DNA from: Thermoplasmatota archaeon
GTDB lineage: Archaea > Thermoplasmatota > E2 > JACPAO01 > JAHFTW01
Direction of reading: 5' to 3'
NCBI GenBank assembly: GCA_041601615.1
Contig: JBFIHX010000001.1
Coordinates: 32,001 to 96,000 of the forward strand
Length of the DNA: 64,000 bases
Part shown: in pieces, positions 1 to 64,000 of the stretch
How positions within the stretch are numbered: position 1 is the stretch's first letter
How the letters are laid out: each line of letters opens with the position of its first letter
Position numbers and translations under genes: made by a program
The notes under the pieces: generated by a model
What the model was told of the DNA's origin: nothing
Seen by the model: only the letters and a program-made list of their open reading frames with translations
Databases searched by the model: none

Positions 1-1152
1 GCACGCGTCGCCGCCGGCATCGTCCAGTTTTTGGAACGTGACCTGCGCCACTCGGACGGCGGTTTTTTCTCCGCCGAGGACGCGGACGCAGAAGGGGAAG
101 AGGGCAAGTTTACGGTGTGGAGTTTCCAGGAAATCAAGAAGCTACTCGGGGAGGCGGCAGAACCGTTTGCGGCGGCGCACGGAGCCAGTCCCGAGGGCAA
201 TTTCCATGACGAATCTACGGGCGCGCCGCAGCCGGACAATGTTTTGTTTTTGCCCGATGGATTCCCGGCCGATGACCGGTGGCAAGCGGAGCGAGCGATT
301 CTGTTGGAGGCGCGTGAAAAACGGGTGCGGCCCCTGCTCGACGACAAGGTGCTGACGGATTGGAACGGCTTGCTCATCGGCGCCTTGGCGGACGCCTCGG
401 TGGCGCTTGGGGATGCTCATGCGCTGGAGCTTGCGGAGTCTGCGGCGGGTTTCGTATTGGATAAACTCGTGGTGGGAGGCGAGCTTCGGCACCGCTGGCA
501 CGAGGGCCGGGTGGATGACAGGGCGTTTGCGGACGATTATGCGTTTCTTGGCGATGGGTTGCTGCGTTTGTTCGAGGCGACCCAGGAGGCTCGGTGGCTC
601 GTGGCGGCGGTCCCGTTGGCCGAGGCGCTGCTGAACGATTTCCAGGACGCGGCGGGCGGATTCCATCTTGCAGCAGGCGGAGGCGAGCTACCAGTCTCTC
701 GCGTGGAGGCGTACGATGGTGCGATTCCGGCGGGCAATGCAGTGGCGGCAAGTTTCCTGTGGCGGTTGGGCCGAATGACGGGGCGCTCGGAGTTCGAGGA
801 GGCGGCCGAGCGCGTTGTTTCGCGGTTCTCGGCGCAATTGGCGCGCCACCCTGGGGCGTTCACGACGCTGTTGGATACGGTGCAGGCGATGCGGGGGGGC
901 GGCCGGGAGGTCGTTGTGACGGGCAAGGGCGCGGACGCGGTGGCAATGCTCCACATGGCGAGGGCCAACCGCGTGCCTGGGCAAGTGGTTCTTCATCGAA
1001 CAGAGGCCGTCGCGGCGGTTTGTCCGTGGATTAAGAACCATCCGGAGCCCGCGGCGGGTGGGGCGCTTGCGTATGTGTGCCAAGATCGAGCGTGCCAGGC
1101 GCCTGTGGATTCCGTGGACCGTTTGCATCGAGCTTTGCGTCAAAGCCCGTAA
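1..1152 (+). CDS. Thioredoxin-domain/six-hairpin glycosidase-like protein (YyaL/SPATA20 family), 5' truncated by window edge
   Basis: Motifs GGFFSAEDAD..GEEG, RPLLDDKVLTDWNGL, DDYAFL, DGAIPAGN, AYVC...C; frame is open to position 1. Confidence 0.9.
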   Translation, partial: ARVAAGIVQFLERDLRHSDGGFFSAEDADAEGEEGKFTVWSFQEIKKLLGEAAEPFAAAHGASPEGNFHDESTGAPQPDNVLFLPDGFPADDRWQAERAILLEAREKRVRPLLDDKVLTDWNGLLIGALADASVALGDAHALELAESAAGFVLDKLVVGGELRHRWHEGRVDDRAFADDYAFLGDGLLRLFEATQEARWLVAAVPLAEALLNDFQDAAGGFHLAAGGGELPVSRVEAYDGAIPAGNAVAASFLWRLGRMTGRSEFEEAAERVVSRFSAQLARHPGAFTTLLDTVQAMRGGGREVVVTGKGADAVAMLHMARANRVPGQVVLHRTEAVAAVCPWIKNHPEPAAGGALAYVCQDRACQAPVDSVDRLHRALRQSP

Positions 1153-1213
1153 TTCGGCGATCGCTTTCGCGCAGGCGTTTGTTCGACACCATGCAGGTTG
1201 GAGGTGCCTCGAT

Positions 1214-2479
1214 TCACCCATCATGGGACCAGTTGGCAGCGGCCCGCACAGCAGCAAGGTCCGTGGGCTGGGTCATCGCTTTTTCTGCGCAGGCCAATGC
1301 TTTGTGTGCGTGGCGTTTCGAGGCGTTCCGCAACTCTGGATGGCTCGTGGCGGCCAGGGATGCGAGGGCCTTGTGCAGACGCATTTCGACTTCGATGATT
1401 CCTGCGCCGTCCCGTTCGATGGCGGTGAATGCGTCGTCGAAAGCGTCCGCAACGGTGATGCGTGGTACTTCAATTCGGTCGTATTTTTGCTCCGATCCGC
1501 TTGTTTCTGGGAGAGGCGGGTTCCAGAGTACCATCAAGCGTACGATTGCGCCGAGAACCTCGATGGCTGTGCCGGGGTCGTTGATGCCCGGAGAGAGGGC
1601 GCGTCCGGCGATTTCTGAAAGCGCCACGAACCCAAAGCGTGGATCGTCGTCATAGATTCGTTCTCGCCCTATGGTGAAGCTCGCCACCACTTTGTCCTCT
1701 TCGAGCGGATTGGAGCCTGATTGGACGTAGACCAGGGGTCTTCCTGGCGCTACGAACGCACCTGGGAGGGCCGCGACGCGCAGTCGTGCGTTGCATTCTT
1801 CGGCCCATTGTTGCAGTGCGGCAACGTCTACACGCTTGACATACCCCACTTGGTCGCTAAAAATGGCGACTTCGCCCAATTGCACGGGTTTTGCCTCGGC
1901 TCCGAATAAGGTGGGTGCCTTGGCGCGTTTTTGCAGAGCGGCGGCCGTGGCTGTTTCCACTTTTTTGATGGTTTCGCTCACGCGCCCCAGCCGAGCAATT
2001 TTATCGACCCAACGCAAAAACATCAATATCACGATTGCAAATACTATTATTGTAAATGAATAGAGGATGGTGAGGCCGGTGTGGTGGTAATAGTCATTTT
2101 TTACGGCGGTGAGGCCTACTATGCTAAAGATGAATGCGCCAACGAATCCGGCAAGTGCATTCTGGGAACTATCGTCGGCGATTATCAGGGCAAACGATCG
2201 GGGGGTTGCGGAGTTGCTGGCGGATGCGTAGGCGGAAATCATGGAAGCGACCGCGAAGGTTGCAATGACGAGCATGCTGGCGGCCATGATGGATAGGAGC
2301 GATGCGACGGAGTCAGCGCTTACGTGCGGGATGTTTGAGAGAAAATTTGTAGGATCCAGTAGCTTCGCTACAAATACAGACCCCAGTGAAAGGATGCAAA
2401 TGGCTACGGGTCGTGCCCATAGGCGTTCACGCAAGCGGTTGAGGGCGAATGTGATGCGTTCTTGGAATTCGAAGGACAT
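1214..2479 (-). CDS. DUF2254 family membrane protein
   Basis: 421 aa; N-terminal TM segments, ATPR, and EIAGRALSPGINDPGTA motif typical of DUF2254. Confidence 0.85.
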   Translation of the reverse strand: MSFEFQERITFALNRLRERLWARPVAICILSLGSVFVAKLLDPTNFLSNIPHVSADSVASLLSIMAASMLVIATFAVASMISAYASASNSATPRSFALIIADDSSQNALAGFVGAFIFSIVGLTAVKNDYYHHTGLTILYSFTIIVFAIVILMFLRWVDKIARLGRVSETIKKVETATAAALQKRAKAPTLFGAEAKPVQLGEVAIFSDQVGYVKRVDVAALQQWAEECNARLRVAALPGAFVAPGRPLVYVQSGSNPLEEDKVVASFTIGRERIYDDDPRFGFVALSEIAGRALSPGINDPGTAIEVLGAIVRLMVLWNPPLPETSGSEQKYDRIEVPRITVADAFDDAFTAIERDGAGIIEVEMRLHKALASLAATSHPELRNASKRHAHKALACAEKAMTQPTDLAAVRAAANWSHDG

Positions 2480-2683
2480 TCGGGCCTCAGTGTGGGGCTG
2501 GAGGCCGTACGCTGATTGTCCCTCCTAAGATGTCGCGTGGTTATGGGGCGTGTTGGCCGTGGATTCTGCGCTGATTGCGGCGCAGCCGGGGTGGCACATT
2601 TCGTAGTGTCTTGCCGCCGACGAGGGTTGAGGCTCCGTTCTTGATGGGTGTGGAACTTGGGATGCAATGCGGGCGGAGTTTGG

Positions 2684-3058
2684 CTAGTTTTTGCCGGCCA
2701 GCGCTCGCACTCGGGCTTCGATTTCGTCGCGAACGCGTCGAAACTCGGCAAGCGGTTGTCCCACGGGGTCGTCGAGGCCCCAGTCTTCGTCGGTGTGGAG
2801 TGCGGGGCAGCTTTCGGCGACTCCGCAGCCCATGGTGATGGTTCGGTCCCAGGTGTCGAGGGTGTCCCAGTCGAGTAGTTTGGGCGTGTGGGTGCTGATG
2901 TCGATGCCGCGTTCGGCCATGACTGCGATGGCGTTGCGGCTGACGCTGGGGGCTGGTTTGGTGCCGGCACTGGCGGTTTCGAGGCCAAGGTGGCGTGCAA
3001 ATCCCTCTGCCATTTGGCTGCGGCAGGAGTTTCCCACACAGACAAACAGGACCTTCAC
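2684..3058 (-). CDS. arsC: Arsenate reductase (LMW-PTP family)
   Basis: GTG start; VLFVCVGNSCRSQMAEG P-loop, TMGCG..CP, DWGLDDP; overlaps aquaporin stop codon. Confidence 0.9.
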   Translation of the reverse strand: MKVLFVCVGNSCRSQMAEGFARHLGLETASAGTKPAPSVSRNAIAVMAERGIDISTHTPKLLDWDTLDTWDRTITMGCGVAESCPALHTDEDWGLDDPVGQPLAEFRRVRDEIEARVRALAGKN

Positions 3059-3741
3059 GCAGTCGCCTCCTTGGCGCGGCGCTCGGGTTTGCTTGCGCGA
3101 CGAATCTGTTCGTAGAGGTAGGCGCCTGCGAGTGCTCCGAGCACGGGGGCGAGCAGGTAGCCCCAAAGGTGCGCAAGGTCGCCGGACACGAGTGCGGGGC
3201 CGAGGCTGCGGGCGGGGTTCATGCTTGCGCCGGTGAGGGGGCCGCCCCAGAGGGCGTCGAGTGCGACGGTGGCGCCGATGGCGCTGCCGGCCATGGTGCC
3301 GACGGCGCGTCCGTCGGTGGCAACACTTGCGATGACGAACATCAGTGTGGCAGTCAGCAGAAATTCGATGAGGAGCCAGCCGGGGGATTCTACGAGGCTG
3401 CTGGGGTGGGTGCTTCCGAGTTCGGCGACGTTGCCGAGGCTCCAGCGAAGTACGGCGGCGGCAAGTAGGGCGCCTGCGATTTGGGCTGTGATGTAGCTGG
3501 GGGCGCGTCGCCAGGGAAAGTGGCCGGTGGCGGCGAAGGCGATGGTGACGGCGGGGTTGAAGTGGGCGCCGCTGAGGTGTCCGGTGGCGTAGATCATGGC
3601 GCCGACGATGAGGCCGAAGACGGCGGCGATGCCGACGGTTCCGAGGGCTTGGGTTTGGGCGTCGACTATGATGGCGCCGCAGCCGGCAAGCACGAGGGCG
3701 AAGGTGCCGGTGGCTTCTGCGAGTTCTGCGCCGAGTTTCAT
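3055..3741 (-). CDS. MIP/aquaglyceroporin, probable arsenite channel
   Basis: SGAHFNPAVT and GASMNPARS (two NPA boxes); lies between arsR and arsC. Confidence 0.92.
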   Translation of the reverse strand: MKLGAELAEATGTFALVLAGCGAIIVDAQTQALGTVGIAAVFGLIVGAMIYATGHLSGAHFNPAVTIAFAATGHFPWRRAPSYITAQIAGALLAAAVLRWSLGNVAELGSTHPSSLVESPGWLLIEFLLTATLMFVIASVATDGRAVGTMAGSAIGATVALDALWGGPLTGASMNPARSLGPALVSGDLAHLWGYLLAPVLGALAGAYLYEQIRRASKPERRAKEATA

Positions 3742-4046
3742 GCACAAGCCTCGCATTGGGGCAGGTGTTGGGCGGCGCCTTGGATGGCGGTCAGGACCGT
3801 GGCGACGGACTCGTGGGCGAGTCGGTAGCGGTTTTGTTTGCCGTCGCGTTCGAACACCACGAGGCCGCAGTCGCGCAGTTGCCGTAGGTGGTGGCTGATG
3901 TTGCTTTGGGAGTGTCCGGTCGCTTCTACGAGTTCGGAAACGGAGCATTGGCCCGCGTGCAAGTGTTGCAGGAGGGTGTGTCGTGTTGGTTCAGCCAAGC
4001 ACGCGACAAACAAGTCCTGATTCATATGATTGGCTATTTGTTTCAT
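3738..4046 (-). CDS. arsR: ArsR/SmtB family transcriptional regulator
   Basis: LAEPTR..LL...SVSELV...SQSNISHHLRQLRDCGLV HTH; C-terminal CEAC; heads the ars operon. Confidence 0.88.
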   Translation of the reverse strand: MKQIANHMNQDLFVACLAEPTRHTLLQHLHAGQCSVSELVEATGHSQSNISHHLRQLRDCGLVVFERDGKQNRYRLAHESVATVLTAIQGAAQHLPQCEACA

Positions 4047-4108
4047 GATTTGAGGTTGCTGGCGGCTCGGGGGCGCAAACGCTAAGGCGCGGACATCAAA
4101 CTAACAGC

Positions 4109-4957
4109 ATGGCGCGGCACGTCCTGGTCATCGAGGGCGGGGGCATGAAGGCGGCCTACGCAAACGGTGTACTGAGTGCCTTCGAGGAGACTGGTTATGC
4201 GCCTTGGCATGCCGTGGTGGGCACCAGCGCGGGCGGCGCACTTGCTGCTTGGTATAGTGCTGGGCAGGCGGCGTATGCCGAGGGAACTTGGGCGTATGCT
4301 CGTGATGCGCGCATTCTGAGTTATCGACGCGCTGCCATGGGTCGGGGGCCGTTGTTGGATCACGAAGCACTCTTGGACATCGTGTACACGCAAGAGATGC
4401 CGTTGAATCTTGCTCGATTGCGTCGCGCTAAGTGGCCCGTCATTGTCACTGCGGCGGAAGTGGAAACGGGCGCCATTCGGTATGTGGATGTGCGCAACGA
4501 CGATGCCATTGCGTGGCTCAAAGCGACGGGGCGCCTACCGTTTGCCGCTGGTCCGCCCGTGCGCATTGATGGCCGGGACCACATTGATGGCGGAACAATT
4601 GATCCGATTCCCGTGCGGTATGCAGTGGAGGAATTGGGTGCCACACAAGTGACACTTTTGTTGAACAAACAGGCTGGCAAGAAGCGCCCTGATCCGCGTC
4701 TCGTCGTGGGCTTGGCTGGCCGTAGGTATCCGGCGCTGCGCGACGGGATTGTGCGCCACAGCGAAATCAAGAGCGAGGCCATGGAGTATGCACAAGCGCC
4801 GCCCAAAGGTGTCCGGGTCAACATCATTCGTCCAAGTTTGCCCACGAAACTGCATCGATTGAGCCGGGATTTGGCGGCGATCAACGACGCGATTCGACTG
4901 GGCCGCAACGATGGGGCTCAGTTTGTGCAGAATGCTGCTCAGGATAGGCGAAACTGA
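4109..4957 (+). CDS. Patatin-like phospholipase
   Basis: EGGGMK glycine loop, GTSAG nucleophile elbow, DGG motif. Confidence 0.9.
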   Translation: MARHVLVIEGGGMKAAYANGVLSAFEETGYAPWHAVVGTSAGGALAAWYSAGQAAYAEGTWAYARDARILSYRRAAMGRGPLLDHEALLDIVYTQEMPLNLARLRRAKWPVIVTAAEVETGAIRYVDVRNDDAIAWLKATGRLPFAAGPPVRIDGRDHIDGGTIDPIPVRYAVEELGATQVTLLLNKQAGKKRPDPRLVVGLAGRRYPALRDGIVRHSEIKSEAMEYAQAPPKGVRVNIIRPSLPTKLHRLSRDLAAINDAIRLGRNDGAQFVQNAAQDRRN

Positions 4958-5910
4958 GCCACGTCCTGCGGCTGGCCTGAGAGCACAGCCAGCGCGATGT
5001 CCCGCGTGCATTCGTACCGCCGTTGCAGGGTTGCTTCGTTGTGTGCGCCCAGATGCGGTGTAAGAAGTGCCTGGGGTAGGTCCTGAAATCGATGCAAGTC
5101 TGGGCACTGGGGTTCGCGGGGGAGCACGTCGGCGGCGTACCCGGCGAGCCGTCCGCTGCGCAAGGCGTCCTCCACGGCGGCTTGATCCACGATATCTCCT
5201 CGGGCGGTGTTCACGAGCAACGCACCGGCCGGCAGGAGCGCGAGACGATTTGCGTCCATGAGGTATCGCGTGGAGTCCAAGAGGGGAATGTGCAGGGTCA
5301 ACACGTCGCTGCGAGCCAGGAGTTCCGGCAGTTCGACGTATTCGACCGAGAGCGCAGCGTCGGGGGCAATGTCGTGGGCGAGTACCTGTGCTCCCATGGC
5401 CTGAAGCATCCGAACCACGGCGCTCCCGATGCGCCCGGTGCCCAGAACGCCGATGGTCACGTCTTCCAAATCGCGGCCCACGAAGGGTGCGCGGGTCCAT
5501 GAGTCCGTGTGCAGCCTTTGGTTGGCTTCTGGAATTCGGCGAAGGAGGCTCAAAACAAACGCAATGGCCAATCTGGCTACGGAATTCGTGGCATAGCCTT
5601 CGAGGTGGTACGCTTGGATTTCGTGCGCGCGAAGCGCCTCCAGGGGCAGGTGGTCGAAGCCGTCGCTGCGCGTAATGACTGCTTCCAGATTCGGCGCCTC
5701 TGCCAGATTGGACACATCGATGTGGTCATGGATGGTCACTGCCCAAACGCGAGCATCCGGCGGCGGGTTGGCTCCCGGAATCCCTTCCGTTGTGGCCGTG
5801 GCGCCCGGGAGCAGCCGTGCCACGAGCTTGGCGTCGTGCTTCGGCACCGAACAAAGCCACAATCCGCGCCCATCCATGCAAAGGCCAAAGGACGGGTCAT
5901 GATAGTCCAA
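4939..5910 (-). CDS. D-isomer-specific 2-hydroxyacid dehydrogenase (start uncertain, alternative 5877)
   Basis: RSDGFDH, GVLGTGRIG, LTLHIPL, VNTARG, ADVLPREP, TPHLG motifs. Confidence 0.85.
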   Translation of the reverse strand: MDYHDPSFGLCMDGRGLWLCSVPKHDAKLVARLLPGATATTEGIPGANPPPDARVWAVTIHDHIDVSNLAEAPNLEAVITRSDGFDHLPLEALRAHEIQAYHLEGYATNSVARLAIAFVLSLLRRIPEANQRLHTDSWTRAPFVGRDLEDVTIGVLGTGRIGSAVVRMLQAMGAQVLAHDIAPDAALSVEYVELPELLARSDVLTLHIPLLDSTRYLMDANRLALLPAGALLVNTARGDIVDQAAVEDALRSGRLAGYAADVLPREPQCPDLHRFQDLPQALLTPHLGAHNEATLQRRYECTRDIALAVLSGQPQDVAQFRLS

Positions 5911-5921
5911 CCCTTCCGCCC

Positions 5922-5939
5922 ATGTCCAAAATCAGACAT
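5922..5939. promoter_or_regulatory. Candidate arginine-regulon operator, copy 1 (ATGTCCAAAATCAGACAT)
   Basis: Imperfect palindrome upstream of argC; near-identical copy at 10823-10840 upstream of argG. Confidence 0.55.
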
Positions 5940-6006
5940 AAATGACCGACCTTGGCGACTCAGTGGCACAGGAGTTATGATGGATGCGGCGACGTAGGGG
6001 AGACAG

Positions 6007-6984
6007 ATGGCCAAGGCCAGCATCATCGGCGCCCGTGGATACCTCGGGCGAGAACTCATCCGCATCCTCCTCGACCACCCCAACGTGGACACCATCGTCC
6101 CAGCCAGCCGCAGCAACGCCGGCACCTTGGTAGGCGACGAAATTCCCAGCCTCGGGCACGTCCGGACCCTGAAATTCGTAGACCACGACCATCAAGACGT
6201 ACTCGACAGCGACATCGTGTTCCTCGCCACCCCTGCCGGGGAAGCCGCAGCGTTCGCCGCCCGCCACAGAGAGGCCGGCGCCACCGTGGTCGACCTTAGC
6301 CGCGACCACCGCCTCCAAGCCCTGCGCGGCGAAGCGCCCTGGACCTACGGCTGGGCCGACATCGCCCCCGTGGCCAAAGGCGCCACACACATCGCCAACC
6401 CCGGTTGCTACCCCACCGCCTCCATGCTCGCCCTCGCACCCGCCCTCAAAGCTGGCCTCGTCGGCCCCGGCGCCATCATCGTCGACGGCAAAAGCGGCGT
6501 CAGCGGCGCCGGCGTCAACCCCCAACCACACCTCCACTACCCCGAGATGAACGAATCCGTGACCGCCTACAAAGTCCTAGGACACGACCACACACACGAA
6601 ATCCGCGCCGCATCCACCAAGATCGCCGGAACCGACCGCCCCGTGCGCTTCACGCCCCACCTCGTGCCTCAAACACGGGGCCTGCTTGCCACAGTCTACG
6701 CGCCCGCCACCTCCGGCACCACGGCCGAGCGCCTGAAGGAAACCTACGCCTCTGCCTACGCCGACAGCGCCTTCGTGCGCATGGCCGGAGAAGCCAACAC
6801 GGGCCACGTTCGCGGCAGCAACCACGCCGTCGTCGCCGTAGACCACGATCCCGAAACCGGCCTCATCATTGCCCGTGGCGCCATTGACAACCTCCTCAAA
6901 GGCGGAAGCGGAATCGCCGTCCAAAACATGAACAGTGCCAAGGGCTGGAAATCCAATCTAGGACTCGGAGGTGGTGCCGCATGA
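6007..6984 (+). CDS. argC: N-acetyl-gamma-glutamyl-phosphate reductase
   Basis: IIGARGYLG, VFLATP, IANPGCYPT, SGVSGAG, FTPHLVP, IDNLLKG motifs. Confidence 0.95.
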   Translation: MAKASIIGARGYLGRELIRILLDHPNVDTIVPASRSNAGTLVGDEIPSLGHVRTLKFVDHDHQDVLDSDIVFLATPAGEAAAFAARHREAGATVVDLSRDHRLQALRGEAPWTYGWADIAPVAKGATHIANPGCYPTASMLALAPALKAGLVGPGAIIVDGKSGVSGAGVNPQPHLHYPEMNESVTAYKVLGHDHTHEIRAASTKIAGTDRPVRFTPHLVPQTRGLLATVYAPATSGTTAERLKETYASAYADSAFVRMAGEANTGHVRGSNHAVVAVDHDPETGLIIARGAIDNLLKGGSGIAVQNMNSAKGWKSNLGLGGGAA

Positions 6985-8207
6985 GCCCCCACCTCGCAGC
7001 CTCCCACGGCCTCCTTGCCGTCCCCGGCATCCGCGCCATGGGTGTCCGCGCCGGCCTCAAAAAGGACCGCCCCGACGTGGCCGTCATCGCAAGCTCCGGA
7101 CTCAACACCACCGCCGCTGCCGTCTTCACCCAGAACGCTTTCGCCGCCGCGCCCGTGCACGTCAGCCGCCAACACGTGGCCGACGGCGACATCCGCGCCA
7201 TTGTTGTGAACTCCGGCAACGCCAATGCCTGCACCGGCCGACAAGGCCTACGAGACGCATTGCGCATGGCCAAAGTCACCGCCGACGAACTCGGCATCAA
7301 ACCAGAACAAGTTCTCGTCTGCAGCACCGGCCGCATCGGCATCCCCCTGCCCATCCACAAGGTCGAAGTCGGCATCCTCGACTGCATCGCACGCCTCGAC
7401 GACGCCGTCGGCAGTGAAGTCGCCAACGCCATCCTCACCACCGACAACGGCCCCAAGGAAGCCAGCCGAAAATTCATGGTCGGCGACCTCGAATACACCC
7501 TGGCAGGCATCTGCAAAGGCGCTGGGATGATCCACCCCAACATGGCAACGATGCTCGCCTTCCTCGTCACAGACGCCACGATACCCGCCCCCGCCCTCCG
7601 CCAGGCGCTTGCCCACGCAGCCGACCGCAGCTTCAACCAAATCAGCGTCGACGGGGACGAAAGCACCAACGACACCGCCGCGTTCCTCGCCACCGGCGTC
7701 CACAAAGGCCCCGAACTCAACCCCAAACACCCCGACTGGCAAGGATTCCTAGACACAGTCACCGGCCTCTGCCAAGACCTCGCAAAGCAAATCGCCGCCG
7801 ACGGAGAAGGAGCCACCAAACTCATCCACATCACCGTCGAAGGCGCACCCTCGGACCGCGAAGCACGCATCGTCGCCCGCGCCATCGGCAGCAGCAGCCT
7901 CGTCAAATCCGCCATCCACGGCAGCGACCCCAACTGGGGCCGCATCGTCAGCGCCATGGGCCAAAGCCGTGTGCCCCTGACGCCCGCAAACGTCGACGTA
8001 GCGCTTGGCGACCTTGTCCACTCCGTCCCCGTGCTCGAATCCGGCGAACCCGTACCCGACGGAGCCCTCGAAGCCGCCCGCGCCCGCATGCAAGGAAGCG
8101 ACGTAGCCATCCGCGTCCACATGCACGGCGGCACCGGCACCGGACAAGCCTGGGGCTGCGACCTCACCGAAGACTACGTCGTCTTCAACTCCGCCTACAC
8201 GACGTGA
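6981..8207 (+). CDS. argJ: Bifunctional ornithine acetyltransferase/N-acetylglutamate synthase
   Basis: NSGNANACTG, STGRIG, KGAGMIHPNMATML, DGDESTND, DGEGATK, DPNWGR, WGCDLT. Confidence 0.97.
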   Translation: MSPHLAASHGLLAVPGIRAMGVRAGLKKDRPDVAVIASSGLNTTAAAVFTQNAFAAAPVHVSRQHVADGDIRAIVVNSGNANACTGRQGLRDALRMAKVTADELGIKPEQVLVCSTGRIGIPLPIHKVEVGILDCIARLDDAVGSEVANAILTTDNGPKEASRKFMVGDLEYTLAGICKGAGMIHPNMATMLAFLVTDATIPAPALRQALAHAADRSFNQISVDGDESTNDTAAFLATGVHKGPELNPKHPDWQGFLDTVTGLCQDLAKQIAADGEGATKLIHITVEGAPSDREARIVARAIGSSSLVKSAIHGSDPNWGRIVSAMGQSRVPLTPANVDVALGDLVHSVPVLESGEPVPDGALEAARARMQGSDVAIRVHMHGGTGTGQAWGCDLTEDYVVFNSAYTT

Positions 8208-8968
8208 AACCCATGACAACCCTACTCAAACTCGGAGGAGCTGTCTGCACAGCTCCCGCAACCCTCGACGAACTCGCAGACGCCTGGATCAAACGCGCCA
8301 GACCCACCACCACATGGATCGTAGTGCACGGAGGCGGACCCCAACTCGACGCAGCACTCATCGCCGTCGACGGCCCGCCCGTCAAGGTTGACGGCTTGCG
8401 CATCACGTCCGAAAAGGCCGCCGGCATCGTCCAGCAGGTGCTCGACAACATCGGGCGCGAAATGACCACGGGACTGGCCGCGCGCGGCGTACCCGTACAG
8501 CACATCGCCAGCACTCAAAAGCGCCTGCACGCCGTCATCAAAGACAGCCGCATTCCCCTCGGCCGCGTCGGATCCGCCACGCACTTTGACACCAAGGACT
8601 TGCCCAACGGCATCCTCGTCGTCAGCCCCGTGGGTTTCGACGCCATGGGCCCCCTCAACGTCAACGCAGATGAAGCCGCCCTCGCCGTGGCCCGCTCGCT
8701 CGGCGTTGACCGGCTGGTATTGGCCACTGACGTGCCGCATGTGCGCGACGCAGAAGGCAAACCAGTCGCAACCACAGACGTAGCCGGCGTGCATAAATTG
8801 CTTTCCAGCGGAGCAGCCAACGGAGGCATGGTGCCCAAACTCCACAACGCGCTCCAAGCCGTCGAATCAGGCGTCTACGAAGCGATTATCGGAACGCTCG
8901 CCGCTGCATGGGATGGGTCCGGAACCCACATTTTCGCCGCCACCCCCACCCCCAAGGTGCACGCATGA
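8204..8968 (+). CDS. argB: Acetylglutamate kinase
   Basis: KLGG, VHGGGP, DGLRIT, NVNAD, TDV, GGMVPKL. Confidence 0.92.
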   Translation: MKPMTTLLKLGGAVCTAPATLDELADAWIKRARPTTTWIVVHGGGPQLDAALIAVDGPPVKVDGLRITSEKAAGIVQQVLDNIGREMTTGLAARGVPVQHIASTQKRLHAVIKDSRIPLGRVGSATHFDTKDLPNGILVVSPVGFDAMGPLNVNADEAALAVARSLGVDRLVLATDVPHVRDAEGKPVATTDVAGVHKLLSSGAANGGMVPKLHNALQAVESGVYEAIIGTLAAAWDGSGTHIFAATPTPKVHA

Positions 8969-10143
8969 GCCTTGGCTGGAACGACGTCATGGCCCCCAAC
9001 TACGGCACACCCGCCATTACGCTTGCACGCGGCCAAGGCGCTATTGTCTGGGACGACAACGGCCGCAGCTACACCGACCTTCTCGCAGGCATCGCCGTCA
9101 ACATCCTAGGCCACGCCCATCCCGCCATCGTCGATGCTGTCCAAAACCAAATCGCAACACTCGGCCACATCAGCAACCTCTACGCTTCCGGGCCTGCCGT
9201 GACCCTTGCGGGTCGGCTCCAAGCCCTCTCGGGGGGCCACAAATCCATCCTTGTCAACTCCGGCACGGAAGCCAATGAAGCCGCCCTCAAAGCGATCCGC
9301 CGCCGCGCCCACGACCAAGGACGCACCAACGGCGTCGTCTTGGCGTTCCACAACAGCTTCCACGGCCGCACCCTCGGAGCCTTGGCACTGACAGGGCAAC
9401 CGAAGTACCAACTGGGCTTCGGACCGCTCCCAGGCAACGTCCTCCACGTCCCCTTCAACGACCCCGGCGCCCTCGAAGCAGCATTCGAAGCCCACGATGT
9501 CATCGGCGTCTTCATGGAATCCGTGCAAGGAGAAGGCGGCGTCGTGCCCATGACGCAAGCCACCGCAGACACCCTCGGTCGCCTCTGCGCCCAACACGAC
9601 GCCATGCTCGCCGTGGACGAAGTACAAACCGGCGTCGGACGCACGGGCCGATTCTTTGCCTTCGAACACTTGGGCCTCAAACCCGACATCATCACCCTCG
9701 CCAAAGGACTCGGCGGAGGAATGCCCCTCGGCGCCTGCCTGTTGTCGCCTACACTAGCCACCACTCTTGGTCCCGGCACCCACGGCACCACATTCGGCGG
9801 CAACCCCGTCGCAGCCGCCGCAGCCCTCTCAGTGCTCGACGTGGTCCAATCCGAAGAGCTCGTGCGCCAATCGGCACGCCTAGGCGGCCTCTGGGGCGAC
9901 GCACTGGACGACGCGGGCCTCGCCCACCGTGGACTCGGGCTCTTGCAAGGTGTTCCCGGGCTCGACGCGGCAAAGGTGCGCTCTGCCATGGCTGACGCCG
10001 GTTTCCTCGTAGGAATGGCCGGGCCGAACGTAGTGCGCGTAACGCCGCCACTCATCATCTCGGAAGAATCGCTGCTTTCCGCCGTGGCTCCCCTGGCAGC
10101 CGCCGCCTCGGCCGGCTCGCTCGTTTCCGCTACGGCCGGATGA
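8965..10143 (+). CDS. argD: Acetylornithine aminotransferase
   Basis: NSGTEANEAA, FHGRT, ESVQGEGG, DEVQTGVGRTG, LAKGLGGG, HGTTFGGNP. Confidence 0.93.
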   Translation: MSLGWNDVMAPNYGTPAITLARGQGAIVWDDNGRSYTDLLAGIAVNILGHAHPAIVDAVQNQIATLGHISNLYASGPAVTLAGRLQALSGGHKSILVNSGTEANEAALKAIRRRAHDQGRTNGVVLAFHNSFHGRTLGALALTGQPKYQLGFGPLPGNVLHVPFNDPGALEAAFEAHDVIGVFMESVQGEGGVVPMTQATADTLGRLCAQHDAMLAVDEVQTGVGRTGRFFAFEHLGLKPDIITLAKGLGGGMPLGACLLSPTLATTLGPGTHGTTFGGNPVAAAAALSVLDVVQSEELVRQSARLGGLWGDALDDAGLAHRGLGLLQGVPGLDAAKVRSAMADAGFLVGMAGPNVVRVTPPLIISEESLLSAVAPLAAAASAGSLVSATAG

Positions 10144-10792
10144 GGTGGTTCAAGACCTCAAAAGCCGCAAACAAATCCGCCTCGTCCAACACGAACATGT
10201 TGTCCTTGTGGCAGCTGACCACCTCGACGAAATTGATGCCCTGGCTCGCGAGGCTGCTGGCAATGAATGCCAAAATGCCCGGCACCTCTTCGACCACTTC
10301 GGGTGTCCGCAGGTTCACCTCCACGAGGCCTCCCTGCTCCTTGAGAATGTCTTCCGGCTCCAGCATCGCCTCCAACTCCTTGCTCAATGCCTCGTCGGCA
10401 ATGAGCGTCACCGCCTCCGAGCCATGCAGCAAATGGACCTGGTTGCTCTGGCCTTGCATTTTGGGTAGAGCCTTTTCGAGGCGCGCAAACAGCTTCCACG
10501 ATGGCCGAAGCGTCCACACCGCCACGCGGGTTCGAACCTCCAACTTCGACTTATCCAAGACCCGGCGAATCGCATCCTGGTACCCCGACGAATCCGCCGT
10601 CCCCGAATAGCGCCGACACGCCACCAAAATTGCTTCTTCCTGCTTCAATCCCGTTTCGTCCTGGATGCGTCGACTCAGAGCGCTCAAGTTCACGATGCCC
10701 ATGGACAATGCGTCTCGGACGACGGGGCGCCGGTCAATGTAGGCGCGAACCGTTCCGGCGACACTGGACTTCTGCACAACTGGGCGTGCCAT
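10130..10792 (-). CDS. Archaeal ACT-domain putative transcriptional regulator of amino acid metabolism
   Basis: N-terminal helical HTH-like region (DALSMGIVNLSALSRRI) and C-terminal ACT (VPGILAFIASSLASQGINFVEVVSC); embedded in the arg cluster. Confidence 0.75.
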   Translation of the reverse strand: MARPVVQKSSVAGTVRAYIDRRPVVRDALSMGIVNLSALSRRIQDETGLKQEEAILVACRRYSGTADSSGYQDAIRRVLDKSKLEVRTRVAVWTLRPSWKLFARLEKALPKMQGQSNQVHLLHGSEAVTLIADEALSKELEAMLEPEDILKEQGGLVEVNLRTPEVVEEVPGILAFIASSLASQGINFVEVVSCHKDNMFVLDEADLFAAFEVLNHLIRP

Positions 10793-10822
10793 CGATTTCG
10801 GCAGCAGCTTTTCCCCCTTAAA

Positions 10823-10840
10823 ATGTCGCAAATCGGACAC
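10823..10840. promoter_or_regulatory. Candidate arginine-regulon operator, copy 2 (ATGTCGCAAATCGGACAC)
   Basis: 14/18 identical to 5922-5939; adjacent to TTAAAA in the divergent regulator/argG promoter region. Confidence 0.55.
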
Positions 10841-10905
10841 AAGTGTCCAGGTCCGACCGAGTTCGGCCGATGCCCTTTCGTTCGGCACCTGCTCATGGAC
10901 ATTTC

Positions 10906-12153
10906 GTGCCCAACCACATCGTCCTCGCATACAGCGGCGGTCTCGACACAAGCGTCGCCGTCCACTGGCTCAAGCACCACCACGGAGCCAAAGTCACCGC
11001 CGTACTGATGGATCTTGGCCAACCCATTCCAAGCCTTGAGGACGCACGCCAGCGGGCCCTCTCCAACGGCGCCGAAGACTGCATCATCGTAGACGCCAAA
11101 CAAGAACTCGCAGAACGCTTCCTCGCCCCCGCGATCCACGCCAACGCCCTCTACGAAGGCGCCTACCCCCTGGCCACCGCGCTGGGACGCCCCCTCATCG
11201 CCGAAAAACTGGTCAGCGTCGCACTCGCCCTCGACGCCGACGCCGTCAGCCACGGCTGCACCGGCAAAGGCAACGACCAAGTCCGCATCGAAGCCGCCGT
11301 ACGCGCCCTCGCACCCCACCTGGAAGTGCTCGCCCCGCAACGCACCCACCCCATGACCCGCGACGAAGTGCTACGCTACGCCGCCACCCACGACCTCGCC
11401 CTGCCACCCATCAAAAACAGCCCCTACAGCGTCGACGAAAACCTCTGGGGCCGCAGCGTCGAAGGCCACGACATCGAAGACCCCGCAAGCGCCGTGCCCG
11501 AGGACGCCTACACCTGGACCACCAACCCCCACACCGCCCCCCAGACACCCCAGACCTTCACCCTGACCTTCGAGCACGGCCTGCCCGTCGCCCTCAACGG
11601 CCACGAAATGCCCCTGCACGAACTCATCGCACAACTCAACCCAATCGCAGGAGCCCACGGTGTTGGCCGCATCGACCACGTCGAAAACCGCCTCGTCGGC
11701 ATCAAAACCCGCGAGGTCTACGAAGCCCCCGCCGCCATCGCCATCATGGCCGCCAAGCACTCACTCGAAACCCTCTGCCTCACCCGCGACGAATCCCAAA
11801 TCAAGACCCAACTCGAGCAAAAATTCAGCGAAATGGTCTACGACGGCAAATTCTTCCACCCCGCCATGACCGCCATGCAGGCGTTCTTTGCCCAAGTGCA
11901 CAGCGTCACCAACGGCAGCGTCACCCTCCAGGCCTACAAAGGAAGCCTCACCATCATCAGCCGCAGCAGCAACGACTCCCTCCTGGACCCCGGCCTATCC
12001 ACGTACGCCGACGGCGACCAATTCCACCACCAAAGCAGCACCGGCTTCATCGACATCTGGACCCTCCCCCTCGCGGTGCTCGCCCGCAAACGCGGCGCCC
12101 CCGTCGACATCAAGCCCATCAAGGCCCAAGCCAAACCCCCGGTGAGCAAGTGA
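10906..12153 (+). CDS. argG: Argininosuccinate synthase
   Basis: LAYSGGLDTS, YPLATALGRP, HGCTGKGNDQVR, YSVDENLWG, ENRLVGIKTREVYEAP; GTG start inferred. Confidence 0.97.
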   Translation: MPNHIVLAYSGGLDTSVAVHWLKHHHGAKVTAVLMDLGQPIPSLEDARQRALSNGAEDCIIVDAKQELAERFLAPAIHANALYEGAYPLATALGRPLIAEKLVSVALALDADAVSHGCTGKGNDQVRIEAAVRALAPHLEVLAPQRTHPMTRDEVLRYAATHDLALPPIKNSPYSVDENLWGRSVEGHDIEDPASAVPEDAYTWTTNPHTAPQTPQTFTLTFEHGLPVALNGHEMPLHELIAQLNPIAGAHGVGRIDHVENRLVGIKTREVYEAPAAIAIMAAKHSLETLCLTRDESQIKTQLEQKFSEMVYDGKFFHPAMTAMQAFFAQVHSVTNGSVTLQAYKGSLTIISRSSNDSLLDPGLSTYADGDQFHHQSSTGFIDIWTLPLAVLARKRGAPVDIKPIKAQAKPPVSK

Positions 12154-13616
12154 GCACCCCCGTCTGGAGCGCCCGCACCGGCACCAACCACATCTCCGGC
12201 ATCAGCGGCGGCGCCTTCTCCGCGTACGGCGAAAGCACCACCGAAGACGCAGGATTCGTCAGCGTCGACGCCCAAGGCAGCATCGCCCACGTCATGGGCC
12301 TCCACCACGCAGGCCTCCTCGACGCAAGCGACGCCGCCGCCCTCATCCAAGGCCTCCAAGAACTCGCCCAAGGCCACGCCAACGGCGCCTGGAGCCTCGA
12401 CCCCGCCCTCGAAGACGTCCACATGAACCTCGAAGCGGCCCTCACCGAAGCCCTCGGAGAAACCGGCAAACGCCTCCACACAGGCCGCAGCCGCAACGAC
12501 CAGGTCGCCACCTGCCTCGTCCTGCACGCCCGCGCCGGACTCGCAACCCTCGCCGGACTCGCCCACCAAGTCTCCAGCGCCCTCCTGGACCTCGCCGCCG
12601 CCCACATCGAGACTCCATGGGTCGCCCGCACCCACGCACAACCCGCACAACCCGCCACCCTAGGCTTCCTGCTGCACGCCCACGCCACGCGCTTCTCAGA
12701 CCTAGCAGCAACGGCACTCCAATCATTCGAAGCCATCAACGAGAGCCCCCTCGGTTGCGGCGCCGTCGCCGGCAGCACCCTGCCCCTGGACCCCGCCTTT
12801 ACTGCCGGCCTCATGGGCCTCAAACCCCCCCGCAACGCCATCCTCGCAACCGGCAGCCGCCCCACCGTCGTCGCAGCCACCAACACCGCAGCCGCCGTCG
12901 GACTCGCCACCGCAAGCCTCGCCCAGGACCTCATGGACCTCTTTGGCCAGAAATTCCTCCTGCTTGCCCCCGGACACACCACCGGCAGCAGCCTCATGCC
13001 CCAGAAGCGCAACCCCGACGCACTAGAACTCCTGCGCGGCACCGGCAAAGCCCTCACGCAAGCCCCCGCACAAGCCATGGGCCTCATCGCCGGACTCGGA
13101 CTCGGCTACCAACGCGACCTGCAAGCCACCAAACCCCTACAAGCCCAAGCACTCACCAGCGCCACCGAGACCCTCACCGTCCTCTTGGAAGTCGTAAACG
13201 GCGCCCACTTCGACGTAGACCGCCTCACCACAAGCCTCGACGCCCCCGGCATCACCGCCACCGACATGGCCGAAGCACTCGTGGCCCACGGCAAACCATT
13301 CCGCGACGCCTACAACGCACTCGCCCAAACCTTCCTCTCCGTCGAACACGGCGTGCCCCTCGCCAACGCGCTGGCCCAATCAGGCCTGGCGCCGGCAGAA
13401 GTCCAAATCGCCCTCGAAGCCGCAACCCCAGACCCCGCCCGCCGCACCACCCTCGCAGGCCCAGCTCCCGTGCGCGTCCAAGAAGCAATCGCCGGACTGC
13501 AAAACGTCCTCGCCGTCCAAGCCGCACCCCTCGCCGTCGCCCTCGACGCCGTCACCATCCCCGAGAGCCTGCTCCTGGCACCGCCCAACACCCTTCTTGG
13601 ACCGGTGGTCGCTTGA
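12150..13616 (+). CDS. argH: Argininosuccinate lyase
   Basis: EDVHMNLE, LHTGRSRNDQV, THAQPAQP, TGSSLMPQKRNPD. Confidence 0.95.
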   Translation: MSTPVWSARTGTNHISGISGGAFSAYGESTTEDAGFVSVDAQGSIAHVMGLHHAGLLDASDAAALIQGLQELAQGHANGAWSLDPALEDVHMNLEAALTEALGETGKRLHTGRSRNDQVATCLVLHARAGLATLAGLAHQVSSALLDLAAAHIETPWVARTHAQPAQPATLGFLLHAHATRFSDLAATALQSFEAINESPLGCGAVAGSTLPLDPAFTAGLMGLKPPRNAILATGSRPTVVAATNTAAAVGLATASLAQDLMDLFGQKFLLLAPGHTTGSSLMPQKRNPDALELLRGTGKALTQAPAQAMGLIAGLGLGYQRDLQATKPLQAQALTSATETLTVLLEVVNGAHFDVDRLTTSLDAPGITATDMAEALVAHGKPFRDAYNALAQTFLSVEHGVPLANALAQSGLAPAEVQIALEAATPDPARRTTLAGPAPVRVQEAIAGLQNVLAVQAAPLAVALDAVTIPESLLLAPPNTLLGPVVA

Positions 13617-14578
13617 CCCTCTCGCGCCGCACCGCCGCCGGGCTCCAAACCCTCCCACCCCGGCCCCAACACGTCCTCGGCATGGGAGACCTCGAAGGCC
13701 ACGTCCACGCCATCCTCGAAACCGCCCACAAACTCAAAGCCCAATCCGCCGCCGGAAACCTCCCCAAACTCCTGGCAGGCAAAACCGTGCTCGTCATCTT
13801 TGAACGCAACAGCACCCGCACCCGTGTCAGCTTCGAAGTGGGCATCCAAAAACTCGGAGGCATCGTCAGCATCCTCGACGCCGCCACCAGCCAACTTGGC
13901 CGCGGCGAAAGCATCGAAGACACAGCCCAAGTGCTAAGCCGCTACGCCGACGCTATCGTCTACCGCGCAAGCAGCCACGACAACGCCACCGAAATGGCAC
14001 GCCACGCCACCATCCCCGTCGTCAGCGCACTCACCGACCTCGAACACCCCTGCCAAATCCTCGCCGACTGGATGACCCTCGAAGAACACCTCGGCCCCCT
14101 ATCGGGCAAGACGTTCACCTACATCGGCGACGGCAACAACATGTGCCACAGCTACCTCCTCGGCGCCCCCCTCGTCGGCATGGATGTGCGCATCGCCTGC
14201 CCCGCCGGCTACGGACCCAAATGGAGCGTCGTCGAACAAGCCGAAGCCCTCGCCACCCGCGCCGGCACCGACGTCCTGCTGACCCAAGACCCCACGGAAG
14301 CCGTCCAAGGCAGCCACGCCATCGCCACCGACACCTGGATCAGCATGGGCAACGAAGCCGAAGAAAAACAACGCCTCGCCGACTTTGCAGGCTTCTGCGT
14401 CGACGACGCACTCATGGAGCAAGCAGCGCCCGGCAGCAAGTTCCTGCACTGCCTCCCCGGCCACTGGGGCCACGAAGCCACCCACGAACTCGCCCACGGC
14501 CCCCGCAGCGTCATCTACGACCAAGCCGAAAATCGCATGTGGGCACAAATGGCGCTGCTGGTGCACCTGCTAGGCTAG
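13613..14578 (+). CDS. argF: Ornithine carbamoyltransferase
   Basis: FERNSTRTRVSF, HPCQILAD, GDGNN, DTWISMG, FLHCLP, QAENR; TTG start overlapping argH stop inferred. Confidence 0.95.
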   Translation: MTLSRRTAAGLQTLPPRPQHVLGMGDLEGHVHAILETAHKLKAQSAAGNLPKLLAGKTVLVIFERNSTRTRVSFEVGIQKLGGIVSILDAATSQLGRGESIEDTAQVLSRYADAIVYRASSHDNATEMARHATIPVVSALTDLEHPCQILADWMTLEEHLGPLSGKTFTYIGDGNNMCHSYLLGAPLVGMDVRIACPAGYGPKWSVVEQAEALATRAGTDVLLTQDPTEAVQGSHAIATDTWISMGNEAEEKQRLADFAGFCVDDALMEQAAPGSKFLHCLPGHWGHEATHELAHGPRSVIYDQAENRMWAQMALLVHLLG

Positions 14579-15294
14579 ACGCGCCTGGCCTCAGGCAGGG
14601 CCGGCATGACGATCAGGTCCTGCTCGAAGCTGTCGGCGGAGGGCGCGGCCAGCACGTGCCAACACACAATCGAAGCCACGGCCCCGATCAGGACAAGAGG
14701 CAACGAGAACCGATACAGCATGCTCTCTATGGCACTGCCGTGGGGTCGAACGAATTCCATCAGGAATGCCGACGCCAGCATAACGGCACCTGCGGCCGTG
14801 ACCCGACCATAGATGAGAGCGGCTTGGGCCCAGCGACGCTTTCTGGCTTCGGTGAAGAACGCCGGAGCCAAGATCGTGGTCCCTTCGTCCGTGACCCAAC
14901 CATAGAAGCGAGCTGCTTGGGTCCAGCGATGCTGTCCACGCCGAGCATGGCCTTCACCGATCGCTGCGAACATCGTGCCCAGGCTGAGCGCGGCAAGGAT
15001 CGAGGCGACGCCCATCCACGTCATATCACCCCCCAAGACAATCCAGAACCCTAGGCCGACGAGGGCCGCAAAGGCCGGAGCAGCAAACCCTCCGACGAGA
15101 AACGCGATGCTTTGTTTGGAGGCACGCCAAGCCCCGATGGCCACCAGGACCGTGCCCACTCCAAGGGGAACCAAGGCCAAGACGAATGCAAGTGGGGAAA
15201 GAATCATCAGTGTGGCGCCCCAAGCGATGCGGCGCAATCCCGATCCCATGCCGGGCGAAACCTTGTAGGGTTCATAATCGACACCAAGGCCCAA
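14575..15294 (-). CDS. Hypothetical membrane protein with internal 31-aa duplication
   Basis: Several hydrophobic segments; RWTQAARFYGWVT / RWAQAALIYGRVT repeat 93 bp apart. Confidence 0.6.
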   Translation of the reverse strand: MGLGVDYEPYKVSPGMGSGLRRIAWGATLMILSPLAFVLALVPLGVGTVLVAIGAWRASKQSIAFLVGGFAAPAFAALVGLGFWIVLGGDMTWMGVASILAALSLGTMFAAIGEGHARRGQHRWTQAARFYGWVTDEGTTILAPAFFTEARKRRWAQAALIYGRVTAAGAVMLASAFLMEFVRPHGSAIESMLYRFSLPLVLIGAVASIVCWHVLAAPSADSFEQDLIVMPALPEARRV

Positions 15295-15348
15295 GGGGGA
15301 CGGACGTGCCTGGCAACACTCTTAGCACGCCGCAACGTCGTCCGCGTC

Positions 15349-15969
15349 GTGGAGGTGCGTGACCTGGGTGTCATGGACTACGGGTCGTGCTTGGAGCTCC
15401 AGCGGCACCTCTTGGCCCAAGTCCAAGCAGGCACCGCCCCCGACACCATCCTCGTCGTCGAACACCCGTTCGTTGCTACCCTAGGCCGCCGCGGCGAGCC
15501 CAGCGATGTGTTCGATCCAAGCTTGCCCGTGTACACCATCGAGCGCGGCGGCAAAGCGACCCTCCACGGCCCCGGCCAACTTGTCATCTACCCCATCGTG
15601 CACCTTGGGGAAGGCAACCGCGACGTGCGCGCCTGGGTGCGACACCTGGAAGGGTTCCTGCATGCAATGCTTGGTGAATTTGGCATCCAAACGCACACCC
15701 GCGAGGACCTGCCGGGAGTCTGGACCGATGCGAGCCAAAAGAAAATCGCCAGCATCGGCATCGCCGTGCAGCGCTGGGTCAGCTTCCACGGAATCGCCGT
15801 GAATGTGACGCTGGCGCCCAAGGAGTTTGAGCGGTTGGATCCTTGTGGGTTAGGGGCGGCGGTGATGACCAATATGGAGCTGGAAGGAGCAGGGGTCGGG
15901 ATGGAGGCCGTGAAGAACTGGGTGCTGGAGCAAGCCGAGGAGCACTTTGAAGGGTTTGCAAAGACGTGA
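15349..15969 (+). CDS. lipB: Lipoyl(octanoyl) transferase
   Basis: VEHPFVATLGR, RGGKATLHGPGQLVIYPI, KIASIGIAV, HGIAVNV, PCG; start inferred. Confidence 0.93.
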   Translation: MEVRDLGVMDYGSCLELQRHLLAQVQAGTAPDTILVVEHPFVATLGRRGEPSDVFDPSLPVYTIERGGKATLHGPGQLVIYPIVHLGEGNRDVRAWVRHLEGFLHAMLGEFGIQTHTREDLPGVWTDASQKKIASIGIAVQRWVSFHGIAVNVTLAPKEFERLDPCGLGAAVMTNMELEGAGVGMEAVKNWVLEQAEEHFEGFAKT

Positions 15970-16095
15970 ACCATTTTCGTTGAAGCGCGAAATCGCGATT
16001 GATTGCGACTACGGCACAAAGACGAGAGGGTTCCTACAGCCCCATGGCGAACGGGCCCCGGAATGAGGGGTGGCATACCGCTCAGAGCCTCAGAA

Positions 16096-16878
16096 CTACG
16101 CCACAAGCGTCACAGGCATCCCCGGCGCGCTGTGCGTCGACAAGCCGGGCCCAGGGGGCTGTAGGAAGCCAGAAACCTCTGCCGTCCCCGCCCCAAACTG
16201 CCAATGCGTATGCTCGCTGATGTGCAGATCCAACCTACCCACCACCTCGCGGTCCTCAACCACGAACAGCGGCAACATCTCCTGTGGCGTCGCGGCGGCC
16301 AAGCGGGGGGAAGTGCCCTCCACGGTTACACTGAAGCCCAGTGCCTGCGCGGACATCGAGGACGACATTGTCGCGGCCGTGCCCACGAGAATCGGCTCCT
16401 GGACCACGTCTCCTGCCAGAAACGGGATGCCTGCCAACGCAAACCACTGCTCCAACAAGGCCCCCTTGACTACGGGAGCGCCGGCAACTGCGTGGTACGT
16501 GGCATTTGCAACCCGTTCATCCTGGGGCGGAACGGCAGGAAACCAGGGCACCAAGAACGAGACCTGTGGTTCCTCGCAAAAGAACGCCACAAACAAGAGC
16601 GTCGCCGACGCCCCCGTAGGGTCTGCATCAGCATAAACATCGGGCGGCAGAGGAGGCATCAGCCCAAAACCATCCGGGACGTAGGGTGCGGCTTGGGCCG
16701 CCGTCACCGGAAAAATCCCAATTTGCTCGCGGCAATCCGACAACATCAGCGGCTCCAGCGGGGCAGGCGTAGGTGCGCCAGGCTCTGTATCCATGCCACC
16801 CACGTCGCTAGAAGGAGACAAGCATCCGGCTAGCAGCGGCGGGAGCAACAAGGCGAGGACGACCCATCGAGTGGCCAT
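16096..16878 (-). CDS. Hypothetical secreted lipoprotein
   Basis: Signal peptide with lipobox LLAGC followed by a Pro-rich linker. Confidence 0.7.
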   Translation of the reverse strand: MATRWVVLALLLPPLLAGCLSPSSDVGGMDTEPGAPTPAPLEPLMLSDCREQIGIFPVTAAQAAPYVPDGFGLMPPLPPDVYADADPTGASATLLFVAFFCEEPQVSFLVPWFPAVPPQDERVANATYHAVAGAPVVKGALLEQWFALAGIPFLAGDVVQEPILVGTAATMSSSMSAQALGFSVTVEGTSPRLAAATPQEMLPLFVVEDREVVGRLDLHISEHTHWQFGAGTAEVSGFLQPPGPGLSTHSAPGMPVTLVA

Positions 16879-16947
16879 GAGCAACCCCGATGGTTGGGCG
16901 GGCATGATGAGCCTATCCTCTCTGGGGTGCCGGGCAAAGGAATCGGT

Positions 16948-17373
16948 TCATTCCTCCTGCCGAGGCCACTGTCAGGCGTTTCGGATGATCAGCATGAGAA
17001 GCACGACCTCCACCCCAGCACCATACCAATAGGGAAGCGGCCACTCCTCTCCAATCACGTTTACAAGCGAATACGGGACATACAGCGCGGCCACAACGAG
17101 GTTTGCCCAGCGATTGATGTTCGCCGGCATGACCACAGAGAGAAAAATCATCAAGGCCGGAATTGACACGGTTACGAGCCCCGCTAACACAAATCCTTGG
17201 GTGATTTCAAAAACGAATACTCTGCCATCCATCAGGTCTTCGAGCACGCCTGGCATATAGAGATGGAAATAGTCAACATGGATGTACAGAAGCATAAATG
17301 ACGCTCAAGCGGCCGCCAACTTTTGCTTCACATTGACCTTGACATCCTCTAACGCCGCTTGGCGGACTTTCAT
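16948..17373 (-). pseudogene. DUF6326-family membrane protein interrupted by two in-frame TGA codons
   Basis: Reads MKVRQAALEDVKVNVKQKLAAA*ASFMLLYIHVDYFHLYMPG...IIRNA*QWPRQEE*; TGA at 17305-17307 and 16972-16974; TTTATA box ~25 nt upstream. Confidence 0.75.
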
Positions 17374-17644
17374 GACTTGTGCCCTGCAGCTTGAAAGTAT
17401 AAACCTGGCGCCAAAGGTCAACCGCCGGCCGAAAGGCAGCGCAGACAAGTGCCTAATTCGGAGGCCGTGGTCATCGTGTCGGATTTCTGTTGGGGGCTTG
17501 GTTTCGTCCGATGAACTGTGTGCGGCGGGCTGCGTGGGTAGCAAGGAGTGGTTTGGGTGGATTGTTATCCTGAGGACGGCCTGCAAATGTGCGTCTCCGA
17601 AGCGCGACTATTCGCCCCCCCCCGGTACAGGTCGGAAGTGTCAT

Positions 17645-17917
17645 TTCCTCCACGGGTAAGATCCAGAAGGTGTCTTTGTTCATACGGAAGATGCTGTGGT
17701 CTACCAGAAAATAGTCGCCAGGAACTTCCTCTTCAATCGCAACGATGGGCGGCCTGCCGCCGGGAATGGGGGTGGTTTGGACGTTCTCATGCGACGTGCT
17801 CTCCAGGCCCCCTTACTTCCAAACACGGTCGAAGATTTCCCCATTGATGTTGAAGCTACTGAAGAGATTGGGACCGCCGTTTCCGACGAAGATGCGCACG
17901 GTGTCGCCGACCTCCGC
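17645..17917 (-). pseudogene. nirK: C-terminal fragment of copper-containing nitrite reductase (NirK/AniA type)
   Basis: Translates [36 protein letters not shown]...ENVQTTPIPGG...VPGDYFLVDHSIFR; in-frame TAA at 17813-17815; N-terminal part absent. Confidence 0.85.
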
Positions 17918-17964
17918 TCGCCCCCCTCCGGCATGGTTATCGATTGCGTGGGGACTCCTCCTGC

Positions 17965-18441
17965 GTGAAGCGGCACCCGGCGTTTCAAGACCTCAGCCGC
18001 GACCACTTCACGGCGCTCCTGGCTTGCCTAAACGTCCGACGCGCCACCGAGGGACATCCATCCGCTCCAACACCAGAGGCGGCAATCGCTCAGTTCGGGC
18101 AACTTTGGCGCAATGAACTAACACATCATTTCGACGAAGAAGACGCCAACATTCAACCCGTCCTAGCTGCGAAAAAAGCCCACACCCAACTGGCTACACT
18201 ACGCCTTGATCACAAGGAGATTCGGGCCGCCATGGAAGCGCTCCACGCCAAAGATCCGGCCCCCACTTGGGCTGTAGCTGCAGAACGCCTACGCGCCCAC
18301 ATCCGGTGGGAAGAAGACGTACTATTCCCTTGGATGCAGGACCACCTCACCGATGAGGAATTGGAACGCATGTTGGCAGCCAGCATCGCCTTTCGCACCA
18401 AAGTTCGAGGGCCAGATTCGGTGAAACCACCAAGGCCCTAG
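17965..18441 (+). CDS. Hemerythrin/HHE cation-binding domain protein
   Basis: [35 protein letters not shown]. Confidence 0.85.
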
Positions 18442-18523
18442 TCCAAGGGATACGATTCGAGCTCCTAGAACCGCTAGGGCTCTGGCGTGGTGGACGGGCA
18501 ACTCTGGACGGTGGCAGGATCCT

Positions 18524-18580
18524 GGTTGAACTGACCCGCCGTGAGCGGGGCGAGTGGTCGCGTTGAGCGATTTGTTGGGC
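18524..18580 (-). mobile_element. Degenerate attC site (R'' and L boxes present, R' lost)
   Basis: Minus strand GCCCAACAAATCGCTCAACGCGAC...CGGGTCAGTTCAACC, homologous to the two intact attC sites but followed by AGGATCC instead of GTTRRRY. Confidence 0.7.
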
Positions 18581-18691
18581 GAAATTCGATGATTCATTGA
18601 ATCCACATGGGCCGTCGCGCGACAGAGGTGTCTGGCCTGAGGCAAGCAAGAAAACACACTCTGTCTTTGGCCTATGTCGAGTGGCGGGGCA

Positions 18692-19078
18692 CTATGTCAT
18701 CAGTGTCAGTTGGCTTCTTCGGATTTCGCGCATCCTCAACAATGTCTCTCGGAGTTCAACCACGCGCGCCGCGTCGCCACCGATGATGAGTACGTCCATG
18801 CAGGTCTCCGGTTCGCAATGCGTGTGCATCAAGCTCAGGACCACGTCATGGAAAGCATGGCGCACGTCTGAGATTTTGAAACTATGTTCGTGCGCGTAGG
18901 TCATTGTGATCGACCCATGCACGTGGCCCTCGGTGGCGCTGTGTTGGCGTTGCAGCAATTCTCGAATGGCGGCCCGCATGAATTCGCTGCGTCCCTGGTA
19001 ACGTCCCTGGTCGATGGCGGCGTCCATTTCGGCGGCCAGTTCGCTCGGGATGCTCATGCTGACAATGCCCATGTTCAT
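18692..19078 (-). CDS. nikR: NikR-family RHH metal-responsive regulator
   Basis: IVSMSIP..L...RSEFMRAAIRE ribbon-helix-helix; HAFHD..SLMHTHC...CMDV metal-binding domain. Confidence 0.88.
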   Translation of the reverse strand: MNMGIVSMSIPSELAAEMDAAIDQGRYQGRSEFMRAAIRELLQRQHSATEGHVHGSITMTYAHEHSFKISDVRHAFHDVVLSLMHTHCEPETCMDVLIIGGDAARVVELRETLLRMREIRRSQLTLMT

Positions 19079-19125
19079 ACGCGAAAACAGCCAATGTTAT
19101 TAACAAATCGCAAAAGGCTATGAAC
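19073..19125. promoter_or_regulatory. Dyad-symmetric operator/promoter region between nikR and the metal ABC operon
   Basis: TGTTATTAACA (19095-19105) flanked by GTTCATA (19073-19079) / TATGAAC (19119-19125). Confidence 0.45.
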
Positions 19126-19146
19126 CAATTGGGGTGGCCACCGCGC

Positions 19147-20043
19147 ATGAAACAGTTCACCCCTCTGCTCTTCGCAGTGCTCATGCTCTCAGGATGCGTC
19201 GGAAACGTGGAGCGCGCCGACTTGGTCGTCGCCAGTTACCCAGCCTACTTCGTCGCTTCCAACCTCGCCGGCGAGGACCTAAGCATCGCCGACCTAAATG
19301 GGGGCGCCCTGCACGGCTTCGAGGCCAGCGCACGCGATCTCGACCAACTGCGAACCTCCAGCCACCTCGTACTTTGGGACGAGGGCCTCGAATCATGGGC
19401 GCACCGCGCCGAAGCCGCTCTCGGCTCCTCCGCGCCAAAAGTCATCGAGATTACCGCATTGCCGGCAGGGGATGATCACCTGGAAGGCGGGGAAGAGGGC
19501 CATGGTGCCGGGCATGACCATGGAAAACTCGACCACGACCCCCATACCTGGAACGACCCCCTCGCCATGCGGGCCAGTGTCCAGGTACTCGAGGCCTACC
19601 TCATCGAGGCCTACCCCGAGTTCGCAGACAACATCGAAACGCGCGCGACGGACCTCAAGCAGCGCCTCGCCGAACTGCACGAGGCCTATGCATCTTCCCT
19701 GTCCGATTGCGCCCGTGACACGGTCGTCACGAACCACGAAGCCTACAACTACATGGCCCAGCGCTACGATTTCCACATATTCGCCCTCCACGGCATCGAA
19801 CCCGGGTCCGAACCGTCCCCCAAGACCGTGGACGAAGCCATCCAGAAGATCAAGGATCTCAAAATCCCTGTCATCTTCATCGAAGAGGGCACCGATTCTG
19901 GTGCCTTGAAGGCAATCCGTGACGAGACCGGCGTCCAAGTTCGCGTTCTCATCACCAGCGAGACCCGACCAGCAACCGGCGACTACATTGACTCGCAGAA
20001 TCGCAACCTGGATGAACTTCGATTCGCGTTGGGCTGCGCTTGA
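19147..20043 (+). CDS. znuA: Zn/Mn ABC transporter substrate-binding lipoprotein (ZnuA/AdcA family)
   Basis: Lipobox LSGC, LHGFE, His-rich loop, DPHTW, NHEAYNY. Confidence 0.88.
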   Translation: MKQFTPLLFAVLMLSGCVGNVERADLVVASYPAYFVASNLAGEDLSIADLNGGALHGFEASARDLDQLRTSSHLVLWDEGLESWAHRAEAALGSSAPKVIEITALPAGDDHLEGGEEGHGAGHDHGKLDHDPHTWNDPLAMRASVQVLEAYLIEAYPEFADNIETRATDLKQRLAELHEAYASSLSDCARDTVVTNHEAYNYMAQRYDFHIFALHGIEPGSEPSPKTVDEAIQKIKDLKIPVIFIEEGTDSGALKAIRDETGVQVRVLITSETRPATGDYIDSQNRNLDELRFALGCA

Positions 20044-20750
20044 GCATCCACGCGACGGATCTCTGCGTCCACTACGGCGACTATTGCGCATTGCATCACA
20101 TCGACTTCCAAGCCGAAGCGGGAGAGTTCATCGGCGTCGTCGGCCCCAACGGTGGTGGCAAGACGACGCTCATGCGTGCCCTCTTGGGCCTGCTGCGCTC
20201 TGCGCATGGCGAGCTCCGCGTCGACGGGCACGTCGCCTACGTCGCCCAAGACGCCGTTCATATGGATCCCAACATTCCGGTATCAGTCATGGAATTCGCA
20301 AACCTCGGCCGCCTGGACCGACGGTTCTGGCGCCGACCTTCGCAGGAAGACCGCGCCCGCATCCAGGAAGCCCTCGAAGAAACAGGCGTCTGGAACCTAC
20401 GGGCGCGGCGCCTCTCAGCACTCAGTGGCGGCCAACGCCAACGCGTTCACCTCGCCCAGGCCTTATGCCAAGACGCGAAGGTCCTGTTGCTGGACGAACC
20501 CACGACCGGCGTCGACCCCAAGAGCCGCCAAGAGCTTTACCAACTTCTGCGGCACTTGAGCCATGACCACGGGATCACCATCATCATGGTCAGCCACGAT
20601 ACCGAAAGTCTCGCCGACATTGCCGATCGGATCATCGTAGTGGACAAGACCAAGCGATTCGACGGCAACGGCCAGGCATACCGGGAGTGGTCTCGAACAG
20701 CACTTGAGCTCCCGGTTGACAACCCGTTCGGCGCGCACGAGGTACCATGA
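20040..20750 (+). CDS. znuC: Zn/Mn ABC transporter ATP-binding protein
   Basis: GPNGGGKTT, LSGGQRQR, LLLDEPT, VSHD. Confidence 0.9.
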   Translation: MSIHATDLCVHYGDYCALHHIDFQAEAGEFIGVVGPNGGGKTTLMRALLGLLRSAHGELRVDGHVAYVAQDAVHMDPNIPVSVMEFANLGRLDRRFWRRPSQEDRARIQEALEETGVWNLRARRLSALSGGQRQRVHLAQALCQDAKVLLLDEPTTGVDPKSRQELYQLLRHLSHDHGITIIMVSHDTESLADIADRIIVVDKTKRFDGNGQAYREWSRTALELPVDNPFGAHEVP

Positions 20751-21553
20751 GCTTCGACCTGTTCCTGACGGAGCCCTACTTTCAGCGCGTCCTTGCGACG
20801 GCCTTGGTCGTCGCGGCCACCTCTGCAGTCATCGGCGTATTCCTCGTCCAACGTGGCATGGCCTTGTTCGGCGATGGCATCGCGCACATGTCCTTTGCTG
20901 GCATCGCGCTTGGCTTCGTTGCGGGGTGGATGCCCTTGGGAGCCGCCATCGCCGTGGCCAGCCTCGGCGCCCTCGCCGTCCAAGAATTACAGCGCCGCAA
21001 TTGGGCCCGCTCCGATGCAGCCCTTGGCATTGTCTACACATCCTGCCTCGCCTTGGGTGTCGTCTTGGTCAGCAGCCAAGGATCGGTCCCGGTGGACGTC
21101 GAGTCGTATCTATTTGGCAACCTGCTTCTGGCGGGCGAACGAGAATTCACTCTAGCCGCAATCATAGCAGTGATTGTCGCCGGCACAGTCACGTTGCTGT
21201 GGAGGCCGTTCGTGCTGCTGTCGTTTGGCGAGGAACGTGCCAAGGTGCAGGGCTTGCCCGCAAAGGGCCTCAACACAATCTTCACGATTCTTACAGCCCT
21301 CGCCGTCGTCGCGTCTGTACGCGTCGTCGGTGTGCTGCTTGTCAGCGGCTTGCTCATCATTCCAGCGTCCGCCGCCAGTCGTCTAGCCCGCAGTATGCGC
21401 CAAGCGGTCCTTCTGAGCATTGCGTTCGCGTTGGGTGCGGTCGTCTTTGGCTTGGCAATCAGTGCCGAGTTCTCATTGGCGAGCGGGGCGACCATTGCGC
21501 TCACCGCCGCCGCCATCTTCGTGGCAACGGGATTTGCGCCCGGACGCAGGTGA
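20747..21553 (+). CDS. znuB: Zn/Mn ABC transporter permease
   Basis: GDGIAHMSFAG, DAALGI, SYLFGNL, VVGVLLVSGLLIIPA. Confidence 0.9.
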   Translation: MSFDLFLTEPYFQRVLATALVVAATSAVIGVFLVQRGMALFGDGIAHMSFAGIALGFVAGWMPLGAAIAVASLGALAVQELQRRNWARSDAALGIVYTSCLALGVVLVSSQGSVPVDVESYLFGNLLLAGEREFTLAAIIAVIVAGTVTLLWRPFVLLSFGEERAKVQGLPAKGLNTIFTILTALAVVASVRVVGVLLVSGLLIIPASAASRLARSMRQAVLLSIAFALGAVVFGLAISAEFSLASGATIALTAAAIFVATGFAPGRR

Positions 21554-21629
21554 TCTTTCGCCACCGGAGCCCGAACGTCGAATGGGGCCGGTTTGCCTCA
21601 TCTCAACGCGTGCGATTTTGGCGAGGCCG

Positions 21630-21710
21630 CCCTAACACTCGAGCTGACCCGTCGCCAGCGAAGCGAGCTTGCGACCTCAGGAAGTGGTCGGGTCGAGTGG
21701 CTTGTTAGAC
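21630..21710 (-). mobile_element. attC recombination site (81 bp)
   Basis: Minus strand GTCTAAC AAGCC ACTCGACCCG...CGGGTCAGC TCGAGT GTTAGGG; L'' carries the extra unpaired base; R'' overlaps the TAA stop of the upstream gene. Confidence 0.88.
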
Positions 21711-22094
21711 AGCGCGTTTTACTCTCGTTTGCTGCTGGGTCAGCAACCAAGCGATGCGGCGGTGCGAAGCGAAATGATGAATCACAATTCCACTCGCGAA
21801 CAGGAGGCTAGCAACGCTCCACCCCGCGAGGATGAAGCCGCCAAGTCCCGCCACAAAGACGACGATCTCAATGGCAAGGCGAGTCGCGCCCCCTACCTCC
21901 ACAGGTGCATGCCCCTTGGAGCTTGGATCTTCGGGGACGCGAAAAATCACCCACGCGACCACGCCCACGGTGGGCAACCCGGCCGCCAACAGAAGGCGTG
22001 CCCATCCTGAGGTTGCCTGCAAACCAATTAGCGTGAGGCCGACGATTGCGGCAAGCTCGAGAGTAAACCGAAGAGCAAGGTTCGCGGGGTTCAT
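21705..22094 (-). CDS. YrdB/DUF2568-family membrane protein (gene cassette 2)
   Basis: NLALRFTLELAA...W..F.VP.DP...RLAIE motif; bounded by two attC sites. Confidence 0.8.
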   Translation of the reverse strand: MNPANLALRFTLELAAIVGLTLIGLQATSGWARLLLAAGLPTVGVVAWVIFRVPEDPSSKGHAPVEVGGATRLAIEIVVFVAGLGGFILAGWSVASLLFASGIVIHHFASHRRIAWLLTQQQTRVKRAV

Positions 22095-22158
22095 GTGTGG
22101 TACTGCGGGGGGCATTCTCCAACCACAGTCAATGGAAGGCGGTGCCACGCTTAGCGCT

Positions 22159-22224
22159 GCCTAACGGTCGAACTGACCCGCTCCGGAGCGAAGCGGAGGA
22201 GTCGGGTTGAGTGACTTGTTAGCT
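22159..22224 (-). mobile_element. attC recombination site (66 bp)
   Basis: Minus strand AGCTAAC AAGTC ACTCAACCCG-A-CTCC...GGAG-CGGGTCAGT TCGACC GTTAGGC; folds with two extrahelical bases at the canonical positions. Confidence 0.9.
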
Positions 22225-22226
22225 GG

Positions 22227-22682
22227 TCAAGATTGAAGCCCGATGCGGCCGGAACCGCAAGTTAGGTCAACCACGATGGCAATCGCGGTGATTGCAAACA
22301 CGCCGAGAACTGCTTGCCACATCTTGTAGGAACTGAAATGATACCATCGGCGCAGCTCAGGGTATTCCGTATCATTGCGTCCGGCTGTCGCATGAATAAC
22401 GGCGAGGCCATTGGCTGCGTCCTTCTCGAAAGCCTCCAAATGCTTGCCGGCGATAACTTCGTGCAGCCGGTGTTTCGCCATCAACTGCATGGACGCCAGG
22501 GCGACCAGGAAGGACAGGAGCGCGGCCACCAGTCGTGGGCCGCGTGAAATATCCGCTCCGAGCAATATCGAAAACAAGAATGCTTGAGCGGTTAGGCTCA
22601 ACACAGGAGTCTGCCACAACAGCGTATCAAGGCTTGTGCGGCGATCCGCCAGTACGGCGTATTGGCGTTTATCGATGGACAC
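22227..22682 (-). CDS. Hypothetical membrane protein (gene cassette 1)
   Basis: 151 aa, about 3 TM segments; starts 39 nt after the GTTAGCT core G and ends 2 nt before attC. Confidence 0.75.
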   Translation of the reverse strand: MSIDKRQYAVLADRRTSLDTLLWQTPVLSLTAQAFLFSILLGADISRGPRLVAALLSFLVALASMQLMAKHRLHEVIAGKHLEAFEKDAANGLAVIHATAGRNDTEYPELRRWYHFSSYKMWQAVLGVFAITAIAIVVDLTCGSGRIGLQS

Positions 22683-22714
22683 AGATTGTGAGGGGCGCCA
22701 TAGTTCTTGAACCC

Positions 22715-22733
22715 AGCTAACTTGGTATTATCC
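22715..22733 (-). mobile_element. attI-like primary recombination site (GGATAAT ACCAA GTTAGCT)
   Basis: Same layout as class 1 attI1 (CCCTAAA ACAAA GTTRRRY); GTTAGCTGG is the exact reverse complement of the cassette-1 attC end CCAGCTAAC. Confidence 0.65.
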
Positions 22734-22834
22734 CGCCTCCTTGGTATTATCCCGCCTCCTTGGTATTATCCCGCCTCCTTGGTATTATCCCGCCTCCTTG
22801 GTATTATCCCGCCTCCTTGGTATTATCCCGCATC
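22721..22834 (+). repeat. Tandem repeat, 6 x 19 bp (CTTGGTATTATCCCGCCTC), last copy with one mismatch
   Basis: Directly visible; no spacers between copies. Confidence 0.97.
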
Positions 22835-22880
22835 AGCCCCTTCTTAGTATCGTCCATTCCCATTTTTTTAGCACCGACCA

Positions 22881-22996
22881 GCGGACATGTCCAAAACTTG
22901 CCGAGGCCACATACAAGAAAAATATTTGCGTAGTCTGGCATATCGCAAATATTAACATGTAACTAAAACTTGCCAGGCGCCACTGGACATGTCCGC
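22881..22996. other. AT-rich element with nested inverted repeats
   Basis: GCGGACATGTCCA (22881-22893)/TGGACATGTCCGC (22984-22996); AATATTTGCG (22921-22930)/CGCAAATATT (22944-22953); AAAACTTGCC direct repeat at 22893 and 22965. Confidence 0.8.
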
Positions 22997-23140
22997 CCCA
23001 CACCCCCCAGTTTCCCACCCCCCATCCAAATTCATCAAGTAACGCATTACCCAAAATATTCAATAGAACCCACACCCCGCCAATAAAGCCGCCTCCAAAC
23101 CCACCCCGTTCAAATCACGCCCACCCCAGTCCACCCATAG

Positions 23141-23968
23141 ATGCGAACGCGCGTAGCCCTCTACACCCGCGTCAGCACGGAAGACCAAGCCAAAGAGGGA
23201 TTCAGCCTCGACGCGCAGCTGGATCGGCTCCAGAAGTACGCCGCGGCGCAAGACTGGGACATCGTCGACGCGTACGTGGACGAGGGCCAGAGCGGGCGCA
23301 CCACGAAGCGCCCCGAATACCAACGGATGCTTGCGGACCGCGAGCGTTGGGACACAATCCTTGTTCTGAAGATGGACCGCATCCACCGCAACAGCCGCAA
23401 CTTCATGGGCATGATGGACGCCCTGACGCGGGAGAACAAGGGATTTGCTAGCGTCACAGAGAGCCTGGACACCAGCACCGCCATGGGACGCTTCGTCATG
23501 GACATCATCCAACGCATCGCACAACTGGAGTCGGAGCAAATCGGCGAGCGCGTGTTTGTTGGCATGGAGCAGAAAGCCAAAACCTCCGGTGGCAGTCTCG
23601 GCAAGCCCGCGCCCTTCGGCTACGTCTACGGCGAAGACAGCGTGCTTCAGGTGGTCGCGGAGGAGGCGCCACATGTGCGATTCCTGTTCGAGACCTTCCG
23701 CGACGGCGCCGGCAAGCAGGCTCTTGCGGACGCGCTGAACGAACAGGGCGTGCCCACGCGCCGCAACACGATCTGGACGGTCTGGAACGTCACAGGCATC
23801 CTCTCGAACCCCACGTACGCCGGCGCGCTGCCGTGGGGTGAGCAATTGCAGATCGGCGCACACGAGCCCATCATTGGGCCCAAGCTGTTCAATCAAGTCC
23901 AGGATCGATTGCAAAGTACGTCCACCAAACGAACGTTTGTGCGGCTGCCTCAGGAGACGCTGTCTTAG
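23141..23968 (+). CDS. Serine recombinase (resolvase catalytic domain plus recombinase domain, no zinc ribbon/coiled coil)
   Basis: YTRVSTEDQ (catalytic Ser), DEGQSG...RP, KMDRIHR, APFGY, ILSNPTYAG, HEPII; 275 aa. Confidence 0.93.
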   Translation: MRTRVALYTRVSTEDQAKEGFSLDAQLDRLQKYAAAQDWDIVDAYVDEGQSGRTTKRPEYQRMLADRERWDTILVLKMDRIHRNSRNFMGMMDALTRENKGFASVTESLDTSTAMGRFVMDIIQRIAQLESEQIGERVFVGMEQKAKTSGGSLGKPAPFGYVYGEDSVLQVVAEEAPHVRFLFETFRDGAGKQALADALNEQGVPTRRNTIWTVWNVTGILSNPTYAGALPWGEQLQIGAHEPIIGPKLFNQVQDRLQSTSTKRTFVRLPQETLS

Positions 23969-24132
23969 TCCCCTCCTGTTGGGCCTCTGTTACCGAGCAC
24001 CTGGGCGTTTGAGGTTCGGTCTACCGTTCATCAAACGAAGCTCGACCTCGTTTTCCAAAGGGACTATATACTGCGCTTTTGCAGGGGCTTGGTAATGCCA
24101 ATATTTTCGTCTTTTCGCAATTGACGATATAT

Positions 24133-24561
24133 TCACGAATCGGCGGATTCCAGGGGTTTGCTGGCGCCGACGGTCAAAAGCAGCAGGATATCCGACTCGA
24201 CTTGCCCTAGTGTCCGGTTGGCAAGAAAGTATGCGGCGAGAAACACTCCGGCAAAGGTGTTCGACACGGTCCTGAACAAGGAAAGCGCCGCCGACGTCTC
24301 CGAAGTTGCTCCGATGGCGCCCACGACGGCGACGGCAACGGCGGAGATCACAGACGCAAACAGGAAGGGCATCAGGAAGGCGCGGACGATCAGCCATTTG
24401 TTCATCAGGCGGGTGCGTTGCTGGAGAATCGCTTGCTCAATCAGACCTAGGTGGGGGGCCTCTTGCAGTCCATCCACGAGGTGACGGAAGCGATTGTTGA
24501 ACCACCACTTCCAGGGGTGGGAATATGGGTACACGAGCCGAGTAGAGCGGCCGTGCATCAA
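24133..24561 (-). CDS. Hypothetical membrane protein
   Basis: Two hydrophobic segments; start uncertain. Confidence 0.45.
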   Translation of the reverse strand: MMHGRSTRLVYPYSHPWKWWFNNRFRHLVDGLQEAPHLGLIEQAILQQRTRLMNKWLIVRAFLMPFLFASVISAVAVAVVGAIGATSETSAALSLFRTVSNTFAGVFLAAYFLANRTLGQVESDILLLLTVGASKPLESADS

Positions 24562-24648
24562 GGCCCCTTCGTTCAGATTCTACGGACAACTAGGGGGCGT
24601 GGTGAGGAAGGGGGATGAGGATGGGATGCTAGTTCTGTGGTGGTCAGG

Positions 24649-24714
24649 TCACGAGGGTACACGTTCTGTGTATTCCCACTCGTCCGTGACCACGCGAATC
24701 CACGCGTAGTTCAT
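24649..24714 (-). CDS. Candidate 21-aa small protein MNYAWIRVVTDEWEYTERVPS
   Basis: ATG preceded by GGGAGGT Shine-Dalgarno; below the ORF-track length cutoff. Confidence 0.4.
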   Translation of the reverse strand: MNYAWIRVVTDEWEYTERVPS

Positions 24715-24921
24715 GGAGTACCTCCCGGTATGGGTCCCCTAGCTCGGCGGCCTCCCAACCGCGTCCTTACTGGGGGAAGTGGACACGGGCTGCGAACCAA
24801 TATAGGGGTTTCCAAACGAAGCCCTGCTGCGCCTCCAACTTCTGCAACAAGTGCATTAATTCGCTAATAAGCGCAAAAACGGAAATGGTTGCGTATTAGT
24901 GCACAAACCCAACCTAGGGGG

Positions 24922-25221
24922 CTATTCGAGCAGGGTGAAAAGAACGTCATCTTCGCCCACGTCGAACACACCGAGGCGCGCGCCCGCATCAAGCCAGCCA
25001 TGGGCGTAATTGACCTGTGCAAACGCATTGACGAAGTCTCCTCGAGCATGGTTGTGCACGGCATCGGCATGGTAGCTTGTTGCCATTTCCATGAAACTCT
25101 CCGCCATGCGCGCTGCGAAGCTCCGGCCAGGCGCCACGATGCGCGCTTTGGCAATTGCGCGCTTCGTCAGGTCCAGGTAGCGCTCTATTTTGGCGGGGGT
25201 GATCTCCGTCAGCGATTCCAC
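24922..25221 (-). CDS. DUF357 family archaeal protein
   Basis: MATSYHADA.H....GDFVNAFAQVNYAHGWLDAGARLGVF. Confidence 0.9.
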   Translation of the reverse strand: MESLTEITPAKIERYLDLTKRAIAKARIVAPGRSFAARMAESFMEMATSYHADAVHNHARGDFVNAFAQVNYAHGWLDAGARLGVFDVGEDDVLFTLLE

Positions 25222-27350
25222 AAGCGGCGGATGCCGGAGCGCGACTTCGACCTTTCCTCACGAATCGATGCATGAAACTCGCATTGGTCGGCGAGTGGGC
25301 ACCTGATGCAGGCAGGAGCGTCGGCGTGGCAAGCGCGGCGGGCGATCTCGGCGTACAAGCCCAGCCGGGCATCGGGGCTGCGATGGTTTGTGTGTGCCAG
25401 CCGCGTGATTACTTCGATGGCGCGTTCCGGTCTCGTGCCGGTTGTGATGATGCCGACGCGTTCGGCCACGCGCGCAATGGCGGGAACATCGGCTTTGGAC
25501 CAGGGTGCGGTTGACCGGATGGGATTCGGCCGGGAATCCGGAGCTGCGGCGGAGGCGGCGGGACGTGTCTTCACGGGTTCTGCCTTGAATGCAACGTTGC
25601 TTGGCGGTTGCTTGGCAGAATCGGCGGGTGATGGCTTGGCGCTACGTCCGGGGCGCACCAATTCGCCTTCCACCAGCGGTATCTCCTGCATGGACGAGTC
25701 CGCCGAGGGTGTTGTTGGCCGTTGTGTGGGCGCAGCTTTTCGGGCGAGAGCGGTGGGCTCTGCGCGTACTGGCTCTGCCTCAGTCTCTGCCCCTGGTGCT
25801 GGGCCCATGCGGGGAATTGGTTCCACCGGATCTGGCCTCCGTGCAATGGGGCGAGGCGCTGGCTTGGGGCGAGCGGTCGCGGGATTGGCTGGGTCTTCGA
25901 CGACCTCGATGCTGCGGCCGCCGTGGCTGGTCATGCGAGGTCGAATCTCCACGAACACAGGCTGCGTAAGCCCTCCGCCGGCCACGAGGGCGCTGCCAAT
26001 GGCGAGGCGTTGCACTTCGTCGGCGGTCTGCGTGGTGATGCCCTCGACGCTGCTGACGATGGCTTTCAGGTCATTGGGATTCGTGACCTTGAGCACCACT
26101 TGCGTGTTGCACTGACTGAGCACGTTCTTGTCGATTTTTGCCGGCCTCTGGCTGACGATGACGAGGCCCATGCCGAATTTGCGGCCTTCGGAGGCAACGG
26201 TGCGTAGGATTGGGCCGCTGATGGCGTTGCCCACTCCGCGCTCGGGGCAGAAGTTGTGCGCCTCCTCGCAGACAAGAATGAATGGGGGGATGTCGCCGCG
26301 CTTGCGGGATTCCCAGAGGAGGCTGGTGAGCCGCGTGACGAGCACTTCTTGGATGTCGGGCGCTACTCCTTTGAGGTTGATGATGGAGCACTGTGCAGGG
26401 CGCACGAGGTCCCGCACGTCGTTGCCGCGAACATGAAAGAGTCCAGTGGCTTCGAGTGCTTCGAGGCTGTTGAGGACGTTCCATTTGGTCGCCGCCTTGT
26501 TGCGCGCCACCGCGTCCATGATGTCCTTGAGTGTGTAGGCCGGAAGGTGGTCCGTGACCTCCTTGACGGCTTGGTACAGGAGCCCCATTTGGCTGCCTTT
26601 GACGGATCCACCCATGAGGTCCACGAGTTCTCGACCGGTCAGGTTCATGCCCTCTAGGCGCAATTTTTCGGCGTCCGGATTGACGAATGTGTCTAGTGCA
26701 TACTCTTTGACTTGCTTGGCAAACGAACGGGGCTTGCTGCCGAAACGCGTCATGGTTTCCACTTCAGCGGGATCCACGTTGGCGTTGCGCAGGCTGCCGT
26801 ACTCCCCATGCGGATCTAGAATGACAAGCGGCACTCGGGCGTTGAGAAATTCTTCCAGGATCACGCCCACGGTGTACGACTTGCCTGCGCCGGTTTTGGC
26901 GAGCACGGAGACGTGCTTTTGGGCCAGCATGTTCATCGACAAGCGCACCGGGATGCTGCTTCCCTTGACGTGGCCAAGGTATGCACCGTCGGCGGCACCT
27001 TCGAGGCCCAAAATCTCCTGCACCAGGGCATCGTCGGCTCGGTACACTGCTTCGCCCGCTTTGAACGGCGTGCGGGGAACTTGGACGCGCCCGTGCGGGT
27101 CCATGAACCCAATGACGTGGACATTTCCCGAGAGCTTGTCTTCCGTGCTTGAGGCGCCGGAAACGGCATCCTCGAAGCTTAGGTTGGTCTTTCGAACCAC
27201 GTGCTGCACTTGGGCCAGAACGCTGCGGCCCGAGTGGTCCACGGAAATGTAGTCAAGACGCCGGAGGTCCCCATGAATTGCCACGTCGAAGTCGGTGCTT
27301 CCGACGTTGCCATAGATCACCCCCACTGCGTCCTGCATCTGGGTTTCCAT
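25209..27350 (-). CDS. HerA/FtsK-family ATPase with Pro/Ala linker and C-terminal EndoIII-type 4Fe-4S motif
   Basis: HAS-barrel-like N terminus, HVSVLAKTGAGKS, DPHGEY, EEAHNF, EGRKFG, SQRPAK; C-terminal C-x6-C-x2-C-x5-C. Confidence 0.88.
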   Translation of the reverse strand: METQMQDAVGVIYGNVGSTDFDVAIHGDLRRLDYISVDHSGRSVLAQVQHVVRKTNLSFEDAVSGASSTEDKLSGNVHVIGFMDPHGRVQVPRTPFKAGEAVYRADDALVQEILGLEGAADGAYLGHVKGSSIPVRLSMNMLAQKHVSVLAKTGAGKSYTVGVILEEFLNARVPLVILDPHGEYGSLRNANVDPAEVETMTRFGSKPRSFAKQVKEYALDTFVNPDAEKLRLEGMNLTGRELVDLMGGSVKGSQMGLLYQAVKEVTDHLPAYTLKDIMDAVARNKAATKWNVLNSLEALEATGLFHVRGNDVRDLVRPAQCSIINLKGVAPDIQEVLVTRLTSLLWESRKRGDIPPFILVCEEAHNFCPERGVGNAISGPILRTVASEGRKFGMGLVIVSQRPAKIDKNVLSQCNTQVVLKVTNPNDLKAIVSSVEGITTQTADEVQRLAIGSALVAGGGLTQPVFVEIRPRMTSHGGRSIEVVEDPANPATARPKPAPRPIARRPDPVEPIPRMGPAPGAETEAEPVRAEPTALARKAAPTQRPTTPSADSSMQEIPLVEGELVRPGRSAKPSPADSAKQPPSNVAFKAEPVKTRPAASAAAPDSRPNPIRSTAPWSKADVPAIARVAERVGIITTGTRPERAIEVITRLAHTNHRSPDARLGLYAEIARRACHADAPACIRCPLADQCEFHASIREERSKSRSGIRRLWNR

Positions 27351-27677
27351 GGTGGGGCCTGCCTTGAAGGTTCGGAACTGAAGCGGTCCTTCCAGTGGCT
27401 CCAGTGGAGGCACCCATGCCCTGAAATCCCCGCCAAAACCCCGATTTATTCCCGAGACTCAGGGATTGGATACAAATGACCCACTCCATTCCAAGCAAAT
27501 ACTTCCTCCCGAATGCTGCTCTTGGAACTCAGCCAGCAGCTCCCGGCGCGTCTGCATTATTGGGTGCCGGCACTGGAGGGGCCTAAACCCGATGGGAATC
27601 TGGGTCTTGCTTCGCCTAGGCGCTATTTCTTGACCATGCTGGGGTGAGGTGCGTTTGCTCCCGCCCCATGTTTGATG

Positions 27678-27923
27678 CTAAAGCATCTCAAGCTGCGACA
27701 TGATGTTCCACACCAATGTGCGGCCGTGCAGCGGGATGTTGGGGTCGTTGGCCATGTCGTCGAGCTTTGAGATGGCGCGCGCCTTGCGCACATCCATGGG
27801 CTCCTTGGCATCCAATAGAAGCGCCTTAATTTCGTCCGCGAGGCGGCGGATGTTGCGTGGGACGCTGCTGTCCTCAAGGAGCATGTCCAAGCCGGTGTTG
27901 ATGTTTTCGATTTTGGTGGCCAT
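27678..27923 (-). CDS. UPF0147 family archaeal protein
   Basis: DSSVPRNIRR...LDDMANDPNIPLHGRTLVWNIMSQLE; GGAGGTG RBS. Confidence 0.92.
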   Translation of the reverse strand: MATKIENINTGLDMLLEDSSVPRNIRRLADEIKALLLDAKEPMDVRKARAISKLDDMANDPNIPLHGRTLVWNIMSQLEML

Positions 27924-27988
27924 GGTGGCACCTCCGAAGGTAGGGCGGCCGACTTGGGCCCCTCTTGAAACGGTTTCGGTGGGCCCCC

Positions 27989-30274
27989 CTAGGTTGAACC
28001 GATTCGGGAAGGAGCGGGGCGGTCCAATATAGCGCGAATATCTGCCGCAACTTTGGTGCCAATGCCGGGCACCTGGGCCAGTGCTTCTTCGCTGGCCATA
28101 AACACTGCACTCACCGAGCCAAAATGGGCAAGCAGCGCGTCGGCTCTTTTTCCGGAGACGCCGGGGAGTCCGGCCAGGATGAACAATTGCGTATCGTCGT
28201 CGCTGCGGGGTGGCGCTGGACGGATGGCGAGCGCGCGATTTTCACGGCCCTGTTCTCTCTTGGCTACGGCATGCAGAAACCGTGCCGTTTCCAGGCTGTC
28301 TCTTGTCTGAAGGACGGGGATTCCGAAATCTACGGTGGTGCTGGCGAGGGCGGCCATGATTGCTTCTGGAGCGATGTTTCGATGGCCTTGGAGTCCTTCG
28401 CCTTCCAGAATCAGATAGGGTCGCGGGTAGGTCTTGAGGTTCTTCAGCTGCTCCCAGAGCCGGCCATCCACCAACGAATCAACGAAATCTTTTCCCGTTT
28501 TGCGTTCTATCGCTATCCTGTCGCTGAGAATGAAATCCGCTACTTCCAGCGTCCTTGTCTCGACTTGGACTCCCAATTGGCTCAGGTGCTTGACCACGCC
28601 ACCTGCCTGCTCACGGGCATCGCATATGATCTTGGGCCCTGGCGCAAATCCAACCTCGGCGGGAGCCCTAGACTCTGGCAAAGCTTGGGGCGCGCCCAAC
28701 CGCTGTTGGCCCAATGCCACACCTCGGGGCACTTCTGGGCGGCCAGCCATTTTGGCTCGCAGCCCCATCAACTCCTTGACCATCGCCTGCTCCTTGCGGC
28801 GGCTGCTCCAATGTGCCGCTTCGTCGCTGGTGCCCTTGGTCATGAGCACCACGACTCGGCCGTCTCGACTGCGGCCTGTGCGGCCCCGGCGTTGAATACT
28901 TCGAATCTCGGAGGGAATGGGCTCGTAGAACACCACGAGGTCGGTTTGAGGCACATCCAGGCCTTCTTCGGCGACACTGGTGGCCACTAGGACGTTGTGT
29001 TCGCCGGCGCGGAACCGGTCCAGAAGAGCACCTTGCTGCTTTTGGGTCAGACCGTCCTGGCCCTTGCGCTTGCCCTGTCCAACAAACACCACGGGCGAAA
29101 CCCCTTCGAGCTTGGCAAGCCGGGCCGCGACCGCCTCACAGGTGCTCCGGTAGTGGGTGAAGACAATGGCTTTGGAAGCTGGATCTTTTTCGAGTTGTTC
29201 CTGGACGAGTGCTTGCACGCGCCCCATTTTGGGGTTCTCGGATTCATCGTGCCGGGCAACATGAAACGCCTGAATCACTTCAGGATCGTCCACGATGGAG
29301 CGTGTGGCCTTGCTGGACTTGGGGCTGTCTGATTCCTTGCGAAGTTGTTCAATGTAGGCGACGAACGCACCCGAGCCTTGCGTCTGCGCCTGTTCGAGCG
29401 CGTGCAGGATTTTCATAGCCTGCGCTTGGAGACTGAGCGCCTTGAACCAAGAAGGGTCTGGTTCTGTGGTGCTCGCCACGGCGCGTTGGGCCTTGCGGCC
29501 AGCTTCGAGCAGCTTCATGCGCGTGGGGCGGCCCGTGGCGTCCAGGATGTTCAATTCCCGCAGAATCCGAACTCGTTTTTGCAGAGCGTCTTCCAGCAGG
29601 CGCCGTACTTTTTCCATGGCCTCTGGCAGCGGAAGTGTTTCCCAATCGGTCTTGATTTCCTGCACGTACTCCGACACATCCGGGTCGTTGGGCGTGCGGA
29701 TTTCCACATGTTCCAGTCCCAAATGAAGTCGGACTTCGTCGATTTTTTGGATGTCGTGGCCGGGACTCGCAGTGAGGCCGAGTCGGCGGTGGCGCGGGGC
29801 GCGACGTTGCAGCGTGTCTCCGATGAAGGCGTAGGGGTACTCCCCTACGGCTCGGTGGCATTCGTCGTAGACGACCCAATCGAATGCGGGGTCCACGCGG
29901 TCACTCACGAGGTCGTTTTGGATGACCTGGGGTGTGGCGACCACGATGCTGGCGCCCTCATAGGCTTGCTTGCGCGTCTCTGGGCTTACGTGGCCGGTGA
30001 GGACACGCACGCGGTCGCTCCAGGGGGCGACGAGGGTTTCGCGCAGAAACGCTCCGTGTTGTTCCACGAGTGGCTTTGTAGGTGCAAGAAGGAGGATCCG
30101 TTGCGCACCGGCATCGACTGCGTCCGCCAGTGCCAAAACGGCTACCACCGTTTTGCCCATGCCGGTGGGGAGCACCACGAGGGTGTCGCGCCGACCCGCG
30201 ATGCGGGCAAGATTCGCCTGGTAGCCGCGAAACGCGAAGGTCTCGGGACGCAGGCGCGGATGGGCAAGGAACAA
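27989..30274 (-). CDS. hef: Hef helicase/XPF(ERCC4) nuclease
   Basis: LPTGMGKT, DECH, LTASPG, TSVAEEGLD, QRRGRTGR, ERKT..DF..S..DGRL, C-terminal HhH. Confidence 0.95.
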   Translation of the reverse strand: MFLAHPRLRPETFAFRGYQANLARIAGRRDTLVVLPTGMGKTVVAVLALADAVDAGAQRILLLAPTKPLVEQHGAFLRETLVAPWSDRVRVLTGHVSPETRKQAYEGASIVVATPQVIQNDLVSDRVDPAFDWVVYDECHRAVGEYPYAFIGDTLQRRAPRHRRLGLTASPGHDIQKIDEVRLHLGLEHVEIRTPNDPDVSEYVQEIKTDWETLPLPEAMEKVRRLLEDALQKRVRILRELNILDATGRPTRMKLLEAGRKAQRAVASTTEPDPSWFKALSLQAQAMKILHALEQAQTQGSGAFVAYIEQLRKESDSPKSSKATRSIVDDPEVIQAFHVARHDESENPKMGRVQALVQEQLEKDPASKAIVFTHYRSTCEAVAARLAKLEGVSPVVFVGQGKRKGQDGLTQKQQGALLDRFRAGEHNVLVATSVAEEGLDVPQTDLVVFYEPIPSEIRSIQRRGRTGRSRDGRVVVLMTKGTSDEAAHWSSRRKEQAMVKELMGLRAKMAGRPEVPRGVALGQQRLGAPQALPESRAPAEVGFAPGPKIICDAREQAGGVVKHLSQLGVQVETRTLEVADFILSDRIAIERKTGKDFVDSLVDGRLWEQLKNLKTYPRPYLILEGEGLQGHRNIAPEAIMAALASTTVDFGIPVLQTRDSLETARFLHAVAKREQGRENRALAIRPAPPRSDDDTQLFILAGLPGVSGKRADALLAHFGSVSAVFMASEEALAQVPGIGTKVAADIRAILDRPAPSRIGST

Positions 30275-30329
30275 CGGGCGTCCACAGGGCCGCCCCCCTT
30301 CAACGCTTCGTGGGTAGGGGCAGGCGAAA

Positions 30330-31340
30330 CTACGCTCGATCGAGTCGGTCCAAGTGCACTACGTCGGGGTCCACGCGCCCGTCGTCGATGGCTGCCATGA
30401 TCTGAAGGATGGTGTCGTTGACCGGCGTCTGGATGTTGTGGCGGCGGGCGGCTTCGGTGATGGCTCCGTTGAGGTGGACGGCTTCGCTTCGCTGGCCCTT
30501 CAGACGGCTTTGCAGGCTGCTGGAGCGATATCGTCGGAACTTGCGCCGCATCACCATCAGAATCGCATTGCGCACCGGTAGTCGCGTCCCTAGAGGCGGC
30601 AGCGCCATGATGCTAGGCTCAATGCCAAGCAGTTTCTCGAATTGCACGCCTTCGGACATGCCCGCCTCGAAGCCTTCGGTGTAGATCCGCAGAAACGCTC
30701 GGCGGGCACGTTTGTCGGCCAAGAGGTCGCCAAAGTCGAGGCCCGTGAGTGCTCCGAGCGTGGTGCTGGCAGAGTTGACGAGCAATTTGCTCCATTGGAT
30801 GCCTCGCATGTTGGCGTGCACCCGCGTGGGGGCCACGGCCGCGAGCGCTTCGGCTGCCGCATTTGGGTCTGTGACGGAAGCCATCGAGTGGTCCGGCCAG
30901 GGTCCGAGTATCAATTCCCCTGCCCCCGTCTGATGGCTTCGTCCATTGCTCTCCAGAGTTGCAGGAAACGCCACGGTGCAGGCAAGAAATTGATCTGGAC
31001 AAAGTGGGGCAATTTCGTCGCCCTGGAGGCCGTTGAGGAGGCTGACAACCGCACCATGGGGCGCCAGCGCGGGCAACCACGTCTTGAGTGCCTTCTTGGC
31101 GGCGTCGATTTTCGTGGCCAGCACAAGCAAATCCACCGAGCCCGGGAGGTCCTTCACACGGGCCACGGCGGGCACCTTGGCCACCACTTGGCTGCCGTCG
31201 GGCGCAATGGCAACCAGGGGGCCATGCTCGGAAGCGCGCGCCTTGTTTCGATAGCCCAGCCATACCTCGTGCCCCCCGTGGGCCAGGCGGGCGGCAAAGC
31301 AGACACCGAGAGCTCCGGGGCCGACGACCAGGATGCGCAT
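30330..31340 (-). CDS. panE: Ketopantoate reductase family protein
   Basis: ILVVGPGALG, LATK, LNG, WSKLLVN, SS.QS...G..SE...LNG. Confidence 0.85.
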   Translation of the reverse strand: MRILVVGPGALGVCFAARLAHGGHEVWLGYRNKARASEHGPLVAIAPDGSQVVAKVPAVARVKDLPGSVDLLVLATKIDAAKKALKTWLPALAPHGAVVSLLNGLQGDEIAPLCPDQFLACTVAFPATLESNGRSHQTGAGELILGPWPDHSMASVTDPNAAAEALAAVAPTRVHANMRGIQWSKLLVNSASTTLGALTGLDFGDLLADKRARRAFLRIYTEGFEAGMSEGVQFEKLLGIEPSIMALPPLGTRLPVRNAILMVMRRKFRRYRSSSLQSRLKGQRSEAVHLNGAITEAARRHNIQTPVNDTILQIMAAIDDGRVDPDVVHLDRLDRA

Positions 31341-31413
31341 GCACCCGCGAGCCGCCTGTCGAATTCGATGGTTTGGGTCCGAGCCGGCACCGTTTGAGGC
31401 CCTGGCCATTTCG

Positions 31414-31530
31414 TTACCCCTCCATTGCAGATGCAACTGCTTCCCTGTTGGCCGTATACCCCTTGATTTCCTGTGGAACTGCCTCGGCTACAGGTGTCGG
31501 CTGTTTGAGCGGCTTCGCGTAAAGGTTCAT
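31414..31530 (-). CDS. Candidate 38-aa small protein MNLYAKPLKQPTPVAEAVPQEIKGYTANREAVASAMEG
   Basis: ATG preceded by GGGGATG; fills part of the panE-mcm intergenic gap. Confidence 0.35.
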   Translation of the reverse strand: MNLYAKPLKQPTPVAEAVPQEIKGYTANREAVASAMEG

Positions 31531-31552
31531 GTGCATCCCCCATTTGGTCGAA

Positions 31553-31691
31553 TCCCCGGTGATGGGAGGGTCGGCGTTGCTGGCCTCACGAGGAGGGGGA
31601 CACGAGTGCGGGATGGAGCGGAAGCTATGCTTCTCCTGCACTCGTGTTTTCCACCGGGACGGGCAGCCCTGCCCCCAAGTGGTGGATCAGC
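31553..31691 (+). ncRNA. Candidate structured RNA upstream of mcm
   Basis: 19-bp stem 31595-31613/31634-31652 with G-U pairs, inner AGC-GGAA-GCT GNRA loop; 20-nt motif shared with 42783-42802. Confidence 0.45.
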
Positions 31692-31742
31692 GTACTTTCA
31701 TCCACCACTCGAAAAGGCGCAACTACGGGTGGTCAATCAGGT

Positions 31743-33854
31743 ATGCAGGACATGCAGGCGTTTACGGTTCAGGACAGTCAACTTTCTGCAAAATGGGAGG
31801 GTTTCCTCCTCGATTACTGCAAGCAACAAGTGCAACAGGCCGCACTCGACTACCCTGAGGTGCGCAGCGTCGAAGTCCAATTCAACGACATTCAGCTGCG
31901 CGACCCCGAATTAGCCGACTACATCCTGCAACGACCCCGCCACAGCATGCGCGTGGGCACCACCACCCTGTACCAAGTCGACGTAACGGTCGAGCCCAAG
32001 CCGCGATTGGCGCTCCGCATTACGGGCTTGCCCGAGTCCTGTCGCATCATCCCTCGGGAGTTGCGCGCAGAGCATCTGAGCAAGTTTCTCGCCGTGGAAG
32101 GCCTCGTCAAAAAGGTCACAGAAGTACGCCCCATGATGCTCGAAGCCGCCTTTGAGTGCAAGGCGTGCGGCAACCTCGTCCATGTGTTCCAAGACGAGGA
32201 GCTGCTGCAGGAGCCGGTCCAGTGCGACAACTGCGAGCGGCAGACTTCTTGGCGCATCAAGGAGGACATGAGTCGGTTCGTGGACCACCAAAAAGTCGAG
32301 ATCCAGGAGACGCCCGAGGGGTTGCGCGGCGGCGCCCAGCCGGAACGCCTGACCATCCACATGCGAGAAGACCTCGTCCACATGGTCTCCCCCGGCGACC
32401 GCATCCGAATGAACGGAGTCCTTATCACCGAGGCTCGTCGCCAAGGCAACCAGAAAAAAGCAGAGTTCAACAAGGTGCTCGAAGCCGTCAGCGTGGAGCA
32501 CCAAGAGAAGGCGTTCCAGGAAATCAAGCTCTCCGAAGAAGACGAGCAAATGATTCTGGAAATGAGCCGCGACCCAACCATTTACGACCGGTTCCGGCGC
32601 AGCTTTGCGCCGACCATTTTCGGCCACGACATGGAGAAGGACGCCCTCATCATGACACTCTTTGGCGGAGTGGCCAAGCACTACAAGGACGGCAGCCGGA
32701 ACCGCGGCGACATCCACGTTCTCATGGTCGGCGACCCCGGTGTAGCCAAGTCGCAACTCATCCGCTACCTCTCCAAACTTGCCCCCCGCGCCGTGTTCAC
32801 CAGCGGCAAAAGTGCCAGTGCCGCCGGCCTCACCGCGGCCGCAGTCAAGGACGAGTTCGGCGAAGGCCAATGGACTCTGGAAGCCGGTGCTTTGGTCATG
32901 GCCGACCAGGGCATTGCTTGTATCGACGAATTGGACAAAATGTCAACGCAGGACCAGAGCAGCATGCACCAGGCGATGGAGCAGCAAGAAATTAGCATCG
33001 CCAAGGCCGGCATTTCGGCCACCCTCAAGGCCCGTTGTGCCGTCGTGGGTGCCGCCAACCCCAAGCTTGGCCGTTTCGACGAATACGAGCCAATCCACGC
33101 GCAGATCAACATGCCCCCGGCCCTCCTGAGCCGCTTTGACCTCATCTTCAGCCTCCTCGACAAACCGACTCGAGACAAGGACACACGGCTCGCCGCACAC
33201 ATTCTGCGCACCCACCAAGCGGGAGAGGTTCGTGAGCATCGCATGGCGCACCCACTGGGCGTGTACACGGTCGAGGACGAGGACTCCTTGATGAAGAAGG
33301 CGGAGCCGGAAATTGAAGCGGATCTGTTTCGAAAATATGTGGCCTACTCCAAACGCCACATTTTCCCCGTGCTCTCGGACGAAGCCATAGCCCGCATCCA
33401 AGAGTACTACGTCGACTTGCGCAACAGCGGCGACGGCAGCCTACCGTTCACGGCTCGCCAACTCGAAGCGTTCGTTCGTTTGGCCGAGGCGTCTGCCCGC
33501 ATCCGATTGTCCCAAGAAGCGACCATTGAGGACGCCGAGCGTGGCATCCGCATCGTAGAATACTACCTTCAGAGCGTCGGCGTGGACCGCGAGACGGGCA
33601 AATTCGACATCGACGTGATTGCCACCGGAGTCAGCCACAGCCAGCACGACCGTGTGCGCATGATGCAAGAGATCATCCGCAACTTGGCCAATGCATCCGA
33701 GAAGGGCTTTGCTCGCGAAGAGGACATCATGGAGGAGGCGGAACGGCAAAGCATCCCTGCCGCAGAGGCCCGCAAATCCCTGGAAACACTGCGCCGAAAC
33801 AACTCCGTGTATGCAAAGGGCGGCAGTGGCACCTACGCACCCCTGAACCCATAG
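31743..33854 (+). CDS. mcm: Replicative helicase MCM
   Basis: Zn finger CKAC..CDNC, GDPGVAKSQ, IDELDKM, AMEQQ, LLSRFDL, TARQLE; no intein. Confidence 0.98.
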   Translation: MQDMQAFTVQDSQLSAKWEGFLLDYCKQQVQQAALDYPEVRSVEVQFNDIQLRDPELADYILQRPRHSMRVGTTTLYQVDVTVEPKPRLALRITGLPESCRIIPRELRAEHLSKFLAVEGLVKKVTEVRPMMLEAAFECKACGNLVHVFQDEELLQEPVQCDNCERQTSWRIKEDMSRFVDHQKVEIQETPEGLRGGAQPERLTIHMREDLVHMVSPGDRIRMNGVLITEARRQGNQKKAEFNKVLEAVSVEHQEKAFQEIKLSEEDEQMILEMSRDPTIYDRFRRSFAPTIFGHDMEKDALIMTLFGGVAKHYKDGSRNRGDIHVLMVGDPGVAKSQLIRYLSKLAPRAVFTSGKSASAAGLTAAAVKDEFGEGQWTLEAGALVMADQGIACIDELDKMSTQDQSSMHQAMEQQEISIAKAGISATLKARCAVVGAANPKLGRFDEYEPIHAQINMPPALLSRFDLIFSLLDKPTRDKDTRLAAHILRTHQAGEVREHRMAHPLGVYTVEDEDSLMKKAEPEIEADLFRKYVAYSKRHIFPVLSDEAIARIQEYYVDLRNSGDGSLPFTARQLEAFVRLAEASARIRLSQEATIEDAERGIRIVEYYLQSVGVDRETGKFDIDVIATGVSHSQHDRVRMMQEIIRNLANASEKGFAREEDIMEEAERQSIPAAEARKSLETLRRNNSVYAKGGSGTYAPLNP

Positions 33855-33887
33855 TTCCATCTAGACGACCGAAGTCGCGCGCCCAAC

Positions 33888-34184
33888 ATGTTCTCGGTTC
33901 ACAACTACCAGCAGGGCGTGCAGCGACTTCTTGCCGCGTGCGACGCTGAACTGTTGGGAACGAGCTACAGGGAAGGCGAGCGCCGCCTGGATGTGTCCGA
34001 GCAGTTCTACGGCGGCAGCGATGCTGACGAAGAGCAGTTGCGGGGTTTCCTGGGGCAGTGTACCATGGCGAACCTCGTCGGAGACAAGGTCATCAACGTG
34101 GCCGTGGGCTTGGGACTTATTGACCCTGCCAACATTCAGACTGTCCAAGGGGTCCCGCATGCCCAATACATGCTGTTGATGTGA
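33888..34184 (+). CDS. DUF424 family protein
   Basis: LLAACDAELLG..Y.EG..LDVSEQFYGG...ANLVG...GVPHAQ. Confidence 0.9.
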   Translation: MFSVHNYQQGVQRLLAACDAELLGTSYREGERRLDVSEQFYGGSDADEEQLRGFLGQCTMANLVGDKVINVAVGLGLIDPANIQTVQGVPHAQYMLLM

Positions 34185-35242
34185 ACATGCTCTGCGTCGA
34201 ATGTGGAACAGAAGTGGAACGCCTCATCGGCGGGTCCTGCCCGGAGTGCTTTGTACGAATTACGCCCCTGATGACTCTACCACTTGTCGTGAAGATCGAG
34301 TTGTGCGCGCACTGTGGCTCGCGCAAACAAGGCGCCCATTGGTACGATCCTGGAGAATCGCCGGAGGATTGGGTACGCGAAGAGACGGTGCGTGGCTCCG
34401 CGCTCGTGCATGAACGCGTGGACAATCCCGTGGTGTACACGGAGGGCCGTCAATTGGACGAACGTACATTCCAGTACGAAGTCGAAATGAGGGGTTCCGT
34501 GGAGGGCGTGCCACTCTCCGAGAAAGGAACCGTTCGATTGCGTCGCGTCAAGAGCGTCTGTGAGCGCTGCAGCCGCATGGCGGGCGGATTCTTTGCGGCC
34601 ACCATCCAGTTTCGCGCCACCGACCGCGACGTACGCCCGGACGAACTGGAGCGGGCACACAAAATCGTTGCCAAGGACCTAGAGCGGCAATTGGACAGCG
34701 GCAACCGAGCGGCGTTCCTGAGCAAGGACAATCCGATGCACGGCGGCCATGACTATTTCATCGGCGACATCGACGCAGCGCGCAATGTCAGCCGCATCCT
34801 CAAAGATCGATTCGGTGCCACCGTGAACGAAGCGGCCAAACTGGTGGGTCGCAAGGAAGGCGAAGATGTGTATCGCGTGACGTTCCTGGTGCGGATTCAT
34901 CTGTATTCGGCGGGCGACATTGCGGAGTATGACCACAAGCCCTACGCAATCATGGCCGTCAACAAAGGCGGCAAGCTCTCGGTAATGGACTTGGAGGACC
35001 ACCGCCGCGACCGCCTGCACGAAGACCGCATCAAGCGCCTTGGGGGGCCAGAGTTGCTTCTTCAGGCCGTGAAGGTGTCCGTGGACGACTCCGGCGTGCA
35101 AGTGCTCGATCCCGCCTCCTTCCGCACCGAGACGGTCCTTGTCCCTCCTGGAGAGGACATTGGCGAGACGATTCCGGTGCTCCGTTACGAAGATCGGCTC
35201 TACTGGGCCCCGGATCCGACCCGCGCGACAAACAATTCTTAA
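34181..35242 (+). CDS. NMD3 family ribosome biogenesis protein
   Basis: Four CxxC pairs (CVEC, CPEC, CAHC, CERC) and GGFFAATIQFR. Confidence 0.9.
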   Translation: MNMLCVECGTEVERLIGGSCPECFVRITPLMTLPLVVKIELCAHCGSRKQGAHWYDPGESPEDWVREETVRGSALVHERVDNPVVYTEGRQLDERTFQYEVEMRGSVEGVPLSEKGTVRLRRVKSVCERCSRMAGGFFAATIQFRATDRDVRPDELERAHKIVAKDLERQLDSGNRAAFLSKDNPMHGGHDYFIGDIDAARNVSRILKDRFGATVNEAAKLVGRKEGEDVYRVTFLVRIHLYSAGDIAEYDHKPYAIMAVNKGGKLSVMDLEDHRRDRLHEDRIKRLGGPELLLQAVKVSVDDSGVQVLDPASFRTETVLVPPGEDIGETIPVLRYEDRLYWAPDPTRATNNS

Positions 35243-35305
35243 ATAGTGCGGGAGTCAGAGGATGGGGCGCTACCTCGGCGTATACGGCGCCGGTTGGAGG
35301 GACAA

Positions 35306-35695
35306 ATGACTCTACGTATCCTAACTCTAGAAGACTTGGCGATGGCCATTAGCAATCGTATCGGCATCCCTGAGGAGGATGCAGTCCGAGATGCGAACTT
35401 TGTCATGGACATCTTCGGTTTCGATGACCGTGTCATCGATAATGTCCTTGAACCTGAAGACCGCCAGCTCTTCTACATTCTCGAAGAAGAAGGTATGCTG
35501 ACGACGGAGCGCGAGGAGACGACGCTCTACGACGGACGCGAATGGCGCACGCACTATTGGTTGTTCAAGAAGAACCAAGTGTTTGTCATGTCTGAAGAGG
35601 AGCGCGAGATTCGCCGCCGCCGCAAGGCACGCCCCCAGGAATCGGACGTGTACAACCAGCTGCCCGACGATATGTGGGCTTCGCGTCAGATTTGA
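35306..35695 (+). CDS. Conserved Thermoplasmata protein (DUF6015-like, winged-helix-like)
   Basis: MDIFGFDDRVIDNVLEPEDRQLFYILEEEG...GREWRTHYW; GGAGG RBS; TTAAATA box upstream. Confidence 0.75.
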   Translation: MTLRILTLEDLAMAISNRIGIPEEDAVRDANFVMDIFGFDDRVIDNVLEPEDRQLFYILEEEGMLTTEREETTLYDGREWRTHYWLFKKNQVFVMSEEEREIRRRRKARPQESDVYNQLPDDMWASRQI

Positions 35696-36309
35696 GCGTA
35701 GCGAAAATCTGCTCGAAGCTGGACTGCGGTGTACTCGTACACCGAACGAGGGCTTCGCGTCAGCACCAAGGTCGCAAGGAGTCCGCACGCCCAGGCCGTT
35801 CTATGATTTGCCCGGTCGTTGCGTGATGCTCCGGGGCAACCCGCGGGAATGATTCCCTTGGGGGGCTCCAGTCTTTCTCCTCCCTTTCCCTTCCAATTTT
35901 CTTGTACGTCTCATGCCTCAAGGCCCTCCGGGTAGTGCCTGACGGTTTGTTGCGGTGCCCTTGGCACATGGTCGATCCCGGATTTGGGCTCCTCTGGATT
36001 TTGGGCTTCGTGCTCACGGGGCCAATCGGGTCTGGACTCTTTGCTTAAATGGCCACTGGACCCAATAGTGGAATGCCCGGGAGCAAAACCATGGGAACCT
36101 CGATCCAATGCAGCGGCGGGTGCGCCTCCAGACGCGGTGGGCGCATGCCAGCAGGGCGGGTGCAGGGTGCCATGGAAGGTAGTTGGCACCTTGGAAATCG
36201 TGGATTTCGGGAAAGCGGTCATGGTTTCTTGGCCTCGATCGTTCATTTGCCAGACCTCCTGGGTCCGAGGGGTTTGAAAAACGCAGTTTGTCGAGGAGAG
36301 TTTGCGTGC

Positions 36310-37481
36310 ATCGCTTGACGGGGGCACTGGTCGCCTGTGCCCTAATGATGGGTCTTTCCGGGGTAGATTCTGTGGGTGCGGCAAGGCCGAACCTGGAATT
36401 GACACCCACTACCTTGCCCGTGGATGCGGTCCCGGGCAGCTCCGGAAGTGTTTCTTTGACCCTCAAGAACGTCGGTACGCTGAGTGCAAACGGCATGACA
36501 GTCAGAGTGATCCAGGTGCAGGGGGTCATGGTCAATGACACGGCCCGTGTGCAACTTGGGTCCTTGGGCGTCGGGGACCAGAGCACAGTCACGCCGTTTA
36601 CGTTCTGGACGCCCGAAGACACCCGGCCCGGAGTATACCTAGGGACCTTTGCCCTGGATTATTACTACGAAGAACAGGGCACGACGAAGATCGGCAGCAT
36701 CACCTTCAGTGTCCCCTTCACGGTTCGGGTGCCACGCGCGTTGCATGTGGGACCCTTGGATCCATCTGAATTGGAGCCGGGCGCAGCCAAGGACCTGCAA
36801 TTGTCGCTCAGGAACACCGGCAAAACCGCCATCACCAATCTCCAAGGCTTCTGGAGCAATCCGGAGGGCGTGCTCTTGCCGCTTGGCCAGGGCACAGAGG
36901 TCTTCATTGCGCAATTGGCCGCCGGCACCACGGTCAATGCCCCGGTCGAGATTGCCGTCCCCCCGGACGCCAAGGCAGGACTTTATTCGATCACATTCAC
37001 ATTCACGTACCGAGATGTTGGTGGAGCCCAGTCATCATCCACGTCCCACTTTGCCGTGCAGGTACGAACACCTTCCGAATTGCGGGTCGCATTGGATGAA
37101 TGGGAGCTGGATGAAGTCACACTGTCCGTGAGCAACGTGGGCCTAGGCCCTGCGTCCGCCGTGGAGATCCGCATCCAGGATGGGCCTGTCGACGTGCGTC
37201 CGGCGGCGGCAGTTTTTCTTGGAAATCTTGCCCCCGGCGACCACACCACGGCGACCTTCAGCCCCGCCTCCATCAACGGCAAGGACGTTCCCCTGCACGC
37301 CATCGTATCTTACACGGACCCCGATGGCGTGCGTCATGAGACGACCCACGAAATGGACCTTGGAAGCACACCGACCGATGAAACAGAAGGTGGCACCGTG
37401 ACCCTGGTACTCATTTTGGCACTCCTTGCTGCTGTGGGGCTGGGCGCCTACTTCTACATGAGGCGACGAAAACGGAAGTGA
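36310..37481 (+). CDS. COG1361/S-layer-like Ig-fold cell-surface protein with C-terminal TM anchor (start uncertain)
   Basis: Signal peptide, repeated LxNxG...LGxL.PG domains, C-terminal TM followed by RRRKRK. Confidence 0.75.
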
Positions 37482-38224
37482 CCATGGCACTCATCGAAGT
37501 CCACGAACTCTGCAAGGGGTACGCGACGGGAGAACTTCGCACGGAGGTCCTACAAGGCATCGAATTGGAGGTCGCAGCCGGAGAATTCGTGACCTTGTAT
37601 GGCCCCAGCGGCAGCGGAAAGACCACGCTCTTGAACATCATGGCCGGAGTGGACGCCGCAGATTCTGGCTCCGTGCAAGTAGATGGACTGGAGGTCACCG
37701 CAGCAGATGAGCGCCAGCTTACGACCTACCGCAGAGACCGCGTGGGATATATCTTCCAATTCTACAACCTTATCCCCACGCTCACGGCGCACGAAAACGT
37801 CAGTCTCGCGCTGGAGCTGCGCGGCGACCGGGACGCCGGCCGCTCCCAGAAGGCATTGGATGAAGTGGGGCTTGGGGACAAGGGCCATCGATTCCCCGCC
37901 CAATTGTCCGGGGGCGAACAGCAGCGCGTGGCCATCGCCCGCGCCCTCGTCAAGGAACCACAACTCGTGGCAGGTGACGAACCCACAGGCAACCTTGATG
38001 CACACACAAGCGCCGACATCATTGAACTGTTGCACCGACTCAACCAAGAACGCGGGCTCACCATCGTTTTGGCGACACACGATCCCGAACTGGCCGGGCG
38101 CGGGGCGCGCGTCATGGAATTGCGCGACGGCCTTCTCCATGAACGACCCTATCTGTCCCCCGGCGCCTCCCCTAGCCCGACCCCCGGCGATCCAACTGGC
38201 GCTTCCCCCGTGGTGGCCCCATGA
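37478..38224 (+). CDS. ABC transporter ATP-binding protein (LolD/MacB family)
   Basis: GPSGSGKTT, FQFYNLIP, LSGGEQQRVAIARA, DEPTGNLD. Confidence 0.93.
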   Translation: MTMALIEVHELCKGYATGELRTEVLQGIELEVAAGEFVTLYGPSGSGKTTLLNIMAGVDAADSGSVQVDGLEVTAADERQLTTYRRDRVGYIFQFYNLIPTLTAHENVSLALELRGDRDAGRSQKALDEVGLGDKGHRFPAQLSGGEQQRVAIARALVKEPQLVAGDEPTGNLDAHTSADIIELLHRLNQERGLTIVLATHDPELAGRGARVMELRDGLLHERPYLSPGASPSPTPGDPTGASPVVAP

Positions 38225-40689
38225 CGAGACTGATGACCCGGAAATTGATCCGGGACTCCTGGAAGATGAAAGTCCGGATCTTTCTCCTAATCATTGTCGT
38301 GGCATCAGGAGCTGCATTGGCCACGACCCTTCAACAATCGTATCAGAACCTCCGCTCCAGCTACGACACCATGTACGAGGAGAACCGATTGGCGCATGTC
38401 TTCATCTCCCTCGATCAACCAAGGCCCATCCTGGACAATCCTGCTGCGCAATTTGGCGCCCGAGGCATCCAGGACATCGACTCCGCCATCGGTCGATTGA
38501 GCCTGGAGGCGACCATTGAAGTGGACGAGGAGACGAAAAAAGCCCTCCTTGTGGGTGTACCGAAGCACCAATGGGCATCCATCAACGACATATGCGTCCT
38601 AGCATCTGATTTTGCCACACAGGACTACGCGTGTAGTGCTGGTCAAAAAGCGCGTTCCCATGTCGCGCCGATCGGCACGGGCACAGGCGCGTTCTTGCAT
38701 GCGGGATTTGCCGAACTCCAAGACATCCGGCACGACGAAGCGATCTCGGTCACGGTCCAGAACAACGCATACGATCTTCGCGTCCACGGATTCGCGCTCA
38801 ATAGCGAATTTCTGCTTGCCACAGCAAACCCCGAACTCCTGATTCCCGAATTTGGCAGCCTCGCCGTCCTCTGGACCCCGCAAGAGACCCTCGAAGAAAT
38901 CGCTCGAGACCTAGGGTTTGGCGACCCCGATGATCCAAGCCGGGGCATCGCCAATGAGTACTTTCTGCGCATGACAAGCGGAGATGAAGCAGACAAGGCA
39001 GAGGACGCCGTGGCGCAACAGATTGCCAACCCTGGCGGATTCGCAGACCTCGGCATCCGCACGTTCATTGCACGAGAAGACACCGCAACGTACCAGCTTG
39101 CAGAAGGCGACGTGGAAGGATTCCAACAACTTACACCCATCATCACAGGCATCGTCCTCGTCATCTCCTTCGCCACGGTCAGCATCACAATGGAGCGGCT
39201 CGTAGCAAGCCAACGTCCCGCAATCGGCATCATGCGCGCACTGGGTGCATCCCAGGGAGCCATCATCCGACACTACCTCGCGTTCGCGCTTCTGGTGGGT
39301 GTCAGCGGCGCCATCCTTGGAATCATCATCGGCATACAGGGCGCCACCGCCATGAGTTCGTGGTATCGAAGCATCATCGGATTTCCCGTGCTCAGATTGG
39401 GATTCGACGTATCGGGCGCATTGCTTCTTGGCTCCATTTCGGCCGGAGCCGCAGTACTTGGAGGTGCCCGCGCCGCAGTCCACGCCGCAAACGTTCCAAT
39501 CGCATCGGCGATGCAAGAACAGGGCCACGGCCGCCCGGGCCGCTTCCTTCGCGCCTTGTCTGCCCGGTTTTCCCTCCATGGCCGATTGGCGCTTCGCAAT
39601 CTGACACGAAACCGAGGCCGGTCGTCGTTCACAGTCGCCGGCATTGCACTGAGCACCGTGTTGACGTTCAGCATGATCGGACTGTTCGACAGCATCGTCA
39701 CCATCGTAGACGAGCAATATGAGACCCGCGAGAACTGGGATGGCCAACTGAACGTGGCGCCCCCCCAGTCCAGTGCAGAGCTGCAAAAAAGCTTGCAAGG
39801 CGTCGGTTGGATCCAAGAAGTTGAACCGTTCTTGGCGTTGGCTGGAAGAATCGAAGAAATGGACGAGCCGGTCCGCCTCGTCGGTTTGGAACGAGACTCC
39901 ATGCATGCTTTCAAGGCCGTCTCCGGGCTGGACGATTTTGGCCGCGGCGCCTCCCTGCTGGCCTCCCAGATCATCGTGGGCCTGTACGAACATGACACCG
40001 GGAAATCGCTGCGCGTCGGAGACGAAGTGGACCTCATCGTGGACGGCGCCAAGCACAGAGTGCGACTTGACGGAATCGTCGAAGAGCCACTCGGATTCAC
40101 CATGTATCTACCCCTGGAGACCATCCAGGGCTATCTTCGCGCACCCTTGGCTACGGGCGCATATCTAAGCATCACCAGTGGTCGCACCGCTGAACCCGAC
40201 GATCTGGCGCAAGTGCCCGGGTTCGTGTCCTTTGCCGAGCACGACCGGATCGCCTCCATCATGGACGAAAGCTTCGAGGATTTCGTGCAGTTTGCCGCTA
40301 TTTTTGCCCTCGTGGGCGCCTTGCTCAGTGTGGTCGTCGTGCTCAATACGAGTGCCGTGAACCTACAGGAACGCACCATGGAGCATGGAACCCTCAAGGC
40401 CCTTGGACTCCAAGATCGAAGTCTCATCGCCGTACTTGCGATCGAAAACGGCGTTCTGGGCGTGCTTGCCGCCGCCCTTGGTGCCCTTCTTGGTGCCGGA
40501 GCCACGATCTTGCTTTTGTGGTCGTTCACCGAGGAGCTCAACATGACGTTGCCCTACAACATGCCGGCTGCCCATGTCTTGGCCGTCATGGCGGTCGTCG
40601 TGGCACTGACGCAGGTCACGACCTTGCTCTCGGCACGCCATCTCAAACGGCTCGATCTTGCAAGCATCGTGCAACGCCGCGGCGTCTGA
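38221..40689 (+). CDS. FtsX/MacB-like ABC permease (duplicated)
   Basis: 822 aa; IGIMRALG and GTLKALG repeats, ALRNLTRNRGRS. Confidence 0.9.
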   Translation: MTRLMTRKLIRDSWKMKVRIFLLIIVVASGAALATTLQQSYQNLRSSYDTMYEENRLAHVFISLDQPRPILDNPAAQFGARGIQDIDSAIGRLSLEATIEVDEETKKALLVGVPKHQWASINDICVLASDFATQDYACSAGQKARSHVAPIGTGTGAFLHAGFAELQDIRHDEAISVTVQNNAYDLRVHGFALNSEFLLATANPELLIPEFGSLAVLWTPQETLEEIARDLGFGDPDDPSRGIANEYFLRMTSGDEADKAEDAVAQQIANPGGFADLGIRTFIAREDTATYQLAEGDVEGFQQLTPIITGIVLVISFATVSITMERLVASQRPAIGIMRALGASQGAIIRHYLAFALLVGVSGAILGIIIGIQGATAMSSWYRSIIGFPVLRLGFDVSGALLLGSISAGAAVLGGARAAVHAANVPIASAMQEQGHGRPGRFLRALSARFSLHGRLALRNLTRNRGRSSFTVAGIALSTVLTFSMIGLFDSIVTIVDEQYETRENWDGQLNVAPPQSSAELQKSLQGVGWIQEVEPFLALAGRIEEMDEPVRLVGLERDSMHAFKAVSGLDDFGRGASLLASQIIVGLYEHDTGKSLRVGDEVDLIVDGAKHRVRLDGIVEEPLGFTMYLPLETIQGYLRAPLATGAYLSITSGRTAEPDDLAQVPGFVSFAEHDRIASIMDESFEDFVQFAAIFALVGALLSVVVVLNTSAVNLQERTMEHGTLKALGLQDRSLIAVLAIENGVLGVLAAALGALLGAGATILLLWSFTEELNMTLPYNMPAAHVLAVMAVVVALTQVTTLLSARHLKRLDLASIVQRRGV

Positions 40690-40744
40690 GTCCATTCACC
40701 CACCCCTCCCCCTGGCTTTTGACCCACAACGATCCTGCCTCATC

Positions 40745-42721
40745 GTGGCAAAACTCCCCTACGAGCCCAGACCTGGCCAGGAGCGGCTCGTGGACGCCAT
40801 CGAGCAAGTGCAGGCGCACCACGGCCACCTCGTCGTAGAGGCCGCAACAGGACTTGGAAAAACGGTCTGCGCGCTTTCTGCCACGCACACGTCGTCGTCA
40901 CTCGATGGTCGCAAACTCGTCTATCTGACGCGCACCAACAGCCAACAGGCTCAGGTTGTCAAAGAACACGCAACCTTGAGGCGAGCCGGCGCAGACCCCG
41001 GTTTGTTGATTCCCTTCATGGGTCGCAAGCACAGTTGCCCGCTGCTTCGAGACGATGTGCGGTTCCGAGACGGCACTCCGGAAGAACTGGGGCGTCTCTG
41101 CTCCGACGCCAAGAAAAAGGCACTCTCTGAACAAACCACGGGCAAGTCCGTGAAAGGTGCCTGCCCGTACTATCGAAAGCTGCTGGAGGACGGCGCTGGC
41201 CCCATCGAAGCTCTGCTTGAGAGCCACACGGGAGATGGCTCATCGTTGGCCGAAAGCGTTGCAAAAGCTGGCTCATGCGCGTACGAAGGACTCAAGCTCC
41301 TCATGCCCACCGCAAACGCGGTCGTGGTCCCTTATGTCTTCATGATCGACGACCATTTGCGCGCCACACTGCTAGGATGGATGGGCGTCTCTCCCGACAT
41401 GGTCCACTTGGTTGTCGACGAGGCGCACAACCTTCCCGAGGCGGCCCGCGCCCACCACAGCCCCCGCCTCACCCTCCACACCCTGGAACGAGCACTCAAG
41501 GAAGCCGAGGATGTCCAGGATCCACTTCTTGCCGGACGAGTTCTGTCCACGTCCTTTCTGACTCTCCTGCATCGGACCGTACGCGACCTTGTGGATGAGC
41601 ACGCAGGGGACCGAGACGACGGTTGGATGCCGGCAGATGCATTGGACGAAGCTCTGATGCTCGGAACTGCATCTCCCGGCCCCGTCCTTGACAAGATAGC
41701 CGATGACCTGGAAGATTGGGGCAATGCGATTCGCCAACGCAAACGCGACCAGGGCCGTCTCCCTCGATCGTACCTTGGCTCCGTGGGCGCCTTCCTTCGC
41801 TTTTGGCGCTCCTGCCGTGACCTCCCATACGTCCATCTTGCCGTTCGCGAACCGCGACCCTCTGTGGAGGCCTACTTGCTGGAACCAAGCAGCCGCATGT
41901 CATGGGTCCGCGAAATGGCAAGCTCCACCCACCTATCCGGCACCCTGGAGCCCCTGGACATGCACCAGCGACTCTGCGGCCTCCCAAAAGACACGGCCTC
42001 GCTGTCGCTACCAAGCCCGTTTCCTCCCGAGAATCTGCGCCTGTTCGGGGTTCTTGGCTTGCATCGGCGCCACAGCGCCCTCATAGAGGACCCCGGCATC
42101 ATTGCGCGCCAGCAAGCGGCCTGTCGAAGCCTCATTTCGCGCTGGACGGGCCGTATGGCGCTGTGGTTTCCCAGCCACAAAGTCCTGGCAGACTACCTCG
42201 AGGAGGGGCTCTTGCATGGATTGGATTGCGAAGTGTACGCAGAAGCACCCGATATGGCAACCCCCACGTTGCAAGACTTGGTGCGCCGCTTCGGTGCCTC
42301 AACGGCCCCCCGCTCCGTGCTGTGCGGTGTGCTGGGAGGTCGCCTCACCGAAGGCATCGACTACCCTGGCGATCTACTGGAACATGCAGTCATCCTAGGC
42401 GTCCCCTACCCCAGACCCAGTGCGCGGCTCCAGGCACTTATTGACCACCATGAACGAAGGGATGGCATGGGCTGGAAATTGGCGGTTCATGAACCGGTGG
42501 GGCGCGTGCTTCGCCAAGCCATTGGGCGCCTCATCCGGGGCCCCGAGGATCAAGGCACCGTGGTGGTGCTTGATGAGCGCGTTGCACGGTTTCGAGGACG
42601 GCTGGAACGCCTTCGCCTCGTGGACGACGTGCAGGAGGCAAGCGACGAAACCTACCACCTTACCCAGGGGTTCCAGGCGGCAAACACGCTACGCTCCTCT
42701 TCAAGCGGAAATTATATCTAG
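40745..42721 (+). CDS. xpd: XPD/Rad3 family Fe-S helicase
   Basis: EAATGLGKT, four Fe-S cysteines, DEAHNL, SGTL, EGIDY, QAIGRLIR; GTG start inferred. Confidence 0.92.
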   Translation: MAKLPYEPRPGQERLVDAIEQVQAHHGHLVVEAATGLGKTVCALSATHTSSSLDGRKLVYLTRTNSQQAQVVKEHATLRRAGADPGLLIPFMGRKHSCPLLRDDVRFRDGTPEELGRLCSDAKKKALSEQTTGKSVKGACPYYRKLLEDGAGPIEALLESHTGDGSSLAESVAKAGSCAYEGLKLLMPTANAVVVPYVFMIDDHLRATLLGWMGVSPDMVHLVVDEAHNLPEAARAHHSPRLTLHTLERALKEAEDVQDPLLAGRVLSTSFLTLLHRTVRDLVDEHAGDRDDGWMPADALDEALMLGTASPGPVLDKIADDLEDWGNAIRQRKRDQGRLPRSYLGSVGAFLRFWRSCRDLPYVHLAVREPRPSVEAYLLEPSSRMSWVREMASSTHLSGTLEPLDMHQRLCGLPKDTASLSLPSPFPPENLRLFGVLGLHRRHSALIEDPGIIARQQAACRSLISRWTGRMALWFPSHKVLADYLEEGLLHGLDCEVYAEAPDMATPTLQDLVRRFGASTAPRSVLCGVLGGRLTEGIDYPGDLLEHAVILGVPYPRPSARLQALIDHHERRDGMGWKLAVHEPVGRVLRQAIGRLIRGPEDQGTVVVLDERVARFRGRLERLRLVDDVQEASDETYHLTQGFQAANTLRSSSSGNYI

Positions 42722-42864
42722 ACATGGGAAGTCATCGAGACTTAGGAAGCTAGCAGGCTGGTACCTTTTGAGTGCATCCCATCCCCTCCTCGTGAGGCCA
42801 GCCTCGCTTCCTTTTATTCACCGGCTTCCCAGCGGAGCTTTTCCCGCCTAGGCGACGAGAACGA

Positions 42865-43179
42865 TTAGGCCACGTCGGGGTCTTCGATGCCCCAGCGGTG
42901 CTTCTTGGCCACGTCGTAGTTGCGGATGGCGACGTAGGTGCCCCGGGAGCTTACGGCCTGGACCTTGCCCAAGTCTTCCTGGCCAAGTTCCAGGTCTTCG
43001 AACTTGATGACGTCCTTGAGCCCTCCACGTTCGGACGGAAGGTTCATCGATAGGCTGACAACCTTGCGGCTGCCGGCGATGGGCATTCCAAGGGTCTGTA
43101 GGACCTCTAGGCTCTTGCCGGCGTCGATGTGGTCCAGAACGGACCCGTTGCGGATCGGGACGATTTTGAATTCTTTCAT
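42865..43179 (-). CDS. pyrI: Aspartate carbamoyltransferase regulatory chain, allosteric domain only
   Basis: IRNGSVLDHI, MNLPS...KDVIK, IRNYDVAKK; 104 aa with no Cys zinc domain. Confidence 0.85.
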   Translation of the reverse strand: MKEFKIVPIRNGSVLDHIDAGKSLEVLQTLGMPIAGSRKVVSLSMNLPSERGGLKDVIKFEDLELGQEDLGKVQAVSSRGTYVAIRNYDVAKKHRWGIEDPDVA

Positions 43180-44075
43180 GCGGATTCTCCTAGGATATGC
43201 GAAAGGACACTCATGCGCACGGGCACGGCGTTGCGGGCTTGTTCGAAGTACTTGGCGGAGGGAAGGCTGTCCACGTCGACGCTGATTTCGTCTACGCGGG
43301 GCAGGGGGTGCATTACGATGGCGCGGCTCTTGGTGCGTGCCAGCAAGGCTCCATCCACCACGAGGCGACCGCTGCCGTCGGCAGACTCGGATGCGGTCAT
43401 GCGTTCCTTTTGGACGCGGGTGACGTAGAGGACGTCTGAGGTCGCGGCAGCATCTTCCAATTCGATCTCGGGGACGCGTCCATTGCCCACGTCGTCGGGC
43501 AGCGAGAGACCAGGAGCCGGCACGGCTACCACTTCGGCGCCGAGACCCTGAAGGGCAGGAACCAAGCTGTGGACCGTGCGGCCGTAGCGCAAATCGCCCA
43601 TGACTGCCACTCGCCGGCCAGCCAATTCGCCCAGGTTTTGTCGCATGGTGTACAAATCCAGAAACGTTTGCGTAGGATGTTCTCCTGATCCGTCGCCGGC
43701 GTTGATGACCGGTACGTCACTGACTCGGGCTGCTCTCTCTGCGGCGCCTTTTTCTGGGTGGCGGAGCACCAAGAGGTCGCCGTAGCCGCTCAGGACCTTC
43801 ACGGTGTCCTCCAGGGATTCGCCCTTGACACTGCTTGTACTGGTGCCGTCCGCAAACCCGATGATACTGGCGCCGAGCCGGTGGGACGCAGTCTCGAAAC
43901 TGAGCCTCGTGCGCGTGCTCGGCTCAAAAAAGGCCGCCGCGACGATGCGGTCGTGAAGCTCCTGCATGCGGCCACGTGGCCGCTCGGCGTACGCGGACGC
44001 AGTATCCAGAATCGCTAGAATCTCGTCGTTGGACAAGTCCGCGATTCGAGTGAGGCTTCGACCGGCAAGCGTCAT
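43176..44075 (-). CDS. pyrB: Aspartate carbamoyltransferase catalytic chain
   Basis: FFEPSTRTRLSF, KGESLED, HPTQ, GDLRYGRTVHS, TRVQKER, MHPLPR. Confidence 0.97.
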   Translation of the reverse strand: MTLAGRSLTRIADLSNDEILAILDTASAYAERPRGRMQELHDRIVAAAFFEPSTRTRLSFETASHRLGASIIGFADGTSTSSVKGESLEDTVKVLSGYGDLLVLRHPEKGAAERAARVSDVPVINAGDGSGEHPTQTFLDLYTMRQNLGELAGRRVAVMGDLRYGRTVHSLVPALQGLGAEVVAVPAPGLSLPDDVGNGRVPEIELEDAAATSDVLYVTRVQKERMTASESADGSGRLVVDGALLARTKSRAIVMHPLPRVDEISVDVDSLPSAKYFEQARNAVPVRMSVLSHILGESA

Positions 44076-44077
44076 AG

Positions 44078-45544
44078 TCAAGCATCCAGAATGTGACTCA
44101 TCTCTTCACGGCGTCGGCTGCCAGGTCCTTGCTTGCCTTTGCTGTAGAACCGTCCGTTGAGGGACTTGAGCCAAATCGGCGTGATGAACGTCGTCAGCAT
44201 GACCACCAGAATGACTGCGGTGTACTGCCAGTTGACAATGAGGCCCGTGCTAAGGCCCAGGGCCGCAAAGATGAGGCCCACTTCGCCACGCGGCGCCATG
44301 CCGACGCCGACCACGAGGCGGCTTGCTTCGCCCTTCTTGGTGACACCCCAACCGCATGCGAGCTTGGCCAGCATCGCCACGATTGTGAGGGTAATTCCGA
44401 TGAGAACCACGCCCACGCCGTTGCCGCCCATTTGCGTCAAGTCCACGCGCATGCCGAGGGTGACGAAGAAGAAACTCACGAAGATGGCCGCGATGGGTCG
44501 CAGGTCCTCGAAGATTTTGTGCGCGTGCTTGGTCTGAGCCAGAATGAGGCCGCCTGCGAAGGCGCCCACGATGTCGGCGAGTCCGAACACTGTGGCAAGG
44601 TAGGCCATCAGGAGCGCGAATACGATTGCCATTGCGACGGGGAATCCCTTGACTTGGAATTTCTCGACGCCGAGGTCATAGAGCTGCGGAATGAAGCGCA
44701 AGCCCACGACGATGCTCACGACCAGGAAGAGAATCGCCTTGCCCGCGATGAAACCTAGTGCAAGGGCGTCGACGGTGGTGCCGCTGAGCGCTGCGGCCAC
44801 CATGGCTGCAATGATGGCGAGGATGATGAGTCCCGCGATGTCGTCGATGACTGCCGCTCCAAGGATGATCTTGGTTTCGTTGGTGTCCAACTTGCCCATG
44901 TCGCCCAGCACGCGTGCGGTGATGCCGACGCTCGTGGCCGTCAGTGTTGCGCCCACAAACAAGTGCAGCAGATGATTGCCGAGTGCGTCGTTGGCCACTT
45001 GCCAGGGTTCCCAATAATGAGATAAGCCCCAGCTGAAGCCGAATCCAACTGCGAAACTTGCCACCACTCCGATGATGGCGACGATGAGGCTGCTGACGCC
45101 CACGCGGGTCAACTCTTTCACGTCCGATTCGAGGCCGACTTCAAACAGCAGCAAAATGACGCCGATGGTGGCAAGGGCGCCCAGAATGGCAATCGCGTCG
45201 ATTTCCATGCCATGTTCTTCGATGAACTTGGCCAGAGCAGATTCCTTCTCCTGAACATCTTTTTCGGCTGCCGCCACTACGGTCGCGTTTGCATCGGAGC
45301 CCAGATGTTCCAAGGCCTCCCGGGACTCATGCAGTCCATCTTCGACGTCGTGGAACTCTGCTTCACGACCAAAGTCGGGCAGACCCACATAGCCGCCAAG
45401 CAGGCTTGCTCCTAGGAGAATTCCCACTAGCAGCTCACCAAGCACCGAGGGTTGCTTGAAGCGCTCTGCTGCCTCACCACCCAGCTTTGCGCCAAGGATG
45501 ATGATCAGGATGCTCAAGAGAATCGGCTCAGGGCCACCGGACAT
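44078..45544 (-). CDS. CPA2 family Na+/H+ antiporter (NapA-like), start uncertain
   Basis: LLFEVGLE, ATSVGIT, AAVIDD, GAFAGG, PRGEVG. Confidence 0.9.
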   Translation of the reverse strand: MSGGPEPILLSILIIILGAKLGGEAAERFKQPSVLGELLVGILLGASLLGGYVGLPDFGREAEFHDVEDGLHESREALEHLGSDANATVVAAAEKDVQEKESALAKFIEEHGMEIDAIAILGALATIGVILLLFEVGLESDVKELTRVGVSSLIVAIIGVVASFAVGFGFSWGLSHYWEPWQVANDALGNHLLHLFVGATLTATSVGITARVLGDMGKLDTNETKIILGAAVIDDIAGLIILAIIAAMVAAALSGTTVDALALGFIAGKAILFLVVSIVVGLRFIPQLYDLGVEKFQVKGFPVAMAIVFALLMAYLATVFGLADIVGAFAGGLILAQTKHAHKIFEDLRPIAAIFVSFFFVTLGMRVDLTQMGGNGVGVVLIGITLTIVAMLAKLACGWGVTKKGEASRLVVGVGMAPRGEVGLIFAALGLSTGLIVNWQYTAVILVVMLTTFITPIWLKSLNGRFYSKGKQGPGSRRREEMSHILDA

Positions 45545-45666
45545 TGTCGCGGCCGAGCCGGCCTCGTCCAAAAAGGGTGCCGCCACTCCAAGCGCCCACT
45601 GCAACCATGCAGGACGTAGCGGTTATGTACCGGATGAGGGTCGGCGACTCCGTCCCCGGACCTCGC

Positions 45667-45739
45667 GGGCTGGTAGTCTAGGGGTTATGACATCGCTTTT
45701 ACAAGGCGAGGATCGTCGGTTCAATTCCGACCCAGCCCA
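45667..45739 (+). tRNA. tRNA-Val (anticodon TAC)
   Basis: GGGCTGG/CCAGCCC acceptor stem, TCGCT-TTTACAA-GGCGA anticodon arm, GGTTCAATTCC T arm; CCA not encoded. Confidence 0.95.
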
Positions 45740-45797
45740 CTCCCACCAAAGGGACAACACTCGCCTCCGACAAAGACGAGTTCATTCGCACCCCCAT

Positions 45798-45870
45798 AGC
45801 CCCCTAGTGTAGTGGTCAATCATCTGGGATTCTGGTTCCTGGGACTGCGGTTCGAATCCGCAGGGGGCTA
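45798..45870 (+). tRNA. tRNA-Gln (anticodon CTG)
   Basis: AGCCCCC/GGGGGCT acceptor stem (A1-U72, archaeal Gln type), loop TTCTGGT, GGTTCGAATCC; followed by a T tract. Confidence 0.93.
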
Positions 45871-46119
45871 TTTTGTGCACTGTGGCACTCGTGTCGCTCC
45901 TGATTTTTTCAGCTTAAGCGGCGCGGGTGCTGCTGTTTTTTGGCCCCGGCTCGAACGCGTTTTCGGCTGTTTATGGAGAAAAAACCCATGCGCCAAAGCG
46001 CCGCTTGGCCCATTACAGACTTGGGTTCTTCTTGCGCGGTCTTGCCCGCGAGGCTCCTTCGATTCTGCGGCGACTTTTTTTGAGCCTGTTTTTCGCCTCG
46101 GTCTGGTCGATTCTTCGAC

Positions 46120-46809
46120 TCAAACGGGTGATCCAAACAGCACGAAGATGAGCAAGGCGATGCTTGCGAGGAGGGCTCCGGTGTAAGCGAGTTTGCTCCA
46201 TCGCAGAATTTTTTTGCCGTCCAGAGGACCGAAGGGGAGCAAGTTGAAGACGGCGAGGAACGCGTTGACGAGGGCGAGGGTTTCGGCGATGAGGTGGCCG
46301 AGGCTCTCGGTGTTGGCGGTCCAGACAAAGGGGAGGGCGACCAGTGCGATGACGAAGTTGGTGGCGGGCCCCATGAGGCTGATGAGGCCGTTTTCTCGTT
46401 GGGTGACACGGCCCCAGATGTGGACGGCTCCGGGGGCAGCAAAGAGGAATCCGGCGCCAAGTGCGACGGCGACGCTGATGGCGAGGCCGGCGAATTGGGC
46501 GCGGAATTCTGCCCAGTGACCGTAGCGTTGGGCGAGGACTTTGTGGGCAAGTTCGTGCAGGACGAAGCCGCTGCCGACGGCGATGAAGGAGGCGAGGTAG
46601 ATGCTTGGGGGAGCTTGGAGGCGGTCTTGGAGGTCCATGCGGCCCATGGTGGGGCTGTTGACGCGTTCGTGTAGGATGAAGGCGAATGCGAGGGTGAGGA
46701 GGACGACGGAGCCGATGAGGTGGAGCACCTCGTGGCGGCTGAAGCTGATGCGGGGTTCGGGCGCGGGCAGGGGTGCTCCGGGGTTGGAAACGTACTGCGA
46801 GCCGTTCAT
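46120..46809 (-). CDS. M50-family Zn metalloprotease (short archaeal type)
   Basis: HELAH, FAAPGAV, GPATN, FNLLPFGPLDG. Confidence 0.9.
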   Translation of the reverse strand: MNGSQYVSNPGAPLPAPEPRISFSRHEVLHLIGSVVLLTLAFAFILHERVNSPTMGRMDLQDRLQAPPSIYLASFIAVGSGFVLHELAHKVLAQRYGHWAEFRAQFAGLAISVAVALGAGFLFAAPGAVHIWGRVTQRENGLISLMGPATNFVIALVALPFVWTANTESLGHLIAETLALVNAFLAVFNLLPFGPLDGKKILRWSKLAYTGALLASIALLIFVLFGSPV

Positions 46810-46810
46810 A

Positions 46811-47992
46811 TTAGCCTCCAAAGACCGCGGTGTAGAGTTGGCTGGCGGCGATGTAGGTGCCGATGGTGCTGCCGAGGTTGGCGAGTGCCGTGACGAGGAT
46901 GATGCGTACGACGCCGTTGCCCCAGAAGCCGCGGAAGGTCTCGATGTCGCGGATTTCTTGGAAGTCGCCGACGGTGGGGGTGCGGATTTTGGCTTCGACC
47001 AGGCCGGCAAACCAGCCGGCGGCGAGCGTGGGATTGACGCTAGTGATGGGGGCGGCGACGAAGGCCGTGAGGATGGTGAGGATGTGGCCGCCGGCTAGTG
47101 CTGCGCCGAGGGCGCTGAGGGTGCCGTTGACGAGAATCCAGACCAGAACTGCGTCCTTGAGTTCCGCATAGTTTCCTTGGTACAGGAGGACGCCGAAGCC
47201 GGCGAGTACGAGGGCGGGAACGAGGATGCCGATGGCTTTGCCGACGCCGAACCGTTTGGCGGGCAATTCATCGAGGATTTCGCGGTCGGGGCGGGTGCCT
47301 GAGTTGAGGTGGGTTTTGAGGCCGGGTATGTGTCCGGCTCCGACGACGGCGATGAGGGTGGCGCCGCCTTCTGCTTGCTCGTCGATGTGGCTGGCCATGT
47401 AGGCGTCGCGTTCGTCGATGAGGGCGACTTTGACTTTGGGCGCAAAGCGGGCAAATTCGTCGGTCATCGCGGTGATGGCGTCGGTTTCAAGGAGGGCATC
47501 CACGTCGGCGCTGGCGGTGGATTCCGCGTCTTTGTCCTTGCCCTTCGCGGGGGTCAGGATTTCGATCCAGACGTTCCAGAAAAGGCGCATTTTCTCCCAG
47601 AAGCCGAGGCTGCCGAAGCCGCGCTTGAGGGTGATGCTGACGTCGCGGTCGATGAGAACCACTTCGGCGCCCACTTCATCGGCGACTTGGACGGCGCGAA
47701 GCATGTCCATGCCGGGGCTGACGCCGGTTTCTTTGCCGACGCGGCTTTGCATATTGGCCAAATAAAGCTGGAGCAGGAACAGGTGCTGTTTTTTCTCGCG
47801 CAGCACTTGCACGATGTCGGTTTTTTGCCACGCTTCGGGGTCGCGAAGCGCATCAAATCGGCGGGTGTCCAGTTCCACGAGGACCTTCTGGGGCCGTCGC
47901 TCGCGGATGGTCTCCTCTACGGTCCGGACACTGGTTGCAGAAACATGGGCGGTCCCTACTAGGACAACACCTTCTCGTACCTCTTCAATCAC
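46811..47992 (-). CDS. TraB/PrgY (TIKI) family protein
   Basis: VGTAHVS, VELD, IDRD, LIDERDAYMA, VVGAGH, C-terminal TM region. Confidence 0.92.
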   Translation of the reverse strand: MIEEVREGVVLVGTAHVSATSVRTVEETIRERRPQKVLVELDTRRFDALRDPEAWQKTDIVQVLREKKQHLFLLQLYLANMQSRVGKETGVSPGMDMLRAVQVADEVGAEVVLIDRDVSITLKRGFGSLGFWEKMRLFWNVWIEILTPAKGKDKDAESTASADVDALLETDAITAMTDEFARFAPKVKVALIDERDAYMASHIDEQAEGGATLIAVVGAGHIPGLKTHLNSGTRPDREILDELPAKRFGVGKAIGILVPALVLAGFGVLLYQGNYAELKDAVLVWILVNGTLSALGAALAGGHILTILTAFVAAPITSVNPTLAAGWFAGLVEAKIRTPTVGDFQEIRDIETFRGFWGNGVVRIILVTALANLGSTIGTYIAASQLYTAVFGG

Positions 47993-48101
47993 CGCGCTCC
48001 GGTGACGGACTTGGCGGTGGCTCTAAGCGTCTCCGGTCCAGACAGCGGGCCCTGGGGCGCCCACTGCAACCGCTATGAAGGGGGGCCGTGTCGGCCGACC
48101 C

Positions 48102-48659
48102 ATGGGCGCGATCATTGTCACCGGCATCCCAGGTGTCGGCAAGACGACCGTGATGGAGGCCGCCGCCTCACAGGCCGGCTGTGATATCGCTGTGTATGGC
48201 TCCGTGATGTTCGCGGTCGCCTCCGAGCAGGGTCTTGTGGAGCACCGTGACGAGATGCGCCGACTTGACCCAGAGGTTCAGAAGAAGGTCCAGCGCGCCG
48301 CCGCCGAGCGCATTGCAGCCATGGGAGACGTGGTCGTGGACACCCACTGTACCATCAAGACGCCCAAGGGCTACCTTCCTGGCCTGCCCGCTTGGGTTCT
48401 GACGAGCCTTATGCCCAGCACCATTGTGCTCGTGGAGGCCGACGCCGCCGAGATCCAGGGCCGCCGTGCTGGCGACGAGACCCGGGTTCGCGACGTGGAC
48501 AGCCTTGAGGCCATCGCGGAACACCAGGAGTACAACCGGCGCTTTGCCGCTTCCTACGCCACACTCACCGGCGCCACCGTGCACACCGTCTACAACCACG
48601 ACGGCAAAGTGGACGACGCCATTCGCCAAATCCTGCCCGTCGTGGGCGTCACCGCCTGA
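48102..48659 (+). CDS. adkA: Archaeal adenylate kinase
   Basis: TGIPGVGKTT, RDEMRRL, VDTHCTIKTPKGYLPGLP. Confidence 0.95.
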   Translation: MGAIIVTGIPGVGKTTVMEAAASQAGCDIAVYGSVMFAVASEQGLVEHRDEMRRLDPEVQKKVQRAAAERIAAMGDVVVDTHCTIKTPKGYLPGLPAWVLTSLMPSTIVLVEADAAEIQGRRAGDETRVRDVDSLEAIAEHQEYNRRFAASYATLTGATVHTVYNHDGKVDDAIRQILPVVGVTA

Positions 48660-48667
48660 GGACCATC

Positions 48668-49327
48668 ATGGCCGCATCACCCCCCGCCGCACCTGCCCGC
48701 AAACCTGGATCGTTCCTGAATATCGTGCTGTTTGTCGCGATGTTCTACATCATCCTGCAACCGAAGATCCGCAACGCCATGGGCGAAGGCCTGGACAAGG
48801 TGCTTGGTCCTGTCATCGGGTTCGACGGCCGCTACCCTGTGCTCACCATCATGATTGCGGGTGCCTTGATGGTGTTGTTCACCACCGCCGTGCGCCACTT
48901 CACCACCGATTGGCTGGACATGGCCAAGAACCAGGCGTTCATGCGTGAGTTCCAGAAGGAGTTCTCGAAGGCGCGCAAGGAAAACAACACCTACCGCATC
49001 AAGAAGCTCACCGAGAAGCAGCCGGAAGTGATGCAGAAGCAGTCGGAGATGAGCAGCAAGCAACTCAAGACCATGCCGTACACGATGATCATCGTCGTGC
49101 CGCTGTTTGCCTGGCTCTTTCACTTCCTGACAGCGACGGTGGACTACACGTTCTACTCCAACCCCTGGAACCCCAACGTGGACATGTTCAGCACGAATGT
49201 GTTTCCCAACTGGATTTTGCTCTACATGACGCTCAGCATTCCTGTGGGTGCTTTGGTGCAAAAGAGCATGAAGTACCTCTCCTGGAAGGAACGCTGGCAA
49301 GACCGCCACCCCGACGTCCACGAGTAG
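48668..49327 (+). CDS. DUF106/EMC3-TMCO1 (Oxa1 superfamily) membrane insertase
   Basis: TM-coiled coil-TM layout, WILLY motif; conserved position between adk and cmk. Confidence 0.85.
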   Translation: MAASPPAAPARKPGSFLNIVLFVAMFYIILQPKIRNAMGEGLDKVLGPVIGFDGRYPVLTIMIAGALMVLFTTAVRHFTTDWLDMAKNQAFMREFQKEFSKARKENNTYRIKKLTEKQPEVMQKQSEMSSKQLKTMPYTMIIVVPLFAWLFHFLTATVDYTFYSNPWNPNVDMFSTNVFPNWILLYMTLSIPVGALVQKSMKYLSWKERWQDRHPDVHE

Positions 49328-49336
49328 GGCCCGGAC

Positions 49337-49909
49337 ATGGTGGTTGTAACTGTCGGGGGACTCCCCGGTACCGGAACCAGCACCCTCTGCGGCGTTCTTC
49401 AGAAGGCGACCGGCCTCAGGTACGTCTACGCCGGCCGCATCTTTCGTGAAGAAGCGCGCAGGCGCGGCATGGAGCTTGCTGCGTTTGGCGCATTGTGCCA
49501 GACGGATCCCAGTGTGGACCAGGCCCTCGACGCCCAGCAAGTGGAACTCCTGAAGGGCGACGAATTGCTGTTGGAGGGGCGCCTCGCGGGGTGGCTGGCG
49601 CATCAAAACCGTATCCGGGCGCTCAAGGTCTGGGTCGTCTGCGACGAAACCGAGCGCGTGCGGCGCCTCGTGGACCGAGACGGCGGCACCCTTGGCGAAC
49701 AAGCGGGCAAGGCGGCGGCACGCGAGCAAAGCGAAGCGGACCGCTACCGGCGCTACTACGGCATCGACCTTGCGGACTTTGCCCCCTATGACTTGGTGTT
49801 GGATTCGACGCACAAATTGCCGCAGGAACTGGCGCAAGAAGTTCTCGCGCTGCTCCACCAAGGATTCGACGCCGCCCCGGACGCGCCGGGCGCAAGCACA
49901 TCGTCTTAA
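49337..49909 (+). CDS. cmk: Archaeal cytidylate kinase
   Basis: GGLPGTGTST, AGRIFRE, EGRLAGW, RYRRYYGID, YDLVLDS. Confidence 0.93.
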   Translation: MVVVTVGGLPGTGTSTLCGVLQKATGLRYVYAGRIFREEARRRGMELAAFGALCQTDPSVDQALDAQQVELLKGDELLLEGRLAGWLAHQNRIRALKVWVVCDETERVRRLVDRDGGTLGEQAGKAAAREQSEADRYRRYYGIDLADFAPYDLVLDSTHKLPQELAQEVLALLHQGFDAAPDAPGASTSS

Positions 49910-49932
49910 GAGCGGCCTTCTGTCGCCGGTCC

Positions 49933-50940
49933 GTGTCCGAACGAAGCGGCGTCCTGCCCGCCGAGCGCCCCCGCAAGCGCGTTGTGCGCATGGCTAGCAA
50001 CACGGACCCGGCGTTTGGCAAGAAGCCCGCCGACCGAACCGCCGAGGAGCGCCTTGCCTGCGGGGTTGTCTGCCTCGACAAACCGAGCGGCCCCACGAGC
50101 CACCAAGTGGCAGCGTGGCTGCGCAATGCCTTGGACGTTCGGGACGTGGGCCACGGAGGCACCCTGGACCCCAAGGTCACCGGTGTGCTCCCGGTCACCG
50201 TCGGATCGGCCACCAAGGTCGTCTCGGCTTTGCTGACCAGCGGCAAGGAATACGTCGCTGTGTGTCGTTTGCACGAGGAAGTGGACGAGGAGATGATCCG
50301 CCGCGTGGTTGCTCGCCAATTCGTCGGTAAGGTCCAGCAGACTCCGCCCGTGCGCAGTGCCGTCGCCCGCCGCCCCCGCATCCGCCGCGTCTACTACAAC
50401 GACGTGCTCGAAGTGAACGGCCGCGATGTCTTGATGCGCATCGGTTGCCAAGCAGGCACCTACATTCGGACCCTATGCGTGGATCTTGGTCGCGAACTGG
50501 GCACCCGGGGCCACATGCAGGAACTGCGCCGCAGCCGCACGGGCCTCTTCAAGGAAGACGACCTCGTAACCCTCCACGATGCGCTGGACGCGCGCATCTT
50601 CATGGAAGCCGGCGACCCCAGTTGGATGCTGGACGTGGTGCGCCCGGTCGAGGACGTTACCTCGCACTTGAACAAGATCGTGCTGCGAGACACCGCCATC
50701 GATGCGGTTTGTCACGGCGCGCCCCTGGCGGTCATCGGTATTGCCGCGCTCGACTCGGGCATTGAAGTGGGCGAAACCGTTGCCTTTGAGACCCTCAAAG
50801 GCGAATTGGTCGGGCTTGGAGAAGCCGACATGACCACACAGCAGATCCTTGCCTCCGAAAAGGGCCTCGCGGCTCGTGTGCAAAGGGTTGTCATGCGCAA
50901 GGGAACATACCCTCGCACGTGGAAGAACCGCCGGGCCTAG
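49933..50940 (+). CDS. cbf5: H/ACA pseudouridine synthase Cbf5 (TruB family)
   Basis: LDKPSGPTSHQV, GHGGTLDPKVTG, QTPPVRSAV, GTYIRTLC, PUA domain, YPRTWK. Confidence 0.96.
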   Translation: MSERSGVLPAERPRKRVVRMASNTDPAFGKKPADRTAEERLACGVVCLDKPSGPTSHQVAAWLRNALDVRDVGHGGTLDPKVTGVLPVTVGSATKVVSALLTSGKEYVAVCRLHEEVDEEMIRRVVARQFVGKVQQTPPVRSAVARRPRIRRVYYNDVLEVNGRDVLMRIGCQAGTYIRTLCVDLGRELGTRGHMQELRRSRTGLFKEDDLVTLHDALDARIFMEAGDPSWMLDVVRPVEDVTSHLNKIVLRDTAIDAVCHGAPLAVIGIAALDSGIEVGETVAFETLKGELVGLGEADMTTQQILASEKGLAARVQRVVMRKGTYPRTWKNRRA

Positions 50941-51932
50941 TTTCCTTGCACGCTGCCCTCGCTGCCGTCGGCCTCGACCTGCGCTTTAGTGAATACTGGT
51001 TGTTGGTGTGGGCTGGCGCCGCCGTGACGGGGATTCTGTATTCCATTCTAGCTCGCGAGCGTCCACCCGGAGCGGCCCGCAGCGTCGGCCTCGGACTCAT
51101 GAGTGTGCCCGTTTGGATGGCGATTTGGGGCTTCGTGGACAGCATTTCGGTGCTCACGGACCCCAACAGTGTGCTGCGTCCCATCAGCCGTGCGGGCCTG
51201 AGCCGCACCTACGCTCATGGATTGATTCGAGACATTGGCTACCTTGGCTCCGGCTTTTTGCTATGGACTCTGCACCAGGGCTTCCCCTTGCGGGTGCGGG
51301 AACTGGCCGCTCGTTTGCGTGATGAGGGCTTTCCCATGGGTCGCAGCGGCCGCGAGAGCACGAGCAGCCTACACGGCTACGCTTGGTTTCCGGTCCTGCT
51401 TCTGGGCACCATTGCATTCAACCTCCTCATTCGCCAAGCGGCGCCCGCCTTGAACAACGGCAACGAGAGCGACGTATGGGCCAACCTAACCCTGTACCAC
51501 GTCGTGATGATCAGCTTGACAGCGGCGTTCACGGAGGAACTGGTCTACCGGGTCTTCTTGCTCGCCGTTTTGCAGCGCATCCTGTTGCGCGTCGGCGCCA
51601 GTGCACGCGCCAGCATCATCGGTGCCGTAGTGGGTCAGGCGATCTTGTTTGGGCTTGCCCACGCCGGGTACGGCACTTGGAGTCATGTCCTGCTGCCCGC
51701 GGGGTTCGGCATCATCGCCGGCATCGCGGCGGTGCGCTTTGGGCTCTGGAGTGCCATTGTCTTGCATTTTCTTGTGGACATCTACGCACTTGGGGCGCAG
51801 TTGTTCACGGAGCTGCCGTGGTTTGCTGCCTTCTTGACGTGGGGGCTCTTGGTGAACATCGCGGTAGCCCTAGGCATCGGCCTCCGGTGGGCGTGGACGA
51901 ATCTGCGGCCGGCGCCCCCGTCGGCGTCCTAG
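50919..51932 (+). CDS. CPBP/Abi (CAAX protease-like) intramembrane metalloprotease, start uncertain
   Basis: EELVYR, FGLAH, AIVLHF..D motifs; multiple TM segments. Confidence 0.85.
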   Translation: MEEPPGLVSLHAALAAVGLDLRFSEYWLLVWAGAAVTGILYSILARERPPGAARSVGLGLMSVPVWMAIWGFVDSISVLTDPNSVLRPISRAGLSRTYAHGLIRDIGYLGSGFLLWTLHQGFPLRVRELAARLRDEGFPMGRSGRESTSSLHGYAWFPVLLLGTIAFNLLIRQAAPALNNGNESDVWANLTLYHVVMISLTAAFTEELVYRVFLLAVLQRILLRVGASARASIIGAVVGQAILFGLAHAGYGTWSHVLLPAGFGIIAGIAAVRFGLWSAIVLHFLVDIYALGAQLFTELPWFAAFLTWGLLVNIAVALGIGLRWAWTNLRPAPPSAS

Positions 51933-51941
51933 GGGCCGGCT

Positions 51942-54134
51942 TCAAAGCGGCACCATCGCGTCCAGTGCTTGCGCAAGCCGCTTCGCGTAGTGCCTGCGAT
52001 CAATGGCGGGCGCCCGTACTCCCGGCAATCCCAGGGGTGCCACGCGCTGTGCTTCTGGGATTCCCGGGCCACCGCGCTGCACCACGTACTGGACGCGTTG
52101 GCCCGGTTGCACGTCGCAGCCAGCACGTCGCAGGGTTCGCAATGCGGCGGCGGTGAGGGTGTTGGCCTTGTAGTGGTCTGGGTCGCGGGTGACGGTGATG
52201 GTGACGGCAAGATCCGCTAGGGGGACGCGGCCGGCTTCTAGGTCGGCAAGAAACGGGTGGGTGGCGGCGCGGGCGCGGGGCAGGGCGGCGCGGAACTCGT
52301 TTTCCGTGCGTGCTTCGGCTAGAACTTCGAGGACCGCTTCGATGGCCTTGGACAACCAGGGCGGCGAGTCGTGGCGGCGCGTGGCGATGCCGCGTTGCTT
52401 GACGATGCCTTGGTCGTTGCAGGCGTAGTAGCGATTGGGGGCTCCGACGAGGGGACCGTGGGTTTTGGCGGAGAGCGTTACCATCCAACGGTAGTGGTCT
52501 TCTACGTCCAGGGGCACGCCGACGGCTTGGGTGATGGCGCGGGCGAGGCGGTTGGCATCGGTGCGCGTGGCGCCTGGTTTGTGCAAAAATAGGCTGTCTG
52601 TGAGGCCGTGTACGAGGTTCCAGCCGTCTCGTTCGGCGACTTCGCGGGCAGTGGTCATGCCTTCGCGGCCGCCTGCTTGGATGGCTTGGTGTACTTCGGC
52701 GCAGCCGTATCGGGCGTGTTTGTAGCGAGCGTACCCGAAGCAGACGACGCCGATGGCCTTCAACTCGGACTTGATTGCCTTGGCCCAGGCCATGCGGTCC
52801 GGGTCTACGTCGCGGCGTCGCTCTAGGGCCTTGACGTAGCGCCGATGCAGCACGAATGGCTCCAGGGCGCCTGATTGGTGGCCTTGGCGGCGGGCGCAAA
52901 AGTGCGCTCCGAGGTCCGGCACCATGTCTGCGTCGGGGCAGCAATCGCAGTTGAGCGTGTCTGAGGAAAGGTTGCGTGAGACAATCAGACTCGGGTAGTA
53001 AGCGCCAAAATCCAATTCCCATACGTCTTCGTAGACGCCGGGCATCGGAACGTGTACCTGGCCGCCTCGGTCCACGGCGGCGAGCGTCGAGAGCGACTTC
53101 CAGCCCTCCACGAGGTTGCGTTTCCACGGTACCGCGACGCTGGCGGCTTGGGCGCGGTCGATGTGGATTTGTTGGATGCAGTAGCCGGGTGAGTGGGTGC
53201 TTACGGATTGGGCGCCTCGGTTGCTGATGCGCGACAGGTAGACGAGTCCGTGCAGGGTGTTGCGTGGGGCGCTGTCTTGCAGGAATTTGGATTTCTGGTC
53301 GATGTGCAGGCGGCCTTTGAGGTCCCAGGAGGCGGCGCGGTAGACCATTTGGCCGTAGGTGCTGAAGGATTGCTCCGGTTGCGCGGGGCGACGGGGGTCT
53401 GGGTCGCGGCCGAGGCGCACACGGGCATGGAGACCGGTGGTTTGGATGCGTTCCAGGAGCAAGGGCACGGTGCCGGTGTGGCCGTTGCGTGTCAGAAGAA
53501 CGTCTGGGTCAAGATCTGCAAGCACGCGGGCCAACGCAAGAAGGGCGTCTCGTTCTGCCGCCGCGTCCGAGCCCTTGCCGTCGTTGCTGGGATGCAGTTC
53601 TTCGCCGTCCACTTGCACCGACGTAAGCCCGCCGCCGGGGGCGGCTTCGGCGTGGATGCGCACCGCCACCAGGTCCGGCCAGCGATAATCGAGTCCGTAG
53701 CGATCTTCGCTTGGGATCGGCAGGAGTGTGCCGGGTTGCAGCGCACAAAACGGGAACAGTCCCGCCTGCCGCATCCAGCGTGACTCGACTGGATGATCTA
53801 CGTCGAAGATGTGCAACGCCGTGACTCCAAGGGCTCGCCGCAGGTCCGTGGCCACTTTGTGCATGTCCTGATAGCGCCGTGTGCGCACCCGCAGCACCGC
53901 GTGCAGAGGTCCGTTCAGTTCCAAGCGCGAGCGGCCTGGCCAGACCCGCGCCACGTCCGGGTGGGCTTGCAGCCATGCCTCGGCGTCCTTCAGAGTCCCT
54001 TGTCTGGCTGCGACGGTGAACGGTGCCTCGAAGGGCACGGAGGTGGCTTCAGGCCGTGAGCCGCGCTTGGTCCACACTCGGAGGTGCTTGCCATCCCGCG
54101 AGGGGTAGGCATCCAGCAAGAATTCCAAAGGCAT
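51942..54134 (-). CDS. Archaeal PolB2-type family B DNA polymerase (degenerate exonuclease and motif C)
   Basis: ELDFGAYYPS (motif A), K...V..FGY (motif B), HGLTDS in place of YGDTDS; GGAGGTG RBS. Confidence 0.88.
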   Translation of the reverse strand: MPLEFLLDAYPSRDGKHLRVWTKRGSRPEATSVPFEAPFTVAARQGTLKDAEAWLQAHPDVARVWPGRSRLELNGPLHAVLRVRTRRYQDMHKVATDLRRALGVTALHIFDVDHPVESRWMRQAGLFPFCALQPGTLLPIPSEDRYGLDYRWPDLVAVRIHAEAAPGGGLTSVQVDGEELHPSNDGKGSDAAAERDALLALARVLADLDPDVLLTRNGHTGTVPLLLERIQTTGLHARVRLGRDPDPRRPAQPEQSFSTYGQMVYRAASWDLKGRLHIDQKSKFLQDSAPRNTLHGLVYLSRISNRGAQSVSTHSPGYCIQQIHIDRAQAASVAVPWKRNLVEGWKSLSTLAAVDRGGQVHVPMPGVYEDVWELDFGAYYPSLIVSRNLSSDTLNCDCCPDADMVPDLGAHFCARRQGHQSGALEPFVLHRRYVKALERRRDVDPDRMAWAKAIKSELKAIGVVCFGYARYKHARYGCAEVHQAIQAGGREGMTTAREVAERDGWNLVHGLTDSLFLHKPGATRTDANRLARAITQAVGVPLDVEDHYRWMVTLSAKTHGPLVGAPNRYYACNDQGIVKQRGIATRRHDSPPWLSKAIEAVLEVLAEARTENEFRAALPRARAATHPFLADLEAGRVPLADLAVTITVTRDPDHYKANTLTAAALRTLRRAGCDVQPGQRVQYVVQRGGPGIPEAQRVAPLGLPGVRAPAIDRRHYAKRLAQALDAMVPL

Positions 54135-54399
54135 CACCTCCTGCGTGCTGTTCGAGTCGATCCACGCGCTCCAGGAGGGCCCGGTTCTGGGCTTGGGTGT
54201 GCAGCAGCATGGACAGCAGGATGTTGGAGCGCGGGTCCATGTCGCCGGCACGGTTGCGGGCGGCGGCGGTGCGGTAGGAGGCCTGCAACAATTCGTCGTA
54301 GGCAGCGCGCAGGTCGCGGGGAAGTTCGCGGCGGAACGAGGAGAGGCGGGATTCGAAGTCGGCGACTTCGCGAGTCGGGGTGGGAACGCTCTGGCCCAT
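54049..54399 (-). CDS. Small helical PolB2-associated protein (arCOG07300-like)
   Basis: MGQSVPT...FRREL...YDEL...DP..NILLSMLL...coiled coil; lies between RadA-like and PolB2 genes. Confidence 0.78.
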   Translation of the reverse strand: MGQSVPTPTREVADFESRLSSFRRELPRDLRAAYDELLQASYRTAAARNRAGDMDPRSNILLSMLLHTQAQNRALLERVDRLEQHAGGDAFGILAGCLPLAGWQAPPSVDQARLTA

Positions 54400-54553
54400 G
54401 AGAGTAGCTATGTCGGGCCTATTGGATGGGGGTGGCGCCGGGAGGGGGCAGAAACGGGCAAAGACGGCGACGAGGCCTTGCATCCTGTTTGTGGGGCAAA
54501 GGCCGGGGAGAAGCGCCATGGATATGTGGGAAAAGCCTGCGCGGCCCCGATTT

Positions 54554-55276
54554 TTATCGAGTGAAAGCACGATGGGGTCGCAGGGGCGCGGGGCCCGAAA
54601 CCGATACGGGAACGACCCTGCGCGGTTCAGGCACGAGGTAGTCGGTGATGCGCCTCTGCGCTGTCCTTGGCCGCACCAGCACCGTCCCGTCTTGGTCCGT
54701 GACGCGCCAGCCGCGGCCTTCTACGACAACGTGCCGTCGTTCGGGCACCGCCTGGGTGATTCGTGTGGCGAGCAGGGGTGCGCGTCGGCTGAAGCGGGCC
54801 AAGTCCAGACTCCACAGCATCGGTACGCCGTGGGCGCGGGCGAGGCGGTGTGCGGCGGCGATGTGGGCGTCGAGGTACTGTTCCTGTTCCCAGTCTGTGG
54901 TTTCCTCGCGAAGCAATTGCGCATCAAATGGGGCCGCCACCACGAGGCCGGCCTGGATCGCGTGCAGTTGTTGTTCGAGGCCCTCTGTGAGGCAAGCATC
55001 CCATTGGAACGGCGTCATGGCGCGGCGAATCAGGGTCCGTTCGGCGCCATGGTCGGCGCTGCAGCCGTGCATGAGGTGTTGGAAACCCACTTGGTGTGGG
55101 TCGATGCAGTGGGCGCCGTCGAGCACCAACACGGCGTCGGGGGTGGCGTGGGTGGCGTCGGCCAGGAGTGCGTGGTGGAAGGCGCGCAGGCTGCGTCGGT
55201 CGCCTGTCAGGAGCACGGGTGCGGCGGGAAGGTCTCCGAGCCACGCCATAGAATGGGTTTGGTTCGATGCGGACAA
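54554..55276 (-). CDS. Inactivated RadA/RecA-like protein of the PolB2 cassette
   Basis: VLVLDGAHCIDPH and IRRAMTPFQ motifs, no intact Walker A; QRRITDY tail. Confidence 0.75.
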   Translation of the reverse strand: MSASNQTHSMAWLGDLPAAPVLLTGDRRSLRAFHHALLADATHATPDAVLVLDGAHCIDPHQVGFQHLMHGCSADHGAERTLIRRAMTPFQWDACLTEGLEQQLHAIQAGLVVAAPFDAQLLREETTDWEQEQYLDAHIAAAHRLARAHGVPMLWSLDLARFSRRAPLLATRITQAVPERRHVVVEGRGWRVTDQDGTVLVRPRTAQRRITDYLVPEPRRVVPVSVSGPAPLRPHRAFTR

Positions 55277-55492
55277 GGAACTTGGGGCAGGGTGCGTGAA
55301 ACTAGATTGGTGCCCGAAGGACGCCAGAAAGAGGCAAGAAAGCGGCCAGGGGAGCCGGCTCAGCCTCGGATGGATGCCTATGCGGCGTGTTGGCGTCCAT
55401 TTTGCTTCCGCCCGCGCCCCAGCCTTGTCCCTGTAGCGGTATTACCCTGCCTTGCTGAGCTTTGATTGGGCACATCAGCCCGGGTGAACATC

Positions 55493-56149
55493 ATGAAGCG
55501 CGTACAAAACAGCAAAAAGATCCTCCTGACGACGAGTCTCCTTCTCGGCTTTTTCCTCGTCAGCGTCCCGACTGCGTCTGCGGGGGACAAGTGCGTAGAA
55601 ATCAACTTCCAGTACACGGACGGCCACAGCGATGTGGGCAAGTTCTGTGAGGGCAACGACATCGAATCCGGCTTGCACGTGGACTCTCTGCACGTCTCCT
55701 GCTCGGACAAGTTCATCGGCGGAGTTGGCCAGAAGAGCGACCTTGCCGGCCACACCATTGACACTTGGGTCATTGTAAAGCTGGACAAAGATGGCGAAGT
55801 GGACAAGATCTGCGGCTCCGAGCCTGAAGACGAGTGCCCGACCCTGACGGCAACCCTGCAAGCAAACGGCGACGTGCTCCTAGAGTTTGACGAGGTCAAG
55901 AAGAACCAGAAACTGTACCGCTCCGATGACGGCGGGGACTTCGAAGAAATCGTCAAGCTCGACGAGGACGCAACGAGCTATCTCGACACGGACACGGATG
56001 ACGGAGTTACCTACGTCTACAGCTTCGACAAGAAGGGCGAATGCCCCGCTGAAGTGACCCAGATCCCCGTGTTCCCGACGCTGCTGGCCGCTGGCCTCGC
56101 AGTCATTGGCAGCAGCCTTGCCTACGCTGGCCTGCGCCGCCGCAAGTAG
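55493..56149 (+). CDS. Secreted acidic protein with FN3-like domain and PEF-CTERM-like sorting signal
   Basis: Signal peptide; YRSDDGG.F...SYLDTD..DGVTYVY; C-terminal IPVFPT-TM-RRRK. Confidence 0.75.
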   Translation: MKRVQNSKKILLTTSLLLGFFLVSVPTASAGDKCVEINFQYTDGHSDVGKFCEGNDIESGLHVDSLHVSCSDKFIGGVGQKSDLAGHTIDTWVIVKLDKDGEVDKICGSEPEDECPTLTATLQANGDVLLEFDEVKKNQKLYRSDDGGDFEEIVKLDEDATSYLDTDTDDGVTYVYSFDKKGECPAEVTQIPVFPTLLAAGLAVIGSSLAYAGLRRRK

Positions 56150-56241
56150 ACCCCTGCTCCCGGACGCAGCCCACAGCTCGCCGCCCGACACGGGTTCGCT
56201 CTTGTCGGTTCCGGCGGCTCTTCTTCCCTTTCTCTTAAATC

Positions 56242-57885
56242 ATGGAGACGGGGTCATCCGAATTGGACGGCATCCTCTTGGGCCTGGAATTCGACTCCTC
56301 CGACCCCCTCGTCGTCTTTGGCGCCGTGGCGGGCATCATCTTCCTGGGTTTCCTGGGCAACCTCGTGTTCTCCCGCTTCAAGCTCAACGACACGCTCTTG
56401 TTGATTCTGGTGGGGGTAATTCTTGGGCCCCTGCTTGGCTACCTAGAACCCACGACATTGCAGAGCCTGAGCAACATCGTGGGCCCCTTGGCTCTGATTC
56501 TCATTCTGTTTGACGGCGGCCTCGCGCTGAACTTGCGCGACTTGGTGCATGGTCTTGGCAACGCGACGGTTCTGGGTCTTGTGTCGTTCGTGGCGACCAC
56601 AGGCCTCGTGGGTCTCGTGGTGGCCACCGCGCTGGGCATTCCATTCACCACGGCGCTCATCCTTGGCGCCATTCTGGGCGGCACCTCCGCACTCGTGGTC
56701 TTGCCGAGCCTGGAACACATGAACGTCGAGAAGCGCACGGGTACGGTCCTAGGCCTCGAATCGGCACTGACGGATGTGCTCGTGGTGGTCGTGAGTTTCA
56801 CGCTCATCAGCATCGTCGCAGCGGGCACCGCCATGACAACGGGCGTGGGCGAGAACCTCACCGCTGCACTGGACGGAGCATCGGGGCCCTCCTTCGACGC
56901 CCAAGGCATCGCCTCGAAGCTGCTGATTACGTTTGCCATGAGCCTCTTCATGGGCATCGCGGCCGGCCTCGTCTGGCTCGTTCTCTATCCCAGGGTCCGT
57001 GAGAAGGCGTTCGGATACATGCTCACGCTGGGCTTCATGTTCAGCTTGTACGTCTTCGTGGAGTGGATCCTTGGCGACGTCAGCAGCGGCGGTGGCCCCT
57101 TGGCGGTGTTGGCCTTTGGCATCATGCTGGGCAACTATGACCGATTGGGCAAAATCGCATTCAGCCTTGGCGACGAGTTTGGCCGAGGCATGAAGCGGTT
57201 CCAAGGCGAAATCAGCTTCCTGGTGCGCACGTTCTTCTTCATTTTCCTCGGCGCCATAGTGGACTTGAGCCTGCTTCGAGACTGGTGGACCCTTGCCGTT
57301 GGTGTGCTCATCTTCGGTGCCTTGGGTGTCGCTCGCTATGTGGCGGTGGTGGCAACCACGCGCCGCGTGCGTTTGGCCGGCGACGACCTCGTATTGCTTT
57401 GCATGATGCCCCGAGGCCTTGCCGCAGCCGTTCTTGCCGCAGAACCCGCCAAGGAATTGATTCCAGGCACGGATCGGTTCGTGGCGCTGGCCTTCATCAT
57501 CCTGGTCTTGAGCAATGTGCTTGCCACCGTGGCCGGCATGGCACTGCAAGGAGGCTCCGACGGTGCCGCACCGAACAAACCGCGACCCACCACGGCTCCC
57601 GCCGGCCCCCGAGCGCCGGCCAAGAGCACCAAGGCAGCCCCGAAGTCCACCAAGGCACGAGCGGCACCTGCAAAATCAGCTCCAAAGAGCCCTGCCAAGG
57701 CCACGCCGGCCCGCAAGGCCTCGGGCGCTGGATCAATCGCTGTAACCAGTGCACCCGCTTCCAAGGCCCCCGCCAAACAAACCGAATCGGGTGCCACATC
57801 GGCCTCCAAATCGTCCACCTTCAAGCTGAGCGGCGAGACGGAAGCTGGGCTCGAAAAACTGGGCCGCCGCAGCGACCGTCGCTAG
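56242..57885 (+). CDS. CPA1/NhaP-family cation:proton antiporter with Ala/Lys/Pro-rich C-terminal tail
   Basis: ILFDGG, GLESALTD, FLVRTFFF, PRGLAAAVLA. Confidence 0.9.
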   Translation: METGSSELDGILLGLEFDSSDPLVVFGAVAGIIFLGFLGNLVFSRFKLNDTLLLILVGVILGPLLGYLEPTTLQSLSNIVGPLALILILFDGGLALNLRDLVHGLGNATVLGLVSFVATTGLVGLVVATALGIPFTTALILGAILGGTSALVVLPSLEHMNVEKRTGTVLGLESALTDVLVVVVSFTLISIVAAGTAMTTGVGENLTAALDGASGPSFDAQGIASKLLITFAMSLFMGIAAGLVWLVLYPRVREKAFGYMLTLGFMFSLYVFVEWILGDVSSGGGPLAVLAFGIMLGNYDRLGKIAFSLGDEFGRGMKRFQGEISFLVRTFFFIFLGAIVDLSLLRDWWTLAVGVLIFGALGVARYVAVVATTRRVRLAGDDLVLLCMMPRGLAAAVLAAEPAKELIPGTDRFVALAFIILVLSNVLATVAGMALQGGSDGAAPNKPRPTTAPAGPRAPAKSTKAAPKSTKARAAPAKSAPKSPAKATPARKASGAGSIAVTSAPASKAPAKQTESGATSASKSSTFKLSGETEAGLEKLGRRSDRR

Positions 57886-57921
57886 CCAAAGCCGGAACGG
57901 GCACGCGCTGGATGGATCGGA

Positions 57922-59349
57922 CTAGGCCAACGCGATGTTGATGGTGGAGATCTTCAGGTTGATCTGCACATCGTGCGTCGTGGAGGCGGCACTGCTGCCT
58001 TCGACTCGCATTTGCACGCCGGTCGCGGTGTTCGTGACTGAGTACTGCTGCGGGAACGTCAGTCCTGCATCGGCAAGGGTGCGGGTCAGGAACTCGTTCC
58101 AAACATCGGGGTATTCGGTGTCGATGTTGTAGGTGAAGCGGGGCCCTGTGCCGAGGATGTCTGAAACTTGCACAGCTTGGGTCACGACCGAGGCAGAACT
58201 GCGCCCGCCCACTGCATCGCCGCTGCCCTTGTACACAGGTTGTGTGAATTGCACCAGGGTCATGGCGCCCACCCGTTCCACCAAAAACTGGGGCTCCAAG
58301 ATCATGGAGGCGCCTTCTGGTTGGACGATGATCAGGGCGCCGTTTTCCAGGATGAGCGTTGCCTCGGGCAATTGCTGGTAGGGAATCTTGAACGTCAACC
58401 GGCCGCCTTGGTGGTTTTCTAGGTAGTTGCTGATGGTGGACCCGGTGCCGCCTCCCACGAACACCTCTTGGCCTTCCGTGGATCGCGTCACATAGGTTGC
58501 CGAGTATTCCACCGTCGGCCATTTGTTTCCGTCCAATTCGGGGAAACCATAGGTCAATTCGAAGGAAAACGGCGCCTTGGCAGCATCAAGGACCTGCTGG
58601 AAGGGCCAACTGGGGTCCAGGGCGTCGATCCAGAACCGGTTGTGTTCCTTGTACTTCACGTCCGCCGCCAACTCCTGGTCCACGAGGACTTCGCCGGTGG
58701 AGGTGATGATGCGCACCCAGAGGTCGTCTTTGTCTTTCTCGGGAACGTACGCCCGGAATGCCCCTGCAAAATTGCCGGTGTCGTCGGTGATGTCCAACTG
58801 CACGAATGCCTTCTTTTTCAGTTCCAGTTTCTCAGCAGTGGGGCCCGTGAGACGGATGCGCAGCGATTCGATGCGCTCGATGTCTTCCACCGTGCTGCTG
58901 CCGCTGGAGGTTGCCCACTGTTCATTCAAGACGCCCAAGTTCTTGCCGTTGCGGTGCACGAGCCGCAACTCAGGCGCCCAGGCACTTGTGTTGATGGTGC
59001 TGGAGCGAAATTCAATGGTCCCTGGTTCGCTGCTGGCGGCAAACAAGCCGGTTCGTTCCGGTGGCGACAGGCGCACGGGATTGGAAACGGGGCTCAAGGT
59101 GCGGTTTTCAGATTGCTTTTCACTCTGGGCCTTCAAGTCTGCAAATTGGCTGATGACCCCATCAAGGTGGGCAGCTTCGCGGTCTTCGGCCCAGCGTGGT
59201 TGGTAGTCGGTTTGGACTTGCACCATGAATGTGAAGCCGAGGGCCACGACGAGGATTGCGCCTAGGATCGTGGATGTGGCGTCGTCGCGGTCCGTCCGAT
59301 TGGAGCGGTGCGGGCGGGCCGGGCGATGCGATCGAGATGCGCTCGTCAT
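57922..59349 (-). CDS. Large pilin-like protein with class III signal peptide
   Basis: DRDDA|TSTILGAILVVAL followed by P.W....E..H, typical of archaeal minor pilin-like proteins. Confidence 0.7.
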   Translation of the reverse strand: MTSASRSHRPARPHRSNRTDRDDATSTILGAILVVALGFTFMVQVQTDYQPRWAEDREAAHLDGVISQFADLKAQSEKQSENRTLSPVSNPVRLSPPERTGLFAASSEPGTIEFRSSTINTSAWAPELRLVHRNGKNLGVLNEQWATSSGSSTVEDIERIESLRIRLTGPTAEKLELKKKAFVQLDITDDTGNFAGAFRAYVPEKDKDDLWVRIITSTGEVLVDQELAADVKYKEHNRFWIDALDPSWPFQQVLDAAKAPFSFELTYGFPELDGNKWPTVEYSATYVTRSTEGQEVFVGGGTGSTISNYLENHQGGRLTFKIPYQQLPEATLILENGALIIVQPEGASMILEPQFLVERVGAMTLVQFTQPVYKGSGDAVGGRSSASVVTQAVQVSDILGTGPRFTYNIDTEYPDVWNEFLTRTLADAGLTFPQQYSVTNTATGVQMRVEGSSAASTTHDVQINLKISTINIALA

Positions 59350-61061
59350 GAGGTCACCCGGGCATATTCGATGTGTAGATTGGCTGGCGTGCCGGGGTCA
59401 TTTTGGAGGCTGCGGAAGCGAATCTTGGTGTCGCCGTTGTTCCATTCATTGGCGTTGATGGCGAGCGTCCAAGGTTGCAGGGAGGCAGAATTCAGCACAG
59501 ATCCTCGGTCGTACCAAGTGCTGGCGCCGGAATCCCAGATTTGCACGCGGAAGGAGCCGCCGTCCACGAGGTAGTTCAGTTCGAGGTTGTGGTTGGCGCT
59601 GGCAGGAATGCCTTGCCAATGGAACTCGATGTTCATGTCGTAGCCGGGCCCGTGGTCGACCTCTGCCCAGAGGGCGTTGAGGAGCCAGTCGCCGTCGTTC
59701 TGGTTGAATTTTACGGGGTCGAAGACGACCTTGGGGTAGGCGCGGACGGTCAATTGGTTGATGTCGGTCCAGGTCCAGGGGCCTCCGCCGGGGCGTTTGT
59801 TGGTGATGTCGTAGGAGAACGTAGACTCGGTCGGTTGCTTGGTGGCTGCAAGCACGCCGCTGACCTGGGTGCAGCCGCCGGCGGTGCAGGCGTTGAGTTG
59901 CCAGCCGTCGTTGACGTGGTTGTTGATGTAGCCAGAGCCCTTGACGACGACGCGGAGGATCTGATTGGAGCTCGGCGCGGCGTCCGGGAGGCTCAGTTCG
60001 AGCGGGGAGCTTACAGATTGCTTGTACTTGGCGTACTTGTTGTTGAGGCCGTCTGCGGCGCGGTCCGGGCTCTCCCAGTCCTGGCTGTAGACGACGGTGT
60101 TGCCGTACAAGGTCACGGTGCCACCCGTGCCGCCCCCGGGGCCCTCCGTGAGGATGGCGGCGGCATTCAGGTCGTCGGGGTTCTTGGCGGCGTCCAGGTT
60201 CGTGTGGGTCCCGATGATGTTGACTGCCGAGTCCACGTAGGTGCGGGTGGGGGGGATCGGTTCGATGTAGTCCGAGGCGACGGCGGAATTGCCAACGTTG
60301 CCAAGCACGTCGGCCATGCCCTTGGCTTGGTAGTTCAGTGTCTGGGTGGCCACCGTGGCCCAGCCACCCACGGGGGGTTGGATGGACGCGGTCCAGACGT
60401 TGCCTCCCTGGGGCGTCATGACCAGGGGAGAGCCGAGGCCTAGGTTGAATTCTAGCGTCGGGTTCGCGGTTTCGTCCACGGGGTTGCAAGTATCGATCAG
60501 GAACGCAGTGACGTTGAGGGGAGAGAGGCCGGTGAGCGCTTCGAGGTTGGCCGGTTCTTGCGAGAAGACCGCGGTGGGCGGCGTTTCGTCATCCACGCAG
60601 GACGTTTGTCCGGTAACCACCGAGATCGAGGAGAGAAGCCTCGAACCTCCGCCGTGCGGTACCGCAAACGAGATGGTAATCTGGTCGTTGAAGTTCATCG
60701 GTTGCTGGTAGGACCATGTTTCGCCGAGATCGAGAAAGCCGTCGGTGAACGCTAGATCGACGTCCGAGATGCGTTTCGCGACGCCGTTTTGCGTGATGAT
60801 GACGCTGCTGCCGAATTCGTCGATGCTTTCACCAAACATGTGCCGGATGCGAATTTGTTCGTCGCCGGTTCCCCACAACTGGTCCGGTCCGGGGTGAACC
60901 TCGGTCTTGAGGCTGGCGTGGAGTTGGTCCGGCGGGCCCGGCAGGCTGGCGATGAGCAGTCCGAGTCCGATGAAGCTCGACACGGTGATGGCCACAAGCA
61001 GGATGCTCCCTACGACGTCGGACACGCCAGAATCATCCTGATGCCATCCATGACGGTGCAC
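59346..61061 (-). CDS. Large archaeal type IV pilin-domain protein (Pilin_N) with extended C-terminal beta domains
   Basis: DDSG|VSDVVGSILLVAITV, IRHMFGESI, LGETW; GTG start inferred. Confidence 0.78.
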   Translation of the reverse strand: MHRHGWHQDDSGVSDVVGSILLVAITVSSFIGLGLLIASLPGPPDQLHASLKTEVHPGPDQLWGTGDEQIRIRHMFGESIDEFGSSVIITQNGVAKRISDVDLAFTDGFLDLGETWSYQQPMNFNDQITISFAVPHGGGSRLLSSISVVTGQTSCVDDETPPTAVFSQEPANLEALTGLSPLNVTAFLIDTCNPVDETANPTLEFNLGLGSPLVMTPQGGNVWTASIQPPVGGWATVATQTLNYQAKGMADVLGNVGNSAVASDYIEPIPPTRTYVDSAVNIIGTHTNLDAAKNPDDLNAAAILTEGPGGGTGGTVTLYGNTVVYSQDWESPDRAADGLNNKYAKYKQSVSSPLELSLPDAAPSSNQILRVVVKGSGYINNHVNDGWQLNACTAGGCTQVSGVLAATKQPTESTFSYDITNKRPGGGPWTWTDINQLTVRAYPKVVFDPVKFNQNDGDWLLNALWAEVDHGPGYDMNIEFHWQGIPASANHNLELNYLVDGGSFRVQIWDSGASTWYDRGSVLNSASLQPWTLAINANEWNNGDTKIRFRSLQNDPGTPANLHIEYARVTS

Positions 61062-61201
61062 GTGTGTCAAGTTGCGTGCCGAGGTTATAGCCCATTCCTG
61101 CAAGGTTCGTTGCCCGTGTTCGCTCTTGGGGTCTCCGGGGAGAGTTGCGACCAGGGGCGTTGGTCCCCGGCATGGCTGCTTGAAATAGCGGCCGAGGCGG
61201 T

Positions 61202-61570
61202 TCAGGAGACGTTCTGGACGAGATGCAGGTCCACAATTCGTGCCTCGGGGGCACCAAGAGCGTGCCGGATGCACAGCAAGGCTGCCGATGCGCCGGTGAG
61301 CGCGTGCGTGTCCAAGTCCATGCGAGAGTACCCTTGAACGGTGACAGTGACCTCGAGGCCTTCGGATGCAGGCAGCACTAGGGTTTCTACATGCGTCGGA
61401 TGCAAACCGTGGACGCCAGGAATTTCGTCGGCGCGCTTGACGGCCCACTCGGCGGCGGCCTCGGCGCGTCCAAGGTCGGCCCCCAGCTCAGATTCGGTGG
61501 GGAACCCTTCCAGGCGGCCGCGTGCGACGCTCATGCGGCGCGTGGGGGCTTCGTCGGTTCGGTCACGCAT
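61202..61570 (-). CDS. Divergent MoaC-fold protein lacking catalytic motifs
   Basis: TRRMSVARG, AVKRADEIPGVH, VTVTV, HALTGASAALL, IVDLHLV align by eye with MoaC. Confidence 0.6.
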   Translation of the reverse strand: MRDRTDEAPTRRMSVARGRLEGFPTESELGADLGRAEAAAEWAVKRADEIPGVHGLHPTHVETLVLPASEGLEVTVTVQGYSRMDLDTHALTGASAALLCIRHALGAPEARIVDLHLVQNVS

Positions 61571-62912
61571 CGCGCATCAGGTCCGCGTGCATGGTGGCGG
61601 CGGCGCGGCGTGCGTGCGCGACGGCCTCGATGATGCTGCTAGGCCCCAGGGCGATGTCGCCGGCCGAGAAGACGCGGGCGTGGCTGGTGCGGCACTCCTC
61701 GTCTACTTCCACGTCGCCCCACTTGCTCATCTGCACGAGGTCCTGGATGGCGTCGCGGATCGGGCTGGGGTTCTGGCCCACGGCGAGGATCACCTCGTCG
61801 GCAGCAAGCAGGAATTCGCTGCTGGGGATCGGTTCGGGTCGCTTGCGGCCGGATTCGTCCGGGATGCCCAGCTCCATCTGGACGCATTCGACGAACTTCA
61901 CGTGGCCTGCGTCGTCCGAGATGAGCCGGGTCGGGTTGGCCATCAAGAGGAATTTGATGCGCTCGTCGCGGGCCTGGACCACTTCCTCGGGGGCGGCGGT
62001 CATTTGGCGCCGGCCGCGACGGTAGACGATGTGTACGGCCTTGGCTCCGAGGCGTAGGCTGTTGCGCGACACGTCCATGGCGGTGCTGCCGCCACCGATG
62101 ATGACGATGCGTTTGTCCTTGAGGTCGTATTTTTCACCGAGCTCCAAGCGGCGAAGCCACTCGACGGCGTGCTTGACGCCCTTCAGGTCCTCGCCTTCCA
62201 CGTGGATGCTCTTGGCGGCGTGGCAGCCGACTCCCAAAAACACGGAGTCGTGGTTGGCAAGGAGGGATTCGAGGGTGTTCTCGCCTTCGCCGAGGCGCCA
62301 ACCAGTGACGAATTCGACACCCCAGTCGCGCAAGTTGTCCAGTTCCTTTGCCACCACGTCGCGGGGCAATCGGTAGGACGGGATGCCGACGGTCATCATG
62401 CCGCCAAAAATGGGCAAGGCCTCGTAGACGGTAACGCCGTGGCCCTTGCGCACGAGGTCGTAAGCGACTTGGAGGCCAGCCGGTCCGCCGCCCACGATTG
62501 CAACGGTCTTGCCGGTGGCAGCGGGGCGTTCGACTTTGGGCATCTGGCCGTGGTCGAAGGCGGCGCGCTTGAGAGAGCAAATGGCGACGGGTTCGCCCTT
62601 GATGCCGACGACGCACACGTCCTCGCAGGGATGGAAGCAGGTGCGGCCAAGCGTGCCGGGAATCGGATAGGTTTCGAGGGCAATGGCGAGGGACTTGTCA
62701 AAGTCGCCTTCTGCGATGGCCTGGATGTACTCAGGGGCCCGCGTGAGCGCTGGACAGCCGTAGGTGCAGGGCTTTGTCTTGCAGTCGATGCAGCGCTGCG
62801 CCTCCTCCACGGCGAGTGTCCGAGTGTAGCCCAAAATGGCCTCGGCGTAGCTCGTGACCCTCGTTTCTGGGTCCAGTTCTGGCATCTTGACGCGTTCGAG
62901 CTGCATCGCCAT
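61563..62912 (-). CDS. GltD/SudA-like NAD(P)H-dependent Fe-S flavo-oxidoreductase
   Basis: EAQRCIDC...C..GCP, GRTC..PCE..C, VGGGPAG, GIPSYRLP, IGGGSTAMD, FSAGD. Confidence 0.92.
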   Translation of the reverse strand: MAMQLERVKMPELDPETRVTSYAEAILGYTRTLAVEEAQRCIDCKTKPCTYGCPALTRAPEYIQAIAEGDFDKSLAIALETYPIPGTLGRTCFHPCEDVCVVGIKGEPVAICSLKRAAFDHGQMPKVERPAATGKTVAIVGGGPAGLQVAYDLVRKGHGVTVYEALPIFGGMMTVGIPSYRLPRDVVAKELDNLRDWGVEFVTGWRLGEGENTLESLLANHDSVFLGVGCHAAKSIHVEGEDLKGVKHAVEWLRRLELGEKYDLKDKRIVIIGGGSTAMDVSRNSLRLGAKAVHIVYRRGRRQMTAAPEEVVQARDERIKFLLMANPTRLISDDAGHVKFVECVQMELGIPDESGRKRPEPIPSSEFLLAADEVILAVGQNPSPIRDAIQDLVQMSKWGDVEVDEECRTSHARVFSAGDIALGPSSIIEAVAHARRAAATMHADLMRDA

Positions 62913-63036
62913 GACCGATCCTCGGTGGATGTTCTTGAATGGCCGCTCCTGAAGAGCCCTTCGACTCGAAAGGACGCGAGCCAAGGCCGCAAAACACGGG
63001 CAGATGCAGGCCGCGATGGACGGAATTTCTCGGGTT

Positions 63037-64000
63037 CTAGATGAATCGAGGCCCGACAATTTGCAGGATGATCGCTGCGAAAATCATGAGGCTCACGATG
63101 CTGGCCGATCGTCCCACGATGCGGTCCCGCCGGGCGCGTTCCATTTGCGGCCGGGCCTTCTCGACGATGCCACCGACGGCGTCGCGGAAGATGTGGCCAC
63201 CGTCCAGCGGCAGCATCGGCAGGATGTTGGTCAGGCCGACAAGGAGGTTGATCCAAAACACCCAGAACAGCGTCTGGAAGAGGGGCCAAAACACGTCGTT
63301 TTCGAAGGGCGTCTCGAAAAAGGCTGGCAAGTAGACGCCCATGACGGGTGTGCCTCGAATCTCAAAGATGGGCAATTGAATGAGCGCCAGGAGGTTGGTG
63401 CCGCTGTTGTCGAATGGGTCCGTAAACAAGCCTTGGATGAGCTCAGCATCGAAGATTTGGATCCCGACAAGGGGCGCGTTTTGCAGGTCCTCTGCGCACT
63501 GGGCGCCGCTCGTGTAGGTTTTGCCAAAGCTCAGTTCACACGTCTCATTGCCGGCGGGCGTGAGCGCAATCACGTCCTGGCGTTGCGGTTCCGTGAGCAC
63601 GTCCCAGCGGCTGGTGACGGTGATGGATTGGGTTGTGCCGTCGCGGGTGGTAACATTGAGTGTGTCGCCTGGATGCACGGACTCCATGCGTGTGCGGAAG
63701 TCGTCGACGCTTACCAGGGCAGCACCGTCGATGGCTACCAGAACATCGCCGCCCATGATGCCGCCTGCTTCGGCGCCGCCGTCCTTGGTGACGCTTTGCA
63801 CGGGGACACCATCGTGGGCTTCCACGTTGCCGGCCATGCCGCCCATGGCGGCAAGCACGAGTGCCGCTACCACGATGTTGACGGTGGCGCCGGCGGCAAA
63901 CACGCGCAATCGTTTGCGTCGCGTGGCGACCGCCATCTCCTCTTCGTCGGGTTCGACGAAAGCGCCGATGGGTACAATGACGTACAGGAGGCCGAGGGAT
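63037..64000 (-). CDS. Site-2 protease (M50) with PDZ domain, 5' part outside window
   Basis: PIGAFVEPD, FAAGATVN, PDZ segment, NILPMLPLDGGH. Confidence 0.9.
   Translation of the reverse strand, partial: SLGLLYVIVPIGAFVEPDEEEMAVATRRKRLRVFAAGATVNIVVAALVLAAMGGMAGNVEAHDGVPVQSVTKDGGAEAGGIMGGDVLVAIDGAALVSVDDFRTRMESVHPGDTLNVTTRDGTTQSITVTSRWDVLTEPQRQDVIALTPAGNETCELSFGKTYTSGAQCAEDLQNAPLVGIQIFDAELIQGLFTDPFDNSGTNLLALIQLPIFEIRGTPVMGVYLPAFFETPFENDVFWPLFQTLFWVFWINLLVGLTNILPMLPLDGGHIFRDAVGGIVEKARPQMERARRDRIVGRSASIVSLMIFAAIILQIVGPRFI

Follow-up and report, generated by a model that had tools for sequence, protein, structure and literature searches.

A probable CALIN beside a resident serine recombinase in a Thermoplasmatota chromosome

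The window (i.e. the whole 64-kb stretch of contig C1 that was analyzed) belongs to a metagenome-assembled genome with 93% completeness and 0.28% contamination. Its SSU is archaeal and its relatives are Thermoplasmatota, in line with the archaeal origin proposed in an earlier annotation made without database searches (hereafter, the sequence-only reading). On the minus strand, a tandem-repeat head is followed by two small cassettes, a longer cassette-like segment, and a further stretch of inserted DNA. The features of the locus are given below from the recombinase leftwards; gene families were assigned with Pfam, and attC scores are those of covariance model R1.

23141..23968, plus strand: serine recombinase, 275 aa; PF00239 (Resolvase) E = 8e-38, PF07508 (Recombinase) E = 1e-16
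22883-22892 and 22985-22994, no strand assigned: two GGACATGTCC palindromes, 102 bp apart, in the upstream region of the serine recombinase
22721..22831, minus strand: head, a perfect 19-bp tandem repeat with unit GGGATAATACCAAGGAGGC (minus strand), 5.8 copies
22165..22720, minus strand: cassette 1, 556 nt; starts with TTAGCTGG, followed by an ORF and then attC a1
22682-22227, minus strand: cassette 1 ORF, 151 aa, membrane-like; weak match to 8xMP, below the cut-off
22159..22224, minus strand: attC a1, intact; R'' AGCTAAC ... R' GTTAGGC; 72.9 bits, E = 6e-16
21636..22164, minus strand: cassette 2, 529 nt
22148-21705, minus strand: cassette 2 ORF, 147 aa, DUF2568; stop codon TAA inside R'' GTCTAAC
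21630..21710, minus strand: attC a2, intact, long variable loop; R'' GTCTAAC ... R' GTTAGGG; 46.2 bits, E = 4e-9
18581..21629, no strand assigned: 'cassette 3', 3.05 kb; NikR-like regulator and metal ABC transporter
19120-20043, 20040-20750, and 20747-21553, plus strand: ZnuA/ZnuC/ZnuB-type metal ABC transporter
19078-18692, minus strand: NikR-like regulator
18519..18580, minus strand: attC a3, degenerate; R'' GCCCAAC; 46.6 bits, E = 3e-9
15970..18518, no strand assigned: remainder of the insertion, no attC detectable with R1
17944-18441, plus strand: hemerythrin, left part of the insertion
17295-16972, minus strand: DUF6326, left part of the insertion
16905-16096, minus strand: 269-aa ORF, left part of the insertion

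Model R1 was trained on 40 attC sites, all lying outside the window, and was run over the 64 kb with filters off. Exactly three attC sites were returned, with the next match at E = 4.7; thus, the three minus-strand sites of the sequence-only reading were recovered, at the same positions, by a model trained without them. All three fit this sequence-plus-structure model. Sites a1 and a2 are separated by 449 nt and sites a2 and a3 by 3.05 kb, both distances staying below the 4 kb allowed between neighboring attC sites of a CALIN. In the 40-site alignment, 88.9% of the cells were paired (17-43% in slid controls), nine of 19 pairs had changed on both sides, and the covariation score was reached by none of 500 shuffles. 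Alignment column 16 (top strand C, bottom strand G) is unpaired in the specified structure, which is itself supported by this alignment. In the bottom-strand fold of a1, T58 was bulged and T50/G51 were unpaired (R''-L'' arm); we take such unpaired bases to be the 'canonical' extrahelical positions of attC hairpins. The fold of a2 had a z-score of -3.3. A search of Rfam gave no match to the attC sites of the window. Site a3 has preserved L boxes, but R1 marked non-pairs at its R boxes. Since the GTT of R' is gone (…CAACC AGGATCC) and R'' reads CCAAC in place of YTAAC, the earlier description of a3 as a broken attC is correct.

G|TT junctions typical of IntI recombination are present at the cassette ends, and each cassette start is complementary to the R'' of the same cassette. 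In cassette 1, the head sequence GTTAGCTGG pairs with CCAGCTAAC over nine contiguous bases; on the two strands of the genome (2.79 Mb) together, there are just two copies of this 9-mer, namely at the head and in the reverse reading of the cassette's own R''. For cassette 2, 11 of 12 bases are complementary, and its stop codon lies within R''. These three features had been read correctly from the sequence alone. Each intact cassette consists of one small membrane-type ORF and one attC. The start of 'cassette 3' (TTAGGGCGG) matches the R'' of a3 (CGCCC-AAC) at eight of nine positions, with one base missing.

The head is a tandem repeat with period 19, 5.8 copies, and 100% matches (TRF). Its final, partial copy stops at the crossover G (22721), directly followed by the TT of the first cassette (22720-22719). 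The repeat had gone unmentioned in the sequence-only reading, whose head sequence is its last copy. Except for three matches with four mismatches each, no further copy of the 19-bp unit was obtained from the rest of the genome or from 129 loci. The head motif recurs at three further cassette heads (C7:103657, C5:76537, and C4:188072). Besides the attI-type heads treated below, the genome thus has a second, shorter head motif, GGYGGGATAATWMCWWG|TT, shared by four cassette heads and tandemly amplified in that of the window. Contigs from public runs are interrupted at attC a1 as well as at the tandem repeat, and they speak neither for nor against excision.

To what extent the head resembles an attI was assessed with a weight matrix built from five attI sites that adjoin intI in this clade (contig C16 of this genome and the relatives G012, G014, G018, and G019). 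Eight attI-type cassette heads in the genome scored 25-36, the next site 13.7, and the left flank of the window head 8.5, corresponding to rank 48 among 70,257 GTT sites. The crossover G|TT is the same in the intI-adjacent sites and in the window, and the AT-rich proximal box of the window (AATACCAAG|TT) can be set beside that of the attI sites of G014 and G018 (AATAACAAG|TT). However, the window does not match the conserved GGAAAACC..TGAA..AG|TT left flank of the clade's attI sites, the GGAAAACC...TGAA part being absent. By its sequence, the head is a real G|TT junction, yet it does not appear to be the cognate attI; the earlier term 'attI-like' is therefore borne out in part, namely for the crossover. 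Seven of the eight attI-type heads lack intI, and hence attI-headed, intI-less arrays do exist in this genome; one of the heads is a copy of the intI-attI spacer with 95.8% identity.

The divergent neighbor of the head is, as previously described, a 275-aa serine recombinase. It is the only protein of the genome matching PF00239, and its catalytic motif YTRVSTEDQ is intact. It shares the Resolvase catalytic domain and the Recombinase domain with large serine recombinases of the CcrB, CcrC, and XisF type, but differs from them in its length of 275 aa and in having neither zinc ribbon nor coiled coil; no third Pfam domain was found. With the CcrB model, it aligns to positions 6-237 of 542. Its best 120 homologues span 270-345 aa, and 275 aa is thus a natural length for its family. 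Of 40 relatives, 32 gave a match, identity dropping with distance (same genus 90%, family 63-77%, class 51-59%), and a relative of the gene is encoded in 464 of 497 candidate contig stretches. Nearly all of the best 80 loci bear titles of Thermoplasmata-type or other archaeal MAGs, and two bear bacterial titles. Unlike the element-borne CcrB/CcrC/XisF type, the gene is a vertically inherited, syntenic resident of the chromosome, as the sequence-only reading had supposed in one of its two interpretations; it is a neighbor of the array and not a component of it.

Among the 40 relatives, 12 had both recombinase and attC, 20 the recombinase only, four attC only, and four neither. The recurrent association of recombinase homologues with attC arrays on which the other interpretation depended was not found. 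At the best 80 loci, attC was detected near the recombinase once (R1, E ≤ 1), R1 being tuned to the attC type of this genome, so that unlike attC sites near the recombinase genes of distant relatives could escape it; this site lies 6.2 kb upstream on the recombinase's own strand, in an orientation different from that of the window. Upstream of the gene, the region 22883..22994 is the conserved portion of the intergenic region. It holds two of the three genome-wide copies of the GGACATGTCC palindrome, and in the same-genus genome three such sites are located at -366, -261, and -157 from the recombinase start.

An integron integrase was found on another contig. The gene at C16:15954-17264 encodes an IntI of 436 aa without stops (TIGR02249, 415.8 bits; cut-off 265) and is accompanied by its own attI and by 11 attC sites on the opposite strand. 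The junction of its first cassette, GGAGGAG|TTATCCTGC, matches the R'' of the first attC in that array. The sequence-only reading had noted that the window encodes no tyrosine integrase; this holds for the entire contig C1, on which neither PF00589 (matches confined to C16, C13, and C8) nor TIGR02249 had a match. Its proposal of a novel coupling between array and serine recombinase was to fall if the genome had an IntI elsewhere and the recombinase homologues lacked an association with attC arrays; both proved to be the case. At the window locus, the divergent gene is the serine recombinase and the only IntI is that of C16; consequently, the locus is a cluster without an adjoining integron integrase gene and not a complete integron. 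At E ≤ 0.01, R1 detected 55 attC sites in the whole genome, and those of the window are members of the genome's own attC family. Because the IntI lies on a different contig of a metagenome-assembled genome, its linkage to the window is given by binning, by the attC family common to both, and by the intI-attI spacer of C16, of which a 168-bp copy at C1:4090-4257 (95.8% identical) ties C16 to C1.

The array forms the right-hand part of a lineage-specific insertion of ~6.9 kb (about 15970-22860) in a short intergenic region, with a lipoate-ligase-like gene on one side and the serine recombinase on the other. Among the best 80 recombinase loci, the lipoate-ligase-like gene lies upstream of the recombinase on the same strand at 24; the gap between both genes is 112-555 bp at 23 loci, 1524 bp at one, and 7.2 kb here. 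Homologues of the cassette ORFs, NikR, ZnuA/B, the three left-hand ORFs, and IntI were absent from all 80. As the 2.5 kb beyond a3 carry no attC, the 6.9-kb segment has been shaped by more than cassette insertion.

Given the IntI of C16 and a resident recombinase without association to attC, we interpret the window array as a CALIN in a Thermoplasmatota chromosome, on which IntI most likely acts in trans and in which the serine recombinase is not involved (probability roughly 0.85). The earlier reading of a CALIN served in trans beside a resident recombinase is thereby favored, with an intact IntI next to 11 attC sites and a conserved, syntenic recombinase. According to this interpretation, the tyrosine IntI of C16 would have placed the cassettes by acting in trans on folded bottom strands. 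The first insertion would have taken place not at the cognate attI but at a non-canonical double-stranded site (attG or weak-attI type). Cassette 2 (a1 x a2) should still be excisable by IntI, and cassette 1 (head x a1) perhaps as well. The Znu segment would now be fixed, since neither R box of its attC (a3) has been preserved. The serine recombinase would have no role in this process. The tandem repetition of the head is not predicted by simple secondary-site insertion, and if the repeat unit had been the target, the site before insertion would read AAG|GAG and not GWT.

Possibly, although we consider this rather unlikely, the array was built elsewhere (for example, in the integron of C16 or in a different CALIN) and came in together with the 6.9-kb block without IntI insertion at this spot. 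The block might have been brought by homologous recombination, by illegitimate recombination, or by an unrecognized element, and the G|TT head would then predate the arrival. This would agree with the empty site of the same-genus genome, which contains neither the repeat unit nor any inserted gene, with the attC-free left 2.5 kb of the insertion, and with the distal end of a3, which does not continue into the 19-bp repeat unit. The presence of the head motif at three other heads also fits, as the motif may be carried along by cassettes or indicate a favored site. On the other hand, no terminal direct or inverted repeats were found around the segment, it contains no transposase or other mobility gene, and every one of its genes is single-copy in the genome. 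Such an origin would leave both the CALIN identity and the bystander role of the recombinase unchanged. It is improbable that a complete integron once sat at this place and survives as the present array, with intI deleted and the tandem-repeat head as leftover attI. The defined G|TT head, the direct repeats upstream of it (presumably a loose resemblance to the integrase-binding direct repeats of attI1), and the seven attI-headed arrays without intI would be compatible with a remnant. Against it, a tblastn search with IntI (E ≤ 10) found nothing near the array on C1, the head fails the attI weight matrix, and of the 80 related loci, 23 have the short gap and none an integron at this place. Moreover, sequence aligning with the intergenic region of the same-genus genome begins only ~30 bp from the repeat, a distance too small for a gene remnant.

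That the serine recombinase is the array's own enzyme, replacing IntI in an undescribed gene-capture platform, can hardly be maintained. Its divergent position adjoining the head, its intact catalytic motif, and its status as sole serine recombinase of the genome speak for the idea, and a serine recombinase in the place of IntI would represent a new kind of gene capture. The evidence removes this claim: the gene occupies the same neighborhood free of cassettes at 24 of the 80 loci; attC was found nearby at one of the 80, and 20 of the 32 recombinase-bearing relatives have none; attC sites of identical type occur at many places of the genome, away from the recombinase gene and next to a genuine IntI; junctions at G|TT and sites folding into hairpins are characteristic of a tyrosine IntI; and the upstream region of the recombinase holds different, conserved palindromes.

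Archaeal integrons have been described as mostly CALINs, whose cassettes can be acted on in trans (2022, Sci Adv, PMC9668308). [quoted passage not shown] The genome as a whole does so in its attC clusters on further contigs, with cassettes presumed to be mobilized in trans, and in its few complete integrons alongside many CALINs. The main text of that article does not contain 'Thermoplasmat', while its figure and supplements may list the phylum. In contrast to the CALINs as presented there, integrase, attI, and CALIN can all be assigned to one genome here, and comparison with 23 empty sites in relatives delimits the place of insertion. A possible parallel for the first insertion is the placement of cassettes by IntI at GWT genome sites, giving rise to small CALINs and single sites (Loot et al., bioRxiv 10.1101/2022.09.11.507474). 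The window shares with these attG insertions a small array away from intI/attI, a crossover after G, and an intergenic position with no nearby transposon or intI pseudogene. The attG work concerned E. coli, IntI1, IntI2, and IntI3, and a GWT consensus, whereas the IntI considered here is archaeal-hosted and known from sequence. The 5.8 copies of 19 bp in the left flank, which resembles three other heads, suggest a sequence preference beyond GWT.

Tentatively, and against our own expectation, a single IntI might serve many landing pads, with attI-type heads and a second head motif both recognized in trans. If so, the integrons of this Thermoplasmatota family would form a distributed system, and the window repeat would be an amplified secondary attI, possibly also providing the promoter and ribosome-binding region of cassette 1. 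The locus offers a well-anchored orphan cassette cluster in an archaeal chromosome, with the integrase in the genome and the empty sites in relatives. It is a clean case for the spread of cassettes away from attI in Archaea, for which the recurrent head motifs are concrete candidate sites. Furthermore, one cassette-like unit holds an entire metal-uptake operon, whose ZnuA shows 63% identity to that of the same-genus genome, encoded there on another contig, and has matches in 11 of the 40 relatives.

The array lies on the minus strand beside the gene for the 275-aa serine recombinase (23141-23968, plus strand). It was read as follows.

Features of the array, in minus-strand order
Upstream region of the recombinase gene, 5' of the tandem repeat (minus-strand reading)
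22831-22721, minus: perfect 19-bp tandem repeat, 5.8 copies, the last ending ...GGGATAATACCAAG
22682-22227, minus: 151-aa ORF of cassette 1, preceded by the cassette start, TTAGCTGG...
22224-22159, minus: attC site a1
22148-21705, minus: 147-aa ORF with its TAA stop within the next R''
21710-21630, minus: attC site a2
Between a2 and a3: 3.05-kb segment with a NikR-like gene and a ZnuA/C/B-type transporter
18580-18519, minus: third attC-like site, a3, without the R' GTT

Re-reading the sequence confirmed the array coordinates and cassette-end complementarities of the sequence-only reading. The 9-mer at the head of the array, GTTAGCTGG, occurred only twice in 5.57 Mb (both strands counted), and the second copy was the R'' of cassette 1 itself read in reverse; the complementarity of the cassette ends is therefore not due to chance. 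The start of 'cassette 3', TTAGGGCGG, agreed with the R'' of a3 (CGCCC-AAC) at 8 of 9 bases, a single base being absent, and the 3-kb unit may once have existed as a genuine cassette of unusually large size.

A profile of the three window sites detected 55 like sites on 15 contigs of the genome (nhmmer, E < 0.01). For the structural analysis, 40 well-formed attC sites were aligned, excluding those of the window. RNAalifold by itself returned just six pairs, all of the L box; hence, R''/R' and L''/L' pairing was specified by hand and tested by pair counts. In this alignment, 88.9% of cells were paired, both sides had changed in 9 of 19 pairs, and the covariation score was reached by none of 500 shuffles, while pairing fell to 17-43% in a control with slid partners. 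The covariance model derived from it (R1), which is tuned to the attC type of this genome, found exactly three sites in the whole window with filters off (72.9, 46.6, and 46.2 bits; next match E 4.7) and 55 attC sites genome-wide. Covariation and a model built without the window sites thus both identify the proposed sites as genuine attC. Pair 17-68 was A-C on the top strand in 8 of the 40 sites, i.e. G-T on the bottom strand, which fits bottom-strand folding. The predicted fold of the a1 bottom strand has one T bulged out and a TG left unpaired, on its R''-L'' arm. Since its energy was unremarkable (z -1.42), the case for attC stands on covariation and not on energy. At Rfam gathering thresholds, only two tRNAs were found in the window; Rfam has no attC family.

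The assembly, a metagenome-assembled genome with 93% completeness, totals 2.79 Mb over 30 contigs. Its SSU fragment was archaeal (469 bits), no bacterial SSU was present in the assembly, and the window genes were syntenic with metagenome-assembled genomes titled Thermoplasmatota or Thermoplasmata. The search of all contigs for a tyrosine integron integrase (IntI), as had been suggested, gave a single TIGR02249 match (415.8 bits, cut-off 265), an open frame of 436 aa on contig C16. Eleven attC sites were located on the strand opposite intI, and the first cassette begins at GGAGGAG|TTATCCTGC, at a distance of about 170 bp from where intI starts, and is complementary to the R'' of the first attC. 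Together, these elements form a complete integron on C16. No further intI or intI remnant was detected in the genome (tblastn, E <= 10), and PF00589 matches were confined to C16, C13, and C8. At C1:4090-4257, another array is headed by 168 bp that copy the intI-attI spacer of C16 (95.8% identical) without the gene, which ties C16 to the contig of the window. Among 40 relatives, IntI scored above the cut-off in 8.

Two side observations concern these contigs. Roughly 1 kb separates a degenerate attC (C13:23678-23742) from a weak PF00589 match (C13:22281-22610, minus strand; 29.1 bits, in a 384-aa frame). Furthermore, identical cassette flanks occurred at different contig ends (C6:250-335 and C11:75020-75105; C16:97-202 and C25:6991-7091), so the assembler has probably split up one larger cassette array, fragments of which make up the small contigs C21, C25, and C26 as well as the end regions of C6, C11, and C16.

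To characterize array heads, sequence complementary to the extended R'' of each attC was sought upstream of it. Inside arrays, such sequence coincided with the preceding attC, as expected; array starts displayed a conserved left flank. A weight matrix for attI was derived from five intI-adjacent sites (C16 and the relatives G012, G014, G018, and G019). Applied to the genome, it returned eight sites scoring 25-36 (C16:15782, C1:4093, C5:150003, C13:51342, C5:18826, C25:1382, C13:32779, and C1:30225), with the next at 13.7. All eight were cassette heads, seven of them without intI, in a genome with a single intI. Relatives showed a like pattern; in one (G026), two attI-type heads were identical and IntI had no match.

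The window head scored 8.5 (rank 48 of 70,257 GTT sites), i.e. above background and outside the attI class. When its 16-mer plus GTT was scanned against the genome, three sites matched at 15/19 or better, two of which head other cassettes (C7:103657 and C5:76537); a further cassette head, C4:188072, matched at 14/19. The recurring short AT-rich motif and the matrix score indicate a real IntI-type junction that is not the cognate attI. Of the attI-like head originally described, the G|TT junction stands, and the likeness to attI is supported only in part (8.5 vs 25-36). With up to 4 mismatches allowed, the 19-bp unit had three matches in the genome and 129 loci (1.44 Mb), all with 4 mismatches and none near a recombinase gene. 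A kinship between two classes of heads noted by eye (class A and class B, the unit resembling attI minus GTG) obtained no objective support. With the repeat unit as target, the pre-insertion sequence of the window would have read AAG|GAG; genome sites of bacterial IntI differ from this, being given as GWT in the part of a preprint consulted (bioRxiv 10.1101/2022.09.11.507474).

In a genome of the same genus, whose recombinase is 90% identical, the corresponding spot is occupied by a 515-bp AT-rich spacer. The alignment with this spacer stops about 30 bp short of the tandem repeat, and the end of alignable sequence places the insertion at about 15970-22860. The spacer (locus L045) contains three GGACATGTC(C) palindromes (L045 5882, 5987, and 6091); relative to the recombinase start codon, they lie at -366, -261, and -157. 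The window retains the two proximal GGACATGTCC palindromes at -258 and -156 (22883-22892 and 22985-22994), which are two of just three copies in the 2.79-Mb genome. Spacing is about 102-105 bp in both genomes, and the palindromes may be binding or regulatory sites of the recombinase.

The right 4.3 kb of the insertion constitute the attC-bounded array. The left 2.5 kb encode a hemerythrin, a DUF6326 protein, and a 269-aa ORF, and R1 finds no attC there. No direct or inverted repeats bounding the 6.9-kb segment were found. Every gene of the insertion is single-copy in the genome. ZnuA is 63% identical to its same-genus homologue, located on another contig, and has a match in 11 of 40 relatives, a patchy distribution as would be expected of accessory DNA. 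Between the DUF6326 and hemerythrin genes, 650 bp (17296-17943) contain short overlapping frames only and may represent a decayed gene. About 22 kb from the array, an adjacent pair of tRNAs, tRNA-Val(TAC) and tRNA-Gln(CTG), occupies 45667-45871 (plus strand); no integrated element was seen beside this pair.

The boldest proposal of the sequence-only reading was a cassette platform coupled to the serine recombinase. This protein, the sole PF00239 match in the genome, comprises Resolvase and Recombinase domains only, and its alignment to the 542-position CcrB model covered the first ~237 positions. In a family survey, 3115 of 3623 candidates matched at E <= 1e-20; the best 120 homologues measured 270-345 aa with both domains, and judged by these sequences 275 aa is a natural length for the family. 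A relative was encoded in 464 of 497 candidate stretches (genome_contigs) and matched in 32 of 40 related genomes (three weak or partial), with identities that track relatedness, from 90% within the genus through 63-77% at family level to 51-59% at class level. Upstream on the same strand, a lipoate-ligase-like gene was present in 24 of the best 80 loci (window counterpart 15112-15969), separated from the recombinase gene by 112-555 bp in 23 loci and 1524 bp in one, compared with 7.2 kb in the window. Family-level relatives carried DUF357, HerA, and Hef-like helicase-nuclease genes downstream. Across the best 80 loci, no gene was homologous to NikR, ZnuA/B, IntI, one of the two cassette ORFs, or one of the three ORFs at the left of the insertion. 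Scanning these loci with R1 (1.06 Mb) revealed attC at a single one, 6.2 kb upstream on the recombinase's own strand, an arrangement unlike that of the window. Twelve relatives had both recombinase and attC, 20 recombinase only, four attC only, and four neither. Given the IntI on C16, the near absence of R1-detected attC from these 80 loci, and 20 of 32 recombinase-bearing relatives without attC, the proposed coupling, and with it the expected recurrence of arrays upstream of recombinase homologues, was abandoned.

The analysis establishes what the sites are, the junctions, an intact IntI elsewhere in the genome, and the neighbour gene as a resident. The folded bottom strands would be the substrate of the C16 IntI, acting in trans. 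Cassette 2 could still be excised via a1 x a2, cassette 1 only if IntI accepts the head, and the Znu segment would be frozen through decay of a3. Excised circles were sought in four public runs of one study, available as contigs only, two of them possibly the source of the assembly. Five 'joints' between attC sites, with sides of 20-21 nt, were cross-matches of the repeated attC; run contigs ended at a1 and within the tandem repeat.

[quoted passage not shown] 'Thermoplasmat-' is absent from the main text of that paper. Among the matches listed in a literature search for Thermoplasmatota and integron, neither term appeared in title or abstract. What merits a bench test is the multi-attI architecture, together with the amplified head.

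Throughout the class, the recombinase is conserved within a core neighbourhood comprising lipoate ligase, DUF357, HerA, and Hef. Only four of the 41 genomes scored above the cut-off of the archaeal XerA model (NF040815); these four belong to family f2 and are among the eight relatives without a recombinase match. In the host genome, the best matches to this model fell on IntI itself. As a lead only, the resident serine recombinase may substitute for XerA in this family.
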